DNA from: a phage
Strand: one strand, 5' to 3'
Assembly (NCBI GenBank): GCA_027262695.1
Contig: GCA_027262695.1_4722.1
Length of the DNA stretch: 64,000 bases
Notes under the pieces: model-generated
The model's input: only the letters and a program-made list of their open reading frames with translations
Database searches by the model: none
What the model was told of the DNA's origin: nothing
Part shown: positions 1-64,000 of the stretch, one piece after another
Layout: every line of letters starts with the position of its first letter
Position numbering within the stretch: position 1 is the first letter of the stretch
Program-made: the position numbers and the translations under genes

Positions 1-500
1 ACGTCGTATTGTCTTAACGCTTCTGACACGGTACGATGCGGAACCACACGCGACTGCTTAAAGCTGGCTAACCGCCACGTCTCGAACAGACAACGCAGTT
101 TAAACACATCCGTCGGAACAGCGTTGGCCCCCTCTTCGATAACCTTAACACGATCAGCCTCAGGATATCCGACGGCAACAGCTCCAAAGTGACGCACGCC
201 ATCATGGAAAGCATCGACGGACGTTTCCGCATACTTACACACGGTACCCGAAACCACCATGACCTTCGCTAACCCACGGTAATTGATGGTTAACGGAATA
301 CGGAATACACGGAACGCATGTTCTGGTGTTAATGCGGTATCATTGACCTTTGTTGCAGTCAGTTTACCGCGTTCATAACGCGCCTCGAACGTAAGCCCAT
401 CGTAAACAGGATTGATAACAACGCCCCCAGGGGAGGCGTTAGCGTTGAGATGGGTGTTAAGCCAATCCGATACTTCCTGTTTGGTGGTCACGATTAACAT
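1..500 (-). CDS. hypothetical protein, 5' part (gene runs off the window start)
   Basis: Open minus-strand frame from ATG at 500..498 (GGAGG 8 nt upstream) to position 1 with no stop; absent from ORF track because truncated by window edge. Confidence 0.5.
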   Translation of the reverse strand, partial: MLIVTTKQEVSDWLNTHLNANASPGGVVINPVYDGLTFEARYERGKLTATKVNDTALTPEHAFRVFRIPLTINYRGLAKVMVVSGTVCKYAETSVDAFHDGVRHFGAVAVGYPEADRVKVIEEGANAVPTDVFKLRCLFETWRLASFKQSRVVPHRTVSEALRQYD

Positions 501-525
501 AAAACGGTCCTCCATTTCTGTTCCT

Positions 526-1176
526 TTATTGTTGAACGGTTTCTTCCAAACCATCTTTCTGTTTTGTTAATTCTGATTGCTTGCGATACACCGTCCACGA
601 GTCGTATAACCCGGTAAACGTCAAATGACGGGCATTTAAGTTCACGGTGAATTCCGTCACGTTGACGAAATCCGAACGAAGCATCCGATGAAAGTTATCA
701 TCTCCGGTACAGCCTCCGTTTCCTTCGCCCTGATAAATCAGAAGCTGATGCGGTTGAATCCGCGTTGCAACCAATGTGGCTTGTGGTTCGTTGTAAGGCG
801 GCCACGACAATAAAATGACATCGTATTGCGAAAGGTCGACGTTCGTGTAGTCAGCCTGCTGAATGTCCTCAATAAACGGATGGGGATGTATTGTCGTATC
901 GTAAGCGGTAACGTCCTCAACACCAAGTTTACGCAGTACGTGAGTCAGGTAACCTGTCCCACAACCCAGGTCAGCAACACGCCGTCCGTAACAGATGTTC
1001 GCTAACTGAAGCGCGGTTTCCATGGTTAACAGCGACCATCCAACGTGTTGGGTGTATTCTTCACGTGTGTCCCATTGTTGTTGAAATGACATCGGTTCGA
1101 TGATACCGGCAAGCCGTGGATAGGGCAACGGCATCTTGTTTTCACCCTGAGTGAGTAACGCAATAACATCGTTCAT
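526..1176 (-). CDS. class I SAM-dependent methyltransferase
   Basis: SAM-binding motif I VADLGCGTGYLT, later WPPY (xPPY-like) motif; AAGGAAAAG RBS. Confidence 0.7.
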   Translation of the reverse strand: MNDVIALLTQGENKMPLPYPRLAGIIEPMSFQQQWDTREEYTQHVGWSLLTMETALQLANICYGRRVADLGCGTGYLTHVLRKLGVEDVTAYDTTIHPHPFIEDIQQADYTNVDLSQYDVILLSWPPYNEPQATLVATRIQPHQLLIYQGEGNGGCTGDDNFHRMLRSDFVNVTEFTVNLNARHLTFTGLYDSWTVYRKQSELTKQKDGLEETVQQ

Positions 1177-1193
1177 TTCTTTTCCTTCTTATC

Positions 1194-1220
1194 GGCATAA
1201 ACCCTCCCATACCGGGAGGG
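1194..1220 (-). terminator. GC hairpin (CCCTCCC/GGGAGGG) followed by TTTATGCCG box
   Basis: Minus strand CCCTCCCGGTATGGGAGGG TTTATGCCGATA. Confidence 0.55.
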
Positions 1221-1225
1221 TACAA

Positions 1226-1669
1226 TCATTCATTATCAATAACCCTGAGATTCGGTGCACCAAGTTCTCTTTTGGCTATCGCACTAAGTAACCGTTCTTC
1301 AACGAAACAGGTTTCTTTGCTGCCATCGATTGTACGCATATCACCTCGGAAATTGTTAAGAACCATGAACAGTTCGCAACCTTCGATCGGGATAGCGATA
1401 TCGTAATTAACCTGGGATGCTGTGAAGCGAATACCTACCACGATACCAGGAACGTAGATGACGGGTGCGGTCGGTATCTGGGCGGCTTCATTATCTGGAT
1501 CTGCCTCCATTATAAGCTCAACCCGGTCACCAATATGGAATTGCGAGTACCCGTTCACTTCGCGTAAATAAGCAGATTGCTGCATATTGACAAACTTCTC
1601 TTTGCTTGAGTCGCAAGGTAAATCCAGGACTTCTTCCAACGTTAAGAATTTGCGATCGAACCAACTCAT
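1226..1669 (-). CDS. hypothetical protein
   Basis: 147-aa ORF tightly packed between neighbours, same strand. Confidence 0.5.
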   Translation of the reverse strand: MSWFDRKFLTLEEVLDLPCDSSKEKFVNMQQSAYLREVNGYSQFHIGDRVELIMEADPDNEAAQIPTAPVIYVPGIVVGIRFTASQVNYDIAIPIEGCELFMVLNNFRGDMRTIDGSKETCFVEERLLSAIAKRELGAPNLRVIDNE

Positions 1670-1670
1670 C

Positions 1671-2210
1671 TTAAGCTCCTTTATGCTTTGTTTTGATTGA
1701 TGATGTTAACCAGGATGATCTTACCGTAAAGCCTTCGGATTCATAGAACGCTTGGGCTTCAGCGTTATCGGCACGAACATCCAAACCGATGGCGTGCCCA
1801 CCGCAATGGTACGCGACGTTACGGGCTTCGTTCATCAAGGCATGACCAATTCCGCGTCCGCGATACTCTTGCTTTACGATAATCGACGTCACGTCATGAA
1901 TACCCATATGGCTCTCGGTGTTCACTTCCAGGAGTCCTACCGGTATTGAGGCAATAGCATCGATCATGACAATCAACATCGCGCCAGCTGGGAGACGGTC
2001 TTCCAATTCCAGGGAAGCGTACTCGTCTTTTAAACTAGGGATACGTTCTGGTAGGAAGGTATCTATCCAGGCTTCCGATTCTGCATCATCGAGAATACGA
2101 TACAGTTCACGAATCCGCTGTTTATGTGGATAGAGGTGTGGGTCAGCCGCCGTTGAAGCGATAATGCAGTGGAACGGCCGTTCATTGATGACCAATGATT
2201 TAATACTCAC
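1671..2210 (-). CDS. GNAT-family N-acetyltransferase
   Basis: Acetyl-CoA binding motif QEYRGRGIGHALM and C-terminal AQAFYESEGF. Confidence 0.7.
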   Translation of the reverse strand: MSIKSLVINERPFHCIIASTAADPHLYPHKQRIRELYRILDDAESEAWIDTFLPERIPSLKDEYASLELEDRLPAGAMLIVMIDAIASIPVGLLEVNTESHMGIHDVTSIIVKQEYRGRGIGHALMNEARNVAYHCGGHAIGLDVRADNAEAQAFYESEGFTVRSSWLTSSIKTKHKGA

Positions 2211-2713
2211 GCTAAGTTTTCCTCGTTTTCTAAGAGTCGATTACGATGACGTTTATACATTTGATGTAACGCTGTGATCTGATAAAATTTCTTATAGCGT
2301 CTTTCAATCCGCTTCTGCACCTCTTTCCATGGGAGTTTATCGTATTGACGATAACGATGGATTTCATTTAACATGCGGAGTCGATCAGGGTCTGTGTTCT
2401 GTATCGTCCTGAGTTTGATACGCTGGTAACCGCGTTGTAACCCCGATTCAGAATACGTCACACCGAATTCATCTTGAATTAAGGTGATGATCTCCCGCCA
2501 ACGTCGTTTCTCACCGTCGCGCAAATGCACGACCCGCGATAAAATATCGTTACGATTACGATGACTCAGCTTGATATTAAGCATTGAAGCGATCGCGCTT
2601 ATCCCTCTCTGACTCCGTCCTAACGCTTCACCGATCTCCTTTGATGTCATGACGCCAGCGTTTCGGCGTATGAATGCGATTTCGGTTGTTGTGTATTCTT
2701 TACCTGCTGCCAT
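2207..2713 (-). CDS. HTH DNA-binding protein, paralog 1 of six-gene tandem array (most diverged)
   Basis: HTH-like TTTEIAFIRRNAGVMTSKEIGEALGRS; C-terminal W-x2-I-x5-EF-x-TY region shared with paralogs 2-6. Confidence 0.5.
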   Translation of the reverse strand: MAAGKEYTTTEIAFIRRNAGVMTSKEIGEALGRSQRGISAIASMLNIKLSHRNRNDILSRVVHLRDGEKRRWREIITLIQDEFGVTYSESGLQRGYQRIKLRTIQNTDPDRLRMLNEIHRYRQYDKLPWKEVQKRIERRYKKFYQITALHQMYKRHRNRLLENEENLA

Positions 2714-3177
2714 TTCTTACCACGTGTGTTATAATAGTAACGCTGACAAAGATGTGTGTGGTGATACTCCCGTTTGAACTCGATGCTGATAACGCGAGCA
2801 ACTTCTCTCCAGCTAACTCCTTCACGTCGAAGTACCGCAATACGACCTGAAATTTTGCACCATTCGCCCGGGTCATATCGCCGTAGCTTATGTCGTCGTA
2901 TTACAGAGGCGACACTCGCTTTCGACCGGCCAAGATGATTCGACATTTGTTTAACCGAGTATCTGTGGATATTGTTACGGATATAGGAAAGCTCATCGTC
3001 AGTATATGCCGCGTTGGTTCTCGGTGAAGGAAATAAAATATATAACTTATTCTTAATCGCGCTTTCTGTGCGTTGAAATACAGTAGCCAGATCACTAATC
3101 GGTGGTCTGGGTATTTGGTATGCGTAATTCTCGAGGCGGGAGAGTTCCTCATCTGTCCAGCGACGACACTTGCGCAT
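2647..3177 (-). CDS. double Myb/SANT-like HTH protein, paralog 2
   Basis: RWTDEELSRL and YTDDELSYI repeats; start moved to ATG 3177 with AAGGAG RBS (ORF track uses TTG at 3183). Confidence 0.55.
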   Translation of the reverse strand: MRKCRRWTDEELSRLENYAYQIPRPPISDLATVFQRTESAIKNKLYILFPSPRTNAAYTDDELSYIRNNIHRYSVKQMSNHLGRSKASVASVIRRHKLRRYDPGEWCKISGRIAVLRREGVSWREVARVISIEFKREYHHTHLCQRYYYNTRGKKWQQVKNTQQPKSHSYAETLAS

Positions 3178-3646
3178 GGGCAACTCCTTTATTTTTCATG
3201 TGGTAATACCAGCGCTGATATAACGCATGTTTGTTCGTTACAACACCAAATTTGACGACAACGTCGTACGTAATCTCATCCCAGCTTTTCGTGACCTTAA
3301 GTCGTTCGTTAATGAAATCGAGCACACGCTGTCGTTCTTGTCGGGTTGGTGAGCGACGTATTCCGTTAAGGCGGACGAACTGACGGACCGAATCATAGGA
3401 CCGATTCAAATCAACCGCGATCTCACGTAACGTCTTCTGTTTTATTACCGACTCGATGTACGTACGTTCTTTGTTGGTATAAGGTCGATAGTTTTGACGA
3501 CGTTGTAATCCTAAACGTCTCAAACGTGTGTCGATACTCGCCTTGGTTCGATTCATCTGTTGTGCGATTTCATCGATCGATAACGTCGTGTTAGTGTAAA
3601 GATGCGCAACCGCTTCGAGATCTTTATTGCGCCACGGTCGTACCAT
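3149..3646 (-). CDS. double Myb/SANT-like HTH protein, paralog 3
   Basis: Two HTH repeats (IDEIAQQMNRTKASIDTRLRRL; LREIAVDLNRSYDSVRQF); GAGG RBS. Confidence 0.55.
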   Translation of the reverse strand: MVRPWRNKDLEAVAHLYTNTTLSIDEIAQQMNRTKASIDTRLRRLGLQRRQNYRPYTNKERTYIESVIKQKTLREIAVDLNRSYDSVRQFVRLNGIRRSPTRQERQRVLDFINERLKVTKSWDEITYDVVVKFGVVTNKHALYQRWYYHMKNKGVAHAQVSSLDR

Positions 3647-4124
3647 CCTGGAGTCCTCTCTTCTTCTGATGATGCCACCATCGTTGATAGATAGCTTGTT
3701 TCGTACGCATTATACCAAAATGCGCATTAACCTGTTCGGCAATGCGATACCAATCATTCGTCTCTTTCAACAACGTGTCAACGAAGATCAGAAAGGCTTC
3801 GGTATCGTCATTGGTTAACCGTTTGAAACCGTAGCGGTGCGCGGTTACCCTAAGACTGTTTGGATCTCGGTTGAGGTCACGAGCAAGCTGTTTGTAGCTC
3901 TTACGTTTACAGTTCGCCTTGATATACTCCAATTCACGATGTGTAAAACGGTTGTGTGCTTTACGACGTTCGACGTTTAAATAGCGAAGCCGTGCTTCGA
4001 CTGCACCGAACGTCGTCTCCATGATTTCCGCAATTTCGCGAATCTTTAATCGCGGTTGCCGAAAATATAGTTCTAACAACTGATTATCGGACTTACGATT
4101 CCATCGTCGTATCGTTGGTTTCAC
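3624..4124 (-). CDS. double Myb/SANT-like HTH protein, paralog 4
   Basis: Two HTH repeats; GTG start preceded by AGGAGA; C-terminal W-x-RIAEQVNAHF motif. Confidence 0.5.
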   Translation of the reverse strand: MKPTIRRWNRKSDNQLLELYFRQPRLKIREIAEIMETTFGAVEARLRYLNVERRKAHNRFTHRELEYIKANCKRKSYKQLARDLNRDPNSLRVTAHRYGFKRLTNDDTEAFLIFVDTLLKETNDWYRIAEQVNAHFGIMRTKQAIYQRWWHHQKKRGLQDGTTVAQ

Positions 4125-4137
4125 AACGAGGTTTCTC

Positions 4138-4605
4138 CTATTCTCCGCGTCTTAGTACCTGAGTGTAGTAGAGGGCATAGACACCGCTTAACGTGTAATG
4201 GGTGTTAAATTCGTTATTGATGATATTCTGTATTTTCTCCCAGGTTCTCTTCTCTTTTCTAAGCGTGTGTATTCGGTGATAAATCATCTCTCGACGTTGC
4301 GCTTTACAGGCGACAATACCGTAACGGTAGCAGAGTTTAGCGATTGCTTCTGCGCTACGATTGAACATTACGGCAGCTTCTTTTACGCTATGTGTCTTGA
4401 GATAATCGGCTAACATCACGCGTTCATCAAAACAGCAGTAGCGATGACGTGACGCGAGTTTCCAGCGCTTGCGATTGCGGTTAATTCGACCTTGAACCGA
4501 ACCTTCCGTTCTGCCAAGCCGCTCTGCAATCTCTTGCATCGGTATACCGTTTCGATACAGGGTAATCAGCATCGCATCCTCTTCAGGTGTCCAGTCCTTG
4601 ACCAT
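4138..4605 (-). CDS. double Myb/SANT-like HTH protein, paralog 5
   Basis: WTPEEDAMLITLY...EIAERLGRTEGSVQGRINRNRKRW is a canonical Myb-repeat pattern; GAGG RBS. Confidence 0.6.
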   Translation of the reverse strand: MVKDWTPEEDAMLITLYRNGIPMQEIAERLGRTEGSVQGRINRNRKRWKLASRHRYCCFDERVMLADYLKTHSVKEAAVMFNRSAEAIAKLCYRYGIVACKAQRREMIYHRIHTLRKEKRTWEKIQNIINNEFNTHYTLSGVYALYYTQVLRRGE

Positions 4606-4615
4606 CGTATCTACC

Positions 4616-7414
<2,799 letters not shown>

Positions 7415-7461
7415 TAAAAGGTTTCCTCCATACGAAACCAAAAAGTTGTCAAAACGTACAT

Positions 7462-7504
7462 CGGCATAACGCCTGTGTCCACCCATGTTGGGAGGGACAC
7501 AGGC
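7462..7504 (-). terminator. GC hairpin followed by GTTATGCCG box
   Basis: Minus strand GCCTGTGTCC...GGACACAGGC GTTATGCCGATG. Confidence 0.5.
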
Positions 7505-7512
7505 GAATCACC

Positions 7513-8145
7513 TTACGATTTCACAACACATTCGACTTCGTCGTTCATGTACGCGTCGTATAAAGACAAGACTTCTTTCATTTTGATTTCAGGTAACGCA
7601 ACGGAACGTATCGCTTTCAAGATGTTCCGCGTTTGATGATGTTTTGCTGTGGCCTCACGTGCTTTACAGAACCGACGGATACAGGTATTAACTTTACCGC
7701 CTTCAGCACGTTCGAGAGCAACATGCAGCTTCAAATCAAGCAATACATCGGTAAGTTCCTGAGTAGCCGGATCGTTACGAATGAGTCGTACGGTATGTTC
7801 ATCAGGATTCAGCATCGTGAGGAACTGAAGTTTGATGTGCTCTGGTACCGGTTTCGTGTTCACCATGATGGCATCAAGCTGTTCTTTAACGTCCAACTCG
7901 TTGAACACATAACGTTCGACGTGTACAACATGTGCTTTTCCTGATTCACCGTAAATCGCCATCGCACGATAATCATCAAACAACACGACGTACATCAGAT
8001 CTTGTTCTGGTCCTAGGGTACCATCGATGAGTTTCGGGGCATGTTTCTTGAAGAAACCGTAACGAACAGCTTCATCCGGCTGGAGCGTCCACGCATTAAC
8101 AGGCTGTTTTACGAGTTCCATGTAACACCTCATCAAGATCATCAC
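7513..8145 (-). CDS. hypothetical protein
   Basis: 210-aa ORF, same strand, tight spacing. Confidence 0.5.
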   Translation of the reverse strand: MMILMRCYMELVKQPVNAWTLQPDEAVRYGFFKKHAPKLIDGTLGPEQDLMYVVLFDDYRAMAIYGESGKAHVVHVERYVFNELDVKEQLDAIMVNTKPVPEHIKLQFLTMLNPDEHTVRLIRNDPATQELTDVLLDLKLHVALERAEGGKVNTCIRRFCKAREATAKHHQTRNILKAIRSVALPEIKMKEVLSLYDAYMNDEVECVVKS

Positions 8146-8410
8146 TTACACCAGACGGCACAACCACACCAGTACGAATCACTGCTGCGATTTCCTGCAT
8201 CGCTTTGCCTTTCAACGCAAAGGTTTCGTATACAACAGCACGTCGGGTTGTTAAACCCACAAACTTACAGACGACCATGTTGTCTTCTGAAAGATAAGCG
8301 GTTTCCAATTCACCATGTAACAGTTCTTTTTCTCGAGTATCAATGCCCATTAAGGCAATTTGATAGGCAGATAGTTTCCAATAACGCATATTCATCCTAC
8401 TTGTAAACAA
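8096..8410 (-). CDS. hypothetical protein
   Basis: 104-aa ORF; start uncertain (overlaps downstream gene by 50 nt). Confidence 0.4.
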   Translation of the reverse strand: MFTSRMNMRYWKLSAYQIALMGIDTREKELLHGELETAYLSEDNMVVCKFVGLTTRRAVVYETFALKGKAMQEIAAVIRTGVVVPSGVSDDLDEVLHGTRKTAC

Positions 8411-9223
8411 TCAAATATTCCGAAACCGAGTTCCTCGTTTCTACTTTAGCCGAGATCATTCTCCTTACCGTAATCGGATGAAATTCTGATGCGGTACTAT
8501 AGATTTCTTCAACCAATGGGCACGTACTATTACTGATTACGGTAGGGATACCCTGCCTACGAAGTTTGTCGGCCGTTTCTGCAAGGTATCGGTGGTCATC
8601 CAACGTGAATCCTTCCTTGGTATAACCTGTAAAAGAGGCTGTGGTCGAAATAGGGATATACGGCGGGTCGCAATATACGACATCGCCCGATCTCACGTTT
8701 TCGAGGTGTCGTCTAAACCCACCACGTACAATTTCCACCCCCCCCCCCTCTCGACGGTGGTACGAAGATGGTTAGCAGCCGCCCGTAATTCGTATTTCGG
8801 ACAATAGATCGTCTTGTATCGTCCGTGTGCGACGTTAAATAATCCGTTTTGGTTATAGCGACACAAACCATTGAATCCGTAACGGTTCAGGTATATGAAA
8901 CACACCGCACGTTCCCAAGGATCGTTGCTTTGATTAAAACGGTCGCGCACCTCGTAATAACGTTTAACGTCTTCCGGCGCAATTTGGAATAAACGTTCAA
9001 CACCCTCAATGAATTGTTTCGGACATGTCACCAACGCTCTCCAAACATTAAGGATATCCTCGTTAGCATCCCCAATGGAATAACTAGGATATTTCAGTGA
9101 AAGCGTCACCGCACCAGAGCCGACGAACGGTTCAACCAAACGCTTTCCATCCGGCAACACATTCCTAATTTCAGGGATAAGTTTGGTTTTGTTACCCAAC
9201 CATTTAAGAAACGTTTTATTCAT
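8397..9223 (-). pseudogene. dam: Dam-family DNA N6-adenine methyltransferase, interrupted by frameshift in poly-G tract
   Basis: N-part has FLKWLGNK, LVEPFVGSGAV, FIYLNRYGFNGLCRYN; C-part has catalytic VVYCDPPY; the two frames meet at an 11-G run. Confidence 0.75.
8738..8748 (-). repeat. homopolymeric G11 tract (C11 on plus strand) inside dam
   Basis: 11 consecutive C on plus strand at 8738-8748; 12 G would restore a single dam reading frame. Confidence 0.9.
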
Positions 9224-9644
9224 CGAGAGACCCCTGCGACCCGATGAACTCGATGCTTATTTCCGTTCGAATCGGGTTGATAAGAATTTCACGTACACGC
9301 TCCAACCATTCGGGATTATCCGTCAGAACAACATCGGCGTATTTCAACGGTGTATGTTCGAACGTATCGGTTGTGCTTACCATCAATACACCGTTAAGTT
9401 CTACGTACAGCGGTATACGTCCACGAATACGTTGCCATGTGTCATGGGTCAGATCTTCGCATTCAAGCGCAATCGCGATGATGGGGCTGATGTTAAGTGG
9501 GAAGCTAGGATGCAACGTGCGGCGAAAGGTCACCCAGTTCTCAACATGAGAAACCGCAAGTTCTATCGAACAACATTTTGGTGGTATCTGAATATGAATT
9601 TGTTGGACAAGTTTATTGGGGTTTTGTACAGACTTATCGGCCAT
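9216..9644 (-). CDS. hypothetical protein
   Basis: 142-aa ORF. Confidence 0.4.
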   Translation of the reverse strand: MADKSVQNPNKLVQQIHIQIPPKCCSIELAVSHVENWVTFRRTLHPSFPLNISPIIAIALECEDLTHDTWQRIRGRIPLYVELNGVLMVSTTDTFEHTPLKYADVVLTDNPEWLERVREILINPIRTEISIEFIGSQGSLDE

Positions 9645-10613
9645 TTACTTTTTCCTGAAAATCAGCGTCGGTAATCCATTTCTTACAGCGTAGTATAACA
9701 CCAATAAGTTAATCTTACCGGCCGATACCGTCAGGGTCTTCTTACGACGCGGTAAACTGATCGGGATCTCGGTGGCGATTTCGCTGACGTTATGGAACGA
9801 TTGAGCATATCGACGCAGTGACGCTTCACCGAGGATCGGTAAGAAGAGATCTTCAGTAAAGGTACTATCGCAAATATACTGGATGTTAATAAGCGGGGGA
9901 TTAAACTCATCCAGGAAATCGAAGAGTTCATCAACGATTTTCAACAGGTTCGCGGGTAATGGAACTTCACGAACATATTTCTGATTCCCTTTCTCAAGTA
10001 GAATCATCGTCATGCAGTAATCCTGGATGATATCAACAACGTCTTGCTGGGTGGTTGCCGCATTTAACAACGTGCAGGCTTCCGACCAGGAGAGTTGTCG
10101 GCGTGTCTCGTAGTAAGACGGTTGTAATACCGCGTAGAACTCACGGAGTAAACGACCAACATCACCACGGGTACGTATCGCTAACTCAACAGCATAACCT
10201 GTCTTTTCAGCATCGCTCAGAATGTCGTTACGCCACAAAACGTAATCGTCAAGCATGCTGCGGTATTTCTCGGTCCAATCAGATGAAAGATAATAACCGA
10301 TTTCTTCAATAAGGACATTTACCTTACCGCCCAATGCCTCGCGACGAGGATCGACCGAAGGCTCGAATGTAAACGGTAATTTAGGTATGCCGAAACCATC
10401 AGCCACGATAACGTCGCTAAGGAAGGTCCCTAATGGCGACCAAGGACCCAGAAGATCCTGATACAGCATGGGGTGCATGCTATTAATCAAGGTGAATCGA
10501 TCATCAAAGAAACGAACGCTTGGGTGCTCGGCGAGCGCAAGTTCCGCGTAGACTTTCTCAAGCTGTATTTTTATTGCGTCCCGTGTTTTATCGATAGGGC
10601 CTATAGAAGCCAT
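9645..10613 (-). CDS. hypothetical protein
   Basis: 322-aa ORF, no recognised motif. Confidence 0.55.
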   Translation of the reverse strand: MASIGPIDKTRDAIKIQLEKVYAELALAEHPSVRFFDDRFTLINSMHPMLYQDLLGPWSPLGTFLSDVIVADGFGIPKLPFTFEPSVDPRREALGGKVNVLIEEIGYYLSSDWTEKYRSMLDDYVLWRNDILSDAEKTGYAVELAIRTRGDVGRLLREFYAVLQPSYYETRRQLSWSEACTLLNAATTQQDVVDIIQDYCMTMILLEKGNQKYVREVPLPANLLKIVDELFDFLDEFNPPLINIQYICDSTFTEDLFLPILGEASLRRYAQSFHNVSEIATEIPISLPRRKKTLTVSAGKINLLVLYYAVRNGLPTLIFRKK

Positions 10614-10627
10614 GTCGTATATCCTCG

Positions 10628-10894
10628 TTAAAATGTGCCCATGATAGACAGGGCAACGTGATCTTTACTCGCACGTGCTTGTAAGGACATATCCAGATTG
10701 CCTTTCTTAACACGCCAACGTGCGATCAGTTCTGGCTGCTCGACGGAATATAACCCTTCCCGGTGTTTATTCAACCATTTCGCGATCGGATGCAATTTAT
10801 CGGGATCGACGACACCCAATTCCAATCCGCCTGCCGTCAGTGGTTTAGAATAAAAGTCAAGCGCGTTCCGTAAAAAGTCATCCTCGATACTCAT
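10628..10894 (-). CDS. hypothetical protein
   Basis: 88-aa ORF. Confidence 0.45.
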   Translation of the reverse strand: MSIEDDFLRNALDFYSKPLTAGGLELGVVDPDKLHPIAKWLNKHREGLYSVEQPELIARWRVKKGNLDMSLQARASKDHVALSIMGTF

Positions 10895-11007
10895 CGCAGC
10901 ATACCTACCATGCCGATAACCGCAAACAGTACGCCAACAGCGCTATACGCCAGCAGGACTTTTGCAGCCCACGATTTTATTTCTACGTACTCTTCATTAT
11001 TTACCAT
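10891..11007 (-). CDS. putative 38-aa single-pass membrane peptide
   Basis: ATG 11007 after GGGGTG; hydrophobic AAKVLLAYSAVGVLFAVIGMVGM; stop TGA overlaps ATG of next gene (ATGA coupling). Confidence 0.3.
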   Translation of the reverse strand: MVNNEEYVEIKSWAAKVLLAYSAVGVLFAVIGMVGMLR

Positions 11008-11083
11008 ATTTCACCCCGTTAGGTTATTGTCTGATCTCATACCTTTACCGAAGCGCATCCCCGCCATTAAGACGGGGTGTTTA

Positions 11084-11458
11084 TTACCAGAGACGATTAC
11101 CTTCCTCGTCCCACCAAGCAATCGCTTGCGTCGACTCAAATGAGTGAGGACGTAATGCCATGCCTTTGCGGTCAACGACTAACCGTAATTCGGTACCGAA
11201 CCATTCAATCGAGATAAACAAACCCTTCCGAATGATGGCCTGGTAACCCGATAACCGTTCAAAGAGCCGTTGAAAGATCGTATCGTGTTCACACGACGTT
11301 AACGCTTCTGAATAACGCTGCAGGGATCTTGCATCAACAGGTAACCGTGTTTTACAGTTCCACCACAATACCGCGTACATCAATGCCGCATTACGCAAAC
11401 GTAACGATTGAACCGGTGTGAGTTGTCGTCCTTCAACATCATCAATAATAACATACAT
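11084..11458 (-). CDS. hypothetical protein
   Basis: 124-aa ORF. Confidence 0.45.
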   Translation of the reverse strand: MYVIIDDVEGRQLTPVQSLRLRNAALMYAVLWWNCKTRLPVDARSLQRYSEALTSCEHDTIFQRLFERLSGYQAIIRKGLFISIEWFGTELRLVVDRKGMALRPHSFESTQAIAWWDEEGNRLW

Positions 11459-11464
11459 TGCGTT

Positions 11465-11719
11465 TTATTCCGCGCTTGTTTCCTTAACATGGACACATTC
11501 CGCATCGATAGTCACACCGGTAGAACGATGGGTCTCGCTGGTAGAATCAAATCCGCTGTTGAACAACATGGCGAACGTGTTATTATCCATACGAGCAAAG
11601 GTCTCCGCAATACGATCGGGATGAAAATCGGTGCGGTTGATGGTCGATTTCACAAAAACTCCTATAAACAATTTAATTATTGGTATTAAGATTAAAGCAG
11701 GATCTGCGGACAGCAGCAT
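11465..11719 (-). CDS. hypothetical protein
   Basis: 84-aa ORF filling gap; start uncertain. Confidence 0.35.
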   Translation of the reverse strand: MLLSADPALILIPIIKLFIGVFVKSTINRTDFHPDRIAETFARMDNNTFAMLFNSGFDSTSETHRSTGVTIDAECVHVKETSAE

Positions 11720-12171
11720 GATTCGTAACCACCTTCATGGGGTAACGTATTGCTGGTGTCAGGCCAAACAAGTTGAATACCCGCAACCTTACCATAACGG
11801 ACAACAGCGGTTGTCGCATATTCTTGATTGAAAGCGTCGATATCTTCGATTTCACGTACATCCAAACGAAGGGTTTCACCGGTACCTTTCAGGGTCAGGT
11901 TACCATCAAAAGCACCTAACGGAACGGTCTTTGTTTTGACCATGAAATTACCCAGTTTGTTAATCGCATTACCTAACGCCGGACAATAACCAGATACGAA
12001 GATTTCCGGCATTCCATGTTCGGTTAAACCAACGGTATACATAAAGCCAGGCTCATCGCTTCCTTCATCAGGAGCGACGCCGATGATAGCCCAATGCTTT
12101 TTCTCGATATGTTCTTCAACGAAATCATTCAGTTTGGAGAAATTATTATTAAGTTTAACAACGTTACTCAT
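11692..12171 (-). CDS. hypothetical protein, DUF4262-like
   Basis: Motif FMYTVGLTEHGMPEIFVSG resembles the DUF4262 signature recalled from memory. Confidence 0.4.
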   Translation of the reverse strand: MSNVVKLNNNFSKLNDFVEEHIEKKHWAIIGVAPDEGSDEPGFMYTVGLTEHGMPEIFVSGYCPALGNAINKLGNFMVKTKTVPLGAFDGNLTLKGTGETLRLDVREIEDIDAFNQEYATTAVVRYGKVAGIQLVWPDTSNTLPHEGGYESCCCPQILL

Positions 12172-12457
12172 GTTCTTTTTCCTTTAATGCGTTTTCTAAC
12201 CAACGGACGTAGCTTTCACGATAGATGTGAATATGTCTTTTCCCGTCCCGGAAGTTAGGGTCAATGAGGTGGACAGCGGCGCATGTCGACGTCACCGCGT
12301 GCTGAAGATGTTTTCGTGTTAATCGCCCAAGTTTTACCCAGCGTTGAATATACCGTGCGTCTGCCGCTAAACAGGTACGTTCATCGATGAAAGGTACCAA
12401 TACCTGAACGATACTACCGTAATACACCATCGAACTGTTGAACATCTGCGTCTCCAT
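12164..12457 (-). CDS. hypothetical protein
   Basis: 97-aa ORF. Confidence 0.45.
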   Translation of the reverse strand: METQMFNSSMVYYGSIVQVLVPFIDERTCLAADARYIQRWVKLGRLTRKHLQHAVTSTCAAVHLIDPNFRDGKRHIHIYRESYVRWLENALKEKEHE

Positions 12458-12475
12458 GCAAATGGATGGGGCGGA

Positions 12476-12784
12476 TTAGTGAAGAATTACTGTTTGCGAC
12501 CCTTTCTCGTATTCGGTAAGTAACTCGTCGTACCGACGATCAACTACCATGATCGCATTATCGATCTCTGTCATGTCTGATGCAACAGATCGTTTCGCTT
12601 CCAGTCGATATACTAACGCATCACGCATACCCTCAGCTGCAGCGAGTTCGCAAGTTGCTTGATGTTTATTATCCGAAAAGACGAAGAATGGTTTGTTTTC
12701 TTCATCAGCCAAGAAGTAGTCACGAATCGCAACCAACCTTTCTTCTGGAACCAGTTCACAATTGTTTTCGTTCATTTTCATCAT
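12476..12784 (-). CDS. hypothetical protein
   Basis: 102-aa ORF. Confidence 0.45.
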   Translation of the reverse strand: MMKMNENNCELVPEERLVAIRDYFLADEENKPFFVFSDNKHQATCELAAAEGMRDALVYRLEAKRSVASDMTEIDNAIMVVDRRYDELLTEYEKGSQTVILH

Positions 12785-12789
12785 CTCTC

Positions 12790-13122
12790 TTAAAGTTTTA
12801 ACGTATTGACGCCGCTTATAAAGGCGTTGATTTCATTGTCGATGTTACCGGTTTGCTCGATAATCTTCTCCACCATCAATCTTGGTTTGTTATAAGCAAT
12901 ACTTACAGCATCGGGACCATTCCCATACATGCTCGCCACGTAAATTCGAAGTTCTTTTAAACGATCGAGTAACAACTGTGTGATATCCAGAACTTCTTCT
13001 GTAGCGGTCTGTACGTTGCATTCGCGTAACTTGTGCTCTAACAGCGAAGTCGCAGCATCGAGCATGGATGTGTATTTACGGTAGTTATAAATATCAATTA
13101 TAGCTGTCTGATTCATATACAC
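12790..13122 (-). CDS. hypothetical protein
   Basis: 110-aa ORF. Confidence 0.45.
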   Translation of the reverse strand: MYMNQTAIIDIYNYRKYTSMLDAATSLLEHKLRECNVQTATEEVLDITQLLLDRLKELRIYVASMYGNGPDAVSIAYNKPRLMVEKIIEQTGNIDNEINAFISGVNTLKL

Positions 13123-13127
13123 GTTGT

Positions 13128-13496
13128 TTATTTATCGGGGTCTGGAAAATAGTAAAATCGCCAATGCAACATAGAAATCGCATTTCTTATTCGATTCGCA
13201 CGAACACGACGTCCGAGAAAGGACTTGTAGCAAGAATCGCAATCCATAAACAACTCATGGCTCGATTTCATCAGAACCACGATATCTCTTATATACGAAT
13301 TGCAGTACTCGATAAACGGGTCTGTATCGTACGTATATTTCCTCGCACTACCTATCCCCAACTCTCTATTTAACTCACGACAATTTATCATAAGCTTCAC
13401 ATAACGGATAAGCCGAACGAAGTCACGTAAATTACGATTAAACCAATATCGATACCAAAATGACTGTATACTCCGAACAGTTCTATTTAACTTCAT
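13128..13496 (-). CDS. hypothetical protein
   Basis: 122-aa ORF. Confidence 0.45.
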   Translation of the reverse strand: MKLNRTVRSIQSFWYRYWFNRNLRDFVRLIRYVKLMINCRELNRELGIGSARKYTYDTDPFIEYCNSYIRDIVVLMKSSHELFMDCDSCYKSFLGRRVRANRIRNAISMLHWRFYYFPDPDK

Positions 13497-14124
13497 TGAT
13501 ACCTTCTATTAGTTGTACAGCAACTTCTTTTTCGGTGTTATAAAAGAACTTGCGGTGGAACTGAACAAGAAGCTTTTCGAATTTACATTGAACGATCTTT
13601 TTGCGTTCGATGTGACCCAGGGAGAGCAAAGCACCCATGCAACGTACTGCTTGTTCGAGAACTTGTTTCGCGGTATCGTGATCGTCAGGCAACGGTAAAT
13701 CTTCCTCATCATCTTTAGCGATAAGGCGTCTGATGATGTTATCAATACGTATCTCATCACCGTTAATAAAAGCCCCCTTCTCCCAGTCATCGAATCGTTG
13801 ATGGATTCGACGTTGTAAGTTGGCCCTGTCTTCCATTAACTCTTTCAATTGGTTTTCTAAGTTGAATACGGTACGGCGATCTGTTTCAGTGAATCTTTCC
13901 GATTCTTTGTACCACCAATCATTACGCGCTTGTAAGTCATTAATGCGAGATATTGTCCGACGACACTCACTAACAAGCCCATCACCATTCGGTAGCTCTG
14001 TACCGAAATAGCTTTTGTATTTATAACGCATAACGCGGATTAAACGTTTCGCTAGAAAACCTTGTTTTTCCAGTTTCTTCTTCAGCTGTGTATATTTCTC
14101 TTCTTTTGTTTCCATTAATTCCAT
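13483..14124 (-). CDS. hypothetical protein (charged, coiled-coil-like)
   Basis: 213-aa ORF rich in K/E/R. Confidence 0.45.
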   Translation of the reverse strand: MELMETKEEKYTQLKKKLEKQGFLAKRLIRVMRYKYKSYFGTELPNGDGLVSECRRTISRINDLQARNDWWYKESERFTETDRRTVFNLENQLKELMEDRANLQRRIHQRFDDWEKGAFINGDEIRIDNIIRRLIAKDDEEDLPLPDDHDTAKQVLEQAVRCMGALLSLGHIERKKIVQCKFEKLLVQFHRKFFYNTEKEVAVQLIEGINEVK

Positions 14125-14513
14125 GATGTTGTACCTCGTTCAGCAATCAGGAGAGTCGTGGTTGTGCTTTTCACTAATCTATTAAAGTCTTGATATATCC
14201 GCCTGAGGGATTGTTTTAGATCGCAATAACGGCTGAAATAAACCTTCAAGTCATCTTTTGTCACTGTCTCCGTATTTATTTTCGTAGAAACACCGAGATC
14301 GATAAACTCTTTTCTTAATTGGGATAATTCATCAAGAAGTCGATGGTGGCTTAGATAAATAACAGATTTATCGGATAACAACTCGCCGGTTATCCGGCTC
14401 TGGCGTTCATCGAAATATTGGAGCCGCCATTCAATTCGCTTACGTAATTTATCAAGTAAATCAACAAAAGCGGTATAGCTGTTAACGGCTAGGTTAACTT
14501 GACTCGTTATCAT
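14115..14513 (-). CDS. hypothetical protein
   Basis: 132-aa ORF. Confidence 0.45.
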   Translation of the reverse strand: MITSQVNLAVNSYTAFVDLLDKLRKRIEWRLQYFDERQSRITGELLSDKSVIYLSHHRLLDELSQLRKEFIDLGVSTKINTETVTKDDLKVYFSRYCDLKQSLRRIYQDFNRLVKSTTTTLLIAERGTTSWN

Positions 14514-14860
14514 TCCACTTTCTCCGTTATATGCTTTAAACTGTTACGTATGCTTTTCAATCGATGGTTAAATCCGGAACGATAACATTTCCGTACATCC
14601 CGTGCGGCTCGCGCTTTATTCGCCTGATGAAGCTGTTCATTCACCTGCGACGCTATACGTAAACGCTCTAATAAAGACCTCAACCGAACGACAACCAACG
14701 GCTGTTCTTTCACCTTCTCTAGTTTGAGTAAATAGTCAATATGAAACTTTATTTCGATAATCTGATTCCTGTTTTTGCGGTACTGATGAATATACCAACA
14801 TCGACGAAAATAGGCGATGTTTAGCATCGGGTAGATCCTTTTCAACGCTACCTCCAACAA
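14510..14860 (-). CDS. hypothetical protein
   Basis: 116-aa ORF. Confidence 0.45.
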   Translation of the reverse strand: MLEVALKRIYPMLNIAYFRRCWYIHQYRKNRNQIIEIKFHIDYLLKLEKVKEQPLVVVRLRSLLERLRIASQVNEQLHQANKARAARDVRKCYRSGFNHRLKSIRNSLKHITEKVE

Positions 14861-15045
14861 TACATCGGATTAGGCGCTTTATGGTATTTATAGATACCTA
14901 CTTTCTTCTGTTTGTCTTTACCAGGTCCTCGCTTAACGCGTTTGTTGAAAACACGATCCAAATATCGAGTAGCTATAAATCTGGACAAATACACCGGATC
15001 GATATAATCCATGGTACCTGCTTCTGTTTCTTCGAGACACTGCAT
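14848..15045 (-). CDS. hypothetical protein
   Basis: 65-aa ORF. Confidence 0.3.
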   Translation of the reverse strand: MQCLEETEAGTMDYIDPVYLSRFIATRYLDRVFNKRVKRGPGKDKQKKVGIYKYHKAPNPMYCWR

Positions 15046-15071
15046 CCGTAACTCCTCTTTCCTCTAAGAAA

Positions 15072-15275
15072 TCAATCCAACATAAGCCACGGCATCGCTT
15101 TCACGAGAGAATCCAATGCAACGTCCATGATTCTTCGTTCCGACGTTTGTGTGATGCGTGCCGTAAATCGCTTTCCTTTATTACAACCCTTCTTGTATTT
15201 CCCTTTGATATAACGAACACCAATCGTGTCACGAATAACAAGTTTGGCTACGTCGTAGGGCGATATCTTAGTCAC
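15072..15275 (-). CDS. hypothetical protein
   Basis: 67-aa basic ORF. Confidence 0.3.
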   Translation of the reverse strand: MTKISPYDVAKLVIRDTIGVRYIKGKYKKGCNKGKRFTARITQTSERRIMDVALDSLVKAMPWLMLD

Positions 15276-15450
15276 CGTGTTTACCTCAAGTAGAGAAGGT
15301 TATCGGCTTTATTTCTACCTGTCCGTACATCCAGGTGTATCTCGATTTTCCTTTACGAGGACCTTTCTTAAATTTGGTGCTTATCGAAATACGATAACAG
15401 TACGACCAGGTCGCATGATTTATAGTGATCTTGTCCGCCATGCCTTACCC

Positions 15451-15744
15451 TCAGTGCAATTGTTTCTTAAACCCAGCATTAAGGAGCTGGGTTCTTTCAT
15501 CGATAGTATCCAACGTGGTCAATAACAACCTGCGTTGTTCTTTCGTCAACATCTCTCCTTTAAGACGCTGTTCTATTTCTATCTTCAGTAGCATCGGCAT
15601 CGTTTGCGATAGCACGCTATCCGCTTCTATCTCGTAATTATCTTCCGGCGTGGGTAATACATCACTAACACCGACAAGATAATGGCCGATAACGGTCCGT
15701 CGTCTTTCCATTGCCTCCAGCAGTTCGCTGCTCACTTCATCCAC
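15451..15744 (-). CDS. hypothetical protein
   Basis: 97-aa ORF; AAAGGAGG RBS after palindromic hairpin. Confidence 0.45.
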   Translation of the reverse strand: MDEVSSELLEAMERRRTVIGHYLVGVSDVLPTPEDNYEIEADSVLSQTMPMLLKIEIEQRLKGEMLTKEQRRLLLTTLDTIDERTQLLNAGFKKQLH

Positions 15745-15759
15745 GATTATCCTCCTTTA

Positions 15760-15781
15760 AGGGCGAGGTACCTCGCCCTTA
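15760..15781 (-). terminator. palindromic hairpin after thyA
   Basis: TTAAGGGCGAGGTACCTCGCCCTTAA. Confidence 0.4.
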
Positions 15782-15787
15782 AGATCT

Positions 15788-16084
15788 TTATACCGCTACT
15801 TGTGCTTTAATAGCAGGGTGTGATTGATATCCGACGAACACGAAGTCTTCGTAACGGTAATCCGTGATACTCTCTGGTTTCCGCACAATTTTCAGTTTTG
15901 GTAACGGATACGGCTCACGACTAAGTTGTTCTTTAACCTGTTCGAAGTGGTTATGGTAGATGTGACAATCTCCACCTGTCCACACGAACTCCCCAACGTC
16001 CATATTCAGCTGTTGGGCGATCATGTGTGTCAACAGCGAATATGATGCGATGTTGAACGGAACACCTAAAAATACGTCAGCACT
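15788..16084 (-). CDS. thyA: thymidylate synthase, exon 2
   Basis: [25 protein letters not shown]...[10 protein letters not shown] matches ThyA C-terminal region. Confidence 0.85.
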
Positions 16085-17191
16085 CATTCTGTTCAGATAA
16101 GGTCGTTAGTCTTATCCCGTTATGTTAACCGCTGTAGATTATCTCTACAGTTCGGACTATATCACGATCTCCTTCCCTGGAGACCCCTCCCGTTTCACAC
16201 CCACTTGGGCGTTACGCTACTCATCACTATTTTCATTCATCCGTTTAGTGCTTTCGCTAGTCTCTGGGCATTCTTCTACAAGTCTGTACGATTCAAATTT
16301 GGGATTTTTACTGCCTAATCGATAAAGTATCGTTGCCGGAACAACGCCTAACTGCCGAGCCGCTTCAGTTAGAGAGACGTACTCGATTCCATCGATTTCC
16401 ACTTTACGTGCGTTAAGTGGAATATTCCCTCTATTCCTTTCGGCGATGAGACGGCGCGTTTCTTCGCTATGATGTCGACCATAGAACGGATTCCTTTCTC
16501 CGGTTCTGGTTTTCGCAAACTCCGACATCTTTCGACGTGTTTCGTCACTGACTTTTACCCCTAAACGTCTCGCTCTGGATGCAGCAATATTCTCAGGAGT
16601 ACACACTTTTTGTCGAATGAGTTCACGTGTTTCAGGCGTATGTGTTCGACCATACATCCCGTTACGTTCACCGGGTTTTCCGTACACTATACGACGCTCC
16701 TCTGCTGTTAAGGATGCGTTTCTTTTGTTAACAGCATAAGCTATCTTATCGATTATTTTGTCACGGTCTGGGTTTCTGGTGAGGTTGTCTCCGCCTACGA
16801 CACCCAACCCAATATTAAGCAAAGCTTCATTCGGTAGACAGTCAATGAACTTCTGCTCTAAAGCATATGCTTCTTCACGAGAAGCGCATTCATCGACCGT
16901 AACCGAGATAAAGCAGCCCTTATTATAGGCATTTTGTAATCGACTGTTTCGATGAACACCGCGACGCAAATTCGATTTGTGATCCACTAAGCGTTGCTTT
17001 AAATTGTTGGTACTACCAACATAGACATCACCATCTTGGGTACATAACCGATATACTACTGGTTTTTTCATACTGCCTCCTTTATAAGAGAGACAGACAT
17101 GTAGAAGGTTAGCAACGGATTAGCCCGTAGGCTTTCCCGTTTTAAGGAGGTTATTCGACGTAGCTCACGCTACGAAGGCGCAGTTGCATTT
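16085..17191 (-). mobile_element. group I intron (td-type) in thyA
   Basis: Minus-strand P-like AAAACGGGAAAGCC (17143-17130), R-like CAGAGACTAGCG (16266-16257), S-like GATATAGTCCG (16164-16154); exon 1 ends CGT, IGS GCGC; ORF after QR is read-through (KCNCAFVA). Confidence 0.75.
16217..17071 (-). CDS. GIY-YIG homing endonuclease (intron-encoded)
   Basis: N-terminal VYRLCTQDGDVYVGSTNNLKQRLVDH (GIY-YIG), repeated RNGMYGRTHTPETR / RNPFYGRHHSEETR NUMOD-like motifs; AAAGGAGG RBS. Confidence 0.8.
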   Translation of the reverse strand: MKKPVVYRLCTQDGDVYVGSTNNLKQRLVDHKSNLRRGVHRNSRLQNAYNKGCFISVTVDECASREEAYALEQKFIDCLPNEALLNIGLGVVGGDNLTRNPDRDKIIDKIAYAVNKRNASLTAEERRIVYGKPGERNGMYGRTHTPETRELIRQKVCTPENIAASRARRLGVKVSDETRRKMSEFAKTRTGERNPFYGRHHSEETRRLIAERNRGNIPLNARKVEIDGIEYVSLTEAARQLGVVPATILYRLGSKNPKFESYRLVEECPETSESTKRMNENSDE

Positions 17192-17914
17192 ACGCTGATA
17201 AAGCTGACACGACAGTGCGCGCGTAGGTACGTTATGCGCATTCAACCAGAGTTCGGTTTCGCTCTGTTTAACGTCGTCAGTAACCCATCGTGCCCTTAGC
17301 GCATCGTTACGGTGGACGTAATAAACACGTTCGTCGATGGTGAGCTCGTGAGTGTAGAACTGATAGAAACTATGGCATGCGGGAAGCGCCATATCGTCTA
17401 AATCGCCTACGTTCCATGCACTAACGATAATCCGCCGAGAATCAGGATCTTCTTTGAGTTGACGCATCACGTTTGCAATTTGGTCATGGTGTTTAACATA
17501 CAAGAGATGTTTGACCATACCGTCGTTAACAATACCGCAATACTCATAACCACGTTGCATCAAAGTACGGGTACGTTCTGTATCATGCGGAACAACCACT
17601 TTGTAGTCAATCCATTCTCGCCATTGTCTGCCGTAAATCGGTCCTAGATTCCCTTCCTTATCAGCCCACTCATTCCAGATGCGAACACCATTATCCTGAA
17701 GATAAGCAACGTTTGTGTCGCCGTTAAGAAACCAGAGCAGTTCGTGGATAACGCTCTTAAGGTGAATCTTCTTAGTGGTTACCAGCGGGAATCCTTTCTT
17801 CAAGTCAAAACGCATTTGACGCCCGAATACCGAACGGGTACCGGTACCTGTACGATCGGCCTTATCGCGACCGTTATCCATGATGTCTTGCAAAAGGTCC
17901 AAATACTGTTTCAT
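17192..17914 (-). CDS. thyA: thymidylate synthase, exon 1
   Basis: [61 protein letters not shown] match ThyA. Confidence 0.85.
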
Positions 17915-18187
17915 TTTAATCCTCTAAGTGTTTCAAGTAGTTCCTGAAATTTGTAACGATATTTAGGATCGCTTAACGTGCAGCAGCAACCATGTAACAC
18001 GTTATACGCGTAATCGGCTTGTAAACCACGAACCTTAGGATCCAATGATAGATTCAATGACGCACCATCAAAAATCCACGCTTCAATGTTCTTCTTGGAT
18101 TCCTTCGTTAACGTCGTTTTTCACCTCGTCGTAAAAGTAAATAGAGTTTTGTCGAGACGCCCTAATTACATACAACGTCGGTTATCC

Positions 18188-19069
18188 TCAGTAACAGTTA
18201 TAATGGGTTCCAAGCCGCTCCGGTTTTCTCAGAAGACTATCTTTAAGCGGTACGACGTCGATATCAACGTTTTCTGAATAATAACCATTAGAACTACCAT
18301 ACCAACGAATAACAACACATCCTTTTGCTGTACGAATATGGTAAAATGTCCATCGCGTACGTTTGCAAAAGTCGTCATCCTCGTCTCTTTCCTCGGTTCT
18401 TTCTTCAGCGCTAAGTATCTTCTCACCAATAATGTCGTTAAGATCGCCATCGATGTCTTCAAGGTACACTTTTTCACAGCAATCTTGCTTATGGCAGAAT
18501 TCAACAACGTTCCCATCGCCCCGATAGAAAAGAAGGGCAATGCTGTATTGTAGCTGTTCGGCCGTTAAGTCTGTCGCGCAATACAAACTTTGATCTTCGG
18601 TTATCACCAAGACATTGTTGATTACGTGTCCGGCAAGCGCTCCGATCTTATTTACCGTGATAATCGGACGAACCGGTTCAGGTTGAACGATAGGGATACG
18701 AACACAGCCAATTAAAGCCATCCGTCCTTTCTTTGGTCTAACCGCAAGGTAAGGTGATTTTCTTGGGTGGTTATGTAGTCGTATTTCTACCTCGTTGAAT
18801 TTAATCCCGTATATACCCAAAAACCGATCGAACAGTTTATGAAATTCCTCGGTTGCCTCTTGCAGTGTGATGTTATTTACTGTGAGTTTATGTCCCCTGA
18901 ACACCCGGGTTAAATCGATAACATCCAGTGTTTTGAAATATATTTCCGTAAGGGGATGACCCGTGTTTTCCAGGTAAGTAATTGTTCTTTGAACCACGAT
19001 TTTAGGTGGTGTGCCTTTAAAACGTTTCAGATATTTAACACGATAACGGGTATGATCCGATGTTAACAT
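18188..19069 (-). CDS. hypothetical protein
   Basis: Start set to ATG 19069 after GGAGAGGAG RBS (ORF track start 19168 lies in a hairpin). Confidence 0.5.
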   Translation of the reverse strand: MLTSDHTRYRVKYLKRFKGTPPKIVVQRTITYLENTGHPLTEIYFKTLDVIDLTRVFRGHKLTVNNITLQEATEEFHKLFDRFLGIYGIKFNEVEIRLHNHPRKSPYLAVRPKKGRMALIGCVRIPIVQPEPVRPIITVNKIGALAGHVINNVLVITEDQSLYCATDLTAEQLQYSIALLFYRGDGNVVEFCHKQDCCEKVYLEDIDGDLNDIIGEKILSAEERTEERDEDDDFCKRTRWTFYHIRTAKGCVVIRWYGSSNGYYSENVDIDVVPLKDSLLRKPERLGTHYNCY

Positions 19070-19135
19070 TTTAATCTCCTCTCCTGGCTTCAGAGAATTC
19101 TTAAAATCCGTTAGTTTTGATAGATAGGGTAAGAC

Positions 19136-19164
19136 GGCATAAAAGCCTCCCATTACGGGAGGCT
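19136..19164 (-). terminator. GC hairpin followed by TTTTATGCCG box
   Basis: Minus strand GCCTCCCGTAATGGGAGGC TTTTATGCCGTC. Confidence 0.55.
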
Positions 19165-19176
19165 TCATTAATCAGC

Positions 19177-19725
19177 TTATTTCACAAGAACAGCGAATTC
19201 GAGAACGTAAATAGCTTCATCGTCCATCGGATTTGTTGTGGTATAACCAACGAAGCAATAGCCCATAACCGCGATAAACTCGCTAAGTTTATCGATGACT
19301 GATGCCCCGATACGATCGTCAACAGACAGACGACATTTACGGGTTATGTTTTGCCCGCGAGGAACACCAGCCAACACGGATAGAAAATGTACGATCCGGT
19401 TATTGGTTGTGAACTGTACGTAATCATCGTAGTGCTTAAGGTCTTTCATCGCAGACTCTACAGTCATCCGACGACCAGGTGACACATACTCAGAATAAGA
19501 ATAAGCTGCAATCGTGCGGCGGTCTTCAGTGAGGTAAGTATTCCCTTCGGGATGATAGCTCTCGATTGTTCCGTCTTCATAGGCGACGGTTACAACAGGT
19601 GCGCCGTACTCGTCGCGACCAAAATCAATTTTACATTTATTTGAAAGCGGTAGAACCGTACAAGGCTTTGCATTGTTCTCATCAGGGAGATCGTAACCAC
19701 TCATCATTTTCAAGAACATAGACAT
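19177..19725 (-). CDS. hypothetical protein, member 1 of three-gene tandem paralog family
   Basis: N-terminal MSMFLKMMSGYDLPDENNAKP...GNTYLTEDRRTIAAYSYSEY shared with next two genes. Confidence 0.55.
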   Translation of the reverse strand: MSMFLKMMSGYDLPDENNAKPCTVLPLSNKCKIDFGRDEYGAPVVTVAYEDGTIESYHPEGNTYLTEDRRTIAAYSYSEYVSPGRRMTVESAMKDLKHYDDYVQFTTNNRIVHFLSVLAGVPRGQNITRKCRLSVDDRIGASVIDKLSEFIAVMGYCFVGYTTTNPMDDEAIYVLEFAVLVK

Positions 19726-19777
19726 AATAGAACCTCATGATAATAAATAATAGAAATGATAGATAGTACAACAAATT

Positions 19778-19801
19778 GAGGGGGTATTATCCCACCCCCT
19801 C
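19778..19801 (-). terminator. GC hairpin
   Basis: GAGGGGGT..ACCCCCTC between paralog genes. Confidence 0.45.
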
Positions 19802-19811
19802 GCAGGGATTA

Positions 19812-20345
19812 CTACTTAACGATCGCGATGATTTTTCCGCCAGCACCGGCGTAATATGCCGTTAACTTACCAGTAAACAACTCTTGTAAAAGACGATTTA
19901 CATGACTAACAAAGTTAGGATTGTCTGATTTTACAAACTCGATGTGGCGCGTTTGTTTTATATCACGATCGATTAAGCGGATTTCCAACAACGCATGAAT
20001 AAGGTTATCGTCAAGTTCACCGTTCGCATCCAGCACTCCCCCGTACGTCGTAGCACGGGCGTCTGCATACATACGGTCAACATCATCCTTCCCAAAACAA
20101 CTGGAATAGGTATACGTTGCGATGGTATTACCATTATCCATCACGTAAACGTTACCGCCTGGGTAATCGATAAATCGTTGAGACTTATCGCCGTGAGCTA
20201 CGAACTCCAACATCGGTTTACCCAACGAATTACGGTTGAATTCAATTGTGGTCAAGCGATCTGGTACCACATGCAACGTAAATGGTTTTGCATTGTTCCG
20301 ATCGCTAGTATCACAGTTACCCATTACTTTAATAACAACACTCAT
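19812..20345 (-). CDS. hypothetical protein, member 2 of three-gene tandem paralog family
   Basis: MSVVIKVMGNCDTSDRNNAKP...GNVYVMDNGNTIATYTYSS. Confidence 0.55.
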   Translation of the reverse strand: MSVVIKVMGNCDTSDRNNAKPFTLHVVPDRLTTIEFNRNSLGKPMLEFVAHGDKSQRFIDYPGGNVYVMDNGNTIATYTYSSCFGKDDVDRMYADARATTYGGVLDANGELDDNLIHALLEIRLIDRDIKQTRHIEFVKSDNPNFVSHVNRLLQELFTGKLTAYYAGAGGKIIAIVK

Positions 20346-20378
20346 GTTTTATTCCTTAGTAGTCCTAGTAGTAGTAAT

Positions 20379-20402
20379 GAAGGGGATTTAACCCTCCCCT
20401 TC
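20379..20402 (-). terminator. GC hairpin
   Basis: GAAGGGGA...TCCCCTTC between paralog genes. Confidence 0.45.
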
Positions 20403-20417
20403 AAGGGTTAACATGTA

Positions 20418-21017
20418 TCACCAAACCGATTGGTTATTTTCCACTGAAGGTAAAACAACAATATACATTACCGTTCTTTCGGTCGATGTATTTTCCGGTT
20501 CTGGATAAATAAACTTAATGTTGGGATAACCACAATCGCCGAACAGTTTTTTCAGCAATGGAGTTTGACTCTCCGTCACTTTAACTGGACCCACGCTATA
20601 TCTCGACAGACGGATATTAAACGCGCGAATTGGTTCATCTAAACATTTAGGAGGCGTATGTTTCAATGCTAGAAGCATATGTTCAATGTGTAGACATTTA
20701 ATATCCGCCGGTAAATTCTGGTATGAATCCAAGCCTTGGAGAAAATCAAGCGTCGCTTTACAATCTTCGGCGCTAAATTTTTCTTCGAACTCAAACTTAG
20801 ATACCGTCGTTTTACCATCGACAACATAAGTATTACCTGTCGGAGAAAACGATCTTTTTGTTTTATCATTCATGACAACGTTAATGAATGGATTCCCTGT
20901 AGGATCGCGACTGAATTCAATACAAGCTCCGTCGGGAACGGGATATAAATTGAAAGGACGATTAGCATCGGCAATTTCGTTAGAATGTCCGTTAATCATT
21001 TTCAAATAAATAGTCAT
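20418..21017 (-). CDS. hypothetical protein, member 3 of three-gene tandem paralog family
   Basis: MTIYLKMINGHSNEIADANRP...GNTYVVDGKTTVSKFEFEE. Confidence 0.55.
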   Translation of the reverse strand: MTIYLKMINGHSNEIADANRPFNLYPVPDGACIEFSRDPTGNPFINVVMNDKTKRSFSPTGNTYVVDGKTTVSKFEFEEKFSAEDCKATLDFLQGLDSYQNLPADIKCLHIEHMLLALKHTPPKCLDEPIRAFNIRLSRYSVGPVKVTESQTPLLKKLFGDCGYPNIKFIYPEPENTSTERTVMYIVVLPSVENNQSVW

Positions 21018-21098
21018 TTGATACCTCGGTAAATAAGTAGTTAAAGTAAGTAGTATTGAGGAATTTCACCTCATTAGATAATCTATTTTGGTAATGTT

Positions 21099-21410
21099 TT
21101 ACTGAAACAAGACATTAAATTCGACAAGATACCCATCGGATCTATCGCCACGATACCTGTTACAGAAAACGCCGAATTTCATCAAGAACTCACATAACTC
21201 TTCGGCTTTGTATAACGGAATACGATTTTCGTCGAGCAGAGGACACATATGGCTAACCCGCTCTGACGAATCAACGCAACACAAATAAAGAAGGAATCGA
21301 ACAATAGCTCGGTTCTTAGTGAAGCTCTCGAATTCACCCGCAGCTCTGAACTCATCGAGGAGCTTTGTCGTTTTCTTCAATCGTTCACGATCAAGCATGT
21401 TAACCTCCAT
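21099..21410 (-). CDS. hypothetical protein
   Basis: 103-aa ORF. Confidence 0.45.
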   Translation of the reverse strand: MEVNMLDRERLKKTTKLLDEFRAAGEFESFTKNRAIVRFLLYLCCVDSSERVSHMCPLLDENRIPLYKAEELCEFLMKFGVFCNRYRGDRSDGYLVEFNVLFQ

Positions 21411-21420
21411 ACAAACATAA

Positions 21421-21453
21421 CCCTCCTCCTTCCCTTACGGGTTGGAGGAGGGG
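21421..21453 (-). terminator. GC hairpin followed by TTATG
   Basis: CCCTCCTCC...GGAGGAGGG; near-identical to hairpin at 60683. Confidence 0.5.
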
Positions 21454-21462
21454 ATTATGCTG

Positions 21463-21777
21463 TTATTCTGTTTTAGGTGACGAACCGTTCTTCTTGAAGT
21501 CGGATTCGTATTTCACATTAGAATCGAGAACCTCACGAACGGTTTTATCTGTACAACCGCGGGCGATATACGCGTTCAAATCGTCACGCAATTTACGCAT
21601 CGTTGTTTTATCCACATCAGAAACATCTGACTTGGTAAGACGGAATGCAATCGCATCACGAATTTTATTCAACGTTGCTGGATTATTACGCTGCTCTGCA
21701 AATACCGCTTTGATGAAGGTACCGCTGTCTTTCGAAGCAACGGCAGCATCAAGAATCTCAATATGCTTTTCAGACAT
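21463..21777 (-). CDS. hypothetical protein
   Basis: 104-aa ORF. Confidence 0.45.
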   Translation of the reverse strand: MSEKHIEILDAAVASKDSGTFIKAVFAEQRNNPATLNKIRDAIAFRLTKSDVSDVDKTTMRKLRDDLNAYIARGCTDKTVREVLDSNVKYESDFKKNGSSPKTE

Positions 21778-21828
21778 TTTCTTTCCTTTAATAAACGATC
21801 ATCGTCATATTCATTGTGCAGGATACCG

Positions 21829-23142
21829 TCACTTAGACACCGCCATGCTTCGCGCTAACGCAACGTCGTACGCATCCATGATTGCGTCGCCGATAGCAGT
21901 ATGACGAATCAACGGAATACCTACGTCTGGATACTCTTTGGTACCCATGATCGATACCGGTTTGTCCTGATAGGCTGCGATCATCGAACGAATGTCCTGA
22001 ACCTGGTTGTATCGGCAGATGGGTTTAAAGCCTGCTTTACGGAACCAATACTCTAATTGAGGCCAATCGGTTTCACCGCGGGCAAGATAATAGAAGGTAT
22101 CTTTACCGTAGTATTCTGTCATTTTGTCACGAATATTGTTAACGAACGCATTGACTTCAGCAATGGCTTCTTTATAGCCCATTACCTTACCATGCTGGAA
22201 ACAATAATCACGTGCTTCTTTCGGTGCTTTGGTTTGCCACCACTCTACCGTTGATTCGCTGATACGACCACCGTCAGCGATTTGACCGTGCACGTCAGGG
22301 AAGACATCAATACGCGGACCGTTAACGATGGATTCTGGATTAGCCAGATCGAAGAACACGATACCGATTTCTAACAACACCCCGTTCTTTTCCAGACTAA
22401 GGTTCTCAACATCCAAACAGAATGCAGGCTTCTCTACCGCTAATGGCTCGAATGAATGGTTGCTGGTATCCGACTCAGCTTCGAGTTCGGTGGCGTCCAG
22501 ATCGGTATCCGCAGGTTTCAGTTCTATTGCGGCATTATCGAGTCCCGATAACGAAAAATAGTCTTCGAAGAAATCAGGTACCGTCATACCACGCAAGTCG
22601 ATATCACAATCTTCCATCCATTGTTTAAACTGGCGCTCATCAACATGGATCGCTAAACGGCATGGTCTGGAACGATTATCCAACACTTCGTCGATCCAGA
22701 AGAAAGTGCGTATAAGTAAGTAAGGATTATGCTCCGCGATGATTTCTTGGCTAGCGTGAGCATCATACACCATTACCTGTATTATTTCCTTACGTGTGTT
22801 ATACGGATCAACCATCAATCGCCGCACGACTTCTCCCAGGTATTCCAGCGCACGTGTGTACACGGTAGATCCAACTTGTCCGTACGCGCTTATACCCGTC
22901 AATAGTTCCTTATAAGACGCGTCTGAAAGCGAAGACGATAGCACACGCGCCAGCTCGGCATTGTATATACTGCATGATTTCTTCGGGGCGATAGCATCAT
23001 GTAACGCTTCAATAAACGCTGGTCCATCAATATCAAACAACCATCCTTGGCGTCGGTGGGCGGTATATCGTAATAACGCACCGATAGCTGCCTGGGGTGG
23101 TGTATATTCTTTTTCGTTAATTTCAAACAGTAGTTCGCTCAT
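21829..23142 (-). CDS. protein with C-terminal DEDDh-type 3'-5' exonuclease domain
   Basis: Exo motifs CLDVENLSL (D-x-E), YYLARGETDWPQLEY, HTAIGDAIMDAYD (H-x4-D); N-terminal ~230 aa unassigned. Confidence 0.55.
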   Translation of the reverse strand: MSELLFEINEKEYTPPQAAIGALLRYTAHRRQGWLFDIDGPAFIEALHDAIAPKKSCSIYNAELARVLSSSLSDASYKELLTGISAYGQVGSTVYTRALEYLGEVVRRLMVDPYNTRKEIIQVMVYDAHASQEIIAEHNPYLLIRTFFWIDEVLDNRSRPCRLAIHVDERQFKQWMEDCDIDLRGMTVPDFFEDYFSLSGLDNAAIELKPADTDLDATELEAESDTSNHSFEPLAVEKPAFCLDVENLSLEKNGVLLEIGIVFFDLANPESIVNGPRIDVFPDVHGQIADGGRISESTVEWWQTKAPKEARDYCFQHGKVMGYKEAIAEVNAFVNNIRDKMTEYYGKDTFYYLARGETDWPQLEYWFRKAGFKPICRYNQVQDIRSMIAAYQDKPVSIMGTKEYPDVGIPLIRHTAIGDAIMDAYDVALARSMAVSK

Positions 23143-23158
23143 TTTAACACCTTTTTTG

Positions 23159-23494
23159 TTATTCTGGTTTATCTGCTGACAGACCGAGACCCGCCAGTAT
23201 TACGTAGTCGTACCACGCTTTTACTTTTGCTTTCGCGTCATCTAAACTGAATTCGGTGACGTAAGGAAATTCGCCGTTGACTTGGAAAGGCAGCTCGCAG
23301 GTGTAGCCGGTATGATCCTTCCAACCTTTCCATTCGATAATCAGAAGACCAAAAACAGTCTCAGCGGTAACATGATTGTAGCGGCACGCTTCGTTTGGCG
23401 GATATTCTTCCGACCAGGTAATCTCCTGCTGTGCTAAAAGCTGTTGTACGACCGCTAACGGTTGTTCCTCATTAAGTTCGATACTATCGATCAT
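23159..23494 (-). CDS. hypothetical protein
   Basis: 111-aa ORF. Confidence 0.45.
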   Translation of the reverse strand: MIDSIELNEEQPLAVVQQLLAQQEITWSEEYPPNEACRYNHVTAETVFGLLIIEWKGWKDHTGYTCELPFQVNGEFPYVTEFSLDDAKAKVKAWYDYVILAGLGLSADKPE

Positions 23495-24087
23495 CGGATA
23501 CCCTCTTTCTCTTTATCGTAATCACTGCAAACATTAACGAATGCGGTATTGCTGGATAGTGCGCTTACCATCTTACGGATTGCATCCAGCGGTTCAAGTT
23601 TAGGATCAATTAACGCACCGGTCAACACGCTGATTGCTCGTGCGATCTCAGCCAAATTAACATTTGGGTCTTTGTCGTCAATAATGAGCAAACTCTTTGC
23701 TGACTTCCGGCGACGCTTGACGATCAACAAGAACGTAATCAGGTTCTCACGCCACGCATCAGAATCCAGATTACGTATCAGGGTTAATGCCCGACGTTCT
23801 TCTGCCCAGGATGGTTTCTCACGGATCACCGGCATGTAAGCTAATTGTTCGGCAAGTCCTTTCAGACTGACGCGGTTGGTCCCACCAGGATGTTCGCTGA
23901 TCCTCAACATCTCGGTTAATATACGCACATATGCGGTTGTTGTTGATACGCCACGTAGCGGCAAGAACAAATTATGTCCTGGAACACCATCATGGCTCAA
24001 CGGTGCGATATAAGTCATGAACCAGCGAATATCATCGTCGGTTTGTTCTCCAACGACGAATGTAAACGCCTCACGTAAAACACTCAC
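23491..24087 (-). CDS. hypothetical protein
   Basis: 198-aa ORF. Confidence 0.45.
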   Translation of the reverse strand: MSVLREAFTFVVGEQTDDDIRWFMTYIAPLSHDGVPGHNLFLPLRGVSTTTAYVRILTEMLRISEHPGGTNRVSLKGLAEQLAYMPVIREKPSWAEERRALTLIRNLDSDAWRENLITFLLIVKRRRKSAKSLLIIDDKDPNVNLAEIARAISVLTGALIDPKLEPLDAIRKMVSALSSNTAFVNVCSDYDKEKEGIR

Positions 24088-24373
24088 GATGAAATCTCCT
24101 TAACGCTTCTTGTATACGTAATCTCTTCGGTAGGTACAGACGTTTGTACAAATCGATTAACAGATAACGCAACACTGACGCGACCACCAGGTACTCACCC
24201 TCGGATTCGGAATAGCGGATCATGTTAATCGGGTAATTCAAATAAGAATAAGAAAAGAGATCATCGTTAGTAAGGCGATGATCCTCAAGATACTGACGAA
24301 ATATGTTTGCTAAGGCATCGTACTCCATTCCGTAGTAACGCAACGACACCTGTCTTGCAGACAGTCGTTTCAT
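24071..24373 (-). CDS. hypothetical protein
   Basis: 100-aa ORF. Confidence 0.4.
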   Translation of the reverse strand: MKRLSARQVSLRYYGMEYDALANIFRQYLEDHRLTNDDLFSYSYLNYPINMIRYSESEGEYLVVASVLRYLLIDLYKRLYLPKRLRIQEALRRFHRECFT

Positions 24374-25212
24374 GCTGGGTTACCTTTTAGTTTTTCGCGT
24401 ATCGCTTCAACAACGCTTGAAGGATCAGTAATAATGGCCGCGATAAGATAATCGATAGGTATGTCAAGAATGATTTTCTTCAATTGAAAGGTCGTATCTT
24501 TACGACGTACACCGTAAAACACACCATCCTTAAACACGACTTCGTATGAAATTGGGAGCTGGCTAATGATGGTATTGGCGTAATCCCCTAACCACATCGA
24601 CCCCGCCATCAGGTGCGCACAAATTGCATGACTGATACGCACATCCTTGTTCTTCTGACTGACATCTTTGATTTTAGCCATGGAGACCAGAAGTTCACCA
24701 ACCTTATTCAGCATGTCGTCGTATACCCCGAAGAACTTAATCAACTGCCGTGTCCCTAACGACATATACGTCTCTCGAGGTAACACACAACACACCTGTG
24801 GTAACGTACCGACACCATAGACGCAACTGTGGGGTGATAACGGAAGCAGGTCAGCAACCGCATTTTTGATGTTGTTGTAAGCCGTGATATCGTTGAATGG
24901 CGAAAGACCTTTTGTCATCGGCTTATCGATCGCCACATCGAACTCAGCGAACGTCCATGCGGCTTTACGATGTTGACCCTTATGGTAAGGCGGAGCCAAT
25001 ACAGCAACAACACGAAGACGGTATTCATGGGTATCACGCAATGTGAGTTGAATGCCTTCATCATCCCCTTTACGTACAAGCAGATAACGACTCGCACAGC
25101 CATCACACACCACCGTGGGTTCATGTTGACCATACGCGGCAAGGATTGGTTTACTAAGATCTTTATCGCAGTGTTTACATCGATGATCTTGTTCCTGATA
25201 ACAGATTTTCAC
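24370..25212 (-). CDS. hypothetical protein with N-terminal Cys-rich (zinc-ribbon-like) segment
   Basis: CKHCDK...CDGC near N-terminus. Confidence 0.45.
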   Translation of the reverse strand: MKICYQEQDHRCKHCDKDLSKPILAAYGQHEPTVVCDGCASRYLLVRKGDDEGIQLTLRDTHEYRLRVVAVLAPPYHKGQHRKAAWTFAEFDVAIDKPMTKGLSPFNDITAYNNIKNAVADLLPLSPHSCVYGVGTLPQVCCVLPRETYMSLGTRQLIKFFGVYDDMLNKVGELLVSMAKIKDVSQKNKDVRISHAICAHLMAGSMWLGDYANTIISQLPISYEVVFKDGVFYGVRRKDTTFQLKKIILDIPIDYLIAAIITDPSSVVEAIREKLKGNPA

Positions 25213-25226
25213 GATTAACCCCTCTA

Positions 25227-26246
25227 TTAATGTAAAACACGATTTGCTGGAACTACAACGGCGTTATCCATTGACAGATTCGTTGCTTTACGATCTGGAC
25301 TGAATCGACGTGCGTTTTCTTCGTGATGGTTAACAGGGTTATCTTGTCCCATCAGTTCCTCTGCCTCACTGAACGAGAGTTCTCGAAATCCTTTCGGATA
25401 CAAGAACAGCGGCCCATCAACATCCAACCCTTCGACAAATCCATGCGATAACCAGACACTACCATCTGCACTGTAAAGAATCGGTTCGATATCGTAATCC
25501 AGAACGTACTGATACCAGTAGTTAAACAACTGAGCGATCCAACGGTTACGTAATAAGTAATCAATGACCACCGCGCTACGTACGCTATGACACCAGCCGA
25601 TCTTACCGTCAACTTTCTGTAGCAAGGTGCCGTCATTTGCTTGTTGGATAACCGCATTAAACAGCCACACGAGATCGGTTGCGAAGCTTGCTGCTTCTCG
25701 GATGTCAGGGATGTAACGCATGGGTATCGTCAGATGAGAACGGTATTTAGCCAATGCTTCTTCGCCGTTGTCCCCTTCGACGCAGAGAATACCATTTGCC
25801 GATAGATGGCCTTGATTCAACGACTGGGCGATGTAAAGCTCGCCAATTTCGTCAATATGTTCGACTGTCCCCAAGGTTAACTCGGACATAAAACGGTCGA
25901 GATCGATAGGCATCGTCGTGCTTGCAATAAACGGATTCATAGGTCGGTTCTTATCCGAGAAAACAATCGACCAAACAGCTTCAAATTTCTCATCGGTTGG
26001 AACAAACGAAACATGTCGTTCCTTACGTTTATTCACCACAGACATTTTCGATGCTTTCCAGCAACGCGTACAAACATAACCGGTGTCCTGCAATGGCGTA
26101 TCCGAAAACACATCGTAACGAATCGATGCAATTGAGATATCATACCCGCAATGAGGACAGGTGGTATCAATAAGCGTTTTCATTTTGTTAAATTCCTTTT
26201 GATAAAAATACGTGGATGTCTGTAAGCTGTTCTTCGGGGATATCAT
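25227..26246 (-). CDS. hypothetical protein with N-terminal zinc-ribbon-like segment
   Basis: CPHCG...CTRCW. Confidence 0.45.
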   Translation of the reverse strand: MISPKNSLQTSTYFYQKEFNKMKTLIDTTCPHCGYDISIASIRYDVFSDTPLQDTGYVCTRCWKASKMSVVNKRKERHVSFVPTDEKFEAVWSIVFSDKNRPMNPFIASTTMPIDLDRFMSELTLGTVEHIDEIGELYIAQSLNQGHLSANGILCVEGDNGEEALAKYRSHLTIPMRYIPDIREAASFATDLVWLFNAVIQQANDGTLLQKVDGKIGWCHSVRSAVVIDYLLRNRWIAQLFNYWYQYVLDYDIEPILYSADGSVWLSHGFVEGLDVDGPLFLYPKGFRELSFSEAEELMGQDNPVNHHEENARRFSPDRKATNLSMDNAVVVPANRVLH

Positions 26247-26448
26247 CAGCTGCTGTTAGAACCTTGGGACCATGTTCGTTGAGGTAGGCTTCCCGCTGAA
26301 GCTGATGGAATCGATTGGCTTCTTGGAACTCGGTGTCCGTCATGTAAACCAACTTGTACTTCGAACGTTTATTCGGATTATATCTCTTATTACGTTTCTT
26401 TGGTTTCTTCGCCATAATAGCCTCGTGAAGGTGGATGGTACGCGCCAT
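26188..26448 (-). CDS. hypothetical basic protein
   Basis: 86-aa ORF, KKPKKRNKRYNPNKRSK stretch. Confidence 0.35.
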   Translation of the reverse strand: MARTIHLHEAIMAKKPKKRNKRYNPNKRSKYKLVYMTDTEFQEANRFHQLQREAYLNEHGPKVLTAADDIPEEQLTDIHVFLSKGI

Positions 26449-26463
26449 CCACCTTCCTCCATG

Positions 26464-26994
26464 TTAAAGTGCGTTCAATTCTTCAGGTGTACGTACGGTA
26501 CGGGTGTTAGGATCAACCATTGCCGGTGTGCCAGCAGGACATTTGCGAACATCGATCCGCATCTCAGGTTCGATCGGACGAATACGGTATGTTTTACCGT
26601 CATCGGTTAATACCGAAATCGTCAACGCCTGGTTCAGTTCATTAACGAAGTTCACCAAACGTTGTTGACCTCCTTTCGCCCAGAAGTTAAGATCGGTTTC
26701 TCCATTAAAATAGCTGATCCCTTCAGCGGTGCCAATCGTGATCTTAACGATGCCAGGATAATCACGAAGAAGAGGTGCTTGATAACCTTCGTCCTCTGTA
26801 TCCAGTTTTACCCACGCACCACCTGTGGACAAGCAATTAACTTCTAACGCGGTTGGTGCACTAACCTCCGCTGATGACCAGGTATACATGGTACCTAGTT
26901 TTGCGTGTCCGGTTTCCAGTTCGCTGTAATCCCAAGCCTGTGCTGACGCGGTAATAAAGAAAGCAGCAAGAAACAACTTTTTCATTCTTTTCAA
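26464..26994 (-). CDS. secreted/periplasmic protein (signal peptide)
   Basis: N-terminal MKRMKKLFLAAFFITASAQA is a typical Sec signal peptide. Confidence 0.55.
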   Translation of the reverse strand: MKRMKKLFLAAFFITASAQAWDYSELETGHAKLGTMYTWSSAEVSAPTALEVNCLSTGGAWVKLDTEDEGYQAPLLRDYPGIVKITIGTAEGISYFNGETDLNFWAKGGQQRLVNFVNELNQALTISVLTDDGKTYRIRPIEPEMRIDVRKCPAGTPAMVDPNTRTVRTPEELNAL

Positions 26995-27039
26995 TTCCTA
27001 TTAGAGTGACCGATTATAGTGGTCGAGATTGCTAATAAC

Positions 27040-27474
27040 TTAATTCTGGTATTGTTTTCGTAATGCGCGATTACGTTTGCGTTCTTGGTTTTTAACGGTA
27101 CCAAGAAACAGCTTCAATTCTGACGGTTTAAGCGTACCCTCACGTACCGCACCGTTTTGTTCGATGTGATACGTCCAATGATCGACTTCCGCGGTTAAGA
27201 CTAACGTGGTGGGTTGTTCATCAGGTAACGATCGGGGTGAGAAAATAAAGAGTAATTCAAAAGGCGTTTCTCGGCTGATGATAGGACGGATACTAACATC
27301 AAGGCCCTCCCATCGCTGAGGTTTAAATATTCCTCCAGCCGCGACGATTGTCTCCGAGCGTTGTTCTACAAGCTGGGCTAATTCACGATCGTCATTGAAA
27401 TAAATATCGTGAAGGATATCTGTATCGATAAAAAATCCGCGCTCCGAATCGTGATGAACAATTGAATTCTTCAT
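27040..27474 (-). CDS. hypothetical protein
   Basis: 144-aa ORF. Confidence 0.45.
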   Translation of the reverse strand: MKNSIVHHDSERGFFIDTDILHDIYFNDDRELAQLVEQRSETIVAAGGIFKPQRWEGLDVSIRPIISRETPFELLFIFSPRSLPDEQPTTLVLTAEVDHWTYHIEQNGAVREGTLKPSELKLFLGTVKNQERKRNRALRKQYQN

Positions 27475-27526
27475 TTTAACGCCTTTTGTTGTTTGCTATC
27501 ATGTCCTATACGAACATGAAAAATCG

Positions 27527-27802
27527 TTAATCTTTACCGTTGAACGTAACGCCACGGCCGGTTACCGACGAAGGAACCTTGAGATAATAGAAGTAAATGT
27601 AATTGTCGCGATGGCTAAAATGGTTTTTGCAAGCATAGTACTCTCCAGCTCCAATGAATGATTTAATACGTGTAATTTGAGGGTGTCGTGCAAGCAACGC
27701 ACGTATCACGATTTCCATCTGATGGTCATTCAAACCCGGTCGTGCGTCGACGTGGAAATGAAGGTCCTTGAGGAACCGTTTCCAGGGATCAGGCTTTGAC
27801 AT
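27527..27802 (-). CDS. hypothetical protein
   Basis: Start at ATG 27802 after AAAGGAGGTGACG (ORF track start 27838 is the ATG of the TTCTATGCCG box). Confidence 0.45.
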   Translation of the reverse strand: MSKPDPWKRFLKDLHFHVDARPGLNDHQMEIVIRALLARHPQITRIKSFIGAGEYYACKNHFSHRDNYIYFYYLKVPSSVTGRGVTFNGKD

Positions 27803-27833
27803 CGTCACCTCCTTTAATAAGTAGCAGGAATGC

Positions 27834-27860
27834 GGCATAGAACCCTCCCCGGAGGGAGGG
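27834..27860 (-). terminator. GC hairpin followed by TTCTATGCCG box
   Basis: Minus strand CCCTCCCTCCGGGGAGGG TTCTATGCCGC. Confidence 0.55.
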
Positions 27861-27869
27861 TATGTAATG

Positions 27870-28427
27870 TTATTCCATCCAGACTTCTTCGTCGTAATGG
27901 TTCTCTATTGCGTTGCGCCAGAAGCGAACGGTATCCAAACTGATCGGCGTATAGAAATGTTGGTCAACACCGACGTTGAGTCCGTTTGCTTTCGCTAACA
28001 TACAACGATGGATATGTCCAAACAGATTGAAATACCCTGGGTTTCTTTCACTGGGTTTATGGCATAACCAATAAGACTCGTCGTTATTGATCGGCAATAC
28101 CAACGGATGTTCATAAACCGCAGCAAATCCCATATCAAGGAGCTTGTCGCGGAAAGCATCAAAACTCAACCCGCTCGCCTTGCAGGCGTCCTCGTCCCAA
28201 TTCCCGAGTACTAACTGAACCTGGATATCAGAACGAATGGCTTCAATGAACTCGAACTTGCCCCAATCGCCCAGATGCCACAACACGCTGTTCTTAGGGA
28301 GATTGTTGATGGCTTTCAGCATGTGTTGGTTCATGTCAGCCACGCTTGCAAACGGACGACGTGAATACACCCGGGTGCGTTCGCTGTCAAAATGCGTATC
28401 TGAAGTAAAGAAGATAGATGGGATCAT
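27870..28427 (-). CDS. calcineurin-like metallophosphoesterase
   Basis: Motifs SDTHFD, HLGDWG, GNWDED, GHIHR. Confidence 0.7.
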   Translation of the reverse strand: MIPSIFFTSDTHFDSERTRVYSRRPFASVADMNQHMLKAINNLPKNSVLWHLGDWGKFEFIEAIRSDIQVQLVLGNWDEDACKASGLSFDAFRDKLLDMGFAAVYEHPLVLPINNDESYWLCHKPSERNPGYFNLFGHIHRCMLAKANGLNVGVDQHFYTPISLDTVRFWRNAIENHYDEEVWME

Positions 28428-28906
28428 CGATCTAATTGCTCCAGAAATGCACGCCCTGATTTACTTGCACGCAAATGTTGTTCTGCGGAAGTCAGCAGCA
28501 CGTCGGTTGGCGTATAGGCTACACTGCCTTTCCACTCCGTCTTCAGCTTACCCTCTTCGATGCTGAACTGAATCAGTTGTTGGGTGCCAAAATTAAGCGT
28601 GTTGGTTGCTGCGCTGAATACACCACCCATCATGCTGTAACCAAAGACTTTCGCATCTTCTGCATAGAAGTCGTTGTCGATCAATTTGTTCTGTAGTTCC
28701 AGCTGATCGGACGGCAGCAGTCCACCATCAAAGACACTTAGAATACCGGCTAAGCGATAAATACTCACCTTTCCTGAAACACCCACCACGTAATTGCCGT
28801 ATGGTGTTTCCTCAAGCTTCGCGACGACGGTGCGATCATCGGAGGTTTTCATTGAAACCTCAATGCCATCATCGATTTCCGTTAATGTTAAATCAACAAT
28901 ACTCAT
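28424..28906 (-). CDS. hypothetical protein
   Basis: 160-aa ORF. Confidence 0.45.
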   Translation of the reverse strand: MSIVDLTLTEIDDGIEVSMKTSDDRTVVAKLEETPYGNYVVGVSGKVSIYRLAGILSVFDGGLLPSDQLELQNKLIDNDFYAEDAKVFGYSMMGGVFSAATNTLNFGTQQLIQFSIEEGKLKTEWKGSVAYTPTDVLLTSAEQHLRASKSGRAFLEQLDR

Positions 28907-28927
28907 TTGTTTTCTCCGCGTTCATGT

Positions 28928-29614
28928 TTAACACATGATTTCACCATGTTTCTTTTCAACATACGTATAAACATCATCCAAATAAGCGATGAGTTTATCA
29001 CGATTCGCACAAAGCGATTTGATCGTTGCAATCTCTTTCGTATAAAGCTGCTGGCCCAGGGCTGGATAAGTAATCCAAGCATAACCATCAGGTGCGAATT
29101 TAGAGATAAGGTAATCGGCGGTTTCCTGTAATGCGAACTCCTTGCTCATCTGGCCGTAGCGGTGTTCGATAGCACGAATACCAAAACGTTCACTATCAAG
29201 ACGACCCATATCCGCCAAACGAAGAACCTGAGAAGCCACAGAACTACGTGGACCGGAATACGAGGCGCGATGTTCAGCAATGAGTACGCGTATCTCCTCG
29301 ATATCTTCCGGTGTGAAAATATGTTGCTCATTACGAAGTAAGATAATCGACGCGCGAATACCGCCAATAAGGTGGTGGTATGTTCTGTTCTCATGACAAG
29401 CGATATCATGCATGAACGCTGCGGTTAACAGACGACGGCGTTCAACCGGTCGAATGATACCAACCACATCAGCAAGTTCATTTGCCAGTTCGACAACAGC
29501 AAGGACATGTTCTTCTTGATGGGCAAGATCGTTCTTTTTAATGTTATCAATAACTTCAGTGCGTGTTTCCTGAGATAAGAAATTTAAGCAGTCTAACGAA
29601 AATAAAGATTTCAT
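28928..29614 (-). CDS. HD-domain phosphohydrolase
   Basis: H...HD pattern (EEHVLAVVELANEL; AAFMHDIACH); TATATTAC-type promoter box 49 nt upstream. Confidence 0.55.
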   Translation of the reverse strand: MKSLFSLDCLNFLSQETRTEVIDNIKKNDLAHQEEHVLAVVELANELADVVGIIRPVERRRLLTAAFMHDIACHENRTYHHLIGGIRASIILLRNEQHIFTPEDIEEIRVLIAEHRASYSGPRSSVASQVLRLADMGRLDSERFGIRAIEHRYGQMSKEFALQETADYLISKFAPDGYAWITYPALGQQLYTKEIATIKSLCANRDKLIAYLDDVYTYVEKKHGEIMC

Positions 29615-29660
29615 CGTACGTACCTCTTTGACTGTATTAATAAATCGTGTTTACTCACGT

Positions 29661-29679
29661 AAGTAATATAGCCGTGAAA
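29661..29679 (-). promoter_or_regulatory. candidate early promoter box (minus strand TTTCACGGCTATATTACTT)
   Basis: One of four near-identical boxes, each 23-71 nt upstream of a minus-strand start codon. Confidence 0.5.
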
Positions 29680-29757
29680 GGATTTGTATTGGCACGTTCG
29701 ACGTTCATCGTATTTTATGGATTGTCGAATGACGTCATTTTAAGGGACATCCCCGGC

Positions 29758-29786
29758 CTCCTCCCCAGGAAAGGTGTGGGGAGGAG
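29758..29786 (+). terminator. GC hairpin with 3' T-run upstream of SNF2 gene
   Basis: CTCCTCCCC...GGGGAGGAG TTTTTA on plus strand. Confidence 0.4.
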
Positions 29787-29820
29787 TTTTTACCAGACTT
29801 TTATTAATTCGAGTGCGAGT

Positions 29821-31902
29821 ATGTTAGATAGAATAAATCGCCTAATGAACCGGATAACGGTTAAAAATCAAAGCAACAATACCGTGCATGTTGGGGGTAT
29901 CGATGCCTGGCGTCTTTCGGACGATATCCAGCGAATCTGGGGTACCTCTCGGTTTATGAAATATATGTTTCGTAACTTCTCTTCCAGCGGTCTTAGCATT
30001 CACAACTTCTATCTGCCTGATTTCGTTTATATTCTTGAAACGATCATTGATGCAAAGAACACCCGCAGCAACAAGCGGATGCTAAAACGCCTTGTTGAAG
30101 TCTTGTTAGAAGAAACCTGGCTGCAAAATACCACCATCGAACAGCCAGCCATTCTTGATAAAGCGCGCATGAAGAAAATGATGACGCTTTCTTTGTTCGA
30201 TTATCAAGATGAGTATCTCGACATTTATAACCGCAACGTTCCGAAATATCGATTAAAAGGCCATGTGTGTGCGATGGGTGCCGGGGCGGGTAAAACAATT
30301 ACCGCGTTGGCGTTAAGCGCTGCCTTGGGTGTTGACGTCTTCGTGGCATGCTGTCCTAAGAACACCATGCGTTCGGCATGGCAATCAGATTTACATAAAG
30401 CGCTTGTGGATCCTGCAACCGAATCCGCATTCTGGTCTGATGTGATGCCCCCAACCCAGTTACAGAAAAGCGATAAATATTACTTCCTGCATTACGAGCA
30501 GATGGGATTGTTAAACGAGATCATGCTCAAGCATAAACGCACAGCAAAACGTGTGTTGATCGTTGTCGATGAAAGCCATAACTTCAACGATAAGAACAGT
30601 CAACGTTCTCAGCGTTTGGTTGATCTGGTACAGACGATGCGTCAAACCATGAATGCGGACATACATGTCTTATTTATGTCGGGTACGCCTGTTAAACAGA
30701 TGGGTTCTGAAATGATCCCATGTTTAGGTTGCATTGACCCGATGTTCCAAGGCCAGGTGGTTGATAGCTTCAAGTCGATTTACGGTTTAACCAGCAGTCG
30801 TGCTAATGATATCTTAAGGCATCGTCTTGGATTCATGATGCATGTCGTACCCAAAGAAGCTTACCGTAAGACACGGCCTGAGGTTCAGGACGTATACGTG
30901 AAACTGCCTAACGGTAGTGATTACACCATCTCAAGTATCCGTGACGATATGGCGGTGTTTGTGCGTGACCGTGCAAAATACTACAAAGATAACTGGGGGC
31001 ATTACCGGAAGATTTTCGATGATGCGCTGGATTTCTATCGTCGGACCATACGGACGGAAGGTGAGCGTAAAGAACTGTCTCGTTATGAATCCATCGTCGC
31101 CCGCTTTCAGAAAGGTTACGATCCTGTCAGGGATAAAGAAGACGCCATGTTCTGCAACGTGTTCGAGAAACGAGCGATCATGCCGATTCTTCCTCCCGAT
31201 TTACGGATTGCGTTCAAAGACGCCAAAAGCGTCATCAAGTACGTCGGATTGAAGATTCAAGGGGAAGCCTTGGCAAGGGTTCTTGGCGCAGCGCGCATTC
31301 AATGCCACGTTGATATGGTCGAGTATATCGATTTTGAAGGGTATATCAACAATGCTGAAGCCAAAGTGCTGATCTTCACGTCATACGTTCAGGTAGTTGA
31401 ACGCGTTGATAACCTGCTTCGCGATGCGGGCTTCTTACCAGAACCGATCTACGGGAAGACCAACAAGAACATTAACCAGATCCTCGCGCGATTACGCGAT
31501 GATCCTGACAGCGGTCCCGCTATCGCAACCTTTGATAGTTTAGCGGAAGGGGTTCCTATGTTAATGTGTAACGTCGGCCTTTTCTTAAATAACCCCTGGC
31601 GTTCCTCCGATGAGATCCAAGCCATCAGTCGTCTCGACCGTGTTGGTCAAACCCAACCTGTTCGTATCTATCGTTTCATGCTGGATACTGGCAGCGAAGG
31701 TAACGTTTCAACACGAAGCCAAGAGATCATGGAGTTAAGTCGTCAGCTGGTTGAAGAAATCACAGGTGTTAAATACAATGTGAATAAACAAGCCGACGTT
31801 AACCTACAAGAAACGCTGGCTATGGAAGGGTACGATAGATACTTGACGATTAATACCCCTGGGTTTGAAATCAAACCGCGTTCCACGTTCTTAGAATGGT
31901 AA
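29821..31902 (+). CDS. SNF2-family (SF2) helicase/ATPase
   Basis: LFDYQ, Walker A MGAGAGKT, DExH VVDESHN, MSGTP, motif VI QAISRLDRVGQT; start ATG 29821 or 29845 uncertain (ORF track GTG at 29647). Confidence 0.75.
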   Translation: MLDRINRLMNRITVKNQSNNTVHVGGIDAWRLSDDIQRIWGTSRFMKYMFRNFSSSGLSIHNFYLPDFVYILETIIDAKNTRSNKRMLKRLVEVLLEETWLQNTTIEQPAILDKARMKKMMTLSLFDYQDEYLDIYNRNVPKYRLKGHVCAMGAGAGKTITALALSAALGVDVFVACCPKNTMRSAWQSDLHKALVDPATESAFWSDVMPPTQLQKSDKYYFLHYEQMGLLNEIMLKHKRTAKRVLIVVDESHNFNDKNSQRSQRLVDLVQTMRQTMNADIHVLFMSGTPVKQMGSEMIPCLGCIDPMFQGQVVDSFKSIYGLTSSRANDILRHRLGFMMHVVPKEAYRKTRPEVQDVYVKLPNGSDYTISSIRDDMAVFVRDRAKYYKDNWGHYRKIFDDALDFYRRTIRTEGERKELSRYESIVARFQKGYDPVRDKEDAMFCNVFEKRAIMPILPPDLRIAFKDAKSVIKYVGLKIQGEALARVLGAARIQCHVDMVEYIDFEGYINNAEAKVLIFTSYVQVVERVDNLLRDAGFLPEPIYGKTNKNINQILARLRDDPDSGPAIATFDSLAEGVPMLMCNVGLFLNNPWRSSDEIQAISRLDRVGQTQPVRIYRFMLDTGSEGNVSTRSQEIMELSRQLVEEITGVKYNVNKQADVNLQETLAMEGYDRYLTINTPGFEIKPRSTFLEW

Positions 31903-31996
31903 TTAAGAAGCTCTGCCCGAAGGCAGAGCTTTATGCCGGATTTACCACGAAATCGTATGACGCGATATGCGTCTTTAATTAAAGGAAAAGCGCGAA

Positions 31997-33451
31997 ATGA
32001 AAATCAAACAAAGCTGGAAAGACGAATTACTTGCATTAGTTAACAGCAAAAACAGTTTACAACTGACATTAGACGACGTAAAGTTTGAATTAACCGAACC
32101 GGTAAGCGAAGTGCCCGGAACGGTCGTTGTTACAATCAAACCGAACGATAATAGTCGCTACTTTAACGAGCAGTCTCTGACCTACGTCCGTCGAGACATT
32201 GCTAAAAACTTCACCGGGATTCCGTTACGGGTTATCGTTAAGCAAGATACCGCTGTAAGGGATATCATCAATACGATTGCTGAACGTTACGGATTGGTAT
32301 TTGACACAACCGTCGACTTCCTCGAATCAGAGCTGAATAAACAAATTACTTTCGCAGACACCGGTATTAAAGACGTTACTGTTCCGGTTGCAAACACGTC
32401 TTATGTTTGGGCTGGTAATCTTCAGTTCAATATTGCGAACGATACGTTAAGCTTGATTACTATCATCAAGAAAACCAATCTTACGAATCTGGTTTATCTG
32501 GATGGTGTTGAAGCTGACACATCGGGGTCGTTACTGTTAGCCACCACAGCACTTGTTAACGATAGCGTAAATAAGCCGATGGTTGAAAACGAAGATATCG
32601 TCGATGAATTCTACAACGTTCTTAATGCTCTAGCCAAATATGGTGACATAACTGGCGATGAATTAAATGCCGCCTTACATGCGTACGATGCAGCAGAAAA
32701 CAGGAATAAAACCACGGTAATAACTCTTGGTGATATCCAGTGTGTTGCAACAGAAAAAGACGATTGGGAAATTGGACGTTTACGCGGTCAGATGGTTCTC
32801 GCGCTCAAATCCGATAAACAACCTGAGCGCGAGAACACGTTAAGGTTGTTTACGAATGGCGGTGACGTCTCACTAACGTTAAACACAATGAAAGATATCA
32901 GTATCGATTGGGGTGATGGGAATAAAGTAACGTTGGATGCTGAAGAAAGATACGCGCACCACACATACGCCGACAATAACCAGTACCAAATCGAAATTGT
33001 GTCTCGTACGGACCCAGATGTGCTGCGACCAAATTATATTTCTGGGAGTGAGATAACCGAAGTAATTCACTGGGCTACTACTTCAACAATAGCTCTGAAT
33101 TTTGTTGGATGCGATAATTTAGCGACTGTTCCAGATGAGATCCCAACTTCGTGGACAACGTTGGACAGCATGTTTGAAAGTTGTACGAATTTGAATGATC
33201 CGTCTATCTCTAACTGGAATACAAGTAACATCACATCAATGAATGGTATGTTCGGCGGATGCACTAAATTTAACCAACCTTTAGCTGCCTGGGATGTCAG
33301 CTCAGTAACTGACATTGGTGGTATGTTTGTCGGATGTGACAGTTTTAACCAAGATTTAAGTGGGTGGCGATTACCGTCAGGAGTAAACCACACCAATTAC
33401 GATGATGGTGCTTTCTCGTGGCAGACGGAACATAAACCGACATTCCAGTAA
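31997..33451 (+). CDS. DUF285/BspA-like repeat protein
   Basis: C-terminal repeats FESCTNLNDPSISNWNTSNITSMNGMF / GGCTKFNQPLAAWDVSSVTDIGGMF / VGCDSFNQDLSGW. Confidence 0.6.
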   Translation: MKIKQSWKDELLALVNSKNSLQLTLDDVKFELTEPVSEVPGTVVVTIKPNDNSRYFNEQSLTYVRRDIAKNFTGIPLRVIVKQDTAVRDIINTIAERYGLVFDTTVDFLESELNKQITFADTGIKDVTVPVANTSYVWAGNLQFNIANDTLSLITIIKKTNLTNLVYLDGVEADTSGSLLLATTALVNDSVNKPMVENEDIVDEFYNVLNALAKYGDITGDELNAALHAYDAAENRNKTTVITLGDIQCVATEKDDWEIGRLRGQMVLALKSDKQPERENTLRLFTNGGDVSLTLNTMKDISIDWGDGNKVTLDAEERYAHHTYADNNQYQIEIVSRTDPDVLRPNYISGSEITEVIHWATTSTIALNFVGCDNLATVPDEIPTSWTTLDSMFESCTNLNDPSISNWNTSNITSMNGMFGGCTKFNQPLAAWDVSSVTDIGGMFVGCDSFNQDLSGWRLPSGVNHTNYDDGAFSWQTEHKPTFQ

Positions 33452-33470
33452 AAAAAAATAGTTAGCATAA

Positions 33471-33503
33471 CTTCCTCCCTACCCATAACGGGCGGGGAGG
33501 AAG
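33471..33503. terminator. bidirectional terminator hairpin between convergent genes
   Basis: CTTCCTCCC...GGGAGGAAG flanked by A9 run (33451-33459) and GTTTATG. Confidence 0.6.
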
Positions 33504-33520
33504 GTTTATGTGGTTATGAC

Positions 33521-33859
33521 TTAGAACCAGAGTTCTTTCATGAAGTAGGCTTCCATATCGTAAATAAGCCACTCATCTGGGATTTCTAAAGGATCGTCTT
33601 CGGTTAAGGTGAGCATGTGCAGGGCGAACGCACGCTTAATATCTTCCAACAGCTTATCATCACCGTAACCTTCGGGTAGTTTACGGTCAACCAGCTGGGT
33701 TTGTTTATAGACATCGCGGAACGCTTCAGGATTATGTTTATCCATCGGGAATTGTTCAGCAGCCTGAACCATCGAAAGCGTCCAGCTTACAACATTGTAA
33801 CGCTCACCGTTAATTTCACTGAACTTATCATCGATTAAACAGATTTGTTGTATATTCAT
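33521..33859 (-). CDS. hypothetical protein
   Basis: 112-aa ORF. Confidence 0.45.
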   Translation of the reverse strand: MNIQQICLIDDKFSEINGERYNVVSWTLSMVQAAEQFPMDKHNPEAFRDVYKQTQLVDRKLPEGYGDDKLLEDIKRAFALHMLTLTEDDPLEIPDEWLIYDMEAYFMKELWF

Positions 33860-34749
33860 ACATTTTCTCCATTCTTATCTTGGCCGCAATCACACTCTTC
33901 GGTGTCTTTCTTACTTAAACGTAAGACACCGAGTGCGGCATGCTTGAGTTCTTGCAAAGCGCTTTTCAGCTGACCTTCTTCATCGAAATCAAAATACTTC
34001 TCGTTGTAGCTTAATGCTGGAATCATATTTACGAGAGGTTCGATGGCAGGCATCAGCATCTCAATCACAACCTTAGGATCAACGAAACGTTCGAACCCTT
34101 CAGGAAGTTTACTGGTGATAACTTTGTCGTTCTTGATGAAGAATTTATTCTTGAACAGATCGTCAAGGATAGCATTCTCTTCATCGGTACGTTCAGCGTA
34201 AGGCCGATCGATCATCTGTACGAAAACACCGTTAAGGGCTTCAGGCATTGCGGGGTTCTCACGAAGGTTAAACCCTGCTGGGATTTCGATATCGATCTTC
34301 GCCCAGTCGATAACCTGATGGTCTCGCGTATAGATGACGTCAACCTCCCACGCCAAGCCATCGGTACCTTCTACGGTATAACGTGTTTTAGCTTGACCTT
34401 CTGGTGCCATACGCTCGATAGCATCGAACATCTCGACCGGAATTTCCACTTCGCTTTCCATGGCATCCCCTGGACCGCGATAAACCTTCGTGGTCATGAA
34501 GTACTTCGGTTCTTCGTTGTCGATCTGGATTGCTCGAGCACGTACCTGGCCTTTAACACCACCCACCGACGTGTTATCGTACAACCACTGGTGTTGCACC
34601 ATGTGTTCAATTTTCGTGGCGTTCTGACGTAGGATATCTACACCGTCTTCAGCCAGTTTACCAAAGAAGACCAGCTCACGTTCCTGCTGTGTCTCTCCGC
34701 TCAACATCATTAAATTGGCGATTTGTCTCACGCCTTTTACTTTCGACAT
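33856..34749 (-). CDS. hypothetical protein
   Basis: 297-aa ORF. Confidence 0.5.
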   Translation of the reverse strand: MSKVKGVRQIANLMMLSGETQQERELVFFGKLAEDGVDILRQNATKIEHMVQHQWLYDNTSVGGVKGQVRARAIQIDNEEPKYFMTTKVYRGPGDAMESEVEIPVEMFDAIERMAPEGQAKTRYTVEGTDGLAWEVDVIYTRDHQVIDWAKIDIEIPAGFNLRENPAMPEALNGVFVQMIDRPYAERTDEENAILDDLFKNKFFIKNDKVITSKLPEGFERFVDPKVVIEMLMPAIEPLVNMIPALSYNEKYFDFDEEGQLKSALQELKHAALGVLRLSKKDTEECDCGQDKNGENV

Positions 34750-34797
34750 ACATGCTCCGGTTACAAGGGCTTCATCGGAAGCCCTTCTGCTTTAATA

Positions 34798-37059
34798 TTA
34801 CAATTCGAAATCTTCATCGATAACGCGTTGGGTTAGCACCTTGTCGCTGAAGAACTCCACCTTACGTTGATGGTATTTCCGATGTGCTTCAATCGACGTA
34901 CACACCAGATACCAGAACGTGGGTGTCATACCCTCGAACTTCCCTTTCAGCTGACGTAGTCGACCTAACACCTGAATGTTACCAGTTCTCGACCCCATCG
35001 CTAACGTCATGAACGTCATCACCAAGTCAGGAAGATCGATTCCTGTACCAGCCGATTTCACCGTTGTCACACTGATATCATTATCCAGTAACACCATGAA
35101 ATCTTCTTCAGCGGTATAAGGACCTATCTCCAACTCAGGGATACGTTCACTTAAGTAATGCGATAACGACTTGCACATATCAACGGTTGCACAATACACC
35201 AACATCTTCATGCCTTCCTGATATTGGTTCATGAAACCTTTGATAATAACCGTATAGATAAAGTTGAAATAGGCGAGTTTGAGTTGCTTATTCTTCATGA
35301 TAGACTGTTCGAATACCGTGTGAGAATAAGAACCTCCAAAGCCTTTGTATCGGACTTTATCCGTACTGCGTAGTCGATACGTCACCGCATTTACCGCGAT
35401 GTATTTCTTGTATTCACATTTCGCATAACGTGCTTCTTTCGGATACATCAAATACAGCATCCGCTCGATGAACGGATCGTCAGACACCGCCGTTGCCGAC
35501 AGATAAATGATTTCCGGAATATTCGCGTAACACTTCACTTTGAACAAGAAATGCAGAGCTTCGTGACATTCATCGTGGATTAACAATCCAATGCCTGTTT
35601 TCTCCCAGAACTCGACTGGATGGAAAACATAAGGTGCGACACAGTTGTTCTTTTCATAATCGGTTATATAACGCTGAAACATGTTCAGTGAGAATAACGC
35701 AATTTTGAAATCCAACTCACCTTGTTCTACCAGCGTCTGAAATTCCAACATGCTGTAACGAGGAATGTCGGGATGCGGTGGGTCAGACTGGGCTGTACCA
35801 CGTATCTCGATAACATCACCTGGTTCCATACCGAAGAAACTTAGCAGTGAGCTACGCCATCCAGGCATGTACCTCGGTGACAGAATGATGCCCGTCCGTA
35901 CACCACGTCGGAAGGTGATCTCCTGCGACATTGCGGTGTTGTGCGTGACGATATGGTCTTTAATAACATAAAGGCTTTCGTCGTTGTCCACCGTGATGCA
36001 ACGTGCCTTCGCTTTCACCGTCGGCACGATGCCGCCAATCGCTAAACCAGGAAGCGTGTTAACGGGAAGATCATCTGGAATCTCAATGCCGTCAGGAATA
36101 AGCTTAAGCAAATCGGAATGGTAAATTAATGTCTCCATCGTGTAACTATTGATGGGGCATTTATACGCGATTCCCCCTAACCGATAAGCCAACTCCCAGA
36201 CCTCGGTCATTATCTGCGAATCGGTGGTTCTGACCGCAAGGTGAGCCCACCCTTCTTCAACACGCAGTACGCAACGATCTTTGATGAGTTCTCTGAAACG
36301 ATCAAGACCCACGAGTTCTTTCGGTTCGTAAAGTCGGATTCTTACCGGACGAGATCGTGACGATCTGTCATTAAGACGTTCCATGATTTCACTCGTGCTG
36401 AGCACCTTGTCAGGATCCGTGCATTGCCAGAGATGATCACCACACGCTTCAACCATTCGTCCATCTTCAAAGAAGACAGCGTAAAGCTGAATATCGTCAT
36501 GATCAAAGATAGCAGTTACGTTCGTCGGTAAACCATCCGCGCCGATGACCTCATCACCCACCTGGAGCTCACCAATCGGCTTCCAACCGCTTGGAACCTT
36601 AACGGGTGTATGGAGAGCCAATGCTTTCCCAGACCCCGTGCCTGCGGTGTTTAGGCTCATTCTGAAAGGGGTATCCTTACCCCCATCCATGTACTCCAAC
36701 CATTCTTGCTGATCTTCACGCCACGGAAACTTCCAGTTCTTCACAAACTCCACTTCCTTACCTGGAACCGGATCGTGGTAAACGATTTCCAACCACTCCT
36801 TTCGAATTCCTCGAGAAAAGATAAAATCCAAAAACGACTTCAGCTGTTCACGAAGTAAGTAGACCTCGCTATAATCGCTTCTTGCTGCGGCGTAGGTGTT
36901 GATGGTATCGGTGACCATTCTCCGTGTACGAGGGTCGCGTCGTTTCCGTAGATGCAAACAACGGTCTCGAAGGTAATGGCCAATCAAATGGGCAAATCGA
37001 AGTCCGTATCCGCTCAGCTTCATGCCATGCGAGAAGACGTCGATACGAGCTAACTTCAT
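34798..37059 (-). CDS. SF2 DExH helicase interrupted by an intein in motif I
   Basis: Motif I TAGTGSGK|...|T, motif II LIHDECHEA, motif VI TVKSAGTGIDLPDL; 229-aa insert between K145 and T375. Confidence 0.75.
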   Translation of the reverse strand: MKLARIDVFSHGMKLSGYGLRFAHLIGHYLRDRCLHLRKRRDPRTRRMVTDTINTYAAARSDYSEVYLLREQLKSFLDFIFSRGIRKEWLEIVYHDPVPGKEVEFVKNWKFPWREDQQEWLEYMDGGKDTPFRMSLNTAGTGSGKALALHTPVKVPSGWKPIGELQVGDEVIGADGLPTNVTAIFDHDDIQLYAVFFEDGRMVEACGDHLWQCTDPDKVLSTSEIMERLNDRSSRSRPVRIRLYEPKELVGLDRFRELIKDRCVLRVEEGWAHLAVRTTDSQIMTEVWELAYRLGGIAYKCPINSYTMETLIYHSDLLKLIPDGIEIPDDLPVNTLPGLAIGGIVPTVKAKARCITVDNDESLYVIKDHIVTHNTAMSQEITFRRGVRTGIILSPRYMPGWRSSLLSFFGMEPGDVIEIRGTAQSDPPHPDIPRYSMLEFQTLVEQGELDFKIALFSLNMFQRYITDYEKNNCVAPYVFHPVEFWEKTGIGLLIHDECHEALHFLFKVKCYANIPEIIYLSATAVSDDPFIERMLYLMYPKEARYAKCEYKKYIAVNAVTYRLRSTDKVRYKGFGGSYSHTVFEQSIMKNKQLKLAYFNFIYTVIIKGFMNQYQEGMKMLVYCATVDMCKSLSHYLSERIPELEIGPYTAEEDFMVLLDNDISVTTVKSAGTGIDLPDLVMTFMTLAMGSRTGNIQVLGRLRQLKGKFEGMTPTFWYLVCTSIEAHRKYHQRKVEFFSDKVLTQRVIDEDFEL
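35938..36624 (-). mobile_element. mini-intein (class-3-like: Ala1, W-C-T motif)
   Basis: Starts ALALHTPVKV...VGDEVIGADG, block B GRMVEACGDHLW (W at B:12), block F RCITVDN, ends IVTHN followed by Thr; removal restores GSGKT. Confidence 0.7.
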
Positions 37060-39095
37060 AACGTGATTACATCCTCCGGTTTAGGTTCTTTACGCGGTAG
37101 AAGCATGTAGTCGATCGGATGATCTGGCTTCATGGTTGGGATATAACTGTTCGGGTTTTGGAACGCATCCAGTTGCTCTTGGTGAGCGAACTTCATACTC
37201 AAGGAGCGCATGTTCATGTTCTTCTTGAAGGTACTGAAATAACGAGTCGTTCCCTGTTTCGGCATGCGGTAATCTTTCGTGTGTGGTGAACGAATCATAC
37301 TCGCGTAGAGAATAACGTCCAGATGCGATAGATTCATTCGTAAACGTTGCGCACACAGACGATGCCAATAATACAGTACGTTGGCTACTTCTTCTGGTGT
37401 CGCTTCATCTTCCGAAAGGAATCCTGCACTGAACGAACCTTTCCCGAATTTGAATTCACGTTCGATTTCTTTTGCGTATTCCATCATGTTTTTATGGATG
37501 AGTGGCATCTGGAATAGCGTCCGTGAATTGTCCCAATGTTTCAAGTCGAAGATCACAATCCCGTCTGCTGTTACTTCCCAGCTATGGCGTTTGAGATAAC
37601 GGATAAACGCTTTGCTTGGTACAACAGGACGTCCACAGAAATCGAAATTGACTTTGAGTTTACGGTAGCTCTCATCTTTCCTGTCGTAAATCTCCATATC
37701 GCAAAGCGTCATGTTGAACAGACGTTGCGGGATAAGCGAACTGATCTCTTCCGCTTCAGCTACATCGTACAACATGTTCGCCAGACCGAGTTTCATCTTA
37801 ATCAGCACGTGTTTGCCTTTCAGCTCACGGGCTAATTTGATGTCGTTCATGTTCTGGCTGTAACGAAGGATATGTTGATATTCCGGCGGGATTGGTGACG
37901 TAGACACGGTGGACGAACCATCGTGATGTTTGGTCGAAAGAATGTTCTGGGTAACCTGTTGTGAACCTGTACGTGCTGAGCAGTCTCCGATGTTGTCGGT
38001 CAATGCAAAGTTATGGCTTAATTCACCATAGCACGTTGTACAGACACCAGCAGGATCAGAATGATGACAGTAACAAACGGAACGCATGTTCACAATGGTA
38101 CCGATCAATTCTTTCATGTGAGGCTGTATCGACAACAGCGAACCATCTTCACGTAAGATGAATCGACCGTGGAAACCTTTAAGATCGGTTTCATCACGTA
38201 TCGGCATCGGAATGGTTTCTCTGCTTCCACAGTCACCAGGGTGCAGACGCTGTACAACCGCCGTTGCGATTTGCAGCTCACGTCCGAAATATTCTGACTT
38301 CTTAATCTGCTCCTTGTTGAACAACAATGATTTTGCCGCAGAGCGACTTTCTTTCAAACTGTCTGGAAGCGAGATCAAGCCTGCTGCATACGACCGCATC
38401 ACTGGGTCACGGAAGATCTCCGAGTTGATATCGGTTAAGAAGCCACGCATCCCAATACACTGCAATACCTGTCCGATCGATACGTGTTCGGTTCTTACCG
38501 CACGTGCGATAGGGTTGGCATGCAATGTTTTATCGGTACTTAAAACTTTTGTTAGTTTCTTGTATGCGCTCTCAATACCTTCGCGGGTGGGTTCCGCTTC
38601 AGCGATGATTTTCTTCACTTCGGGATGTACGGTAATCTGATAAAAATCATCCGCACAGATGGTCGTTACGTATTCCTCCAACGCATACGTAAAGAAGTTA
38701 TAAACGTGGTTAAACATATCGAACAACGCTTTCCAGAGAACCTCACGATTCTCTTGCGGATACGCATACATGCATTGACGATAGGCTGCGCTTTGTAATG
38801 CAACGGAAGAACCTGCCGTAAACTTGCGTTTATCCACCAGGTTCTCTTTCGTTAACGGTGTCTCAGGATACATGCGATGTAAAGACCAATGCATGTAGCT
38901 AAAGAAAATGCGTCGCGCACGCAATTCATGAACACCATCGTCCATCTCGATATACACACGGTCATTAGGCTGTGCCCACTCGAACACCTCATCAACCGGC
39001 CAATGCATAAGCTCTCGCGCCCGTACACGGCGTTTCGTGGTGATCGTCTGTACTGTATTCATTATTTTTACTTTCCGATTAAGTGGTTTTATCAT
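37056..39095 (-). CDS. RNA polymerase beta-prime-like subunit, C-terminal part
   Basis: SVCYCHHSDPAGVCTTCYG...IGDCSARTGSQQVTQNILSTKHHDG aligns with beta-prime zinc site and trigger loop (CDTDFGVCAHCYG...SIGEPGTQLTMRTFHIGG). Confidence 0.55.
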   Translation of the reverse strand: MIKPLNRKVKIMNTVQTITTKRRVRARELMHWPVDEVFEWAQPNDRVYIEMDDGVHELRARRIFFSYMHWSLHRMYPETPLTKENLVDKRKFTAGSSVALQSAAYRQCMYAYPQENREVLWKALFDMFNHVYNFFTYALEEYVTTICADDFYQITVHPEVKKIIAEAEPTREGIESAYKKLTKVLSTDKTLHANPIARAVRTEHVSIGQVLQCIGMRGFLTDINSEIFRDPVMRSYAAGLISLPDSLKESRSAAKSLLFNKEQIKKSEYFGRELQIATAVVQRLHPGDCGSRETIPMPIRDETDLKGFHGRFILREDGSLLSIQPHMKELIGTIVNMRSVCYCHHSDPAGVCTTCYGELSHNFALTDNIGDCSARTGSQQVTQNILSTKHHDGSSTVSTSPIPPEYQHILRYSQNMNDIKLARELKGKHVLIKMKLGLANMLYDVAEAEEISSLIPQRLFNMTLCDMEIYDRKDESYRKLKVNFDFCGRPVVPSKAFIRYLKRHSWEVTADGIVIFDLKHWDNSRTLFQMPLIHKNMMEYAKEIEREFKFGKGSFSAGFLSEDEATPEEVANVLYYWHRLCAQRLRMNLSHLDVILYASMIRSPHTKDYRMPKQGTTRYFSTFKKNMNMRSLSMKFAHQEQLDAFQNPNSYIPTMKPDHPIDYMLLPRKEPKPEDVITL

Positions 39096-39170
39096 ACAGT
39101 GTATTCATTCCGTTGGAATTTACTCCGGGAGTCCCTTCCCTTAGGTTATATAGGTGTTAATATATCTCGG

Positions 39171-39656
39171 TTATCCTGCTTTCTTCTGAAGGCTATAAGG
39201 ATCCATCGCATCGGAGCGGTCGGCAACGATGGTAAGAATGAAGCCTTTTATCTGTCTCACTTCGGTAACCCGGAGTCCCCTATCGTTACGATAAACATTT
39301 TCTTCGCCGACCAGTTTTGGTCGAATAACATAAACCCCATCAACGAACGGAAACGTTGAATACGGATAAATACCAATACGAATAATATTCGGATGATCAC
39401 CTCGAGGGTCACGTCCAAACACATCAACTCTACCGTAAATCGTGCCGTCCGCACCTTCCACTTCAATAAGGTCGTTGCGAATATCCTGAAACAGTTGTTC
39501 TAAGGTCTCTGCGGGATATGTATAAGCGACGCCTAATGCAACATCCTCAATGGTCTTAACGCTAAATCCGTTAAGCCAAATAATCCGATCATCTGTCCAT
39601 GTTTCTTCATACGCTGTTAATCCGTCGCCGTATATGTTGGCGTGTGCTATCTCCAT
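39171..39656 (-). CDS. hypothetical protein
   Basis: 161-aa ORF. Confidence 0.45.
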   Translation of the reverse strand: MEIAHANIYGDGLTAYEETWTDDRIIWLNGFSVKTIEDVALGVAYTYPAETLEQLFQDIRNDLIEVEGADGTIYGRVDVFGRDPRGDHPNIIRIGIYPYSTFPFVDGVYVIRPKLVGEENVYRNDRGLRVTEVRQIKGFILTIVADRSDAMDPYSLQKKAG

Positions 39657-39760
39657 AATCTCATTTCCTCTTCTCTGTTAGGATAAATGACATGCTGGAT
39701 AACGTTGCCTTTGCATATATTGCTTTATTTCCGTCAGAAATAACGGAAAATAAAAACAAC

Positions 39761-39798
39761 GGCATAAACCCCTCCCACCACCACATGGGAGAGGGAGG
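39761..39798 (-). terminator. GC hairpin followed by GTTTATGCCG box
   Basis: Minus strand CCCTCCC...GGGAGGGG TTTATGCCGTTG. Confidence 0.55.
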
Positions 39799-39805
39799 GT
39801 GTATG

Positions 39806-40168
39806 TTATTCTACATTATCTTCTACGGCTTCGGATTCATCCGCTTCTGCGAAGCTTTCCTGAACCGCAGTGGTATCCCAGTTCGCTGCGTAATCAGCCA
39901 TGGCTTCGCGCAGCGCTTCTTCACCCGCATCACCAGCCAGGTCAAGTACAACCAACCCTTGTGCGACGTTCTGCGCTACGGTATCGATAACCGTTGCATC
40001 CTCTTCAAAGCTACGTACCGGTTCAATGGTACCAACATCAACAGCGTAGTTCGTGGTTGCGGTAAGGACAGCAACCTGTAATGCGTTGCTGTCTTCGTCA
40101 TGAAGTGCTGCTTCAATACCGATTGGACGGGCCAGTTCTTGCAGTGTCAATTTACGAATTAAGTTCAT
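39806..40168 (-). CDS. highly acidic small protein
   Basis: 120 aa, many D/E versus few K/R; shares GLVVLDLAGDAGEEAL-type motif with 40661..41098. Confidence 0.5.
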   Translation of the reverse strand: MNLIRKLTLQELARPIGIEAALHDEDSNALQVAVLTATTNYAVDVGTIEPVRSFEEDATVIDTVAQNVAQGLVVLDLAGDAGEEALREAMADYAANWDTTAVQESFAEADESEAVEDNVE

Positions 40169-40191
40169 TATGTCTTTTCCTCAGGTGAATG

Positions 40192-40542
40192 TTAGCAATC
40201 GTTTAAAACTTTTTCGATACGATGGTTGACAAGCTCATTGAACGACTCTTCTGCTTGTTCGATAATTTCATCAACGTCAATATCTAATCGTTGGGGTTGG
40301 ATGACGTGCTCTTTCATGGTTTCCAGCCAGTATTCGGCTTTAATCATGACGTTAACAACATGTTCAACCTGACTGCGTAGGTCGATAATCTGGCAATCAG
40401 GATTATTAATATCGATGACGTGTCCGTGGTGGTTGATAAACCCAAGCTTATTCGATGCTTTTACGGCATCGCGAGTAAGTTCTTGCAGGATTAACGCATT
40501 TACGTAATTCACTGCGACGGAACGATTTTCTTTATCACTCAT
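40192..40542 (-). CDS. hypothetical protein
   Basis: Start at ATG 40542 after AAAGAGGA (ORF track start 40620 abuts hairpin). Confidence 0.4.
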   Translation of the reverse strand: MSDKENRSVAVNYVNALILQELTRDAVKASNKLGFINHHGHVIDINNPDCQIIDLRSQVEHVVNVMIKAEYWLETMKEHVIQPQRLDIDVDEIIEQAEESFNELVNHRIEKVLNDC

Positions 40543-40610
40543 ACCAGGGATCCTCTTTAAGTGTTCACATTCTAGTGTTAAGCAGTTAAAATAAACCGTT
40601 CCTTTAATCA

Positions 40611-40649
40611 GCATAAACATCCTCCTCCCACCACACGGGCAGGAGGAGG
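40611..40649 (-). terminator. GC hairpin followed by GTTTATGCTG
   Basis: CCTCCTCCC...GGGAGGAGG then TGTTTATGC. Confidence 0.5.
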
Positions 40650-40660
40650 CGTAATATGCA

Positions 40661-41098
40661 TCAGAAAGGAGTACGGTTCTTATATTCGAATAGTGTCTGG
40701 AGGACGCATCGCGTTAACGCGTTTTGTAATTCGATACGTCCTTGTTCCCCTAACAGATCCAACACCATCATCCCTTTTGCTGTTTTCTCTGCCACTTCTT
40801 CACAAATCCGTAAATTGTACACATCATCGTCGTCAAGCTCCTTACGACGGTCAGAGCTGAAACGCATCAGCTCACCTTGACTATCACGAACATCAGCGAA
40901 TGCTTCATAGGCTGCATCAATGTTCGCAGAACGCGTCAAACCCTCCGCTTCGCGCCATTCTCGGTATGTACCATCAAGCGTTTGTTCCTCGCCTGAGGTT
41001 GTTGATTCACTGTTGGTGGTTGGGCGAATTAAATGGGGTGTTATCATCGCTATTACGCTATCGTAATGCTCCATCGTATACCTCGTTAGCTTTCGCAA
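40661..41098 (-). CDS. hypothetical acidic protein (paralog-like to 39806..40168)
   Basis: GMMVLDLLGEQGRIEL motif shared with 39806..40168. Confidence 0.45.
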   Translation of the reverse strand: MRKLTRYTMEHYDSVIAMITPHLIRPTTNSESTTSGEEQTLDGTYREWREAEGLTRSANIDAAYEAFADVRDSQGELMRFSSDRRKELDDDDVYNLRICEEVAEKTAKGMMVLDLLGEQGRIELQNALTRCVLQTLFEYKNRTPF

Positions 41099-43419
41099 TC
41101 ATCAGCATCGATGATCTGACCACCAGCAACGTTCAACTGATGATACAGAATCCTCAACGCACGGTTACCCCCAATGGGATACTTCTCGAAGTTGGTCGCA
41201 ATCGGAATCGCAGAGGGTTTGTCGGTTGCATAGATGCTTTCCGTGATGCTATCCACCTGTTTCGGGTTGTTCGCGTAATCCATGAATACGCTTGCGAACC
41301 ATCCACCGGCAAAGGCGGTGACTTCGCGATGCTCGGATTCACCACAATAACGTGTCGGTTGCTCTTTACCCGGCGAACTGTACTTATCACTGTTGCTGAG
41401 TTTCGACGGCAAACCGTGTGCTTGCAGTTTAGGAATACCCACCGCAGACCAATCGTTCGCTGTCTTCTCCAACATCATGATGTATGTATCACCAATCGCA
41501 ATATCGTTCTTGGTGGTTCGCCATTGGCCAGAACGTCCACGATAGCGTACTGGACCTTTCTTCAACGGGAACTCTCGGATTAGGTTCTCCATACGTTCCG
41601 AACCTGCTGCGATACTGTCTGTCGGAATATAGACTTCCGTACCGTGGCGTTGTACGTAACGGAGATGATCCCATTTATCTTCGTCTGTGATACAGTGCTT
41701 CTCAACAACCTGTTCCACAAACTCAGGACTAACAATATAGTAGTAACGCATCAATGTGTTCCATGCGGTTTCCAGATCGCCTGCATCCATTACTGGTTTC
41801 AGTTCACGCATAATCTGATCACCAACACCGTTGATATAAGGTGCGTTAACACGGCTTAAACTCATCCTTTTAATTACCGTGCTGTCGTCGAACATAAAGT
41901 CCGCGACATTCCCCCATTGGTCTACGGGCATCTCGTCATCTTCCATGATATCCGTTACGACGAATTTATCACCTGCCATACCGGTAAATTTAAATCCGAT
42001 ACCCGGGACTACATCGTAGGTATACGTGATAGTCACACGCCAGTCGTCAAGATTCTCCTTACGGTAATCACGGGTTGGCAACACATGACGTAGCTGACCG
42101 TTCGGATTGCGAATATCGATACCGTGCTCAGCATCAGCGAGGTTCAACCACCACATCACCGTCTGATGATGTCTGATGGGTGTACCAGCACGTTCACGTT
42201 CGTATTTACGCACCGCATCCTGAATACGGGTATACAGCAGACCGATGGCGTTCTCATATTTCAGGAATTGACGATACGGCGGACGCATCTTCTCTTCCAT
42301 CATAATCGCACGCTCACGGGCTTGACGTCCAGAACGACGATGGCGATCACTAACCACATCGATATCCGTCACACGCGCATTCGGTTCTGCGTAGGTAAGG
42401 TCATCGTAAACGTAGTCGACACGCTGCAGGTTGCAGGTCATCATGTCGACGACGCTCAGAATCGGATCGATTTCACGGGTTGCTGCTAACAGACCATCTT
42501 TACGAATACGTTCACCGTTCTCCGGGATTGCCTGATAGACCTCATCGTCGCCGTAGAGATTAATCGGATACCTCGACTTACCTGACGTGATCGTCCGTTT
42601 CTCGATACCGGTACTGGTGAAGTGTTTCAGTACGCCACGACGGGCAACACCCCCATCCTCAATACATTGATAGAAACTCCCAAAACACACCTTGCAATCA
42701 CGTCCGTAGCCCCACTCACGCGTTTCTTGATTGATCGCCGGGCTTTCCATCAAACGAGAGTATCGAGGTACGATCTGGCCTCGACGAAGGGAATGGAACA
42801 AATTGGTGGGTCGAAAACGGAAACCGTACTGCTGATGCATGATGTGATGCTCGGGCACTTCAAGCAAGCGCAGCTCATGGCGGTTACCATCTTCTTGGTT
42901 TTCATACAGCACGTAATGCATCGTGTTTGTCTTGATGCTATTCGCGGTATGCCCAGGTTGAAAACGTGGGATGATATCTATGACGCGAGATTCAACGGGG
43001 AATTCTACCGACCATGTATTCTGACCATACTGGTATTCAATCCCCGTCGTTAATCGGGACGGCTTCGCATCTTTGATAACCAACGCTTGGCTAAGATGTC
43101 CACCAAACATCGCAGCGCGCTGTGCTGAGTTATAATGCAATAGCCCGTTAAGTCCAGTCCCTACACCCGTATACTCCTGTTTAATGGGAATGATTTTACC
43201 TTCAGCGATTGCCTGCTTCACAGATTCATAAAGAGGTTTTTCTTTATAATGCATAGGACTTCCTATTATCGAATTGAGGTACGTCATGTCTAATACGCCC
43301 CTGAACGACTTCCTTAAAACAAACCCAGAAGACCTCATCCACAACCTTGATTTCAGGAACGTTGTTGAGATGCATCTGGAATATTTCAAAAATGCCGGTT
43401 TGGTTTCTACGATAGACAT
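41086..43419 (-). CDS. RNA polymerase beta-like subunit, C-terminal part
   Basis: GMAGDKFVVTDIMEDDEMPVDQWGN...RMSLSRV aligns with beta GRHGNKGV...EDMP...NPLGVPSRMN; GDTYIMMLEK ~ GYMYMLKL; RYCGESEHREVTAFAGGW ~ QRFGEMEVWALEAYGA. Confidence 0.7.
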   Translation of the reverse strand: MSIVETKPAFLKYSRCISTTFLKSRLWMRSSGFVLRKSFRGVLDMTYLNSIIGSPMHYKEKPLYESVKQAIAEGKIIPIKQEYTGVGTGLNGLLHYNSAQRAAMFGGHLSQALVIKDAKPSRLTTGIEYQYGQNTWSVEFPVESRVIDIIPRFQPGHTANSIKTNTMHYVLYENQEDGNRHELRLLEVPEHHIMHQQYGFRFRPTNLFHSLRRGQIVPRYSRLMESPAINQETREWGYGRDCKVCFGSFYQCIEDGGVARRGVLKHFTSTGIEKRTITSGKSRYPINLYGDDEVYQAIPENGERIRKDGLLAATREIDPILSVVDMMTCNLQRVDYVYDDLTYAEPNARVTDIDVVSDRHRRSGRQARERAIMMEEKMRPPYRQFLKYENAIGLLYTRIQDAVRKYERERAGTPIRHHQTVMWWLNLADAEHGIDIRNPNGQLRHVLPTRDYRKENLDDWRVTITYTYDVVPGIGFKFTGMAGDKFVVTDIMEDDEMPVDQWGNVADFMFDDSTVIKRMSLSRVNAPYINGVGDQIMRELKPVMDAGDLETAWNTLMRYYYIVSPEFVEQVVEKHCITDEDKWDHLRYVQRHGTEVYIPTDSIAAGSERMENLIREFPLKKGPVRYRGRSGQWRTTKNDIAIGDTYIMMLEKTANDWSAVGIPKLQAHGLPSKLSNSDKYSSPGKEQPTRYCGESEHREVTAFAGGWFASVFMDYANNPKQVDSITESIYATDKPSAIPIATNFEKYPIGGNRALRILYHQLNVAGGQIIDADDCES

Positions 43420-43639
43420 ACCACCCGAACGCGCCTACGAATTCGATGGTAACTTTTATGGATTATGTCGGGTTATGCTTGGCGAAGGCAGTGAACCTAT
43501 GCACTGGGTTACCCTAAGAATCAACGGTTATCGTGATCCTACGGAATACACCGCCGATGTCCTAACGATGAAGATTGTCGATTCAAGCGCCATCAACACG
43601 TTAAAACAGCAATATCGCACAATCCACTACAGCGCTTAA
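43286..43639 (+). CDS. hypothetical protein
   Basis: Plus-strand ORF with GAGG RBS, followed by plus-oriented hairpin. Confidence 0.45.
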   Translation: MSNTPLNDFLKTNPEDLIHNLDFRNVVEMHLEYFKNAGLVSTIDIPPERAYEFDGNFYGLCRVMLGEGSEPMHWVTLRINGYRDPTEYTADVLTMKIVDSSAINTLKQQYRTIHYSA

Positions 43640-43644
43640 GATAA

Positions 43645-43685
43645 CCCTCCCACGGCGTAAAGCGGCGGGAGGGCATTTATGCCGT
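43645..43685 (+). terminator. GC hairpin followed by TTTATGCCG box, plus orientation
   Basis: CCCTCCC...GGGAGGG CATTTATGCCGTCG after the plus-strand gene. Confidence 0.55.
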
Positions 43686-43705
43686 CGTTCGATGCCTTTA
43701 GTGCA

Positions 43706-44986
43706 TCAGAAGCGATTGACGGGACGACCTGTCCACGCGTTCAGGATAGTGTTACGTTCCATCTCAGCGCGACGACGCAGCCCGTTCGGCGTCTGCGGTG
43801 CTGGTGGCATCCCCCATCCTGCAGGTTGCGCACCCATGCCTGGCCAAGCCCCAGTATTGAACATCGTACCGTTACGTTCCGCTACACGGTTCATCAGCAT
43901 ATCGAACGTACTATTACCTCCTGGTTGGTTAGCACCTCCTTCCCACGGATTAGGTTGAACCGGCGCGGTCTTACCTAACAGGTTATCGATGACATTACCT
44001 GATGCAGTAGGACGTGGTTGCATACCTTCATGTGCGGCGGCTGATGGATTTGGCTTAACCGTAGGTTGCGGTCGACTGTTGAGCGTTACACCCATGTTGT
44101 ATTTCGCTGGAGGAATCTGTCCGCGATGCTGATTAATCGGTTCAAAGTCCTCAACCCAGGTAACGTCGCAATACCCATTCTCTTTACCGTCGTACTTATC
44201 ACCAAACAGTTTGATGAGGTTATTCAACGGCTCCATCAGCTTAGCGAAGCTGTGGATAAGGCAATCGAAATACGGTGCATGCGGATCGCTTGACCCAGCG
44301 TTATACGTTTCACTGACTTCGCTTGCGTGCGGGATAACATACTCAACCAGGTTTCTCAGCATGTTAAGATCTTTCTTGGAGATCTCAACACCACACCAGT
44401 ACGTTTTCTTATCTTTCGTGCTGATGTGTTCTTCTTCCATGAACGGGAAAGTAACAACGGCAACACGGGTCATCTTCTTACCCATGTAGGTTGCACCAGT
44501 ACGACGAAGATAGATTTTAGACAGCGTATACGGTGTATCACGTTTCAGCCAAACGGTAACCAGTTTACCCAGGGTCGTTAACGTCTTATCGCTGGCGTCC
44601 GCAAGGATGTTGAAGAACTCTTTCTGCTTCGGACCGAAACGTTTTGCTTCTTTCGGGTTGATCGCGGTTTCAACCATCCAAATCAGCATGGAGCACAGCG
44701 TAGCGTTAAAACGGACAACCATCGCACGACGCAGGAACTGCAGCACTTCCGATTCGCCGTTCATCACGTCTTCACTTAACGGATGGAACAGCACACGTTC
44801 GGCAAGATGGCTTCCTGTACGCACTTCGGTAACCGGCATCAGCAACGGCATGCTTTCCACGGTAGCGGCAACTGCAACAACCTTACCATCACCATCTGTA
44901 AAGCGGTACTCTAACTCATGAGCATCGTTTTCAAAATAGTTAACGCTTTGTAGCGCTTTACGATAAGCTTCAATAAGCTTCGACAT
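43706..44986 (-). CDS. hypothetical protein with Gly/Pro/Asn-rich C-terminal region
   Basis: 426-aa ORF; low-complexity tail. Confidence 0.5.
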   Translation of the reverse strand: MSKLIEAYRKALQSVNYFENDAHELEYRFTDGDGKVVAVAATVESMPLLMPVTEVRTGSHLAERVLFHPLSEDVMNGESEVLQFLRRAMVVRFNATLCSMLIWMVETAINPKEAKRFGPKQKEFFNILADASDKTLTTLGKLVTVWLKRDTPYTLSKIYLRRTGATYMGKKMTRVAVVTFPFMEEEHISTKDKKTYWCGVEISKKDLNMLRNLVEYVIPHASEVSETYNAGSSDPHAPYFDCLIHSFAKLMEPLNNLIKLFGDKYDGKENGYCDVTWVEDFEPINQHRGQIPPAKYNMGVTLNSRPQPTVKPNPSAAAHEGMQPRPTASGNVIDNLLGKTAPVQPNPWEGGANQPGGNSTFDMLMNRVAERNGTMFNTGAWPGMGAQPAGWGMPPAPQTPNGLRRRAEMERNTILNAWTGRPVNRF

Positions 44987-45014
44987 ATTGTATTTCCTTT
45001 TCTTTTACGACAAT

Positions 45015-45035
45015 GGTCCCCCATGACAGGGGACC
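45015..45035 (-). terminator. GC hairpin
   Basis: GGTCCCC CATGACA GGGGACC. Confidence 0.4.
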
Positions 45036-45041
45036 TATGGA

Positions 45042-46628
45042 TTAGAAGTTGCCTTTGGTGGTTACAGCATCAACCAGGTTGAACAAATCGATGCTCAGCT
45101 TATACACTTCCTGCTGGCTACGGTTGAGCAGCGGGCTATAAGCAGAAGGGTTGATGTTCGGCATGGTGTATGGAATCGGGGCAGAGCCATCAACGCTGAT
45201 CTTGAACTGGCTATCCAGGAACAGGTTAATTGCGCCACTTACCATAACCGCATTCGGGTTGTTCCCTAACATCGACGGTAAGATGTTGATGATCATATCG
45301 GAACGCATCTGCTCAGCAGCGCGGTTACAGTCGTAGCCTTTAATGAACGGTACCGCATCGGTAACCGCAACCGCCCACTGACCTGGCATGATACCCAGCT
45401 CTGGGTGACCGTGGTTGTCCGCAATGAAACGGAACGATTCCAGCATGCGGTACGTCATCGCCGCAGGCATCATGGACGCCAGCGAGGAGCAATAGATCGT
45501 TGGATAATCGATCACATCCCAGCTTTGGCTATCCGTTGGCATCCAACCGAATTCGGTGGTTGCTGATGTACCGCGACGGGCTTCCACATACGGGAACAGC
45601 GTCAGGACATCACGGATATGTTCACCGAAATGCCGTTTCATTTCACCCCAGCTCAGGCTACCGTTAAACGAAAAGCCCTCATCACGCATGATCTCATTGA
45701 ACATCGTGTGCGCAACCAGCGGTTGTTCACGGACGTATTGAGAAGCCTCAACGTAAACATCCTCGTTGTTGGCCTCGCCGGGATGAGAACCTAGCTCGAA
45801 GGTCTGACGAACGGTGCCCACGCTATCGAACGCTTTCTTCAGATAGATGGTTGGGATATTTGTATCGATGCTGGCGGGTTTTACCTTCTCTGTTGCAAAA
45901 CACAGCGCAGCATCCATCCCACGAACAACCGGTTCCTGTTGTGGTCGGTATGTTGAGTGGTTCACGACGTCCGCATACATCGGGTCGAACTGTTGCATCA
46001 CGTTCTGCATCGAAGGATCCATGAACTGATTGTCCATACCACCATTACCGAGCCAACGTGCAGTCGATGCGTAGGTCAGCGTATCCTGCACACGGGTACT
46101 GAACTGAACGTCGTTGTTCATTGGGTCATACGCCCCGGTAAGCAGATGGATAGCATCTTGAGGAGCTGCACGTACAACCTGTTTACCGAACATATCAACG
46201 GTGGTTGTTTCCAGCACGATAATGACGTTGGTGAAGAAGAACTGCAATTCGTTCGGCAGATCCTGTACGCGGGTTGTGTATGCATCCAACGGAACAGAAT
46301 AATCGGTGTATCCAGACACGTAATGAACACGTTTGCTTCCTGGAGCTAACGCAACCGATTCTTCTGCTGCCATCATGAAATGGAAACGACGGGTACCCCA
46401 ACCATTAGCAATCTCTGAAACCCCTTCCGGCTGTGCGGTTTGCTCTAACATCCCGGCAGCCAGTTTATTGATCGCTGATGGTGTTGTCGCGGTGCCGAAT
46501 CGCGTTGTGTTAATAAACTCTTCCAGGCTATGCATGCTGTCAGCGTGGAACTGAATTGGACGACGGTGCACATTGTTGTATGGTGCGGTTTCAACCATCA
46601 GGATTTCACGAACATTCATCGATACCAT
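45042..46628 (-). CDS. hypothetical protein
   Basis: 528-aa ORF. Confidence 0.55.
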   Translation of the reverse strand: MVSMNVREILMVETAPYNNVHRRPIQFHADSMHSLEEFINTTRFGTATTPSAINKLAAGMLEQTAQPEGVSEIANGWGTRRFHFMMAAEESVALAPGSKRVHYVSGYTDYSVPLDAYTTRVQDLPNELQFFFTNVIIVLETTTVDMFGKQVVRAAPQDAIHLLTGAYDPMNNDVQFSTRVQDTLTYASTARWLGNGGMDNQFMDPSMQNVMQQFDPMYADVVNHSTYRPQQEPVVRGMDAALCFATEKVKPASIDTNIPTIYLKKAFDSVGTVRQTFELGSHPGEANNEDVYVEASQYVREQPLVAHTMFNEIMRDEGFSFNGSLSWGEMKRHFGEHIRDVLTLFPYVEARRGTSATTEFGWMPTDSQSWDVIDYPTIYCSSLASMMPAAMTYRMLESFRFIADNHGHPELGIMPGQWAVAVTDAVPFIKGYDCNRAAEQMRSDMIINILPSMLGNNPNAVMVSGAINLFLDSQFKISVDGSAPIPYTMPNINPSAYSPLLNRSQQEVYKLSIDLFNLVDAVTTKGNF

Positions 46629-46629
46629 T

Positions 46630-48216
46630 TTATTTTTTTCCTCTTAAATTTACTACATGTTCATTTAATCGAACAACTAATTGCACAAGCTGCTGACGGA
46701 TATCTGCTGGGCAAAGCATCAATCCTTTACGATCAGCGGGGACTTTCTCAAGGATTTCAGGGCCTGCTGCTGAAACATCCCAATCCCATTCACAAAACGC
46801 ATCGGCTACCATGTTAATACCGACAACCGGTAAAGTTGTACGTTCATCTTCATACATGGCATGCGGATACAATTTATTGACGGTAATAATCTCCTGTGGT
46901 TTTAATTGGTGGATAATCTGATAAACATCATCACGTTTAACCTGGATGCCTACGGTTAATGCGGCCAGTTGAGGGAAACCCCAATGGTCTAACAAGCATG
47001 CCGCAATCGCTAACGCTTTTGCCTGATGCACGGCTTCAATCGGTGCCAGACTTCTCGCCGGAAGATGGCTGTCCAACAACCATTGCGCCAGTGCTCGGCA
47101 TCCGCGATTGATCGGTTTTAACTCAACGGTATCATCATGCTTCGCGTAAGTGTATCCATCGTAACGTTTTGCGATACGCGCATACATGTCTTCAACCTTA
47201 CCGTACGGTGCGGTTTCATCAACGTCGTGTAACACCCGTTCCATCTGGGTAAGATAAGCGATATCAAGAATGAGTACACGTGGTGAACGTTTATCTTTCA
47301 CCATCAGCGCATCAATCACACCTTGGCTATCTTCATCTTGCGCATTCCCTCGCGGAGTTTTCTCACGTATGGGTCCGCTGAAACGACGTTCCGTACAGAG
47401 GTTATTCACATAACTGAAAATCAGCGTCACCAGATGCGTACAACTGACCAACACCCCATCTTTAACGACGGGCTGCACGGCTTGGTCCAAATCACGTACC
47501 GCAAGGCGTCTGACGATGGCTTGCGAACGCAACCAACCCGGCACTTTTTCTGTTGACATGTAATCCACGGTCATCGACAACGTGATCTTTTTATCGCCTG
47601 TCTGTGCACGGATATAGTCTTCCAGTCGGTCATAAGCTGCGATATCATGAATGCGTGTTTTATACATCAGCGACATCGCCACTTCTTCTTTACGTACTGT
47701 CCCGTACGTTTTCCCCGCATCAATCAGGAACTCAGCCCAGATAGGCACCATCAAACGAACGTAAATCGCTAACGCGGTTAACTCAACATAATCGTTTCGT
47801 AAATAGGTTTTCTCTGGGATATCATCCTCGCCTAATGTCGTTTTCATGTCTGGCGGTAATTTTACCCAACCTGGGGTATTACACAACGCCAGAATCTCTT
47901 CGTATACAACGGGTTTGTAGATTTCGCCAACGGCGCGACTCAGCTCCTCCATTTGTTGTTGCGGTGCAATGTAATTATCCATCGCTTCACGTGCTTTAAC
48001 GAACCCTTCAAAGATATCATCGGTTCGACGTGGGTTCTTTTGCTCTATCCAGGCAAGATACTTGTTAATCTCTCGCATCTGATTGCTGGCCATATCCCCA
48101 TCGATCTTGATATAACCTTGGCCTGAAAATTCCACGGTCCGTCCATCACGATGTTTGATAAGATAATGGTCTAGCTTTTCTTTGCCTTGCGTCGTAATGA
48201 CGGGCACAATGTGCAT
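46630..48216 (-). CDS. hypothetical protein
   Basis: 528-aa ORF; TATATTAC-type box 56 nt upstream. Confidence 0.55.
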   Translation of the reverse strand: MHIVPVITTQGKEKLDHYLIKHRDGRTVEFSGQGYIKIDGDMASNQMREINKYLAWIEQKNPRRTDDIFEGFVKAREAMDNYIAPQQQMEELSRAVGEIYKPVVYEEILALCNTPGWVKLPPDMKTTLGEDDIPEKTYLRNDYVELTALAIYVRLMVPIWAEFLIDAGKTYGTVRKEEVAMSLMYKTRIHDIAAYDRLEDYIRAQTGDKKITLSMTVDYMSTEKVPGWLRSQAIVRRLAVRDLDQAVQPVVKDGVLVSCTHLVTLIFSYVNNLCTERRFSGPIREKTPRGNAQDEDSQGVIDALMVKDKRSPRVLILDIAYLTQMERVLHDVDETAPYGKVEDMYARIAKRYDGYTYAKHDDTVELKPINRGCRALAQWLLDSHLPARSLAPIEAVHQAKALAIAACLLDHWGFPQLAALTVGIQVKRDDVYQIIHQLKPQEIITVNKLYPHAMYEDERTTLPVVGINMVADAFCEWDWDVSAAGPEILEKVPADRKGLMLCPADIRQQLVQLVVRLNEHVVNLRGKK

Positions 48217-48269
48217 AACAACCTCTTTTCGCGGTTCCCTGTTAAACGTTTTCTATAACGCCATCAAGG

Positions 48270-48288
48270 AGGTAATATAAGCGTGAAT
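48270..48288 (-). promoter_or_regulatory. candidate early promoter box (minus strand ATTCACGCTTATATTACCT)
   Basis: Same box upstream of 46630..48216. Confidence 0.45.
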
Positions 48289-48302
48289 AATTTTGGATTC
48301 CT

Positions 48303-48354
48303 GCTGAGTCATCGCTCAGCATGCAAGGCATCCCGCCGAAGCGAGACACCTTGC
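48303..48354 (-). terminator. two adjacent hairpins downstream of 48419..49207
   Basis: GCTGAGTCATCGCTCAGC and GCAAGG...CCTTGC. Confidence 0.4.
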
Positions 48355-48418
48355 ACTAACGGAAAATACTCGCGTTACCTTCTGAATCGAAGACCCAGAA
48401 TGCGATACTAAAGCATCA

Positions 48419-49207
48419 TTAGAATGCTAAGCCATCAAAGGCGATTGACGGATCATCATCGTCATTTGCGCTAGGCGCGTCCCAACGCGTGTCAGGGGCT
48501 GCTGGAGCCGAACTTGAGGCATTAGAGTTACCGTTGTACTGGCCGTTACCAGCATTACGGTTACCGCCACCGTTGTTATTGTTACGATTGTAGCTGTTGT
48601 TACCATTACTTACGCTACGGCTTTCACCGTCAAAGTTGGTTGCGAGGATGCTTGGTAACACCGCACGATGAATACGTACGAATTCCAGCGCACAAAGCGG
48701 AGAAACAACACCGATCTGCAAAGGTTGTCCAGACTCATCAACCAAAGCGTGGAAACGCGGTGGTTTGAACACGAATTGGATGTTCGGTTTTTGGTATGCG
48801 GTTACCGCGATGTACACCGAACCATCGTCATTCTTACCGACCCACGTTGTGCTCTCGGTAATCTGCTTTTTCTTACCTGGGTTATTGCGATCATCGATAA
48901 CCTTTTCGTTCTTCATCGCAAAGCGTTGACCAGGTTTACCCTTAGCAACCTGCTCAAGGATCGCCAGTAGGTTATAGAACGCGTATGAACTCATGCGTGC
49001 CCAAATGCTTTCAGCACGACCCTGTTGGTCTTTACGTCCTGTATAAACCGTAATACGTGGTTGATTTTTAGCGACGCTAATTTTCAATGATGGAATTGAA
49101 TTACCGCCCTCAACCTTCTCGTCCGCCCACAGTTTCCAGTTGTTGTCGTCATAAGCCGTAGGAATGATATTTCCTTGTGGTTTACTGCCCGAATTCCAAT
49201 TGCTCAT
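48419..49207 (-). CDS. hypothetical protein with Gly/Asn-rich linker and acidic C-terminal tail (SSB-like tail architecture)
   Basis: C-terminus NGNNSYNRNNNNGGGNRNAGNGQYNGN...ANDDDDPSIAFDGLAF. Confidence 0.35.
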   Translation of the reverse strand: MSNWNSGSKPQGNIIPTAYDDNNWKLWADEKVEGGNSIPSLKISVAKNQPRITVYTGRKDQQGRAESIWARMSSYAFYNLLAILEQVAKGKPGQRFAMKNEKVIDDRNNPGKKKQITESTTWVGKNDDGSVYIAVTAYQKPNIQFVFKPPRFHALVDESGQPLQIGVVSPLCALEFVRIHRAVLPSILATNFDGESRSVSNGNNSYNRNNNNGGGNRNAGNGQYNGNSNASSSAPAAPDTRWDAPSANDDDDPSIAFDGLAF

Positions 49208-49281
49208 TTTCAGCCTCGTTACGTAGTGTGAATCAATTTCTGACTTCAGATGATAGTCAATATTAGTTAAAAATTACAGCC

Positions 49282-50070
49282 TCAACGAAACATGTCTAAC
49301 AGAAAACGTTTCGCAAACGGGTCTCGTAATTGGTTAACGCCGAAGCGGGTACGGTCTTCCGTGGTTAACGGATTCCATTGACTTTGTTTCGCAAGGTCTA
49401 ATAACATCCTTTTTACTTTCACCGGTCCGCTATTGAACTGTACCGCTTGGTCACCGAACGTACCCAGGGTCATTTTCGTAAAGGGGAGGTTCGCAACCTC
49501 TGGACGATCACCCCCCGTCAGTTTGGTTGACCATTGATGTTTTCGTTTCAAAGTTCCGGTATGGCTCTCTACCAAAATAAGTTCACCAAAACCGGTTCTT
49601 GCTAACAGGTCAGAAACATAATGGGTGGTGATATACGACGTCTTGGTTATCGTGGGTAATTTACAATCCATTGATTCGATATTCGGAAACTTCTCTACCG
49701 ACGATAGCAACCCATGGTAAAGTGCTGCAAGCCCTTTTTGTTTTTCGGTATGCGGCTCCTTGTGTATGGCATGCGGATAAACACGCTTGATCGATGCGTA
49801 GGTTGGCGCATAAATCCGTAAACGAATATGCGGGATAACTTCGTTAGCCAGTTGTCGTAATTGCATCAGTTCGTTATGGAAATCGCCGTCAATCATTGAC
49901 ACCGGTAATCGGTGCTGCTCAACATCCTCGTAGCTTTCAACGAAGTTACGTGCTAACGTACGCAGGTTAAAAAGCCAATCCATCGGCGTCTCCGGCTGTT
50001 GCTGTATTGCCGTGAGTGTTACCGACGTCCCTACCGATAACGGATAATCACCTAACGAGCGGGTGTACAT
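49282..50070 (-). CDS. hypothetical protein
   Basis: 262-aa ORF. Confidence 0.5.
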   Translation of the reverse strand: MYTRSLGDYPLSVGTSVTLTAIQQQPETPMDWLFNLRTLARNFVESYEDVEQHRLPVSMIDGDFHNELMQLRQLANEVIPHIRLRIYAPTYASIKRVYPHAIHKEPHTEKQKGLAALYHGLLSSVEKFPNIESMDCKLPTITKTSYITTHYVSDLLARTGFGELILVESHTGTLKRKHQWSTKLTGGDRPEVANLPFTKMTLGTFGDQAVQFNSGPVKVKRMLLDLAKQSQWNPLTTEDRTRFGVNQLRDPFAKRFLLDMFR

Positions 50071-50081
50071 ATCACTCCCTC

Positions 50082-51227
50082 TTATAGCGGTAACGTATCA
50101 AGCCATGCAGAAACCTTCAGGGCATCAACGTTCGGATATTTATTGCGTACACGTTCAACCAATAAACGCTTCACGTTGTCTTTTGTCAAGTCTCCACCTT
50201 TCTCGATAACATTGTTAACAAAACTGTTCTTTAATAACGATTGGTTATTTTTGGCATCGGTTTTAATCGACCAAATGAAACCTGGGTATAAAGCAGGAAT
50301 AGAACGGAACGTTTTCGCTGCATCATCTTCCTTATCGCAACGGATTCGGATATGATCCCCTTTTTTCAATGAAGCAAGTTCCCGTTCCAAAACCCGTACG
50401 ATTTCATCGCCAACAAGACCATGCAATTTTATCGTCTTGTAGACATCGGCTTTCTTGTTCTCAACGAACTCCCATTGGTCATTGAACGATTCGGTTAATG
50501 CGTATCGAAGATAACCTTTCGGACCTTCTTCTCCATGCGCAAGACGTCCGAACGAACCTCCCACCATGATACGCCCTTTCTGCGACTGTAAGTGAATATG
50601 TCCACTTACAATCCATCCTTGCGTTTTCTCCACCATCGCATTATACGCATCGCTACTATGCACACACGTTGCTTTTAACGCTTCTGGTGGTAGCTGATAT
50701 TCAAACGCACCATGCATCAGAATAAAGTCAGGTGATCCTTTCTCGTCAATGAGTTTGTTCACTGCTGCTAACGTGACGTCTGGGTCATGGCTGTAGTTAT
50801 CAGGAAGATAAAGCACTTTCAACCCGAAGTCTTCATCGACCATGCAGAGATCGTCATAGTAACGAACTTTCGCACCGATTTCCATGACTTCATTCTGTTC
50901 CACAAACCACTGGCTTTGCTTCTGATCGTGTAAGTTGGTGCCCTCAAGAAAGATCAACGTAATATCGTGTTTTCTTGCGTATCTTAACAGCCAGGTACCC
51001 CAGGCACGAACAGCAACCACATCGCTTGTTACAAAGGTCGTAATACGGTCGAAGACATCACCACTGAATGTAATCACGTCGAGTAACGCCGGGTCCTCTT
51101 TCGTGATGTAATAACGCAGCTGGCTAATCAGGTTTACCGTTGGCGTTTGACGATGGATAAAATGAATATCCGATAAATTGATTCCTCGTAATACCCCAGG
51201 CGTTTTATTTCGGCTGAAGTCTCGCAT
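50082..51227 (-). CDS. metallophosphoesterase (Mre11/SbcD-like nuclease fold)
   Basis: Motifs ITFSGDVFD, LEGTNLHD, MHGAFEY, SGHIHLQ. Confidence 0.6.
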   Translation of the reverse strand: MRDFSRNKTPGVLRGINLSDIHFIHRQTPTVNLISQLRYYITKEDPALLDVITFSGDVFDRITTFVTSDVVAVRAWGTWLLRYARKHDITLIFLEGTNLHDQKQSQWFVEQNEVMEIGAKVRYYDDLCMVDEDFGLKVLYLPDNYSHDPDVTLAAVNKLIDEKGSPDFILMHGAFEYQLPPEALKATCVHSSDAYNAMVEKTQGWIVSGHIHLQSQKGRIMVGGSFGRLAHGEEGPKGYLRYALTESFNDQWEFVENKKADVYKTIKLHGLVGDEIVRVLERELASLKKGDHIRIRCDKEDDAAKTFRSIPALYPGFIWSIKTDAKNNQSLLKNSFVNNVIEKGGDLTKDNVKRLLVERVRNKYPNVDALKVSAWLDTLPL

Positions 51228-52003
51228 TAGAATTCCTCTAAATCGTTGCTGCTGATCGTCCCGGTTGTCGACGGAATATTGCTACGACCTGCTGTTGTCG
51301 AAGCCGGTGCGGCCAGGTTCAGTCCGTTCAATAACCCACGCTCTTTTACCGTACGACGTGAGCCGTCACGAACATCATAAAGAGGTACGTTATAATGGTC
51401 GAAAATCCGAAGCCATTGTACGTAATCCGCAACCACATGTTCTTTGCTCTCGTTCGGTGCAAAACGATCGAGTTGGTGGTCAACGTAAGCTTTTGCGCTT
51501 TCAGGATTGAAATTGTACTGTCGGCGGGCCTTGTCCACCATCGCAAGAAAACAGGTGTTAGGGTCGCGGTTGATATACGAACGCGTTCTGATGAAAATCG
51601 CTGGGACCGTAAACAGAACCTTGTTGTTATTTCCATCAGCAACAATGTTAACAGCACGGTGTGGCTGACCGGCGATTTTACACCAGTCATGAACGATGGT
51701 GCTATTACTCAGCATCTCTGCGTATTCAGGGTCCTGCGAAAACATGCCTGCGAACGGATGCAGGAAATGTCTCACGAACAACGATTCAGGCAGGATGTTG
51801 GGACGCGTCATCTCCTGTAACCCTTTTCGTAGAAGCTCGCTGTTGTCGACTAACTCCTGCCATATGTCCGGTCGTGTTTTCGGAATCGAAGGATCCTGAG
51901 CGCGACGGATACGTTCTTCCTCGTTTACAACCACTACCCCAGCCGGATACCCTAGTAAATCCGTTCCTTCGTTAACGTTGCTGTTAGTTTGGCGCGCCTT
52001 CAT
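51227..52003 (-). CDS. hypothetical protein
   Basis: 258-aa ORF. Confidence 0.5.
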   Translation of the reverse strand: MKARQTNSNVNEGTDLLGYPAGVVVVNEEERIRRAQDPSIPKTRPDIWQELVDNSELLRKGLQEMTRPNILPESLFVRHFLHPFAGMFSQDPEYAEMLSNSTIVHDWCKIAGQPHRAVNIVADGNNNKVLFTVPAIFIRTRSYINRDPNTCFLAMVDKARRQYNFNPESAKAYVDHQLDRFAPNESKEHVVADYVQWLRIFDHYNVPLYDVRDGSRRTVKERGLLNGLNLAAPASTTAGRSNIPSTTGTISSNDLEEF

Positions 52004-52391
52004 TTACTTCCTCCTGCCATTTAACAAAGTTACCGCGTTCAGATCGCAAAACACCGCTTAAATCGTACGACATGCCTTTCTCTGTGACAATCCCTCCAAT
52101 CTGGAGATCGACACGTTCCGTCGTTGAATCAATATACTTAACACGGACTTTTAGTTCCACGCGATCATAATACCGCATTAAATAGTCGTACAACATTCGA
52201 TACGTCGCATCTTCTAATTTAGGTGCGCTGTATTGCGATGTTGCAATCAGGTACGGTAATGAAACGATGGAACCTTGGTAACAATACGATTGGGAGTAGT
52301 TCGATATTGCAAAATTGGTCATGAGTCCATCTAGCTTCTTACCTGACGCTGTTAAAAAGCTTGATAGTCCTGGTAATGGATTCGACGCCAT
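51984..52391 (-). CDS. hypothetical protein
   Basis: Start at ATG 52391 after GAGGAG RBS; longer ORF-track version overlaps next gene in another frame. Confidence 0.45.
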   Translation of the reverse strand: MASNPLPGLSSFLTASGKKLDGLMTNFAISNYSQSYCYQGSIVSLPYLIATSQYSAPKLEDATYRMLYDYLMRYYDRVELKVRVKYIDSTTERVDLQIGGIVTEKGMSYDLSGVLRSERGNFVKWQEEVNEGAPN

Positions 52392-52404
52392 GAGGAACTC
52401 CTCG

Positions 52405-52857
52405 TTATTTTCGGTTGAGCGCTGCCAGCGTTTCGTAATCAGGCATGTGCCCCAATTGAAGATCAACAGGAACAGATGTTTGTGCCGCTGGTCCGTGGAA
52501 TATTCGTTTATGCATATCGATATACCCGCATTCCAAACAAACAACATCAGCCAATTCCGACGGGTGATGTGGCGGGTCAATCCGTAAACGTTTATAATAT
52601 TCCAACTGCCACCAGGCATGGAAATAGTTGTTGTATGCTGCTGACTTCTGGTTCGCGCATTTAAGTCCGTAAAGCACCCAAAGCTCAGCCATGAATTTCT
52701 TCATGTTTTCAATCGCGGGTACATCAGGTTTCATCACGGTAGAAATAAAAAGCAACGGTGAGTTATTATCACCAAAACAACCTTGTAGTGTATTACCAAA
52801 ACGTTCAATATCCAGGCAAAGATACTCGCTTGATTTACCCTCAAAATGAACCGTCAT
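52405..52857 (-). CDS. hypothetical protein
   Basis: 150-aa ORF. Confidence 0.45.
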   Translation of the reverse strand: MTVHFEGKSSEYLCLDIERFGNTLQGCFGDNNSPLLFISTVMKPDVPAIENMKKFMAELWVLYGLKCANQKSAAYNNYFHAWWQLEYYKRLRIDPPHHPSELADVVCLECGYIDMHKRIFHGPAAQTSVPVDLQLGHMPDYETLAALNRK

Positions 52858-52981
52858 CGATATCTCCCATTAAAAACGTTTTCTATTTCATAGAGTGCTG
52901 GAAATTCGTAGAAAATTACAAAAAGAAAAAGAAGGGCGCGGCCCCTCCCCACCCGAGGGCAGGGAGAAACCGCAGATATAA

Positions 52982-53524
52982 TTAGACCAGCGCCGCGATA
53001 ACGTCGTTGACGTTGCGGCCGCGTAATTCAGCCGCTAAGCGAATCACTTCATCCAGGGAACGCGTTGTACGAATCTTGGCCACTTTCCAATTTTCAGGAT
53101 ACTGTTCGAAGTTCAGCAGCCAGGTCATGACTTTCGCTTGTTCCACACCGTTCAGCTTGATGGTCGTACGCGGATTGGCTTTAAACCACTTCTTGCTTAA
53201 CTGTGCCATACGGCGAACAGGGTAAGCATAAGCGCGAGTCCAGTCTTTGGACAGATTGTCGAGTAATTCACGATAGCTGCTGTCGTAGTCTTTGTTAATA
53301 CGACGTAACAGCCAGTTGGCGGTCATCTGGTAGAGTTTATCGTCTTCACGTAAACGCATACCTGCCATCGCTAAATAAACAATAAGGCCCGCACCCATAA
53401 TCAGAGACAGGATAAACAGAATTTGAGTTTCTTGAGCTAATGTCATTTTACTATCCTCGGATTTATTAGGATTTGATTTCCAATATAAGGACAACGCCTT
53501 ATACAGTCGATTGATGTTGTACAT
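52982..53524 (-). CDS. membrane-anchored protein
   Basis: Hydrophobic segment ILFILSLIMGAGLIVYLAMAG near N-terminus; TATATTAC-type box 23 nt upstream. Confidence 0.5.
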   Translation of the reverse strand: MYNINRLYKALSLYWKSNPNKSEDSKMTLAQETQILFILSLIMGAGLIVYLAMAGMRLREDDKLYQMTANWLLRRINKDYDSSYRELLDNLSKDWTRAYAYPVRRMAQLSKKWFKANPRTTIKLNGVEQAKVMTWLLNFEQYPENWKVAKIRTTRSLDEVIRLAAELRGRNVNDVIAALV

Positions 53525-53545
53525 CGCATCTGTGATGTATCACAG

Positions 53546-53564
53546 AAGTAATATAGCCGTGAAA
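53546..53564 (-). promoter_or_regulatory. candidate early promoter box (minus strand TTTCACGGCTATATTACTT)
   Basis: Identical over 17 nt to the 29661 copy; upstream of 52982..53524. Confidence 0.5.
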
Positions 53565-53573
53565 ATTATTGTA

Positions 53574-54413
53574 TTAACGTGTTCTCCTGTCACGATGGGT
53601 ATATGACTGTAATCCGATGTCCATATGCGGTAACGTCAATGTTTGCCAGATCTGTTGTGCGTAGCGATCGAGTGTATAGTCGTTGGTAACGCAGTCAACC
53701 GGTTCAATGAGATGCGTCGTGTATTGACTTTTCTCTGAAAACGGATCAACGTTAGCAGTATCTCCTAGTCCGCTTTTCACCGTGAAAACAAGACGAGTAA
53801 CCACCATCGCTTTACGTTGTTGCTCGTTATAACGAAGGCCACGATAAATCGCATAGCTCGCGCCTTTCAGGCTTCGGGTATAACGAAGGTCAGACGTCGT
53901 CCCGCCAATTTGATGCAACATCCAGTCTAATGTATCCCGCCAGTATTTATCATCCGTGTCAGGTACCTCGATACCGTAACGGGTAGGAAGCAGATCCAAA
54001 AGCAGTTTGTAGAGTCCACGACGCAAACCGTGTTCTTCTGTTTCTGATAATGTGTTTCCTCCAACATAACGAGAAATACGTGTTCGTAAATACGCACGAA
54101 TAAACATGCACGTCATTACTGTTTTCGAGTGGCTGGTGATGTCTTCAAAAGTATCAACACTGAAACTCGTTTCGATCAATCGTCCGTTAAAGTACAATGC
54201 AGCTACATACATCGCGCTACTGCTGTCTCGGTCGATGTTCAAACGACCGCAGATATTGGCTGCGTCGTTCATGGTAAATTCGAGTTTGTCGTGTTCAATA
54301 TGGTAGATAATATCTTCTTGGGTTGCCAGGCTCGCAATACGACGATAGCCTGGAGTAGTACGTTTAACGCTCATAATGGTCCTCGATTTCAATTTTAGGA
54401 TTACAGACGGCAT
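53574..54413 (-). CDS. hypothetical protein
   Basis: 279-aa ORF. Confidence 0.5.
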   Translation of the reverse strand: MPSVILKLKSRTIMSVKRTTPGYRRIASLATQEDIIYHIEHDKLEFTMNDAANICGRLNIDRDSSSAMYVAALYFNGRLIETSFSVDTFEDITSHSKTVMTCMFIRAYLRTRISRYVGGNTLSETEEHGLRRGLYKLLLDLLPTRYGIEVPDTDDKYWRDTLDWMLHQIGGTTSDLRYTRSLKGASYAIYRGLRYNEQQRKAMVVTRLVFTVKSGLGDTANVDPFSEKSQYTTHLIEPVDCVTNDYTLDRYAQQIWQTLTLPHMDIGLQSYTHRDRRTR

Positions 54414-54441
54414 AAACCCTCCCCGCGCTATGCAGGGAGGG
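54409..54441 (-). terminator. GC hairpin followed by GTTTATGCCG box
   Basis: Minus strand CCCTCCCTGCATAGCGCGGGGAGGG TTTATGCCGTC. Confidence 0.55.
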
Positions 54442-54464
54442 TAGCCATTGGTTGTCTTCGCCGG

Positions 54465-55103
54465 TTAGCCTAATTTACCTCCGGCGATGTTCGTGAAGTC
54501 TTCACCATCAGGGACCTGCAACAGAATACGTGCCATGTCCCAGTTGGTCAATGTGATTGCTTTATCATCGATACTCAGTTCTGGTAGGTCGAGCTCATGA
54601 TCATCGAACTCGTAGGAAATGCTCCATGTTTCATCAGTTTTAGGATCAGTTATCAGCACACCGTCTGTTACACGCATGTAATCAGGGTGCAGCTCATTAC
54701 TGAACGTGCTGAACGGATCGGTGTAACATTCAGCATAACCCTCGATCTGCTGACGCTGTGCCTTCGTACGTAACTCAGGACACGCCATGATCAGCTGTCG
54801 GGAAATGCCGTTCGCCGCTCGGAAATCTTCCACGGTGATACACGGCATCACCACGTCGTCATGGAAGATATTCTCCGACTGTCTCAACAAGGTCTTACGA
54901 AGTTCAGTATAGTTGATCTGATTGAACGTATCGAATGTTGCTAACGATTCCGCGTAAAAATGCTTTACGTGTTCGTTTGCGCCACCGAGACTGTTCATCA
55001 GCTTATGACCATACTCCATAAAGCTTTTATCGAGCCCAGTATTCATTTCTCCGAACCGTAGTGCACGATAGCTGTCTCGTCCACCTGTAAATATTTGCGC
55101 CAT
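54465..55103 (-). CDS. hypothetical protein
   Basis: 212-aa ORF. Confidence 0.5.
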   Translation of the reverse strand: MAQIFTGGRDSYRALRFGEMNTGLDKSFMEYGHKLMNSLGGANEHVKHFYAESLATFDTFNQINYTELRKTLLRQSENIFHDDVVMPCITVEDFRAANGISRQLIMACPELRTKAQRQQIEGYAECYTDPFSTFSNELHPDYMRVTDGVLITDPKTDETWSISYEFDDHELDLPELSIDDKAITLTNWDMARILLQVPDGEDFTNIAGGKLG

Positions 55104-55118
55104 TACAGGCGTCCTCCT

Positions 55119-55356
55119 TTAGCATTGGTTATTGATTGCTTCTATTTCATCGATATACGGTTCTACGTCATCGCCCTCCACGAATTCGTTGAACCAACAG
55201 TCAATCGTTGAGATAACCGGTGACTGATGTTCACATTTCTTAGATACCTTAAACGGAACGTTGTTATCCATCATACCGAGTTCGGGTCGGAATCGCCCGA
55301 AATGTTTCGCAGTCCAAATGTCTGGGACGATATGGTTGTTCATAGCGTCTCCGTCG
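55119..55356 (-). CDS. RNA polymerase beta-prime-like subunit N-terminal part, exon 3
   Basis: Begins C GAC GGA GAC GCT ATG (..DGDAMNNHIVP ~ DGDQMAVHVPL); ELGMMDNNVP ~ ALMMSTNNILSP. Confidence 0.7.
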
Positions 55357-55734
55357 CTGTTTGTCGACTATATCTTCATCTTCATTGCGAAGAGACTCTC
55401 GTTTGGGTTTGTGTTTAACAAAGCCTACTCTACTCAACATCGCGTCTTTCGATAGTCTGTGAGCACACATCTTAACGAATATTCGTGGGTTCCTACAGAC
55501 AGGTGAATATTCTTGTTGAGATGCTTCGCTGCGGATTATTCCCGTCCTACCTCTTTTACCATACCCAGTTCATTACGCTGGCCCTCATCGATGTCACCAT
55601 GATGAGTTGGTGTGTAGTCCGATTACAGAAACTTCCCGTCAATTAGAGAGTTTTAACTATGCTCCTGTTACCAGGAACCAGATCCCGACGGTATCAATAA
55701 ATCAACGTAAGTTATTGATTTAATTGAAAAAACT
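55357..55734 (-). mobile_element. group I intron 2 in beta-prime gene (no ORF)
   Basis: Minus-strand P AATTGACGGGAAG (55643-55631), Q AATCCGCAGCGAAG (55536-55523), R CACAGACTATCG (55460-55449), S AAGATATAGTC (55376-55366). Confidence 0.7.
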
Positions 55735-55747
55735 GAAATCTGCATTA
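55735..55747 (-). CDS. beta-prime micro-exon 2 (13 nt, encodes part of Y-N-A-D-F)
   Basis: Minus-strand ATAATGCAGATTT between the two introns; joined to flanking exons gives ...KGYNADFDGDAM... and a 1494-nt in-frame CDS. Confidence 0.6.
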
Positions 55748-56114
55748 TCTTAATCTTCGATATGGTTCGCTAAGCCATATCCGCACATACGTGCAGCTTA
55801 CGTCTTTCACGTAAGAAGAGACTATATCTTTCACCCTCAGCTTTACCTGTTAGGGGCTCCCATTTCGGCGGTCGTTTGACCGGTGGTTTCCCACGCCGCT
55901 TGGCCCTAACGCCCGTGAGCGATAGTCGTTGAGCACATCTCCGTTCTGGAGACTTCGCTGCGGATTCCTCAATCCTTACTGCTTTTACCGTACCTGAATG
56001 ATTAGTTCAGCCCCACGCTCTGTTCCCAGGCATGGTTGGTGAGCAAGGCTCTAAGTAGGTTCCCGCTATTAGAGAGTTCCTCGTGACAGCATTACTGTGT
56101 CACTGGGCCTAATG
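55748..56114 (-). mobile_element. group I intron 1 in beta-prime gene (no ORF)
   Basis: Minus-strand P AATAGCGGGAAC (56069-56058), Q AATCCGCAGCGAAG (55965-55952), R CAACGACTATCG (55930-55919), S AAGATATAGTC (55829-55819); exon ends GGGT, IGS GCCC. Confidence 0.7.
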
Positions 56115-57357
56115 ACCCTTTCAAGATCATCACGCTTAACCCGATGGTGTTATCCTGCGGGTCGCGTTTAACCTTGGTGATTTCAAGACATTGGTTACTG
56201 CTACGGTCAAGTGATGGATTTCGAACAAAGCCACACACAATCCCATCGAACGGTGTATCAGCAATAAGCTCGTCATGCAGCTCGCTCATCATCGGATGAT
56301 AATTGCGGACATGCTCTGCAACGAACGCACGGGCTGCTCTTGGTGAATAACCACGATGGAATAACTTGGATTGGATATGTTCTTTATTGGTTAGTGTAAA
56401 TGGTGCGTACGGAAAATGCAGATGATAATAACGATGGTTTGCTGTTATCGAACTGATGACCGTACGTGTGGTGAATGGATGTAATGTACCTAATATGTTC
56501 TTACGTGTGATCCCTTTCTTCTTACCAATGAACTCATCGAAAATCGCCGAGTGATACTGCAACAGCTTCAATTGCACTTTCGCCATCCAGTTTTCTTTCT
56601 TTCTGGCGCTTAGTGGCGTGGTTGGATGATAGATGCTATTCAATGTTCCGATGGCGTCTATCGCACCTTCCATTTTGCTGTCAGCGTAACGTCCTGTTGG
56701 CGTGTTCTCGATCACGAACATCATGGCTGCAGGAAAGCTGATGTACTGACTGAAGAATTTATCCCGATGAATACGGATGAATTCGCGTAGCGTATCAACC
56801 TTCTCCATGTTCTTCGGTCCACGTAGTGTGGGTCCTTTATACAAGATCTCCATGATACGATCGAAGTTCTGTATAAAGCTATTTATACCGCGTCGTATTC
56901 CGAATACATCGAATTGCTGTTCCAGATAGTTCTTAAGTTCGATCGGTCGTTTTACGTTCGGACGGTAACTGGCATCAATGAGCCACGTCATCGTTTCAAA
57001 GCTTTTGATATTCAACTCGCTTGCCAGCACGAGATGGACCAACGGGTTAATGAACGCATCGATACCTTCCGGTACGCGCGCCCAGACCGTTGAACGAATC
57101 TCTTGTTCTGCTGGATAAGTGACAACCGTTTTACAGTTCGGGCACACCGTCCCTAATAACTCACCGCGATTATAGAAACCACAACCGCATTGCGGGGTGA
57201 TATCCAAGGTATCGCTCGAGTAAACACGGGTGATGAAACTGTTTAATTTCTTCTTCTCTTCCACGACCTTCGTATCATAATCGTTCAACAATATCGGCGT
57301 AAAAGGAAGTTCTGCGAGCTGTCTATCGAAACTGACGATATCGAGCATGATGGCCAT
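56115..57357 (-). CDS. RNA polymerase beta-prime-like subunit N-terminal part, exon 1
   Basis: Zinc site TPQCGCGFYNRGELLGTVCPNCKTVV ~ beta-prime YECLCGKY...CEKCGVEV; RKNILG...RTVISS ~ RFRQNLLGKRVDYSGRSVI; VRNPSLDRS ~ LNRAPTLHR. Confidence 0.75.
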
Positions 57358-57399
57358 GGGGTATCTCCTGCAAATGAAAAAGAACGTTAGGACGTATAA

Positions 57400-57423
57400 G
57401 GGAGGGAGGTTGCCCTCCCTCCC
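57400..57423 (-). terminator. perfect 10-bp GC hairpin between the 632-aa gene and beta-prime
   Basis: GGGAGGGAGG TTGC CCTCCCTCCC. Confidence 0.55.
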
Positions 57424-57449
57424 GTCAGTTTACATCGAACGTTCTTCCA

Positions 57450-59348
57450 TTAGAACAGGTTGAATGCCCCGCCCATGCCGTTACCGCCCACATTCGGACG
57501 ATCGTTACGTGCGTAGATGTTGCCGCTGATGGTACCCAGACCGCGAGCACGTGCTGCCATGTTACCACGAACAGCGGTGCCTGCCAGATGCTGGATGTTC
57601 TCAGGACGGATGGTGAAGCCTGCTTCAGCAGCCGCTTCAATCAGTGCCTGCAACGCCAGCGGATCGAAATCATAACGCATCGCCCAGCCGGTTTGTTCCC
57701 AGCTACCAGACAGAACGCGGTCGATGATTTCGTGACGAGCAACCACACGCTGAGACATCGACATATCGGTACGGTCGAAGCTGTCTTCCCAAGCTTCTAC
57801 GGTATCCGGGTTGGTGATGTTCATCATGTACAGATCGTCCATATCACGAATATCGTGACGGTTACCGTCCTGGTGGTTGTAGTGACCCAGCGGGATACGG
57901 TTACCGGTCGCGTAGACCAGCGGTGAGCCGTACGGATATTTCTTGCTGAAGCAACCCAGGGTAACATCATCGAACGCACGGAAGAGGGCTTTGTAGCCTT
58001 CGGAGTATTCCTGTACGTCCCCTTCAACATTACCCGAGAAGATCTTCTCAGCCGCCGGGATCATACGCAGCAGCCAGCTGTACTCGCCTTCTTCTGGTAC
58101 ATCGATAGAGATCAGCAGAGACGGATACAGAACCTGTTGCAGGAACTTGTAAATCTGCTCGTTGGTTTGCGTAGACAGATCCAGCGGTGCAGTCACTTCA
58201 GGATCCAGCACCATCGCCAGAGCACCTGGGTTATGCGGACCAATACCACGAGCCGCGTTGCTGATTAAAGACTGTGCCCATGCCATGCCGCTGTTCAGCG
58301 TAGCGATGGTACCAATCAGACCCAGCACGAAGCTGTTCGGCGTGAACGCATCCAGTTCCAGCGGATACATGCTGGTCATTACGTAGCGCGGCTGGTACTG
58401 AACAGTTGGCGGTACCGGATAACCGTTAACCAGAACAGGACCTTGCTGGAAGGTCGGGTTCTGCGGGCTGTAGGTCAGATCGATATAACCGGTGGATGCA
58501 ACCAGACGCTGCTGGCTATCGTAATCGCCCATCGCTTGACGGATGCGGTTAGAGATAGTTACAGTAATGTCGGAGCGTACCGGGTTACCCGCGATATCAC
58601 TGTCCTGCATGCCGCTGGTGTTATACTGAACGCTGCTGATCGGCTGGTCGCTTGCCATCATACCCAGGTTGAACTGAGGCAGGCCCAGTCTGTCAGCAAA
58701 ACGCATTTCGGTTGCCGTCTGGATCGCGTTATCTGCTGCAGACAGCAGGGTGGTTGCCAGATGCGCAGATTCAGCAGTGATTTCATTGGTCACAACAGCC
58801 AGACCAGCGATACGTACCGTACCGTTGGCTTTACCACCGATAGCCGCATACATCGCTGCCATGACTTCGTTGATGAACGTGCCGTTCAGGTTATCCACCC
58901 AAGTACATGGTACCAGGATGTTACCGTGAGGACCACGTTCTTCACGACGTGGCAGCGGAGCCAGGCCAGCAACCAGCGGAAGGACGTAACCGAAGAAGTG
59001 GTTATGATCGCCCACTTTTACACCGCTCATCACAACCAGGGTCGGATACGGTACGCTGTACTGGTTCGGGTCAACCGCAACAAAGATGAAGTCGTCTTTG
59101 AACTGGGTATCTTCCAGATATTTCTCCATCAGACGACGGAGATTCAGTACCTGCTCGGAGCCGGTATTACGGCTGATACGACGGCTCAGTGTACGGTTGA
59201 TCGTACGCATCGTATGAGTTACTTTAGGACGGTCAGCAAAATCTGCAGCGGTTTCGACCGCTTCGTTAGCGCGCTGCGCCGCGCGGGTTTCAGCTACGCG
59301 GATGTCTACGTTATCGTTACCGTTATTGTTACGTACGTCTAAGCCCAT
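57450..59348 (-). CDS. large early protein, candidate nuclear-shell (chimallin-like) protein
   Basis: 632 aa, TATATTAC-type box 71 nt upstream, directly upstream of beta-prime gene (as recalled for phiKZ gp54/gp55); no diagnostic motif identified. Confidence 0.4.
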   Translation of the reverse strand: MGLDVRNNNGNDNVDIRVAETRAAQRANEAVETAADFADRPKVTHTMRTINRTLSRRISRNTGSEQVLNLRRLMEKYLEDTQFKDDFIFVAVDPNQYSVPYPTLVVMSGVKVGDHNHFFGYVLPLVAGLAPLPRREERGPHGNILVPCTWVDNLNGTFINEVMAAMYAAIGGKANGTVRIAGLAVVTNEITAESAHLATTLLSAADNAIQTATEMRFADRLGLPQFNLGMMASDQPISSVQYNTSGMQDSDIAGNPVRSDITVTISNRIRQAMGDYDSQQRLVASTGYIDLTYSPQNPTFQQGPVLVNGYPVPPTVQYQPRYVMTSMYPLELDAFTPNSFVLGLIGTIATLNSGMAWAQSLISNAARGIGPHNPGALAMVLDPEVTAPLDLSTQTNEQIYKFLQQVLYPSLLISIDVPEEGEYSWLLRMIPAAEKIFSGNVEGDVQEYSEGYKALFRAFDDVTLGCFSKKYPYGSPLVYATGNRIPLGHYNHQDGNRHDIRDMDDLYMMNITNPDTVEAWEDSFDRTDMSMSQRVVARHEIIDRVLSGSWEQTGWAMRYDFDPLALQALIEAAAEAGFTIRPENIQHLAGTAVRGNMAARARGLGTISGNIYARNDRPNVGGNGMGGAFNLF

Positions 59349-59416
59349 TTGGGAATCCTCTTTTTCTTAACTTTTAAATGACGTCATTGAATCAGCTTTT
59401 TCTCGCTCATTCACCT

Positions 59417-59435
59417 AGGTAATATAACCCTGAAA
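59417..59435 (-). promoter_or_regulatory. candidate early promoter box (minus strand TTTCAGGGTTATATTACCT)
   Basis: Same box upstream of 57450..59348. Confidence 0.5.
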
Positions 59436-59586
59436 TTTTTTTCAATATTGGTGTAACCGTATTGAACGATATAAACCCCCAGGTGAATGCTGCCGAGAAG
59501 CAACATTCTATCTACATATAATCAGGATATGTCTGTAAACTTTTACTTCTCGTCATATCCGTTTACTATCTTCTTACGGAGTTCGT

Positions 59587-60681
59587 ATGTTTCGTGTTTT
59601 AAATAACCTCCCGCGAACATCATCGGGTGTGCAACCCATCCCTCAGAAAGACTACCTAATACGCGAAGTGCAAAGAAACCTACAGACAATCCAGAACCAC
59701 TACCAAGGGTTTACCTTCGCGGTTCAGAGCGATCACATCCTTGCATTGCTGCTCGCACAGCTCCCTATGAGATACGACATCTCAGTACAAACTTACTACG
59801 ACATGATCGCTGACCTTACACCAGAATTGGGGAATCGCGTTAAACTAACAACAGCGCGATACGCGGGTAAGTTATTTAACGGTGCGTTCTATCCGGGATT
59901 GCATGAAGCGATCATTGCAACCAGTGAAAGCCGTCTTATATCGCGTGACGTTCTCGATAACTGGCGTAACTGGTCTCCGGTCAGAATCGTGACACACCCC
60001 TACGCGAATCTTCGCTATATCCCTCTACATCGAAAACCGGTTGAAGAAGGACGGGGTTTTGCGGTCATCATGATCGATGTACCTTTATTAGCGTTGCAGT
60101 ATCGCATGTGGTCATTAGTCATGGGTCACAACGTCGATGGTAAATGGGTGGTTAAAGAACCTGTTACAAGTTTCATTGCCAGTTTTCCTTTGGTCAATGC
60201 ATTATACACACACAACGACGTGGCTATCCGCAATCGTTGCTTATGGGTACCTCCGGCTAAGAATCCGCTCAAGTCACCGATTTACGTCAACGATCTGGAT
60301 AACGTTTTCAGTCAAGTGGTGCTGACCGTCCAACATCAGCTATTACGAAGAAAACGTAGTTACACCGATATGTTGAAACAGATACCGAGTTTATACGAGG
60401 ATCAATTTCAAGCAACACGCATGGGTTACACCATCGATCTTCGACAAACACGGTGGGCAAGGGATCTCGGATGTTTGTCTTTATGGCAACAGCTTGTTAC
60501 CTTGCAAAACGTTTCAGAAAGCGTCGGCTTCAGTAGTCAAACCGACAACGACTTATATCGTGCAGCCGATCGAAGTCTAAAAGAAGGGAATTGGGAATCG
60601 TCTCCTTTACCCGGTGATCTACGACGCGAGGTTATCGCACAGGTTGCTGATCTTTTAAAAATACTTCCCGCTGGTGCATAA
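59587..60681 (+). CDS. hypothetical protein
   Basis: 364-aa plus-strand ORF ending at bidirectional hairpin. Confidence 0.5.
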   Translation: MFRVLNNLPRTSSGVQPIPQKDYLIREVQRNLQTIQNHYQGFTFAVQSDHILALLLAQLPMRYDISVQTYYDMIADLTPELGNRVKLTTARYAGKLFNGAFYPGLHEAIIATSESRLISRDVLDNWRNWSPVRIVTHPYANLRYIPLHRKPVEEGRGFAVIMIDVPLLALQYRMWSLVMGHNVDGKWVVKEPVTSFIASFPLVNALYTHNDVAIRNRCLWVPPAKNPLKSPIYVNDLDNVFSQVVLTVQHQLLRRKRSYTDMLKQIPSLYEDQFQATRMGYTIDLRQTRWARDLGCLSLWQQLVTLQNVSESVGFSSQTDNDLYRAADRSLKEGNWESSPLPGDLRREVIAQVADLLKILPAGA

Positions 60682-60682
60682 T

Positions 60683-60715
60683 CCCCTCCTCCTTCCCTGA
60701 TGGGTTGGAGGAGGG
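60683..60715. terminator. bidirectional hairpin between convergent genes
   Basis: CCCCTCCTCC...GGAGGAGGG followed by TTATG. Confidence 0.55.
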
Positions 60716-60720
60716 TTATG

Positions 60721-62874
60721 TTACTCTGCGGTTTCTTTTTTCGGTTGGTAGCTTGCAGCGATATCTTGGGCTAACAGTGTGTTGTTCTTATTCGAAATGA
60801 AAATACCGTAACTTTCCATTAATGCGTAATACGAGCGAACGAGTGTAGAAATCAATCGACGAATATCCATACCTTGGATGAAAATATCGGGAAGCCCAGA
60901 GGCTTCGATCACCGGTAATGGTATCGTTAAATTGCTTATCGTTTTCTTATCGTTACGTACAATCCAATCACGGAAACGTTGTTGTAACCCTTTATCCTCC
61001 CAGGAATCAATCCAATCATTAAGAAGCGTTTTGTTCTTCGTTGCCAATGGTACACGAACCCCAACATAAGGCGGTTCAGGGCAATGGCCGTACGATTGCG
61101 CAAACACCTCTTCCCACATGTCGTACGACTGCTTGGTAACCGCAACATGTGGTTTTACTTTAACGCGTGTTAAGAAATCAGGATCGCCGCGTTTCATCGA
61201 TTCCACGATTTCGTTTTCTAACGCGATGATATCATCAAGTACTAATCTGATACTGATCTTCTCGTTACGTAACAGTTTATCCATGATACCGCACATCATG
61301 CGCTCAACACGTTGTACGATCATTTTTGGTGCTGATGCGTCACGCATAACGGGACCTTTCAATTCCAGTTTCGGCGGATTGATTGGAACCCCTTCACGCA
61401 TGGTCATGTAACCGTAATAGTTTTTACCCATTGAAGTCAACGACAGAATCAAGAACATATACTCGTTCTTCATTTCCATCACGTACATATGCTCTTTCGC
61501 GACGCCGATATTACCCGAACACATTGCCATCAGATGAACCGTAATCTGCGTAACCAGGTAGATAAGCGTATTCGCTAAGCGCGTTGAAATCGGATTGATC
61601 TCCATGTTGCCAAACCGCCACTGAACCCACTCCTGACAGGTAAATACCGTTGAGTCGGTATCGGACAACACACCCACTTCACGGATGGCTGACGGAAACG
61701 CATAAACACCCGCGGGTTGGTTCTCGGTGCGCCAGAACGCCATAATCAGGTCAGCGTAACTCTGGATACGTTGTAACATTAATTTTGTCGTGGCAGCGGT
61801 AAGACGATAACCCAGTTCGTTGCCTTTTTCTAACGCAACGTAAATCGCTTCACCATTTAAGAACTCGGTACACTGTGCTGTAATCCAGGCAACCGTGTTA
61901 TTATCCATGGAGGCGATAATGGCTTTCGCCTCTTCCATCGTTTCAACAGGTTCGGTGGCCAATTCACATAACGAATCAAGGAAACCACAAACAAACTCAG
62001 GATTCAGTTCACGCAACGAATACAAGTTGTTACTATACATGTAACAGGCGCGTTCCAACGGCGTTAAACCGTTAATCAACTCCTGAATAACCAGTTCTTT
62101 TTCCGGGTCGAAAATATAGCGATGCAGGCATTTTGATACATTAGCCCAAACCTCTTCCGGTGTAGGGTAATGTAGCTGGTATTTTACCATCACCTGCTCA
62201 ATGGCTTTACGATCGCTGTTACGGACAATGCTTACGATATTTTCAATCGCGATATCACAATCGTAATAATGAAAATTACCCGCCAGGAACCGCTCGTTAT
62301 TCGCATTCGCCGAACCGGAAGCGCATCGGCATGTCGTGGTTAAACTCGGATGTGCGATCGGGTTATAAAACGGATTGAATTTAGATGCCTGTGTTCCCGA
62401 CAAACTGTTGTTGTCTAACTTGGTGTTAGTCTGTCGTTTATCATGCAGTTCCGCTTCGTCTTTACGTCCATGTGCTTGTGCAATAGACATTTGTTTCTTT
62501 TGTTTCTTACGCAACTTACCGTTTTCAACCGCGAAGTCGCTTAACACACTGGAACGTGTTTCACGTGGATAACAGTTCGCCCATACCGGGGTAATGATTA
62601 AATTATTTTCTTTGATATCGTTGATATACTGACTGAACTTAATAACTTCTTTTTCTCGGTTTCCTTCGGTACGTTGTGTTAAAACAAGACAGTCAGGATC
62701 AACCATCCCGTGTGCACCACCTGGCTTGATAGTATCAAGTACGAACCGTAATGCTTCTTGTTGAGAAATACCACGCATGCGCATTAAGAACAGGGTATAA
62801 TCCTGCACCGCTTCTTTGGTCATATCCAACGTACGACCGTATCCGTTTTCATCGTAAAAGAACGGATTTTCCAT
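60721..62874 (-). CDS. RNA polymerase beta-like subunit, N-terminal part
   Basis: SYGHCPEPPYVGVRVPL resembles beta HYGRVCPIETPEGPNIGLI; size and context fit split-beta arrangement. Confidence 0.45.
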   Translation of the reverse strand: MENPFFYDENGYGRTLDMTKEAVQDYTLFLMRMRGISQQEALRFVLDTIKPGGAHGMVDPDCLVLTQRTEGNREKEVIKFSQYINDIKENNLIITPVWANCYPRETRSSVLSDFAVENGKLRKKQKKQMSIAQAHGRKDEAELHDKRQTNTKLDNNSLSGTQASKFNPFYNPIAHPSLTTTCRCASGSANANNERFLAGNFHYYDCDIAIENIVSIVRNSDRKAIEQVMVKYQLHYPTPEEVWANVSKCLHRYIFDPEKELVIQELINGLTPLERACYMYSNNLYSLRELNPEFVCGFLDSLCELATEPVETMEEAKAIIASMDNNTVAWITAQCTEFLNGEAIYVALEKGNELGYRLTAATTKLMLQRIQSYADLIMAFWRTENQPAGVYAFPSAIREVGVLSDTDSTVFTCQEWVQWRFGNMEINPISTRLANTLIYLVTQITVHLMAMCSGNIGVAKEHMYVMEMKNEYMFLILSLTSMGKNYYGYMTMREGVPINPPKLELKGPVMRDASAPKMIVQRVERMMCGIMDKLLRNEKISIRLVLDDIIALENEIVESMKRGDPDFLTRVKVKPHVAVTKQSYDMWEEVFAQSYGHCPEPPYVGVRVPLATKNKTLLNDWIDSWEDKGLQQRFRDWIVRNDKKTISNLTIPLPVIEASGLPDIFIQGMDIRRLISTLVRSYYALMESYGIFISNKNNTLLAQDIAASYQPKKETAE

Positions 62875-62937
62875 AAACCCTCCAAAAGTCGTATAGCCTA
62901 TCTACATCATCTCGTATATCTGTTAAAAAAGAAAGAC

Positions 62938-62977
62938 GGCATAAAAAAGAACCGATCCAGCCGAAGCCAGATCGGTT
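62938..62977 (-). terminator. hairpin followed by TTTTTTATGCCG box
   Basis: Minus strand AACCGATC...GATCGGTT CTTTTTTATGCCGTC. Confidence 0.55.
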
Positions 62978-63185
62978 GAAAGGATAATTAATAACAGGGA
63001 AATGAAAGTGTGACTGAAAGATATCGATGATGTTCGTGAAATAAGATCTTCTCGTCTACAGTGATGCCAGATCAGAGGGAGGTTGTAAACGAGAGACGGT
63101 TCACTAAAGGAGTAACAAACGCGAACCTATCTTATTTCACCGATGGCGCTAACCACTCAAAATATATAGTACCATATGTAAAAGT

Positions 63186-63599
63186 TTACTGATTAATCAA
63201 GTCGTTAGCAACGATCTTGGTGTAACCTGCTTGATTAAGAATCTGATTAATTTTCGTCACATCGGTTGCATCATCAATAACGATGCTGGGTTTATAAATC
63301 AACGTCTTGGTAACAACGATCGTACTCTCCTTAATCCAGGGAATCCCTAGGATCACATACTCGCCATCAGCGGTGATGACCTCAACGTAGTTATATTTCG
63401 TTGGATCATTCGGAACGCTAGACGGAAGCCGGGAATAGATCTGCTGATGGATAGCGTCAACATCACGGCCGTTACGTACAGCGGTACGGTAGTTGTATAC
63501 CGCACTAATTTCCACTCCGTTGAAGTTAACCCCAAGTTCTGAGGCGTACACATCAAAACTCACAACAGAGCCAATCTTTTCTAAATCAGAAGCTGGCAT
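63186..63599 (-). CDS. hypothetical protein
   Basis: 137-aa ORF. Confidence 0.45.
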   Translation of the reverse strand: MPASDLEKIGSVVSFDVYASELGVNFNGVEISAVYNYRTAVRNGRDVDAIHQQIYSRLPSSVPNDPTKYNYVEVITADGEYVILGIPWIKESTIVVTKTLIYKPSIVIDDATDVTKINQILNQAGYTKIVANDLINQ

Positions 63600-63610
63600 A
63601 ATAGCATCCT

Positions 63611-64000
63611 TTATTCAAAAATGTATTCATATCCGAACGTTGTCGCTGACCAAACTCGGATAGATGATAATGTTCCGCCACGATAAAACGTTTTTGTAAA
63701 CTCCATATCCTGGACAACACGATAGTAAACACGTGCGATGATACGTACGACAAGATTTCGTGATAACGATCTCTCTTCGCAGTATTCGTCGATAAAGTCA
63801 TCGTCGATATCCGATAAGACAACATCTGCGATTTCTTGCAGGAGATTCCTCATCAGCATCTGCTTTCCTTCGATACCCCATCCAGACAAACAGTAATCGT
63901 CTTCTGCCTGACTGTAGATGTCATAGACCGCCTGTTCAAGCAGTTGCTCAAGATAGTGATCATCGCGTTTTATAACGTGGCGACGGCGCTCAGAGGCGTA
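63611..64000 (-). CDS. hypothetical protein, 3' part (gene begins beyond window end)
   Basis: Minus-strand frame of ORF 63611..63889 stays open upstream to position 64000. Confidence 0.45.
   Translation of the reverse strand, partial: YASERRRHVIKRDDHYLEQLLEQAVYDIYSQAEDDYCLSGWGIEGKQMLMRNLLQEIADVVLSDIDDDFIDEYCEERSLSRNLVVRIIARVYYRVVQDMEFTKTFYRGGTLSSIRVWSATTFGYEYIFE

Follow-up and report, generated by a model that had tools for sequence, protein, structure and literature searches.

Two small neighbouring genes of a nucleus-forming jumbo phage, here termed ORF A and ORF B, are in our preferred reading early accessory genes, and the product of A would act as a nucleic-acid mimic or decoy. We put the probability of this reading at roughly one in three.

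By its sequence, the window (the whole 64,000-nucleotide stretch of DNA that was analysed) belongs to a Goslar-like nucleus-forming jumbo phage (chimallivirus) of enterobacteria. The region is 85% identical to Goslar at the nucleotide level and has the same gene order, with ORFs A and B orthologous to Goslar gp168 (YP_009820853.1, Goslar_00168 / HOV27_gp168) and gp170 (YP_009820855.1), both annotated as hypothetical proteins. The genes of the locus are as follows.

41086..43254, minus strand: gene for the beta-like subunit of the non-virion RNA polymerase (nvRNAP), corresponding to Goslar gp171 and homologous to phiKZ gp71-73; borders the insert upstream
40661..41074, minus strand: ORF B, 137 aa, ortholog of Goslar gp170
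40192..40542, minus strand: ORF M, 116 aa, with its ATG at 40542, ortholog of Goslar gp169; between B and A
39806..40168, minus strand: ORF A, 120 aa, ortholog of Goslar gp168
39171..39656, minus strand: ORF U, 161 aa, ortholog of Goslar gp166; final gene of the insert
37056..39062, minus strand: gene for the beta'-like subunit of the nvRNAP, corresponding to Goslar gp165 and homologous to phiKZ gp74; borders the insert downstream

ORFs A and B lie inside a lineage-specific insert of ~2 kb that splits the beta/beta' gene pair of the nvRNAP. The gap between these two genes is 5-30 bp in RAY, Xoo-sp14 and phiKZ, where neither the A nor the B gene is present at the locus, and at most ~150 bp in a dozen further chimalliviruses, against ~2.1 kb in Goslar. 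A single distant relative, the contig L008 (RNA polymerase beta 65% identical), has B and A side by side in unchanged order, an adjacency known from only two lineages; gp169 (M), gp167 and gp166 are missing from L008, and M does not stand between its B and A.

The first-pass annotation had described the A product as strongly acidic, and the computed values bear this out. It contains 11 Asp and 15 Glu (26 acidic residues, 22% of the protein) against 1 Lys and 4 Arg (5 basic residues), giving a net charge of -21 and a pI of 4.05. No other ORF product of the window is as acidic: its charge per residue is -0.175, and that of the runner-up -0.108. Its ortholog likewise ranks first in acidity in the Goslar genome, among 416 ORFs with a length of 70 aa or more. 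The gene is real, and its sequence is under strong constraint. The A protein is 90% identical to Goslar gp168 overall and 99% identical over aa 1-100, where the two differ by the single substitution N28D; dN/dS against Goslar-like relatives is 0.06 for the whole gene and ~0.01 for aa 1-100, the latter with dN of 0-0.018 at dS of 0.6-0.9, which resembles the RNA polymerase gene. Three versions of A all have a net charge of -21, even where identity falls to 51-56%. We found no internal repeat in A. The remaining residues form a distinct segment:

39809..39868, minus strand: variable acidic C-terminal tail of A, aa 101-120, net -8

The tail varies in sequence among the window, Goslar and L008 versions and maintains a net charge of -7 to -8 in all three; on these comparisons, what is conserved in it is charge rather than sequence. 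Published Goslar mass spectrometry, as far as the peptides listed go, includes both internal and C-terminal peptides of gp168, and detection of the C-terminal DGSEEDCAEEDSIE shows that the protein keeps its tail. An AlphaFold2 model of A has a mean pLDDT of 39.3, too low for its charge surface to be read.

ORF B had been annotated in the first pass as 40661..41098, a 145-aa reading that begins at a TTG. Translation most likely begins instead at the ATG at 41074, with a GAGG 7 nt before it, and the resulting protein matches its database homologs (136-139 aa) in length; the TTG at 41098 falls within the 3' end of the upstream RNA polymerase gene, and the ATG stands 11 bp past the beta gene. With this start B has a net charge of -11, a pI of 4.6 and 16 Lys and Arg residues. 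The idea of a pair of acidic proteins therefore needs to be divided: A is exceptional at net -21, whereas B is only moderately acidic. B occurs in two recombining allele types that are ~55% identical to each other, and Goslar has the other type, so that the window B and Goslar gp170 share 56% identity. Another genome, L016, combines the window type of A with the other B allele, and we see no association across the genomes between the type of A tail and that of B allele.

One segment is common to A and B, as the first-pass annotation had noticed.

39890..40000, minus strand: shared module in A, aa 57-93, DATVIDTVAQNVAQGLVVLDLAGDAGEEALREAMADY, from the hhalign columns A57-93 against B87-123 and the segment alignment
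40706..40816, minus strand: shared module in B, aa 87-123, NLRICEEVAEKTAKGMMVLDLLGEQGRIELQNALTRC, from hhalign; among the best-conserved parts of B

BLASTP aligns A60-90 with B98-128 (145-aa numbering) at 12/31 identities and 21/31 positives, with a pairwise E of 6e-6. The Smith-Waterman score of A against B is 64, compared with 29.1 +/- 5.2 for shuffled sequences (z ~6.7), and none of 2000 shuffles scored as high. Among 722 six-frame ORFs of the window, A and B are each other's best non-self match (E 0.003), and the pattern [LIVM]3-D-[LIVM]-x-G-x-x-G is found in the window in these two ORFs only. The motif was at first written VLDL-G-x-G; it is indeed common to both proteins, but its spacing is VLDL-x-G-x-x-G, within a module consensus of V-A-x2-[VT]-[AV]-x-G-h-h-h-L-x-h-x-G-[DE]-x-G for which similarity is moderately supported. 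When 3351 ORFs from two genomes were searched with family HMMs, the B family found A (E 1.5e-4) and the A family found B (E 0.0085), each as best non-self match. Neither the module HMM nor the family HMMs found a third copy or paralog in the Goslar genome, and we found no similarity between A and B beyond the module. In a structure model of B (pLDDT 63.3, all-helical; fold comparison gave no significant match) the module, at pLDDT ~70, runs from the last part of one helix through a Gly turn (G-x-x-G) into a second helix.

A possible objection is that two unrelated orphan neighbours have come to resemble each other in a short motif (helix or strand, Gly-rich turn, helix) by chance or convergence. 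The similarity spans just 31-37 residues, and its hhalign probability was 32% at first. Moreover, A matches unrelated alpha/beta enzymes similarly weakly (carbamoyltransferase, E 0.0016; RraA family, E 0.02; dihydrodipicolinate synthase, E 0.038), and the AF2 secondary structure of the segment is unlike in the A and B models, although the A model is unreliable. However, the best matches are reciprocal in two genomes, the shuffles never reach the observed score, and the signal is strengthened by diverged family members: with distant members added, the hhalign probability rises to 67% (E 5.4e-5). The segment is also better conserved than aa 21-86 of B (68% identity between the allele types, against 45%), and B is next to A in the distant relative too. 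We consider chance or convergence distinctly unlikely, and A and B are probably distant paralogs with one module of ~37 residues in common; the homology is limited to those residues, at a probability of 67% and not >90%. Taken with the allele comparison, the alignments mark B as a dimorphic, fast-evolving, paralog-like partner of A.

Beyond this pairing the two proteins have few relatives. No match at E <= 1 was found for A, M, B or U in Pfam, PHROG or PADLOC, NCBIfam gave noise only, and a PDB sequence search gave no relevant match at E <= 10. For A, these libraries and an exhaustive phmmer search revealed no homology to any enzyme or known family. The NCBIfam hits of A to carbamoyltransferase and RraA were more than 100 bits under their cutoffs and were taken as noise; the RraA model TIGR01935, for instance, scored 14.7 bits against a cutoff of 123.8 (E 0.02), with no support from Pfam or PDB. 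By sequence or profile in Pfam, PHROG, PADLOC, NCBIfam and PDB, A does not belong to the known DNA-mimic families (Ocr, ArdA, Arn, Ugi, Gam and others), the Pfam result covering these families so far as its library contains them. Searches of 50,697 phage records by tblastn matched A and B in Goslar only; phmmer with A against 1.84 billion representative proteins returned just 2 clusters, and a B profile matched only Goslar-like proteins. Altogether, tblastn, word-indexed, profile and phmmer searches and locus scans of IMG/VR and metagenomes found remote homologs only in Goslar-like phages and one distant contig.

The timing of expression comes from published Goslar RNA-seq under chimallin knockdown. 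In the portion of those data drawn on here, gp168-170 change by a log2FC of +0.8 to +1.1 (gp168, +0.84 to +1.12), like the nvRNAP and chimallin genes, and the virion genes gp7, 22, 23, 41, 58, 60, 61, 88, 208 and 209 by -3 to -7. Both gp168 and gp170 are accordingly classed there as early, that is, transcribed independently of the phage nucleus. The position of the genes also suits another explanation, in which A and/or B are lineage-specific transcription accessory factors (modulators of the nvRNAP, or inhibitors of the virion or host polymerase) kept in the operon for co-expression. The genes lie between those of both nvRNAP subunits, with B almost adjoining beta, and their read density in Goslar (RNA-seq reads divided by gene length) is close to that of the nvRNAP genes (gp168 ~1.6, gp170 ~1.4 and gp171 ~1.5 reads/nt). 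Acidic polymerase inhibitors exist, T7 Gp2 being one. However, A and B are missing from all other chimalliviruses examined, where the polymerase genes abut, and therefore are not part of the conserved polymerase enzyme. Neither A nor B shows similarity to sigma factors, phiKZ gp68 or polymerase-binding families, and in the published virion data gp168 is abundant where the nvRNAP subunits are essentially absent. We regard a transcription role as quite improbable.

That abundance raises a more serious alternative. In the copy estimates consulted for CsCl-purified Goslar virions, gp168 is present at ~219 (146-344) copies per virion-equivalent, gp169 at ~92 and gp170 at ~2.8. The ~80-fold difference between gp168 and gp170 means that they are not stoichiometric partners in the virion fraction. 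The nvRNAP subunits, neighbours of gp168 in the same early class, are at 0-0.6 copies, and the early-block products as a group (gp165, gp171 and gp175 of the nvRNAP, the helicase gp164, gp174, gp170 and gp166) at ~0-3. A preprint (10.64898/2026.04.21.720040) counts gp168, in the sections available, among the abundant virion-associated proteins without a predicted function, and lists it as unmodelled, outside the 28 modelled proteins. Thus A, together with M/gp169, could be a packaged internal head protein or an ejected protein working in the capsid or the early infection vesicle, and the C-terminal peptide indicates that it would be there with its tail intact. It might, for example, serve as a counter-ion or spacer, help ejection, or be injected as an effector like T4 IPI*; this alternative overlaps our preferred reading if the injected protein is a decoy.

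Several observations weigh against packaging. First, gp168 is transcribed as an early gene (log2FC ~+0.9), in contrast to the virion proteins checked. Second, non-virion proteins occur in that preparation as contaminants, in comparable amounts (PhuZ ~171, chimallin ~126 and ChmC ~78 copies per virion-equivalent). Third, the GFP packaging and injection tests given in the accessible part of 10.64898/2026.04.21.720040 cover gp60, 61, 208 and 209 only. Fourth, the Pfam search finds neither PF12699 nor DUF7941 in A. Fifth, a protein of net charge -21 would be an odd cargo for a DNA-filled capsid. We hold packaging to be possible, though less likely than not.

The contaminants suggest yet another origin for the gp168 in these preparations, namely that A binds a large non-virion assembly (fragments of the phage-nucleus shell, or PhuZ filaments) and co-sediments with it unpackaged. 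The Goslar authors do report, in the text available, that nucleus fragments and PhuZ filaments were captured in the virion preparation, and the early-class proteins chimallin, ChmC and PhuZ appear there at 78-171 copies. Yet gp168 exceeds chimallin itself in estimated copies (219 against 126), and A is not a core chimallivirus gene; we find this explanation very improbable.

We return to the mimic or decoy reading. DNA or nucleic-acid mimicry by A is plausible, judging from sequence features and their conservation. Compatible with it, for A only, are the extreme acidity, the charge of -21 kept at ~55% identity, the early, nucleus-independent transcription of the Goslar ortholog (in the published data consulted), the site in a lineage-specific accessory insert and the lack of detectable homology to an enzyme or known family. 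Points that lend it no support are that B is not strongly acidic, that no Pfam family or solved structure is matched, and that the ~220 copies of gp168 per virion-equivalent hint at other roles it might have. It should also be considered that nucleus-forming phages already shield their DNA, and therefore have a less obvious need of a classical anti-restriction DNA mimic.

The mechanism we propose is as follows. A would consist of a folded core of ~100 residues and a disordered acidic tail, its total charge fixed at -21. The module that it shares with B, modelled in B as helix/turn/helix, may be a common interaction or oligomerisation element. As a presumably abundant polyanionic binding partner, A would, from early in infection, occupy a basic surface through which a protein of the host or the phage binds nucleic acid, and possibly already travels with the virion; the variable two-thirds of B may supply changing specificity, in some interplay with A.

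T7 Ocr, T4 Arn and PBS2 Ugi are phage DNA-mimic proteins that are small, early and of very low pI. A resembles them in size, early expression, pI and Asp plus Glu content (~22%). It differs in having no sequence or profile similarity to a Pfam family or solved structure, and also in its setting, a phage whose DNA is protected by a vesicle and a proteinaceous nucleus. We know of no virion co-purification of Ocr, Arn or Ugi. T4 IPI* is an internal protein that is packaged and injected and inhibits a host nuclease. A is like it in being small and present at hundreds of copies per virion in the preparation, and could likewise be delivered with the DNA and act at once; unlike IPI*, it belongs to the early class and not that of head genes, shows no homology, and is only putatively packaged. 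The acidic patches of phiKZ Dip (gp37) inhibit the RNA-binding sites of host RNase E. A shares with Dip the character of an early jumbo-phage accessory protein, and would likewise block a nucleic-acid-binding site through acidic surfaces; none of our searches found homology between them. The window phage differs from Goslar in its B allele type and in the tail of A. The portions of the two Goslar papers available do not describe the module common to A and B, the locus as an insert, the pattern of selection or the dimorphism of B.

Those papers, so far as their accessible text goes, call it an open question what nucleus-forming phages bring in with them or produce ahead of the protective nucleus. 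A is a well-defined candidate for an early-acting effector, being the most acidic protein, constrained like RNA polymerase, early, and abundant in virion preparations. The position in the insert, the paralog-like neighbour with its two alleles and the conservation of charge rather than tail sequence make A easier to prioritise. Should A prove to be simply a structural component or a contaminant, the finding is ordinary. At the other extreme, and in our view unlikely, the gp168-like proteins would constitute a new effector family, polyanionic mimics of nucleic acid that are made from the vesicle stage and also borne by the particle (~200 copies) and that, before the nucleus forms, neutralise a DNA- or RNA-binding factor of the host, with the dimorphic gp170, which has the module in common with them, as a fast-evolving specificity partner.

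Two hairpins are found in the insert.

40621..40649, minus strand: GC-rich hairpin CCTCCTCC...GGAGGAGG then ATGTTTATGC, directly 3' of B
39769..39799, minus strand: GC-rich hairpin CCCTCCC...GGGAGGGG then TTTATGCCG, directly 3' of A

The hairpin and TTATGC elements around M and A were considered as modules of a terminator and a late 'TATG' promoter, a reading that would have suited a virion protein. It was dropped because the Goslar RNA-seq places gp168-170 in the early class and because the hairpins are located at the 3' ends of genes, convergent gene pairs included. The recombination tract detected against L016 ends at the hairpin 3' of B.

Positions 39000-43500 match Escherichia phage vB_EcoM_Goslar, a nucleus-forming jumbo phage (Chimalliviridae, genus Goslarvirus), over the full length of the region at 85.1% nucleotide identity. 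In gene order, all on the minus strand, the genes and their Goslar orthologs are:

41086-43254, minus: beta-like RNA polymerase subunit (gp171)
40661-41074, minus: B, 137 aa (gp170)
40192-40542, minus: M (gp169)
39806-40168, minus: A, 120 aa (gp168)
between A and U, minus: ORF of ~34 aa (gp167)
39171-39656, minus: U (gp166)
37056-39062, minus: beta'-like RNA polymerase subunit (gp165)
34798-37059, minus: helicase (gp164)

A and B are two real genes whose orthologs are annotated as hypothetical proteins, and gp168 was previously flagged as abundant; new here are the A-B relationship, the insert in which they lie, their contrast in selection and the conservation of charge. B most likely starts at ATG 41074 rather than at TTG 41098, because GAGG lies 7 nt upstream of that ATG, B homologs are 136-139 aa long, and the TTG falls within an overlap with the 3' end of the upstream polymerase gene. 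A plus-strand ORF of 129 aa (39692-40081) overlaps A and is longer, so that a simple longest-ORF gene caller would choose it; conservation and published peptides identify minus-strand A as the real gene.

The first-pass annotation described A and B as an acidic pair sharing a VLDL-G-x-G motif, possibly DNA mimics. The acidity holds for A (26 acidic versus 5 basic residues, net charge -21, computed pI 4.05) but not for B, whose charge is ordinary (net -11 over 137 aa). At -0.175 charge per residue, A exceeds every other ORF of the window in acidity (the runner-up has -0.108), as its ortholog does among the 416 Goslar ORFs of at least 70 aa. This extreme acidity is conserved: the window and Goslar versions and that of L008, a 3.9 kb metagenomic contig, all have a net charge of exactly -21, and the 20-residue C-terminal tail of A varies freely in sequence with its net charge held at -7 to -8. 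In charge-hydropathy space A plots on the side of folded proteins. The DNA-mimic idea can apply only to A, and the evidence speaks neither for nor against it.

The shared segment is genuine, with 12 of 31 residues identical (pairwise E 6e-6) and a Smith-Waterman score of 64, where 2000 shuffles gave 29.1 ± 5.2. Among the 722 six-frame ORFs of the window, A and B are reciprocal best non-self matches (E 0.003), and the motif pattern is confined to these two among the window ORFs. L008, whose polymerase beta is 65% identical to that of the window, carries a distant relative of both A (P0028, 51-56% identity) and B (32%), and the module is kept in every version, of A (VAQNVAQGLVVLDLAGDAGEEAL, VARDVVSGIVILHLAGEAGEDAV) as of B (VAEKTAKGMMVLDLLGEQGRIEL, VATKTARGLMLLELFGEQGRTEL, VALKTARGLIVLEHFGETGKIEL). 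Including distant members raised the hhalign A-B probability from 32% to 67% (E 5.4e-5, 37 columns). In a set of 3351 ORFs from the window and the complete Goslar genome, the B-family HMM found A as its top non-self match (E 1.5e-4), and the A-family HMM likewise found B (E 0.0085). One module is common to both proteins; no A-B similarity was found outside it and no internal repeat within A, and a module-only HMM matched nothing in the Goslar genome beyond A and B. These sequence comparisons lend moderate support to distant paralogy of A and B, the probable reading, with one module in common; set against the shuffle and reciprocal-match results, a chance or convergent motif between unrelated orphans, similar in the module only, is unlikely.

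Compared with six Goslar-like genomes, residues 1-100 of A have dN 0.000-0.018 and dS 0.60-0.89 (omega about 0.01); this strong constraint on A resembles that on the polymerase gene (dN 0.004, dS 0.8). B evolves in the opposite way: it is dimorphic, with two allele types about 55% identical and omega about 0.13 within a type, and the module is among its best-conserved parts (68% identity versus 45% for residues 21-86). The allele types are uncoupled from neighbor genes: on the related contig L016 (JACXXQ010000003.1), A and U match the window at 100% identity and M at 99%, yet B is the other allele. L016 and the window are 97% identical across the 12 kb compared (most 100-bp windows at least 97%), with a divergent tract from ~43200 to ~40608 whose end coincides with the hairpin downstream of B; nucleotide identity is 81-96% from inside the polymerase beta gene and 48-71% through B. 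The tract looks like a recent recombinational replacement that brought in the other B allele.

The gp171 and gp165 homologs are 5-30 bp apart in RAY, Xoo-sp14 and phiKZ, and by tblastn coordinates the two subunits lie within ~150 bp in about a dozen more chimalliviruses and ~2.1 kb apart in Goslar. Given this adjacency elsewhere, the five small genes are a lineage-specific insert. A, B, M and U are orphans, with tblastn against 50,697 phage records matching only Goslar; an exhaustive search of 1.84 billion representative proteins found two clusters for A, and B profile matches were limited to Goslar-like proteins. The L008 insert reads 63-aa ORF, B, hairpin, A, then an unrelated ORF; since it keeps B and A while gp169, gp167 and gp166 are all missing, B-then-A is the conserved core of the insert, in two lineages only. 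In EL-like phages (phage EL, HHBS47_1) the subunit matches lie ~1.2 kb wider apart than expected, which could reflect an independent insertion at the same site or a diverged beta' N-terminus. Near-identical A copies (P0001, P0012, P0013, P0015, P0020) occur on ~240 kb contigs of isolate assemblies deposited as Shigella sonnei, Shigella flexneri, E. coli O157 and Salmonella Enteritidis; clinical or food isolates are therefore accompanied by Goslar-like genomes, through either a carrier state or contamination.

Published Goslar RNA-seq compares control with chimallin-knockdown cells at 30 min (bioRxiv 10.1101/2023.09.20.558163, Supplementary Table 2). In that table gp168 has log2FC +0.90, +1.12 and +0.84, and gp169, gp170, the nvRNAP genes gp165 and gp171 and chimallin gp246 behave alike, unlike structural genes gp7, 22, 23, 41, 58, 60, 61, 88, 208 and 209 (-3 to -7), which places A, M and B in a nucleus-independent, early class. 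From its counts we computed by hand (reads divided by gene length) a gp168-170 density of about 1.4-1.6 reads per nt, similar to the polymerase genes.

A preprint on the Goslar virion, based on cryo-EM and mass spectrometry (10.64898/2026.04.21.720040), names ten abundant unmodelled virion-associated proteins that have no predicted function, gp168 among them. Its Table S4 gives, per virion-equivalent, ~219 copies of gp168 (146-344), ~92 of gp169, ~2.8 of gp170 and ~1 of gp166; the preprint has nvRNAP gp165, gp171 and gp175 at 0-0.6, gp174 at ~1.6 and helicase gp164 at ~0.4. By these counts gp168 is specifically enriched over its operon neighbors, and its packaging is putative. Non-virion PhuZ (~171), chimallin (~126) and ChmC (~78) are in the same preparation, and the authors report nucleus fragments and PhuZ filaments co-purifying with virions. 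The gp168 peptides detected reach the true C-terminus, which shows that the protein keeps its tail.

Our best reading, at a probability of roughly 0.35, is that A would be an abundant early polyanionic binding partner, standing in for nucleic acid, as mimic or decoy, at a basic nucleic-acid-binding protein from host or phage, and may also travel with the particle; B, as a variable relative, would employ the same interaction module. We infer this mechanism, and the early transcription and virion co-purification come from the published ortholog data. The main rival, partly overlapping, holds that A is truly packaged, as an internal or an ejected protein; the copy number fits this, against it the co-purified non-virion proteins reach similar levels, and we regard it as only slightly less probable than the best reading. 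That A and/or B is a transcription accessory factor ranks as unlikely: for it, the genes share position and expression with the polymerase; against it, gp168 far outnumbers the polymerase in the preparation. Slightly less likely again is A as a partner of the shell or PhuZ cytoskeleton, components found alongside it there. Protein-family and solved-structure libraries gave no credible match. For A, a shallow alignment yielded an AF2 model too poor to use (pLDDT 39.3); for B, the model (63.3) is all-helical, with the module running from the last part of helix 83-108 through a turn at G109 and along helix 110-132. Should A act as a mimic or decoy, its family would be a new one of known kind.

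A second small acidic ORF, the gp162 ortholog (33521-33859, minus, 112 aa, net -12, pI 4.4), is also early class (log2FC +0.3 to +0.5; 10.1101/2023.09.20.558163) with ~127 copies per virion-equivalent (10.64898/2026.04.21.720040); small acidic early proteins may co-purify with virions as a group, or label-free quantification may over-estimate them. The gp172 ortholog (43286-43639, plus) lies antisense within the early polymerase block; it is modelled as an inner baseplate protein in 6 copies (10.64898/2026.04.21.720040) and its RNA-seq behavior is that of the surrounding early genes (10.1101/2023.09.20.558163), possibly through reads without strand resolution.

GC-rich hairpins (CCTCCC-loop-GGGAGG) occur at about 11 distinct sites in the window, e.g. 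1219, 19162, 27859, 33500/33474, 39798, 40649, 43646, 54440 and 60714/60685; on the transcribed strand, most have (G)TTTATGC(C)G (conserved tail TTATGCCG) after them. They lie at gene 3' ends, including between convergent genes, two bracket the M-A pair, and they are probably phage terminators.

The helicase ORF, which had no Pfam match over its whole length, contains an in-frame 229-aa insertion (35938-36624, minus) splitting the SF2 Walker A motif (GTGSGK / ALALHT...DHIVTHN / TAMSQ); Goslar gp164 lacks it and is nearly identical in the flanks. The insertion resembles an intein in that it sits in the P-loop and ends in His-Asn followed by Thr, with an unusual Ala1 at its start.

Follow-up and report, generated by a model that had tools for sequence, protein, structure and literature searches.

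The open reading frame (ORF) at positions 48419-49207 of the window, by which we mean the whole 64,000-nucleotide stretch of phage DNA analysed here, very probably encodes ChmC (= Imp6) of a Goslar-like nucleus-forming jumbo phage (Chimalliviridae), a protein with a Whirly/PUR-type domain and a disordered tail. ChmC/Imp6 has already been studied and the finding as first given is already known; the main value of the re-identification is the correct annotation of a gene that is still a 'hypothetical protein' in GenBank. [quoted passage not shown] The gene and the parts of its product are as follows.

48419..49207, minus strand: chmC/imp6 gene, a single ORF with an ATG start and 262 codons plus stop (ORF listing)
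49145..49207, minus strand: disordered N-terminal segment, aa 1-21 (predicted; pLDDT below 50)
48638..49144, minus strand: Whirly/PUR-like nucleic-acid-binding domain, aa 22-190, with two beta-beta-beta-beta-alpha repeats (AlphaFold2)
48512..48610, minus strand: Asn/Gly-rich disordered linker, aa 200-232 (composition; pLDDT about 30)
48467..48511, minus strand: Ala/Pro-rich spacer SAPAAPDTRWDAPSA, aa 233-247 (composition)
48422..48466, minus strand: acidic tip with a hydrophobic end, NDDDDPSIAFDGLAF, aa 248-262 (divergent DFDDDIPF-type C-terminus)

The 262-aa product ends in ...SNGNNSYNRNNNNGGGNRNAGNGQYNGNSNASSSAPAAPDTRWDAPSANDDDDPSIAFDGLAF, an exact match to the C-terminus quoted in the earlier note. 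In tblastn searches of GenBank phages, the protein was 99.2% identical to Goslar_00176 of Escherichia phage Goslar and about 27-32% identical, over residues 22-199, to PHIKZ067 and PhiPA3 061. Matches in a similar range over the same residues came from homologues in 201phi2-1, Phabio, Noxifer and others, and jumbo phages of Erwinia, Burkholderia and Bacillus were matched as well. BLASTP against PhiPA3 gp61 gave an E value of 2e-15, and the protein fell into PHROG 3284 ('unknown function') at E 1e-35. The homology to PhiPA3 gp61 and PhiKZ gp67 is that expected of ChmC/Imp6. The family was named Chimallin C (ChmC) for PhiPA3 gp61, PhiKZ gp67 and Goslar gp176 (Enustun et al., NAR 2024, PMC11077065), and a second group named PhiKZ gp67 Imp6 (bioRxiv 10.1101/2024.03.27.586873). 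Goslar carries only one chmC homologue by tblastn; PMC11077065 numbers its genes as RefSeq does, RefSeq coordinates equal those of the GenBank locus tags for Goslar gp022 and gp053, and the numbering in PMC11077065 agrees with that of GenBank for genes below 187. From the agreement in numbering and the single homologue we concluded that gp176 of PMC11077065 is Goslar_00176. One mismatch in numbering leaves gp176 unaffected: Goslar ChmA is called 'gp246' in PMC11077065, but Goslar_00246 of GenBank MK327938 is a putative RNase HI, and the chimallin-like Goslar gene by synteny is Goslar_00189 (171003-172898).

At the DNA level, chmC was only about 89-91% identical to its Goslar counterpart, and the region around it 88.6%. 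The two genes differed at 68 nucleotides and their products by two amino-acid changes (P235S and I255V), corresponding to a dN/dS of 0.006 over the whole ORF (Nei-Gojobori). Such a nearly unchanged protein encoded by DNA that has diverged by about 9-11% assigns the window to a relative of Goslar rather than to Goslar itself. The exact window protein (P0001) was present in 108 blocks of a public assembly collection. These included contigs of about 160-245 kb in NCBI assemblies (GCA_041342935.1, GCA_026066175.1). NCBI lists a 99% variant under the name of a Salmonella enterica serovar Schwarzengrund protein, and enterobacterial isolate assemblies and metagenomes often seem to contain genomes of Goslar-like phages.

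The position of the gene agrees with this identity. The following neighbours were identified in the window.

50082..51227, minus strand: SbcD-like nuclease subunit, with which the conserved block opens (PHROG 100, E 1.4e-39)
49282..50070, minus strand: PhiKZ gp66 / PhiPA3 gp60 homologue, upstream neighbour (PHROG 3229, E 3.5e-65)
46630..48216, minus strand: PhiKZ gp68 homologue, nvRNAP (non-virion RNA polymerase) subunit, directly downstream (PHIKZ068 BLASTP E 4e-34; PHROG 3209)
45042..46628, minus strand: imp1/picA homologue, nuclear import factor, two genes downstream (PHIKZ069 BLASTP E 1e-15, full length; PHROG 3141)
57450-59348, minus strand: chimallin, 8 kb from chmC (PF25677, E 1e-25)
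60721-62874, minus strand: divergent family B DNA polymerase (PF20286, E 4e-202)

Because chimallin and a divergent family B polymerase are both encoded in the window, we concluded that it derives from a nucleus-forming phage. The order SbcD-like, gp66-like, chmC, gp68-like, Imp1-like was conserved in six isolated phages (Goslar, PhiKZ, PhiPA3, Bacillus phage AgentSmith, Erwinia phage pEa_SNUABM_54 and Burkholderia phage FLC9) and in two metagenomic contigs, one of which has chimallin 8 kb upstream. By synteny, the counterparts of the SbcD-like gene are annotated as the SbcCD D subunit in PhiPA3 and AgentSmith, and the gp66-like position is occupied in PhiKZ, PhiPA3, AgentSmith, pEa_SNUABM_54 and FLC9. 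The window gene therefore lies where ChmC is found, in the core block of a chimallin-encoding genome.

Most genes of this neighbourhood abut, and a gap of 202 nt (48217-48418) lies between chmC and the gp68-like gene. It contains an inverted repeat (GCTGAG…CTCAGC) around 48300-48320 and may be the site of a terminator or of a phage promoter. Scans around chmC revealed no sigma-70-like promoter and two terminator-like sites, both inside the ORF and on the wrong strand. The window contained no tRNAs and no Rfam match at the gathering score. Two tandem group-I-intron-like matches to RF00028, at 55357-55726 and 55798-56135 (both on the minus strand), lie directly downstream of an RNA polymerase beta'-like ORF (56092-57357); one scored 49.2 bits (gathering score 50; E 3.8e-11) and the other 26.9 bits (E 1.8e-4). 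At this spot Goslar is annotated with one group I intron and an HNH/NUMOD1 endonuclease gene; the window, which is shorter here by about 1 kb, lacks an ORF for such an endonuclease. One or two introns without an endonuclease gene probably interrupt the RNAP beta'-like gene.

The fold of the protein was modelled with AlphaFold2 as a monomer from a 7-sequence alignment. Residues 22-190 had pLDDT values of 75-96, whereas residues 1-21 and 190-262 were below 50 and the tail was below 35. The predicted structure has the Whirly/PUR-like two-repeat fold of ChmC/Imp6. Its nearest structural relatives were plant organelle Whirly proteins, and a Foldseek search of viral models (BFVD) matched uncharacterised jumbo-phage proteins only. 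The plant Whirly proteins (PBF-2 p24, PDB 1l3a; StWhy2, 3n1h) and T. brucei MRP1/MRP2 (2gia) are relatives in fold at 8-14% sequence identity, and the window protein shares the Whirly fold but not the sequence signature of the Pfam Whirly model. The plant Whirly/MRP proteins also differ in having neither the N/G-rich linker nor the SSB-type tip, and in their organelle biology. The PhiPA3 Rmut residues R35, R44 and R63 aligned by BLASTP with K42, R51 and R71 of the window protein, and N48, P50 and R51 are nearly invariant across the ChmC family.

The earlier note had likened the C-terminus to the linker and tip of SSB while recognising no OB-fold signature in the N-terminal domain. We considered the possibility that the protein is a canonical OB-fold SSB whose signature has diverged too far to be seen by eye, a reading for which the tail architecture alone speaks. 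No OB-fold protein was found among the structural matches to the AlphaFold2 model. A Pfam scan gave no family at E <= 1, the SSB and Whirly models included, and a PDB sequence search with the whole protein returned insignificant WD40 matches to aa 2-28 and no match to solved SSBs. At the level of fold prediction, the Whirly/PUR-like model refutes a canonical SSB, and we give this reading practically no chance of being correct. The note was thus right about the missing OB-fold signature. Its comparison with SSB holds for the linker and the acidic, hydrophobic-ended tip, and for a fold predicted to bind ssDNA or RNA; it does not extend to an OB-fold domain or to identity as a canonical SSB.

The Asn/Gly-rich linker and acidic C-terminal tip that the note described were borne out by the ORF listing and by composition. 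Asn or Gly accounts for 21 of the 33 residues of aa 200-232 (64%) compared with 14% in aa 1-199 (binomial P = 8e-11), and aa 248-262 (NDDDDPSIAFDGLAF) contain five Asp, no basic residue and a Phe at the end. The window protein therefore shares with the ChmC/Imp6 orthologues not only its core-block position and predicted Whirly-like domain, but also a disordered C-terminus that is N/G-rich and then acidic. The close relatives P0002 and P0003 end in DDDDDDAAPAFQGLPL. Compared with Goslar, dN/dS in the tail alone was 0.025, with 16 synonymous changes and no indels, indicating that the low-complexity tail is a selected coding feature rather than a product of chance or drift. I255V is the sole change within the acidic tip and is conservative.

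The likeness to SSB was stronger at the level of the family. An exhaustive HMMER search with residues 1-205 (E <= 1e-3) yielded 476 representatives (50% identity clusters); a word-indexed homologue search gave 8 matches only, and P0009 (945 aa, 11 'stretches') was discarded as a repeat artefact. Tip statistics were taken from the C-termini of the best 150 of the 476 representatives, in which the majority residues at the last eight positions were D-F-D-D-D-I-P-F. Among these best 150, Pro was present at position -2 in 103, Phe, Met or Trp at -1 in 114, and Ile, Leu or Phe at -3 in 120, while Asp occupied -4, -5 and -6 in 112, 106 and 80, respectively. In 140 of the same 150, the last eight residues included two or more acidic ones and lacked basic ones, and relative entropy was 1.6-2.6 bits at -6 to -1 compared with 0.6-0.9 bits just upstream. 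The linker preceding the tip was 0-102 aa long (median 43) and averaged 54% G+N+Q+S in 147 family representatives. E. coli SSB ends in exactly the consensus sequence, DFDDDIPF. When the tail of P0020 (…QPPMDFDDSIPF) was compared with the PDB, it found E. coli-type SSBs only, aligning end-to-end with …EPPMDFDDDIPF; the match of PPMDFDDSIPF to PPMDFDDDIPF of SSB had an E value of 0.2, which on its own is only suggestive, the query being short and compositionally biased.

Phages of Escherichia, Pseudomonas, Erwinia, Burkholderia and Bacillus have all retained the tip. In the Goslar clade it departs from the consensus, DDDDPSIAFDGLAF being a divergent form of DFDDDIPF. Individual tips read as follows.

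pEa_SNUABM_54 (tandem two-domain form): AFDTDIPF
FLC9: SEDLPF
AgentSmith: SFDTDVPM
PhiPA3 gp61: GFDDEIPNF
PhiKZ gp67: AFDEDMPSF
Goslar clade: poly-D followed by AFDGLAF or AFQGLPL

Some members of about 420-470 aa (P0015, P0020, P0039 and P0058) contain two tandem ChmC-like domains, which lead via a Q/N/G-rich linker to a canonical tip of the SSB type. The two-domain ChmC occupies the same syntenic position, for example in the pEa_SNUABM_54 locus at 5440-6852, and two tandem-domain chains would supply four domains, as four single-domain chains do. In P0080 (metagenomic, 435 aa), DUF4326 and YspA/SLOG (DprA-like) are fused to a ChmC-like domain with the acidic tip …DNFLDEDILF; this candidate fusion, from one metagenomic gene call, may hint at a connection to DNA processing.

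Bacterial SSB phase-separates via its linker and tip, and the C-terminal tips of E. coli SSB, T4 gp32 and T7 gp2.5 recruit partner enzymes. T4 gp32 and T7 gp2.5 are OB-fold proteins whose acidic C-terminal tail auto-inhibits and recruits phage replisome proteins, with gp2.5 ending in Phe; they resemble ChmC in the acidic tail and differ from it in the OB fold. E. coli SSB (PDB 1eqq/4mz9) is like the ChmC family in its disordered Gly-rich linker and in an acidic tip ending in Ile-Pro-Phe, and both are tetramers. Bacterial SSB differs in having an OB-fold DNA-binding domain where ChmC has a Whirly-like one, and ChmC prefers RNA. The spacer SAPAAPDTRWDAPSA of the window protein resembles SAPAAPSNEPP, which precedes the E. 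coli SSB tip; we take this as a resemblance only.

N/G-rich runs are common, and both the length and the sequence of the linker vary widely across the family. The tail could on these grounds be non-functional low-complexity sequence whose likeness to that of SSB is coincidental. We consider this highly improbable, as it is contradicted by the selection on the tail since the divergence from Goslar, by the rise in information over the last six positions, by the retention of the tip in phages of five bacterial genera, and by the published failure of a C-terminal deletion (delta-C) to restore the Goslar titre (PMC11077065).

The identity, fold, disorder, tail composition, synteny and selection described above were computed here, whereas the tetramer, RNA/ssDNA binding, condensates, knock-down phenotypes and Imp1 binding are taken from the literature. 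The biochemistry is that of the PhiPA3 homologue, whose identity is no more than about 28%, and the Goslar protein was studied in vivo only. ChmC has an AlphaFold-predicted Whirly/PUR fold and is a homotetramer by SEC-MALS (PMC11077065). PhiPA3 ChmC bound ssRNA with a Kd of 58 nM and ssDNA with a Kd of 184 nM, both activities being lost in Kmut and Rmut, and its binding to ssDNA was cooperative with a Hill coefficient of 2.4 (PMC11077065). The disordered C-terminus comprises about 40 residues rich in N/G and about 15 rich in S/D/E, the latter termed an 'electronegative cluster'; the N/G-rich region drives condensates, which are abolished by deleting the C-terminal disordered region, and the Figure 3A legend on this region includes Goslar gp176 (PMC11077065). 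In cells, ChmC bound phage mRNAs as judged by eCLIP (PMC11077065). Knock-down of Goslar chmC with dCas13d reduced plaquing to ~4% and stalled nucleus development, leaving small nuclei; mRNAs were kept in the nucleus (FISH) and phage protein levels were lower (PMC11077065). Like delta-C, Rmut failed to restore the titre, and with the Rmut protein a shell without DNA was observed (PMC11077065). ChmC has been given roles in mRNA export and in the nuclear shell rather than in replication (PMC11077065). PhiPA3 ChmC is located at the shell and not across the whole DNA-filled lumen, and PhiPA3 gp61 was first detected among RecA- and ChmA-proximal proteins. PhiKZ Imp6 directly binds the core import factor Imp1 (gp69, PicA) in a 2:1 complex of about 120 kDa (bioRxiv 10.1101/2024.03.27.586873), and PhiKZ orf67 tolerated zero transposon insertions. 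In reviews from 2025 and 2026, ChmC/Imp6 is presented as a factor that binds nucleic acid and may aid mRNA export.

If the window protein behaves as its studied homologue does, residues 22-190 would form a Whirly/PUR-type domain that assembles into a tetramer and binds ssRNA, and ssDNA more weakly, via a basic surface. Residues 190-262 would form a disordered tail in which the Asn/Gly-rich linker gives multivalent weak contacts and drives RNA condensates, and which terminates in the acidic, hydrophobic-ended tip. The protein would be located in and on the phage nucleus, bound to phage mRNAs and associated with Imp1/PicA, the product of the gene two downstream, and mRNA exit from the nucleus, the synthesis of phage proteins and the formation of progeny would depend on it. 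The role in mRNA export is deduced from knock-down phenotypes, and an indirect global block of nucleus development could yield the same phenotypes.

We also looked for another SSB. There was no SSB product among the 249 annotated loci of Goslar, and tblastn with E. coli SSB, T4 gp32 and T7 gp2.5 found nothing below E 0.1 in Goslar or the window; the tail of the E. coli query agrees with the PDB alignment, and the sensitivity is that of BLAST. An N4-type SSB had been considered before any search and was dropped once the phage was recognised as Goslar-like. The classic OB-fold SSB is a marker of T4-like jumbo phages and not of the PhiKZ-like group, and these phages may have recruited single-strand-binding proteins of their own (Iyer et al., PMC7824862). 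SSB is absent from the Chimalliviridae core-genome paper, and the term 'SSB' from the ChmC paper (PMC11077065) and from two phage-nucleus/jumbo-phage reviews; within the searchable literature, the ChmC/Imp6 papers and jumbo-phage reviews contained no ChmC-SSB connection. The lack of an SSB detectable by BLAST or annotation is weak negative evidence that is consistent with ChmC covering that role. The ORFs of Goslar and the window were also scanned with a regular expression for SSB-tip-like C-termini; the pattern missed the divergent tip of ChmC itself and gave one match, ending in VIDEDFEL. The ORF lies at 26942-29203 (minus strand) of the window and matches Goslar_00164 (RAD2/SF2 helicase-like); its acidic-hydrophobic end is probably a coincidence.

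These observations raise the possibility that ChmC, additionally or primarily, is the functional SSB of the phage nucleus, a non-OB tetramer that coats the ssDNA of replication and recombination while its tip recruits enzymes. We regard this as possible but unlikely. Plant Whirly proteins, the nearest structural relatives, are ssDNA binders. The DFDDDIPF consensus of the best 150 of 476 representatives, following a G/N-rich linker of variable length, and the exclusive matching of the P0020 tail to E. coli-type SSBs in the PDB both point towards an SSB role, as do the cooperative ssDNA binding of the tetrameric PhiPA3 homologue, its proximity to RecA, the candidate fusion of one metagenomic member to a DprA-like SLOG domain, the SbcD-like nuclease gene near chmC, the small nuclei after knock-down and the DNA-free shell of Rmut (PMC11077065). 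The empty searches of Goslar, the core-genome paper and the two reviews, and the T4-like distribution of the OB-fold SSB (PMC7824862), fit as well, although the search for a canonical SSB was only BLAST-sensitive. On the other hand, RNA is bound three times tighter than ssDNA. Together with the eCLIP binding of phage mRNAs, the nuclear retention of mRNA in FISH upon knock-down (PMC11077065) and the localisation of PhiPA3 ChmC to the shell, this preference argues for an RNA-centred role. Furthermore, the tips are degenerate in the experimentally studied phages (AFDGLAF in Goslar, FDEDMPSF in PhiKZ and FDDEIPNF in PhiPA3).

By analogy with the C-terminal tip of SSB, we infer that the ChmC tip may act as a short docking or auto-regulatory motif. 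That it is a true motif of the SSB-Ct type, and that ChmC doubles as an SSB-like hub of the phage nucleus, we suggest only tentatively. If so, the tip would recruit partners, which could be phage factors for replication, recombination or transcription, Imp1/PicA, or imported host proteins that interact with SSB. The published delta-C effects concern the whole disordered region and not the tip separately; the delta-C phenotype, which was attributed to loss of condensates, would then partly or wholly reflect lost tip-mediated interactions. PhiKZ-like phages replicate a large genome inside a compartment from which most host proteins are kept out, and their SSB is unassigned. An essential, tetrameric, nuclear binder of single-stranded nucleic acid that carries the exact bacterial SSB tip motif after an SSB-like linker suggests a candidate for this missing function, and the tip itself suggests a simple linear motif that could bring partners to ChmC or keep it in check.

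Follow-up and report, generated by a model that had tools for sequence, protein, structure and literature searches.

The window analyzed here is a 64-kb stretch of phage DNA whose relative, with 92% nucleotide identity, is Escherichia phage vB_EcoM_Goslar (hereafter Goslar), a nucleus-forming jumbo phage. Among 50,697 phage records searched, near matches to the region were found only in Goslar's two database records. The gene under study encodes the N-terminal half of the β′ subunit of the non-virion RNA polymerase, a homologue of phiKZ gp55, and lies on the minus strand immediately downstream of the gene for chimallin, an order that the relatives share. The gene, with its start at 57357, is the counterpart of Goslar gp247, which is annotated as 'RNA polymerase beta subunit'. 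The apparent ORF (57357..56092, minus strand, 421 aa) stops 7 codons past ..VMILKG. In the Goslar annotation the gp247 gene is followed by an Intron_gpI feature, an HNH endonuclease gene and a 79-aa 'hypothetical protein', in that order. The earlier note had proposed that two tandem group I introns without ORFs interrupt this gene at its catalytic centre, and our reconstruction of the locus is as follows.

59348..57450, minus strand: gene for chimallin (nuclear shell protein), a 632-aa ORF that matches Goslar chimallin
57357..56115, minus strand: exon 1, ending ...ATC TTG AAA GGG T; 92% identical to Goslar gp247, product aligns to 7ogp_A (phiKZ gp55)
56114..55749, minus strand: putative intron A, 366 nt, ORF-less group I (CATTAGGCCC...GATTAAG); matches Rfam model RF00028, absent from Goslar
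55748..55736, minus strand: putative mini-exon ATAATGCAGATTT, 13 nt, encoding (Y)NAD(F)
55735..55357, minus strand: putative intron B, 379 nt, ORF-less group I (CAGTTTTTT...GACAAACAG); matches RF00028, absent from the relative L014
55356..55119, minus strand: exon 3, starting CGACGGAGACGCTATGAAC and encoding (F)DGDAMNNHIVPD... to the stop codon; corresponds to phiKZ gp55 residues 440–495

The boundaries were located by comparison with Goslar and by three rules, namely that each 5′ exon must end in U, that each intron must end in G and that the reading frame must stay open; together these gave a single solution for the window read against Goslar. In the alignment, exon 1 matches Goslar down to window position 56117, positions 55748..55364 match the annotated Goslar intron, and the sequence from 55343 onward matches the 79-aa ORF, while 56116..55749 have no counterpart. 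The outer limits proposed earlier coincide exactly with those of this reconstruction, in which intron A begins at 56114 and intron B ends at 55357, and the transcript shortening of 745 nt predicted with them equals 366 + 379, the 13-nt exon being retained. The mini-exon corresponds in position to exon sequence that is contiguous in Goslar (TATAATGCCGACTT) and in L014. The predicted ligated junctions (slashes) read AAAGGGT/ATAATGCAGATTT/CGACGGAGAC, and the predicted tryptic junction peptide, GYNADFDGDAMNNHIVPDIWTAK, is the same in Goslar.

Conceptual ligation of the exons gives a predicted protein of 497 aa that reads ..GLSVMILKG-YNADFDGDAM-NNHIVPDIW.. across the junctions. When it was compared with all PDB sequences, the best match was phiKZ gp55 (7ogp_A, E 8.1e-75), and the alignment was unbroken over residues 21–476, crossing both junctions. 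In the loop it pairs ..lkgYNADFDGDAMNNHIVPD of the spliced product with ..lkaPNADFDGDQLNLTLMPD of phiKZ gp55. The next PDB matches were cellular β′/Rpb1 chains (E ~1e-3 to 1e-4), over a region ending at the catalytic loop. The product shows the features of a β′ subunit, with homology to gp55 that includes the NADFDGD catalytic loop and with N-terminal zinc-binding cysteines. Two homologues are uninterrupted, P0002 (65% identity), which reads ..ILKGYNADFDGDAMNHH.., and P0003 (61%). It had been pointed out earlier that the ORF ends, at 56092, before the expected NADFDGD motif; splicing at the proposed sites would restore an unbroken YNADFDGD.

An alternative is that the gene is permanently split and that polypeptides of 421 and 74 aa assemble without any RNA splicing. 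The β and β′ subunits of jumbo phages are indeed encoded in pieces (PMC7598289), and the public Goslar annotation lists two separate ORFs. Under such a split, however, YNADF would be encoded nowhere, for a start codon is missing from the 13-nt exon, and the first codon of the 74-aa ORF comes after DGDA. Our six-frame search of the 64-kb window found no contiguous RNAP-type DxDGD in any frame, and the separately encoded NADFDGD fragment that the earlier note had named as a possible refutation is likewise absent from it. The sole find of this search, a DIDGD at 18457 (minus strand), was considered as a separate catalytic loop and rejected as unrelated. The spliced protein matches Pfam PF00623 (Rpb1 domain 2) with 37.1 bits against a cut-off of 25.3, and this domain match is lost in the unspliced 421-aa ORF, which matched nothing in Pfam. 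Finally, the intron-less relatives are contiguous at exactly this point. We regard a permanent split as very improbable.

Partial splicing would not yield the loop either. By conceptual translation, removal of intron A alone would give ..YNADFSFFN*, and removal of intron B alone keeps the original stop. Since neither single-intron splicing nor skipping of the mini-exon gives a catalytic product, a functional subunit would need both reactions and the mini-exon.

Search with the Rfam covariance model RF00028, which the earlier note had named as a check, bore out the introns in part. At the curated gathering score (50 bits) there was no match in the whole window; intron B fell narrowly below it and intron A by a wide margin. 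In E-value mode both gave full-length matches (model positions 1–253): intron B at 55726..55357 with 49.2 bits (E 3.8e-11 for the 1.4-kb region, 1.7e-9 for the whole window), and intron A at 56135..55798 with 26.9 bits (E 1.8e-4 and 0.008, respectively). These were the only two RF00028 matches with E up to 0.05, and no further intron was detected in the 64 kb. The Goslar counterpart of intron B scores 46.9 bits, yet it is publicly annotated as Intron_gpI. The shortfall touches the curated cut-off only; the structural hallmarks of group I introns are present in both.

The locus had also been described as two copies of an element of ~370 nt. Two introns were indeed found, but this wording overstates their likeness: what A has in common with B is a single stretch of 141 nt (64.5% identity) and the short core motifs, and their MAFFT alignment was poor and was left out of the structure work. 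Judged from their sequences, A and B are different introns of one structural class, with no recent duplication. The earlier statement that neither encodes a homing endonuclease agrees with our searches of the window, in which the intron ORFs are only 40–68 aa long and have no Pfam match, and tblastn found no homologue of the Goslar endonuclease (best E 0.52). When each intron was searched by blastn against the 50,697 phage records, the only full-length match was that of intron B to Goslar. The other matches were core pieces of 60–130 nt in Bacillus, Enterococcus, Pseudoalteromonas, Vibrio and Escherichia phages.

The structural elements assigned to the two introns are listed below.

56105..56118, minus strand: intron A P1, exon GGGT (56118..56115) with guide GCCC (56108..56105); U·G at the splice site
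55743..55747, minus strand: P10 partner of intron A in the mini-exon, TAATG with intron CATTA (56114..56110); 5 bp
55679..55691, minus strand: intron B internal guide sequence, CCGTCG/GGATCTG
56070..56059, minus strand: P element of intron A, AATAGCGGGAAC
55644..55632, minus strand: P element of intron B, AATTGACGGGAAG
55966..55957, minus strand: Q element of intron A, AATCCGCAGC
55537..55528, minus strand: Q element of intron B, the same sequence as in A
55931..55920, minus strand: R element of intron A, CAACGACTATCG
55461..55450, minus strand: R element of intron B, CACAGACTATCG
55830..55820, minus strand: S element of intron A, AAGATATAGTC
55376..55366, minus strand: S element of intron B, the same sequence as in A
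55820..55927, minus strand: intron A catalytic core, P7 GACTAT (55927..55922) with ATAGTC (55825..55820)
55366..55457, minus strand: intron B catalytic core, P7 GACTAT (55457..55452) with ATAGTC (55371..55366)

The P, Q, R and S elements reported earlier in canonical order on the minus strand were all found at these coordinates, as were the GGGU before the first 5′ splice site and the GCCC 6 nt into the intron. Helices were assigned by hand for each intron, with the flanking exon bases included, because minimum-free-energy folding, which recovers many of the helices, has no means of showing the P3/P7 pseudoknot and gave modest z-scores (A −3.1, B −1.5). Both introns contain P3, P4, P6, P7 and P8 in canonical order together with P/Q/R/S, and P3 and P7 are interleaved: the P7 span encloses P8 and the 3′ strand of P3, which is GGGAG (55861..55857) in intron A and GAGAG (55400..55396) in intron B.

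Both 5′ exons end in U, and the U·G pair in P1 is invariant (A GGGU/GCCC; B CAGAUUU/GGAUCUG). P1 of intron A closes a 6-nt loop, CATTAG, five bases of which supply P10. In intron B, the 3′ part of the guide pairs with CAGATTT (55742..55736) of the mini-exon to form P1, whose loop holds a 13-bp hairpin, and the 5′ part, CCGTCG, pairs with CGACGG (55356..55351) of exon 3 to form a P10 of 6 bp; this adjacent P10/P1 guide is the textbook arrangement. Intron A ends in ..TTAAG (P10 CAUUA/UAAUG) and intron B in ..AACAG (P10 CCGUCG/CGACGG). In window intron B, only 9 nt separate P7 from the terminal G, and there is no P9. The P9 hairpin is likewise missing in L003 and L006, in which the 3′ end was read (8–9 nt across the three sequences). 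Its absence could weaken 3′ splice-site selection.

Pairs were counted on alignments with close relatives, leaving out P5 of intron A, for which two pairings fit, and P7.1 of intron B. Intron B has 106 pairs with 99.5% of cells paired (window, Goslar, L003 and L006) and intron A has 96 pairs with 99.7% paired (window, L003 and L006), percentages that are biased upward because they rest on helices taken from the window itself and on a sample of 3–4 close sequences at 90–93% identity. The informative part of these counts is the double changes measured against slid controls. Six pairs of intron B are changed on both sides, a number reached in 0 of 500 shuffles, with 0–1 in slid controls; intron A has four such pairs, a number reached in 3 of 500 shuffles, again with 0–1 in slid controls. 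Two of the six lie in P1 of intron B (A-U to C-G and U-A to C-G, window versus Goslar). There the exon strand is CAGAUUU in the window and CCGACUU in Goslar, synonymous for A-D-F, and the guides are GGAUCUG and GAGUCGG.

Between P7 and the 3′ strand of P3, both introns have 50–60 nt with conserved hairpins, in which one compensatory change was seen in intron B. Group I introns of subgroup IA (phage-type, e.g. T4 td) have extra helices, P7.1/P7.2, at this place. In our reading, based on the general architecture of the subgroups, the hairpins appear to resemble those of subgroup IA.

The earlier claim of two tandem group I introns in the β′ gene is upheld by complete cores, P1, P10, a terminal G and compensatory changes, and their splicing is predicted from these features. 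We conclude, with a probability of about 0.93, that two ORF-less group I introns, 13 nt apart, interrupt the codons of the catalytic Mg-binding loop of β′.

Public data provided ten further Goslar-like loci, and in these eleven sequences, the window included, four insertion sites were found within ten codons. Five of the relatives came from a scan of metagenome contigs for 32 nt of intron A sequence; this favours A-bearing alleles, and the numbers of alleles below are not frequencies.

Window: A + B
L003, L006, L013, L015, L016 and L017: A + B + C, with two 13-nt exons
Goslar: B (with endonuclease) + C
L014: A (with endonuclease) only
L005: D + C′, around an 18-nt exon, GACTTTGACGGTGATGCC

Goslar, which has no intron A, reads AAAGGTTATAATGCCGACTT across the A site, and L014, which has neither B nor C, reads ATAATGCTGATTTCGACGGGGACGCGATGAAC across both of theirs. 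Both alleles are colinear with the predicted ligated exons, which at the level of sequence is the strongest evidence for the junctions short of cDNA. Downstream of the gene, L017 and the window are 99.5% identical, but only L017 has intron C. This indicates that the presence of C varies among very close relatives.

Endonuclease genes were identified in both introns elsewhere. Intron A of L014 has a 323-aa I-HmuI-like HNH ORF in its P1 loop, flanked by the 5′ splice site and the GCCC guide, and the last codons of the ORF overlap the guide. Goslar intron B has a 336-aa ORF in the loop of a 12-bp P9 stem (ACGTGCACCGAC/GTCGGTGCACGT). The Goslar ORF scores above the Pfam cut-offs for HNH_3 and NUMOD1, and the L014 ORF matches HNH_3 and an I-HmuI NUMOD-like domain below cut-off; the two are 27% identical over 304 aa (E 2e-26). 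Our comparison thus indicates that the window carries endonuclease-less forms of two introns that are of mobile type elsewhere, and both would derive from mobile introns by loss of the endonuclease.

These losses could also be read as decay, in which one or both introns have ceased to splice, leaving a pseudogene in a genome that is defective or exists only as an assembly. The endonuclease genes are gone from both introns, P9 is gone from intron B, and both Rfam scores are under the cut-off. On the other hand, all core helices are intact and the variation among relatives is compensatory. The form of intron B without P9 and ORF is conserved in seven other assemblies, and the exons are in frame and at least 94% identical to those of the relatives. 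Moreover, this polymerase is essential in phiKZ-like phages, and its catalytic aspartates reside in the subunit. Decayed relics are therefore very unlikely.

Between them, the two introns would take up almost the whole mini-exon. Its bases 2–6 form P10 of intron A and its bases 7–13 form P1 of intron B, with zero overlap. As no base is shared, either intron could splice first and the recognition helix of the other would be kept. We propose that each intron folds on the pre-mRNA into a group I core and would bind its 5′ exon through P1, in which the U·G wobble marks the site of cleavage. Once free guanosine has attacked there, the 3′ exon, aligned through P10, would be ligated after the terminal G of the intron. 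The reactions of A and B would not compete for bases, their order would be free, and the product would be the 497-aa subunit with the YNADFDGD loop intact.

Tandem introns around a short exon may also act together, and a composite ribozyme could remove all 758 nt including the mini-exon. Such exon skipping is documented for Twort orf142, where a 23-nt exon lies between similar IA2 introns, and for Coxiella, where the exon has 34 nt (PMC10136302). In the window, however, skipping would shift the frame to ..ILKGSTETL*, giving 419 aa without the catalytic loop, and could only be a wasteful by-product. The low similarity of A and B over their 141-nt stretch and the separate, matched P1 and P10 of each intron also argue against a composite ribozyme, which we consider extremely improbable. 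Removal of the two introns one by one is the reading that we retain.

Interruption of this loop extends beyond the Goslar group. Among 80 cluster representatives with homology to the spliced protein, the NADxDGD motif is contiguous in 65, and in 13 the sequence breaks off in or at it (after G, NA, NAD, NADFD or NADFDG). At four broken-motif loci that we examined, the gene lies directly after the chimallin gene. One of them (L007) has an intron after DFDG with 87.8 bits in RF00028 and an HNH gene. Another (L010) has two tandem introns, with 54.8 and 68.3 bits (above the Rfam cut-off), around a 12-nt exon, GATTTCGACGGT, and its second intron has a perfect P1, GACGGU/GCCGUC. The third (L009) has a partial RF00028 match cut by the contig end, and in the fourth (L008) no RF00028 match was found. 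L007 and L010 are distant chimalliviruses. Tandem introns around a tiny exon have thus arisen in the catalytic loop more than once.

It is possible, though rather doubtful, that the YNADFDGDAM codons are a contested landing strip for competing introns, with endonuclease-bearing invaders, ORF-less immunity forms and transposition of the C/D introns. Endonuclease-bearing introns would invade the loop codons, and ORF-less introns, the two of the window among them, might persist by destroying the target sites of endonucleases of co-infecting relatives. The C/D family may have jumped 18 nt to a second site with a change confined to the P10 half of its guide, which would suggest transposition by reverse splicing. 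If this were true, the alleles of phages more than 90% identical would be a natural system for intron-mediated competition. The allele series (A with endonuclease; A + B; A + B + C; B with endonuclease + C; D + C′) suits studies of intron gain, of intron loss and of endonuclease-driven competition like that shown for PhiPA3 and phiKZ.

The reconstruction corrects the gene model of an essential subunit, for which the annotation of the window phage and of the reference Goslar shows a truncated protein and a separate small 'hypothetical protein'. The locus is also a compact test case of how neighbouring group I ribozymes avoid exon skipping. In nucleus-forming phages, splicing of such introns would fall where transcription and translation are apart.

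Among the closest known cases is the Intron_gpI feature of Goslar (NC_048170, ncRNA HOV27_gs001, followed by HNH endonuclease gp186), which is the same intron as B, with 92% identity, a common core and a common point of insertion between the second and third bases of the NADFDGD Phe codon. The Goslar copy has its HNH/NUMOD1 gene within the P9 stem, whereas window B has neither stem nor gene. Goslar lacks intron A, which the window has, and it carries an extra, unannotated intron C, 13 nt downstream, which the window lacks. The Goslar description paper does not mention introns. We found no publication that describes introns among the DFDGD codons of the β′ gene or the intron polymorphism of the Goslar group, in a search that covered older subscription literature thinly.

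Introns in polymerase genes of jumbo phages have been described before. PhiPA3 gp210, a chimallivirus RNA polymerase gene, has a group I intron with an HNH endonuclease that gives a competitive advantage over phiKZ, as tested experimentally (Birkholz et al. 2024, PMC11620839). It resembles the window gene in that a nucleus-forming jumbo phage has a group I intron in a multisubunit polymerase gene, placed where conserved residues of the active site are encoded, and its endonuclease is an I-HmuI-like HNH enzyme, as in relatives of the window introns. However, the PhiPA3 intron is single, carries its endonuclease and lies at a different site in a β-type gene (homologue of phiKZ gp178), not in the β′ gene gp55. 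In AR9-like jumbo phages, RNA polymerase genes are disrupted by introns, including that of the AR9 non-virion β′ N-terminal subunit (Lavysh et al. 2016, as cited in bioRxiv 10.1101/2020.12.14.422802); AR9 differs from the window phage in lineage and host, and this comparison, made through the secondary citation, is at the level of the gene. Published schemes of the SPN3US and phiKZ virion polymerases also show introns and a homing nuclease.

[quoted passage not shown] There, as in the window, a short exon must give P10 to one ribozyme and P1 to the next. The tandem group I introns of the Coxiella 23S rRNA gene surround an exon of 34 nt (PMC10136302). Compared with these natural cases cited in PMC10136302, the window exon is shorter, at 13 nt. 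Unlike those of Twort, the window introns differ from one another, skipping would deprive the product of its function, and close relatives have a third intron and a second 13-nt exon. Introns in jumbo-phage polymerase genes, tandem introns around short exons and intron B in Goslar are thus already on record; what is distinctive here is the 13-nt exon, its neat division between two ribozymes and the rich allele series in close relatives.

Introns A, B and C were all found in six Goslar-like assemblies (L003, L006, L013, L015, L016 and L017), A and B being the two introns of the window and C a further one in the codons of the same catalytic loop. In these assemblies the three introns are separated by two exons of 13 nt each, and the whole array lies within 26 exon bases. 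Just downstream, one of the six, L017 (JACXXQ010000003.1), shares 99.5% identity with the window; intron C is present in it and absent from the window. The features identified in the window and at the same polymerase gene in its relatives are as follows.

L001 (Goslar NC_048170), 4253-4607: intron C, a second group I intron of 355 nt, unannotated.
L014 (NFYZ01000026.1), 6644-8024, minus strand: intron A in a form that bears an endonuclease ORF.
L005 (IMGVR_UViG_3300011560_000001), 5246-5976: introns D and C', a pair unlike that of the window.
L010 (ERZ27249479 k141_82391), 4228-4937: a tandem pair of group I introns, scoring 54.8 and 68.3 bits.
Window, 55798..55753, minus strand: the 3′ tail of intron A (hairpins P9.1 and P9.2), its last ~50 nt.

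In Goslar, intron C begins 13 nt past the annotated intron, and its Rfam match is partial, with 16.7 bits only. The 79-aa "hypothetical protein" gp185 (L001, 4593-4832), whose annotated ATG sits inside the final 15 nt of this intron, is in fact the polymerase gene's last exon.

The L014 allele contains neither intron B nor intron C. The P1 loop of its intron A holds an ORF for a 323-aa I-HmuI-like HNH endonuclease, the stop of which overlaps the GCCC guide. This intron has no obvious P10 pairing.

In L005, the insertion site of D follows AAC GCT| and that of C' follows GAT GCC|, and the 18-nt exon between them encodes DFDGDA. C' is preceded by C, which makes the splice-site pair C-G rather than U·G. 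D shares 78% identity with Goslar intron C across ~175 nt, and P1 of both is GCU/GGC, while their 5′ ends differ, whereby P10 suits the 3′ exon of each. On these grounds, D and Goslar intron C look like one intron family that has been retargeted.

The tail of intron A in the window matches that of D at 83%, and in relatives the match reaches 100% over 31 nt. Outside the tail, D differs from intron A. This suggests that recombination formed mosaic introns.

The tandem introns of L010, a distant chimallivirus, lie on either side of a 12-nt exon, GATTTCGACGGT, and interrupt the same catalytic loop as those of the window. An IS605 OrfB/TnpB-type gene lies ~1 kb downstream. One homologous protein, P0056, breaks off with ..ITQRN|ELN, within the conserved RNPSL motif and ~40 residues N-terminal to the catalytic loop, and this break may be another interruption site.

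Matches were also found in two other phages. In PhiPA3 (HQ630627, 55218-55287), 70 nt match the core of intron B with 77.5% identity. They fall under gene 065, whose annotation is an RNA polymerase beta fragment resembling phiKZ gp071, a hint that another polymerase gene of that phage contains an intron. Bases 149-252 of intron A match positions 46-152 of Escherichia phage Av-05 (KM190144; 78.5%, E 3e-15), an unrelated E. coli phage. This stretch, with which the record opens, carries no annotation and is probably a group I intron.

Follow-up and report, generated by a model that had tools for sequence, protein, structure and literature searches.

A chimallin gene of a Goslar-like phage, with a candidate early promoter upstream and predicted group I introns in the adjacent RNA polymerase gene

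The minus-strand gene at 57450..59348 of the window (the whole stretch of phage DNA analysed here, 64,000 nt) very probably encodes ChmA (chimallin), the nuclear-shell protein of a Goslar-like Escherichia coli chimallivirus with a genome of ∼248 kb; from the comparisons below we put the probability of this reading at roughly 97%. The gene is the ortholog of a well-characterised protein and as such is already known. A first-pass annotation had proposed a 632-aa ORF at this position as a candidate phage-nucleus shell protein on the basis of its context. Both the ORF and the proposed identity were borne out, the former by an ATG start, a Shine–Dalgarno sequence and purifying selection, and the latter by matches to Pfam PF25677, to PHROG 4795 and, over the full length, to solved chimallins.

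Identity and relatives of the 632-residue protein

The coding features are as follows:
57450..59348, minus strand: chmA, assigned as chimallin, the major phage-nucleus shell protein, 632 aa (Pfam, PHROG and PDB matches; Goslar alignment; codon comparison)
59356..59360, minus strand: Shine–Dalgarno sequence GAGGA, 7 nt 5' of the chmA ATG (read from the sequence)

The ORF listing gives 632 codons on the minus strand, beginning with ATG. In a codon comparison with Goslar, chmA had a dN/dS of 0.09 (dN 0.034, dS 0.375), and this strong purifying selection on the frame argues that the ORF does not exist by chance. ORFs on the opposite strand inside chmA (e.g. 58443..59342, plus strand) were rejected, as selection acts on the minus-strand frame.

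We then looked for similarity to the chimallin family and found it at several levels. The Pfam profile PF25677 (Chimallin_Phikzvirus) matched the protein with 90.5 bits, above its cutoff of 27, aligning residues 22–596 with profile positions 12–591 of 627, and PHROG 4795 ('nuclear shell protein') matched with an E-value of 1.4e-53. Among solved structures, Goslar chimallin (7sqt_A) covered residues 1–632 end to end with 1345 bits, and nearly full-length matches were obtained to PhiPA3 PhuN (8fne, 1.7e-20), to the 201phi2-1 protein (7sqq, 9.4e-11) and to the solved chimallin 8igg. Goslar ChmA (gp189 in Laughlin et al. 2022; HOV27_gp246, NC_048170; PDB 7SQT/7SQU/7SQV) is a full-length ortholog, identical at 591 of the 632 positions (94%) and colinear with our protein to both termini. 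Its structures were determined at 2.3–2.6 Å for the 631-aa protein, and its shell lattice was shown in situ (Laughlin et al., PMC9365700). The chimallins of 201phi2-1 (gp105), PhiPA3 (gp53, PhuN) and Phikzvirus (7SQQ, 8FNE, PF25677) belong to the same family and length class as the window's ChmA and are colinear with it over ∼535 residues, but at an identity of only ∼20–25%. An AlphaFold2 model made from the single sequence was uninformative (mean pLDDT 33.8); the two-domain chimallin fold is assigned to ChmA because of its 94% identity to the solved structure 7SQT.

The N-terminal segment (NTS) and the two C-terminal segments (CTS1 and CTS2), carried on flexible linkers, are needed for self-assembly of the chimallin lattice (PMC9365700), and in Goslar-type chimallins CTS2 is reported to be shorter and to make a distinct set of contacts (PMC9365700). 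All three segments on their linkers were found in the window's ChmA, with boundaries that are approximate because they were transferred from 201phi2-1 numbering. The 41 differences from Goslar ChmA (40 substitutions, plus one residue inserted in the N-tail) are unevenly distributed, with eight in the first 40 residues and three in the 13-residue CTS1–CTS2 linker, compared with none in residues 41–62, one in residues 586–611 and none in the last eight residues (625–632); the remaining substitutions are scattered in the two domains. Judged by position, the unchanged residues 41–62 and the last eight should be the sites of the tetramer-forming NTS and of the last CTS, respectively. Deletion of the N-tail in the 201phi2-1 protein did not significantly lower its incorporation into the shell (PMC9365700).

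Could the protein be a chimallin-like paralog, or an accessory protein associated with the shell, instead of the major shell protein? Its identity to chimallins outside the Goslar group is only ∼22–25%, as such a protein might show. However, its position marks it as the ortholog of the experimentally characterised Goslar ChmA, with which it shares 94% identity from end to end as well as the flanking genes, and a tblastn search of ChmA against the phage collection returned a single place per record, Goslar included. We consider a paralog very improbable and retain the assignment as the major shell protein.

An identical protein is deposited in NCBI under the name 'hypothetical protein [Escherichia coli O157]', from an isolate assembly, a label that could suggest a decaying remnant in a bacterial chromosome. 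Against this, the ORF is intact with the low dN/dS given above, all its neighbours are phage genes, chmA lies on contigs of 244–248 kb that correspond in size to a whole Goslar-like genome, and no match was found in 5,426 complete E. coli genomes. A chromosomal remnant is therefore even less credible than a paralog, and chmA is best read as a phage gene. One of these contigs, L007 (the L numbers are our handles for related loci), comes from an E. coli O157 isolate assembly (GCA_027262755.1, ABJYRE010000004.1, 248,053 nt) and is 100% identical to the window over 7.9 kb.

In the phage record collection, Goslar (vB_EcoM_Goslar) was the only record with a close DNA match to the locus. The two DNAs are 91% identical at the chmA locus and 83–89% identical in the flanks, and they have in common the genes flanking chmA, the motif upstream of it and the hairpin downstream. 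As this identity is below the usual 95% species line, we place the window's phage in a sister lineage of Goslar; it seems to form a species-level lineage of its own, one with no record in the collection searched. The 90% cluster of ChmA has 249 members, drawn from metagenomes and from isolate assemblies of E. coli and Salmonella, and all sampled members with a source name are called 'hypothetical protein'. Among 17 sampled variants of this cluster the window's ChmA is the outlier, with 93–94% identity to the rest. The immediate gain is a correction of annotation: the exact protein and ∼249 close relatives bearing the label 'hypothetical protein' are orthologs of a solved, essential phage-nucleus protein, and recognition of ChmA marks the ∼240-kb contigs as nucleus-forming jumbo phages that travel with clinical or food isolates. 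Further leads that can be tested come from the surroundings of the gene: a candidate consensus for early promoters of Goslar-like phages, and a set of naturally occurring intron layouts at an RNA polymerase active site.

A candidate early promoter upstream of chmA

The first-pass annotation had also called the gene early and pointed to a box upstream of it. The box is there: the 8-mer TATATTAC lies at 59419–59426 (minus strand), and a 70-nt gap separates it from the chmA ATG. Taken by itself the 8-mer is not significantly enriched: it occurs four times in the window where 2.16 occurrences are expected, and four were reached in 18 of 100 shuffled sequences. All four copies, however, form the core of a 24-nt element, TTCASGNNTATATTAC-N6-GA, which is present four times in the window against none expected. 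When the 24-nt pattern TTCACGGNTATATTACNTNNGTGA was allowed up to three mismatches, it gave four matches in the window and none in 100 shuffles, and looser patterns picked the same four sites in the window and no others. Every copy is intergenic, on the minus strand, and 24–71 nt 5' of a minus-strand start codon:
59411..59434, minus strand: promoter-like element TTCAGGGTTATATTACCTAGGTGA upstream of chmA (24-nt motif, invariance, AR9 layout)
29655–29678, minus strand: copy before the ORF starting at 29614 (PHROG family of unknown function)
48264–48287, minus strand: copy before the ORF starting at 48216 (PHROG family of unknown function)
53540–53563, minus strand: copy before the ORF starting at 53524 (matched no family)

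The three copies away from chmA sit 24–56 nt before their ORFs, which are candidates for co-regulated early genes. Goslar also carries copies at the positions matching 29655 and 53540, and in each of the nine related loci, that of Goslar among them, the chmA copy is unchanged. The intergenic region upstream of chmA is 94% identical to that of Goslar while ∼30% of the synonymous sites in chmA have changed, indicating constraint on the upstream region. A promoter scan found no σ70-like site upstream of chmA, and its overall counts were at chance.

The early consensus of the AR9 virion RNA polymerase (vRNAP) is AAATATATATTAT-(6N)-G, with the G as the mapped start +1 (PMC5312081). This TATATTAY-N6-G layout is matched by the window sites, all four of which read TATATTAC-(6N)-GA. 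The window's candidate promoter differs in that its upstream half is specific (TTCASGNN, with AATMC before it), whereas AR9 and phiKZ have a plain AT-rich tract there. We assume that the element is also akin to the early promoters of phiKZ. A literature search returned no description of the 24-nt element.

In Goslar infection, knockdown of ChmA stalls the process at the early-infection (EPI) vesicle. The gene belongs to the early programme of the vRNAP (PMC10541120; PMC12908238), as one of the first that the injected enzyme transcribes (PMC10541120; PMC12908238; PMC13282480). Because the motif is conserved and AR9-like in layout, a σ70 site was not found and early transcription of chmA has been reported, we infer that TATATTAC-N6-G is the early vRNAP promoter of chmA, with a start near the G at 59412 and a 5' UTR of 64 nt. 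Early timing of chmA in the window's phage thus has indirect support, from the promoter-like motif and from the literature on the Goslar ortholog.

Alternatively, the element could be, for example, a middle-class promoter or a regulator site, with transcription of chmA starting elsewhere or depending on a different polymerase. On its own the 8-mer is no commoner than chance predicts, there are just four copies of the element in 64 kb, and the other three genes behind these copies have no known function or timing, all of which would fit such a role. On the other side, the 24-nt motif is far more frequent than chance would allow, each copy stands on the coding strand shortly before a start codon, the motif does not vary across relatives, its layout fits the AR9 vRNAP consensus (PMC5312081), and chmA is reported among the earliest vRNAP transcripts (PMC10541120; PMC12908238). 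We therefore regard this alternative as unlikely, though as a much more serious contender than a paralog or a remnant is for the gene itself, and favour the early-promoter reading.

A shell around the phage DNA has been shown for Goslar ChmA (PMC9365700, PMC10541120), and we infer that the window's variant would assemble one as well. By direct analogy with this 94%-identical protein, chmA would be transcribed by the injected virion RNA polymerase at a very early stage, with the TATATTAC-N6-G element 64 nt before the start codon as the most likely promoter, and host ribosomes would translate the mRNA. ChmA monomers would then form tetramers through the N-terminal segment, and the tetramers would be interlinked by the two C-terminal segments into a square lattice. 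The resulting shell would arise beside the early-infection vesicle, take over the genome, and enclose it during replication while keeping out host nucleases and ribosomes.

The spacer hairpin and the predicted introns of the beta-prime gene

As the first-pass annotation had noted, chmA lies directly upstream of a beta-prime gene. The next ORF on the same strand, 56092..57357 (minus), is a homolog of phiKZ gp55, the N-terminal beta-prime subunit of the non-virion RNA polymerase (nvRNAP), and matches 7ogp_A with an E-value of 9.4e-60. The 92-nt spacer between the two genes (57358–57449) folds with −41.7 kcal/mol (z = −5.9), and none of 200 shuffled sequences was as stable. The hairpin within it is conserved among four Goslar-like genomes (97% identity):
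57400..57423, minus strand: GC hairpin core GGGAGGGAGG-GCAA-CCTCCCTCCC in the chmA/beta-prime spacer (folding, conservation)

A scan with a terminator consensus did not call this hairpin, and it is not followed by a T-run. It is a candidate terminator or RNA-stability element, the terminator role being a suggestion because of the missing T-run.

The unspliced beta-prime ORF stops before the catalytic motif, and NADFDGD appears only after two introns have been removed in silico. The predicted parts of the gene, in the direction of transcription, are:
56115..57357, minus strand: exon 1 (phiKZ gp55 homolog), ending ...MILKG plus the first base of a Tyr codon (homology, in-silico splicing)
55749..56114, minus strand: group I intron A, 366 nt, missing from Goslar (RF00028 26.9 bits, E 2e-4; frame restoration)
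55736..55748, minus strand: 13-nt mini-exon ATAATGCAGATTT, encoding (Y)NADF (in-silico splicing)
55357..55735, minus strand: group I intron B, 379 nt (RF00028 49.2 bits, E 4e-11)
55119..55356, minus strand: last exon, starting (F)DGDAMNNHIVPD (score gain, alignment with RAY)

Removal of 56114..55749 and 55735..55357 leaves the three exons in one frame, encoding a protein of 497 aa (...KGYNADFDGDAMNNH). Against 7ogp_A this product scored 255.7 bits, up from 206 before removal, with coverage extended to residue 495 of 508. The spliced protein aligns without gaps across both junctions to the product of the intron-less 495-aa gene of Erwinia phage RAY, with NADFDGD aligned. Introns A and B are thus separated by 13 nt, and both interrupt the stretch that encodes the catalytic YNADFDGD. 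Both have a U at the 5' exon end and a G at the intron 3' end, and the frame is restored on their removal, as predicted for splicing. At gathering thresholds Rfam gave no match in the window, introns A and B both falling below the RF00028 gathering score of 50, and the group I assignment is therefore based on the E-values, on 92% identity to a Goslar intron, on presence/absence polymorphism and on frame restoration. That annotated Goslar intron is the counterpart of intron B but carries an HNH ORF that B lacks, whereas intron A is an insertion relative to Goslar.

We compared the intron layout in eight genomes whose ChmA is identical to, or at least 93% identical to, that of the window. The stretches were 55357–56135 in the window, 9204–11070 in L002, 9204–10370 in L003 and 9204–9981 in L004, and the same stretch was taken in L006–L009. 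Six layouts were found, with four insertion sites within ∼27 nt:
Window and L007: A+B
L006: A+C
L003 and L008: A+B+C
Goslar: B with an HNH gene, plus C
L009: B with a different HNH insert
L004: C'+C

Across these layouts the beta-prime exons have at least 99% protein identity, and some of the eight genomes encode the identical ChmA. One of the 5' splice sites in L004 has a C in place of the final U. Introns with homing endonucleases are known from the RNAP genes of chimalliviruses (PMC11620839); a literature search found no description of this beta-prime intron cluster.

These observations can be combined into a joint reading of the locus, to which we give about an even chance. According to it, TTCASGNNTATATTAC-N6-GA would be the vRNAP early promoter of Goslar-like phages, the hairpin would uncouple the highly expressed shell mRNA from beta-prime, and the catalytic codons of beta-prime would be an arena of fast turnover with at least four group I sites. 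If this is true, intron turnover could bear on intron-mediated competition between co-infecting chimalliviruses.

Gene neighbourhood

The order given in the first-pass annotation, with the shell protein (gp54 in phiKZ) followed by the RNAP subunit (gp55), was recovered in Phikzvirus PA7 and in Erwinia phage RAY, and the chimallin genes of Phikzvirus adjoin the nvRNAP beta-prime subunit as chmA does in the window. The conserved block is larger than this pair: a divergent PolB, an opposite-strand ORF, ChmA and nvRNAP beta-prime are common to the window, Goslar, PA7 and RAY. Its remaining members in the window are:
59587..60681, plus strand: divergently transcribed neighbour, 364 aa, PHROG 3938 (function unknown; family match, position in RAY)
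60721..62874, minus strand: divergent family B DNA polymerase, 717 aa (PF20286 at 673.5 bits; same position in Goslar, PA7 and RAY)

The 364-aa neighbour is 29% identical to RAY gp221, which occupies the same position. The window also encodes the nvRNAP together with other beta-like RNAP subunits, an NAD-dependent ligase and helicases, and these genes are syntenic with Goslar. A search for tRNAs in the 64-kb window gave none. Adjacent ORFs of equal length (528/528 aa and 262/262 aa) were considered as pairs of paralogs and rejected on comparison.

One of the helicases (34798..37059, minus strand) contains an insert of 229 aa in its Walker A motif, between GTGSGK and T (window positions 35938–36624). 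The insert is missing from the 524-aa Goslar ortholog, and its flanks are 98–99% identical. It starts with ALALHTPV and ends with IVTHN before the T, so that its ends are intein-like (A...HN followed by T), and Pfam Hint profiles matched it weakly (E 0.007–0.03). A Trp follows the block B His and a Cys is present in the block F region, features by which the insert presumably resembles a class 3 intein.
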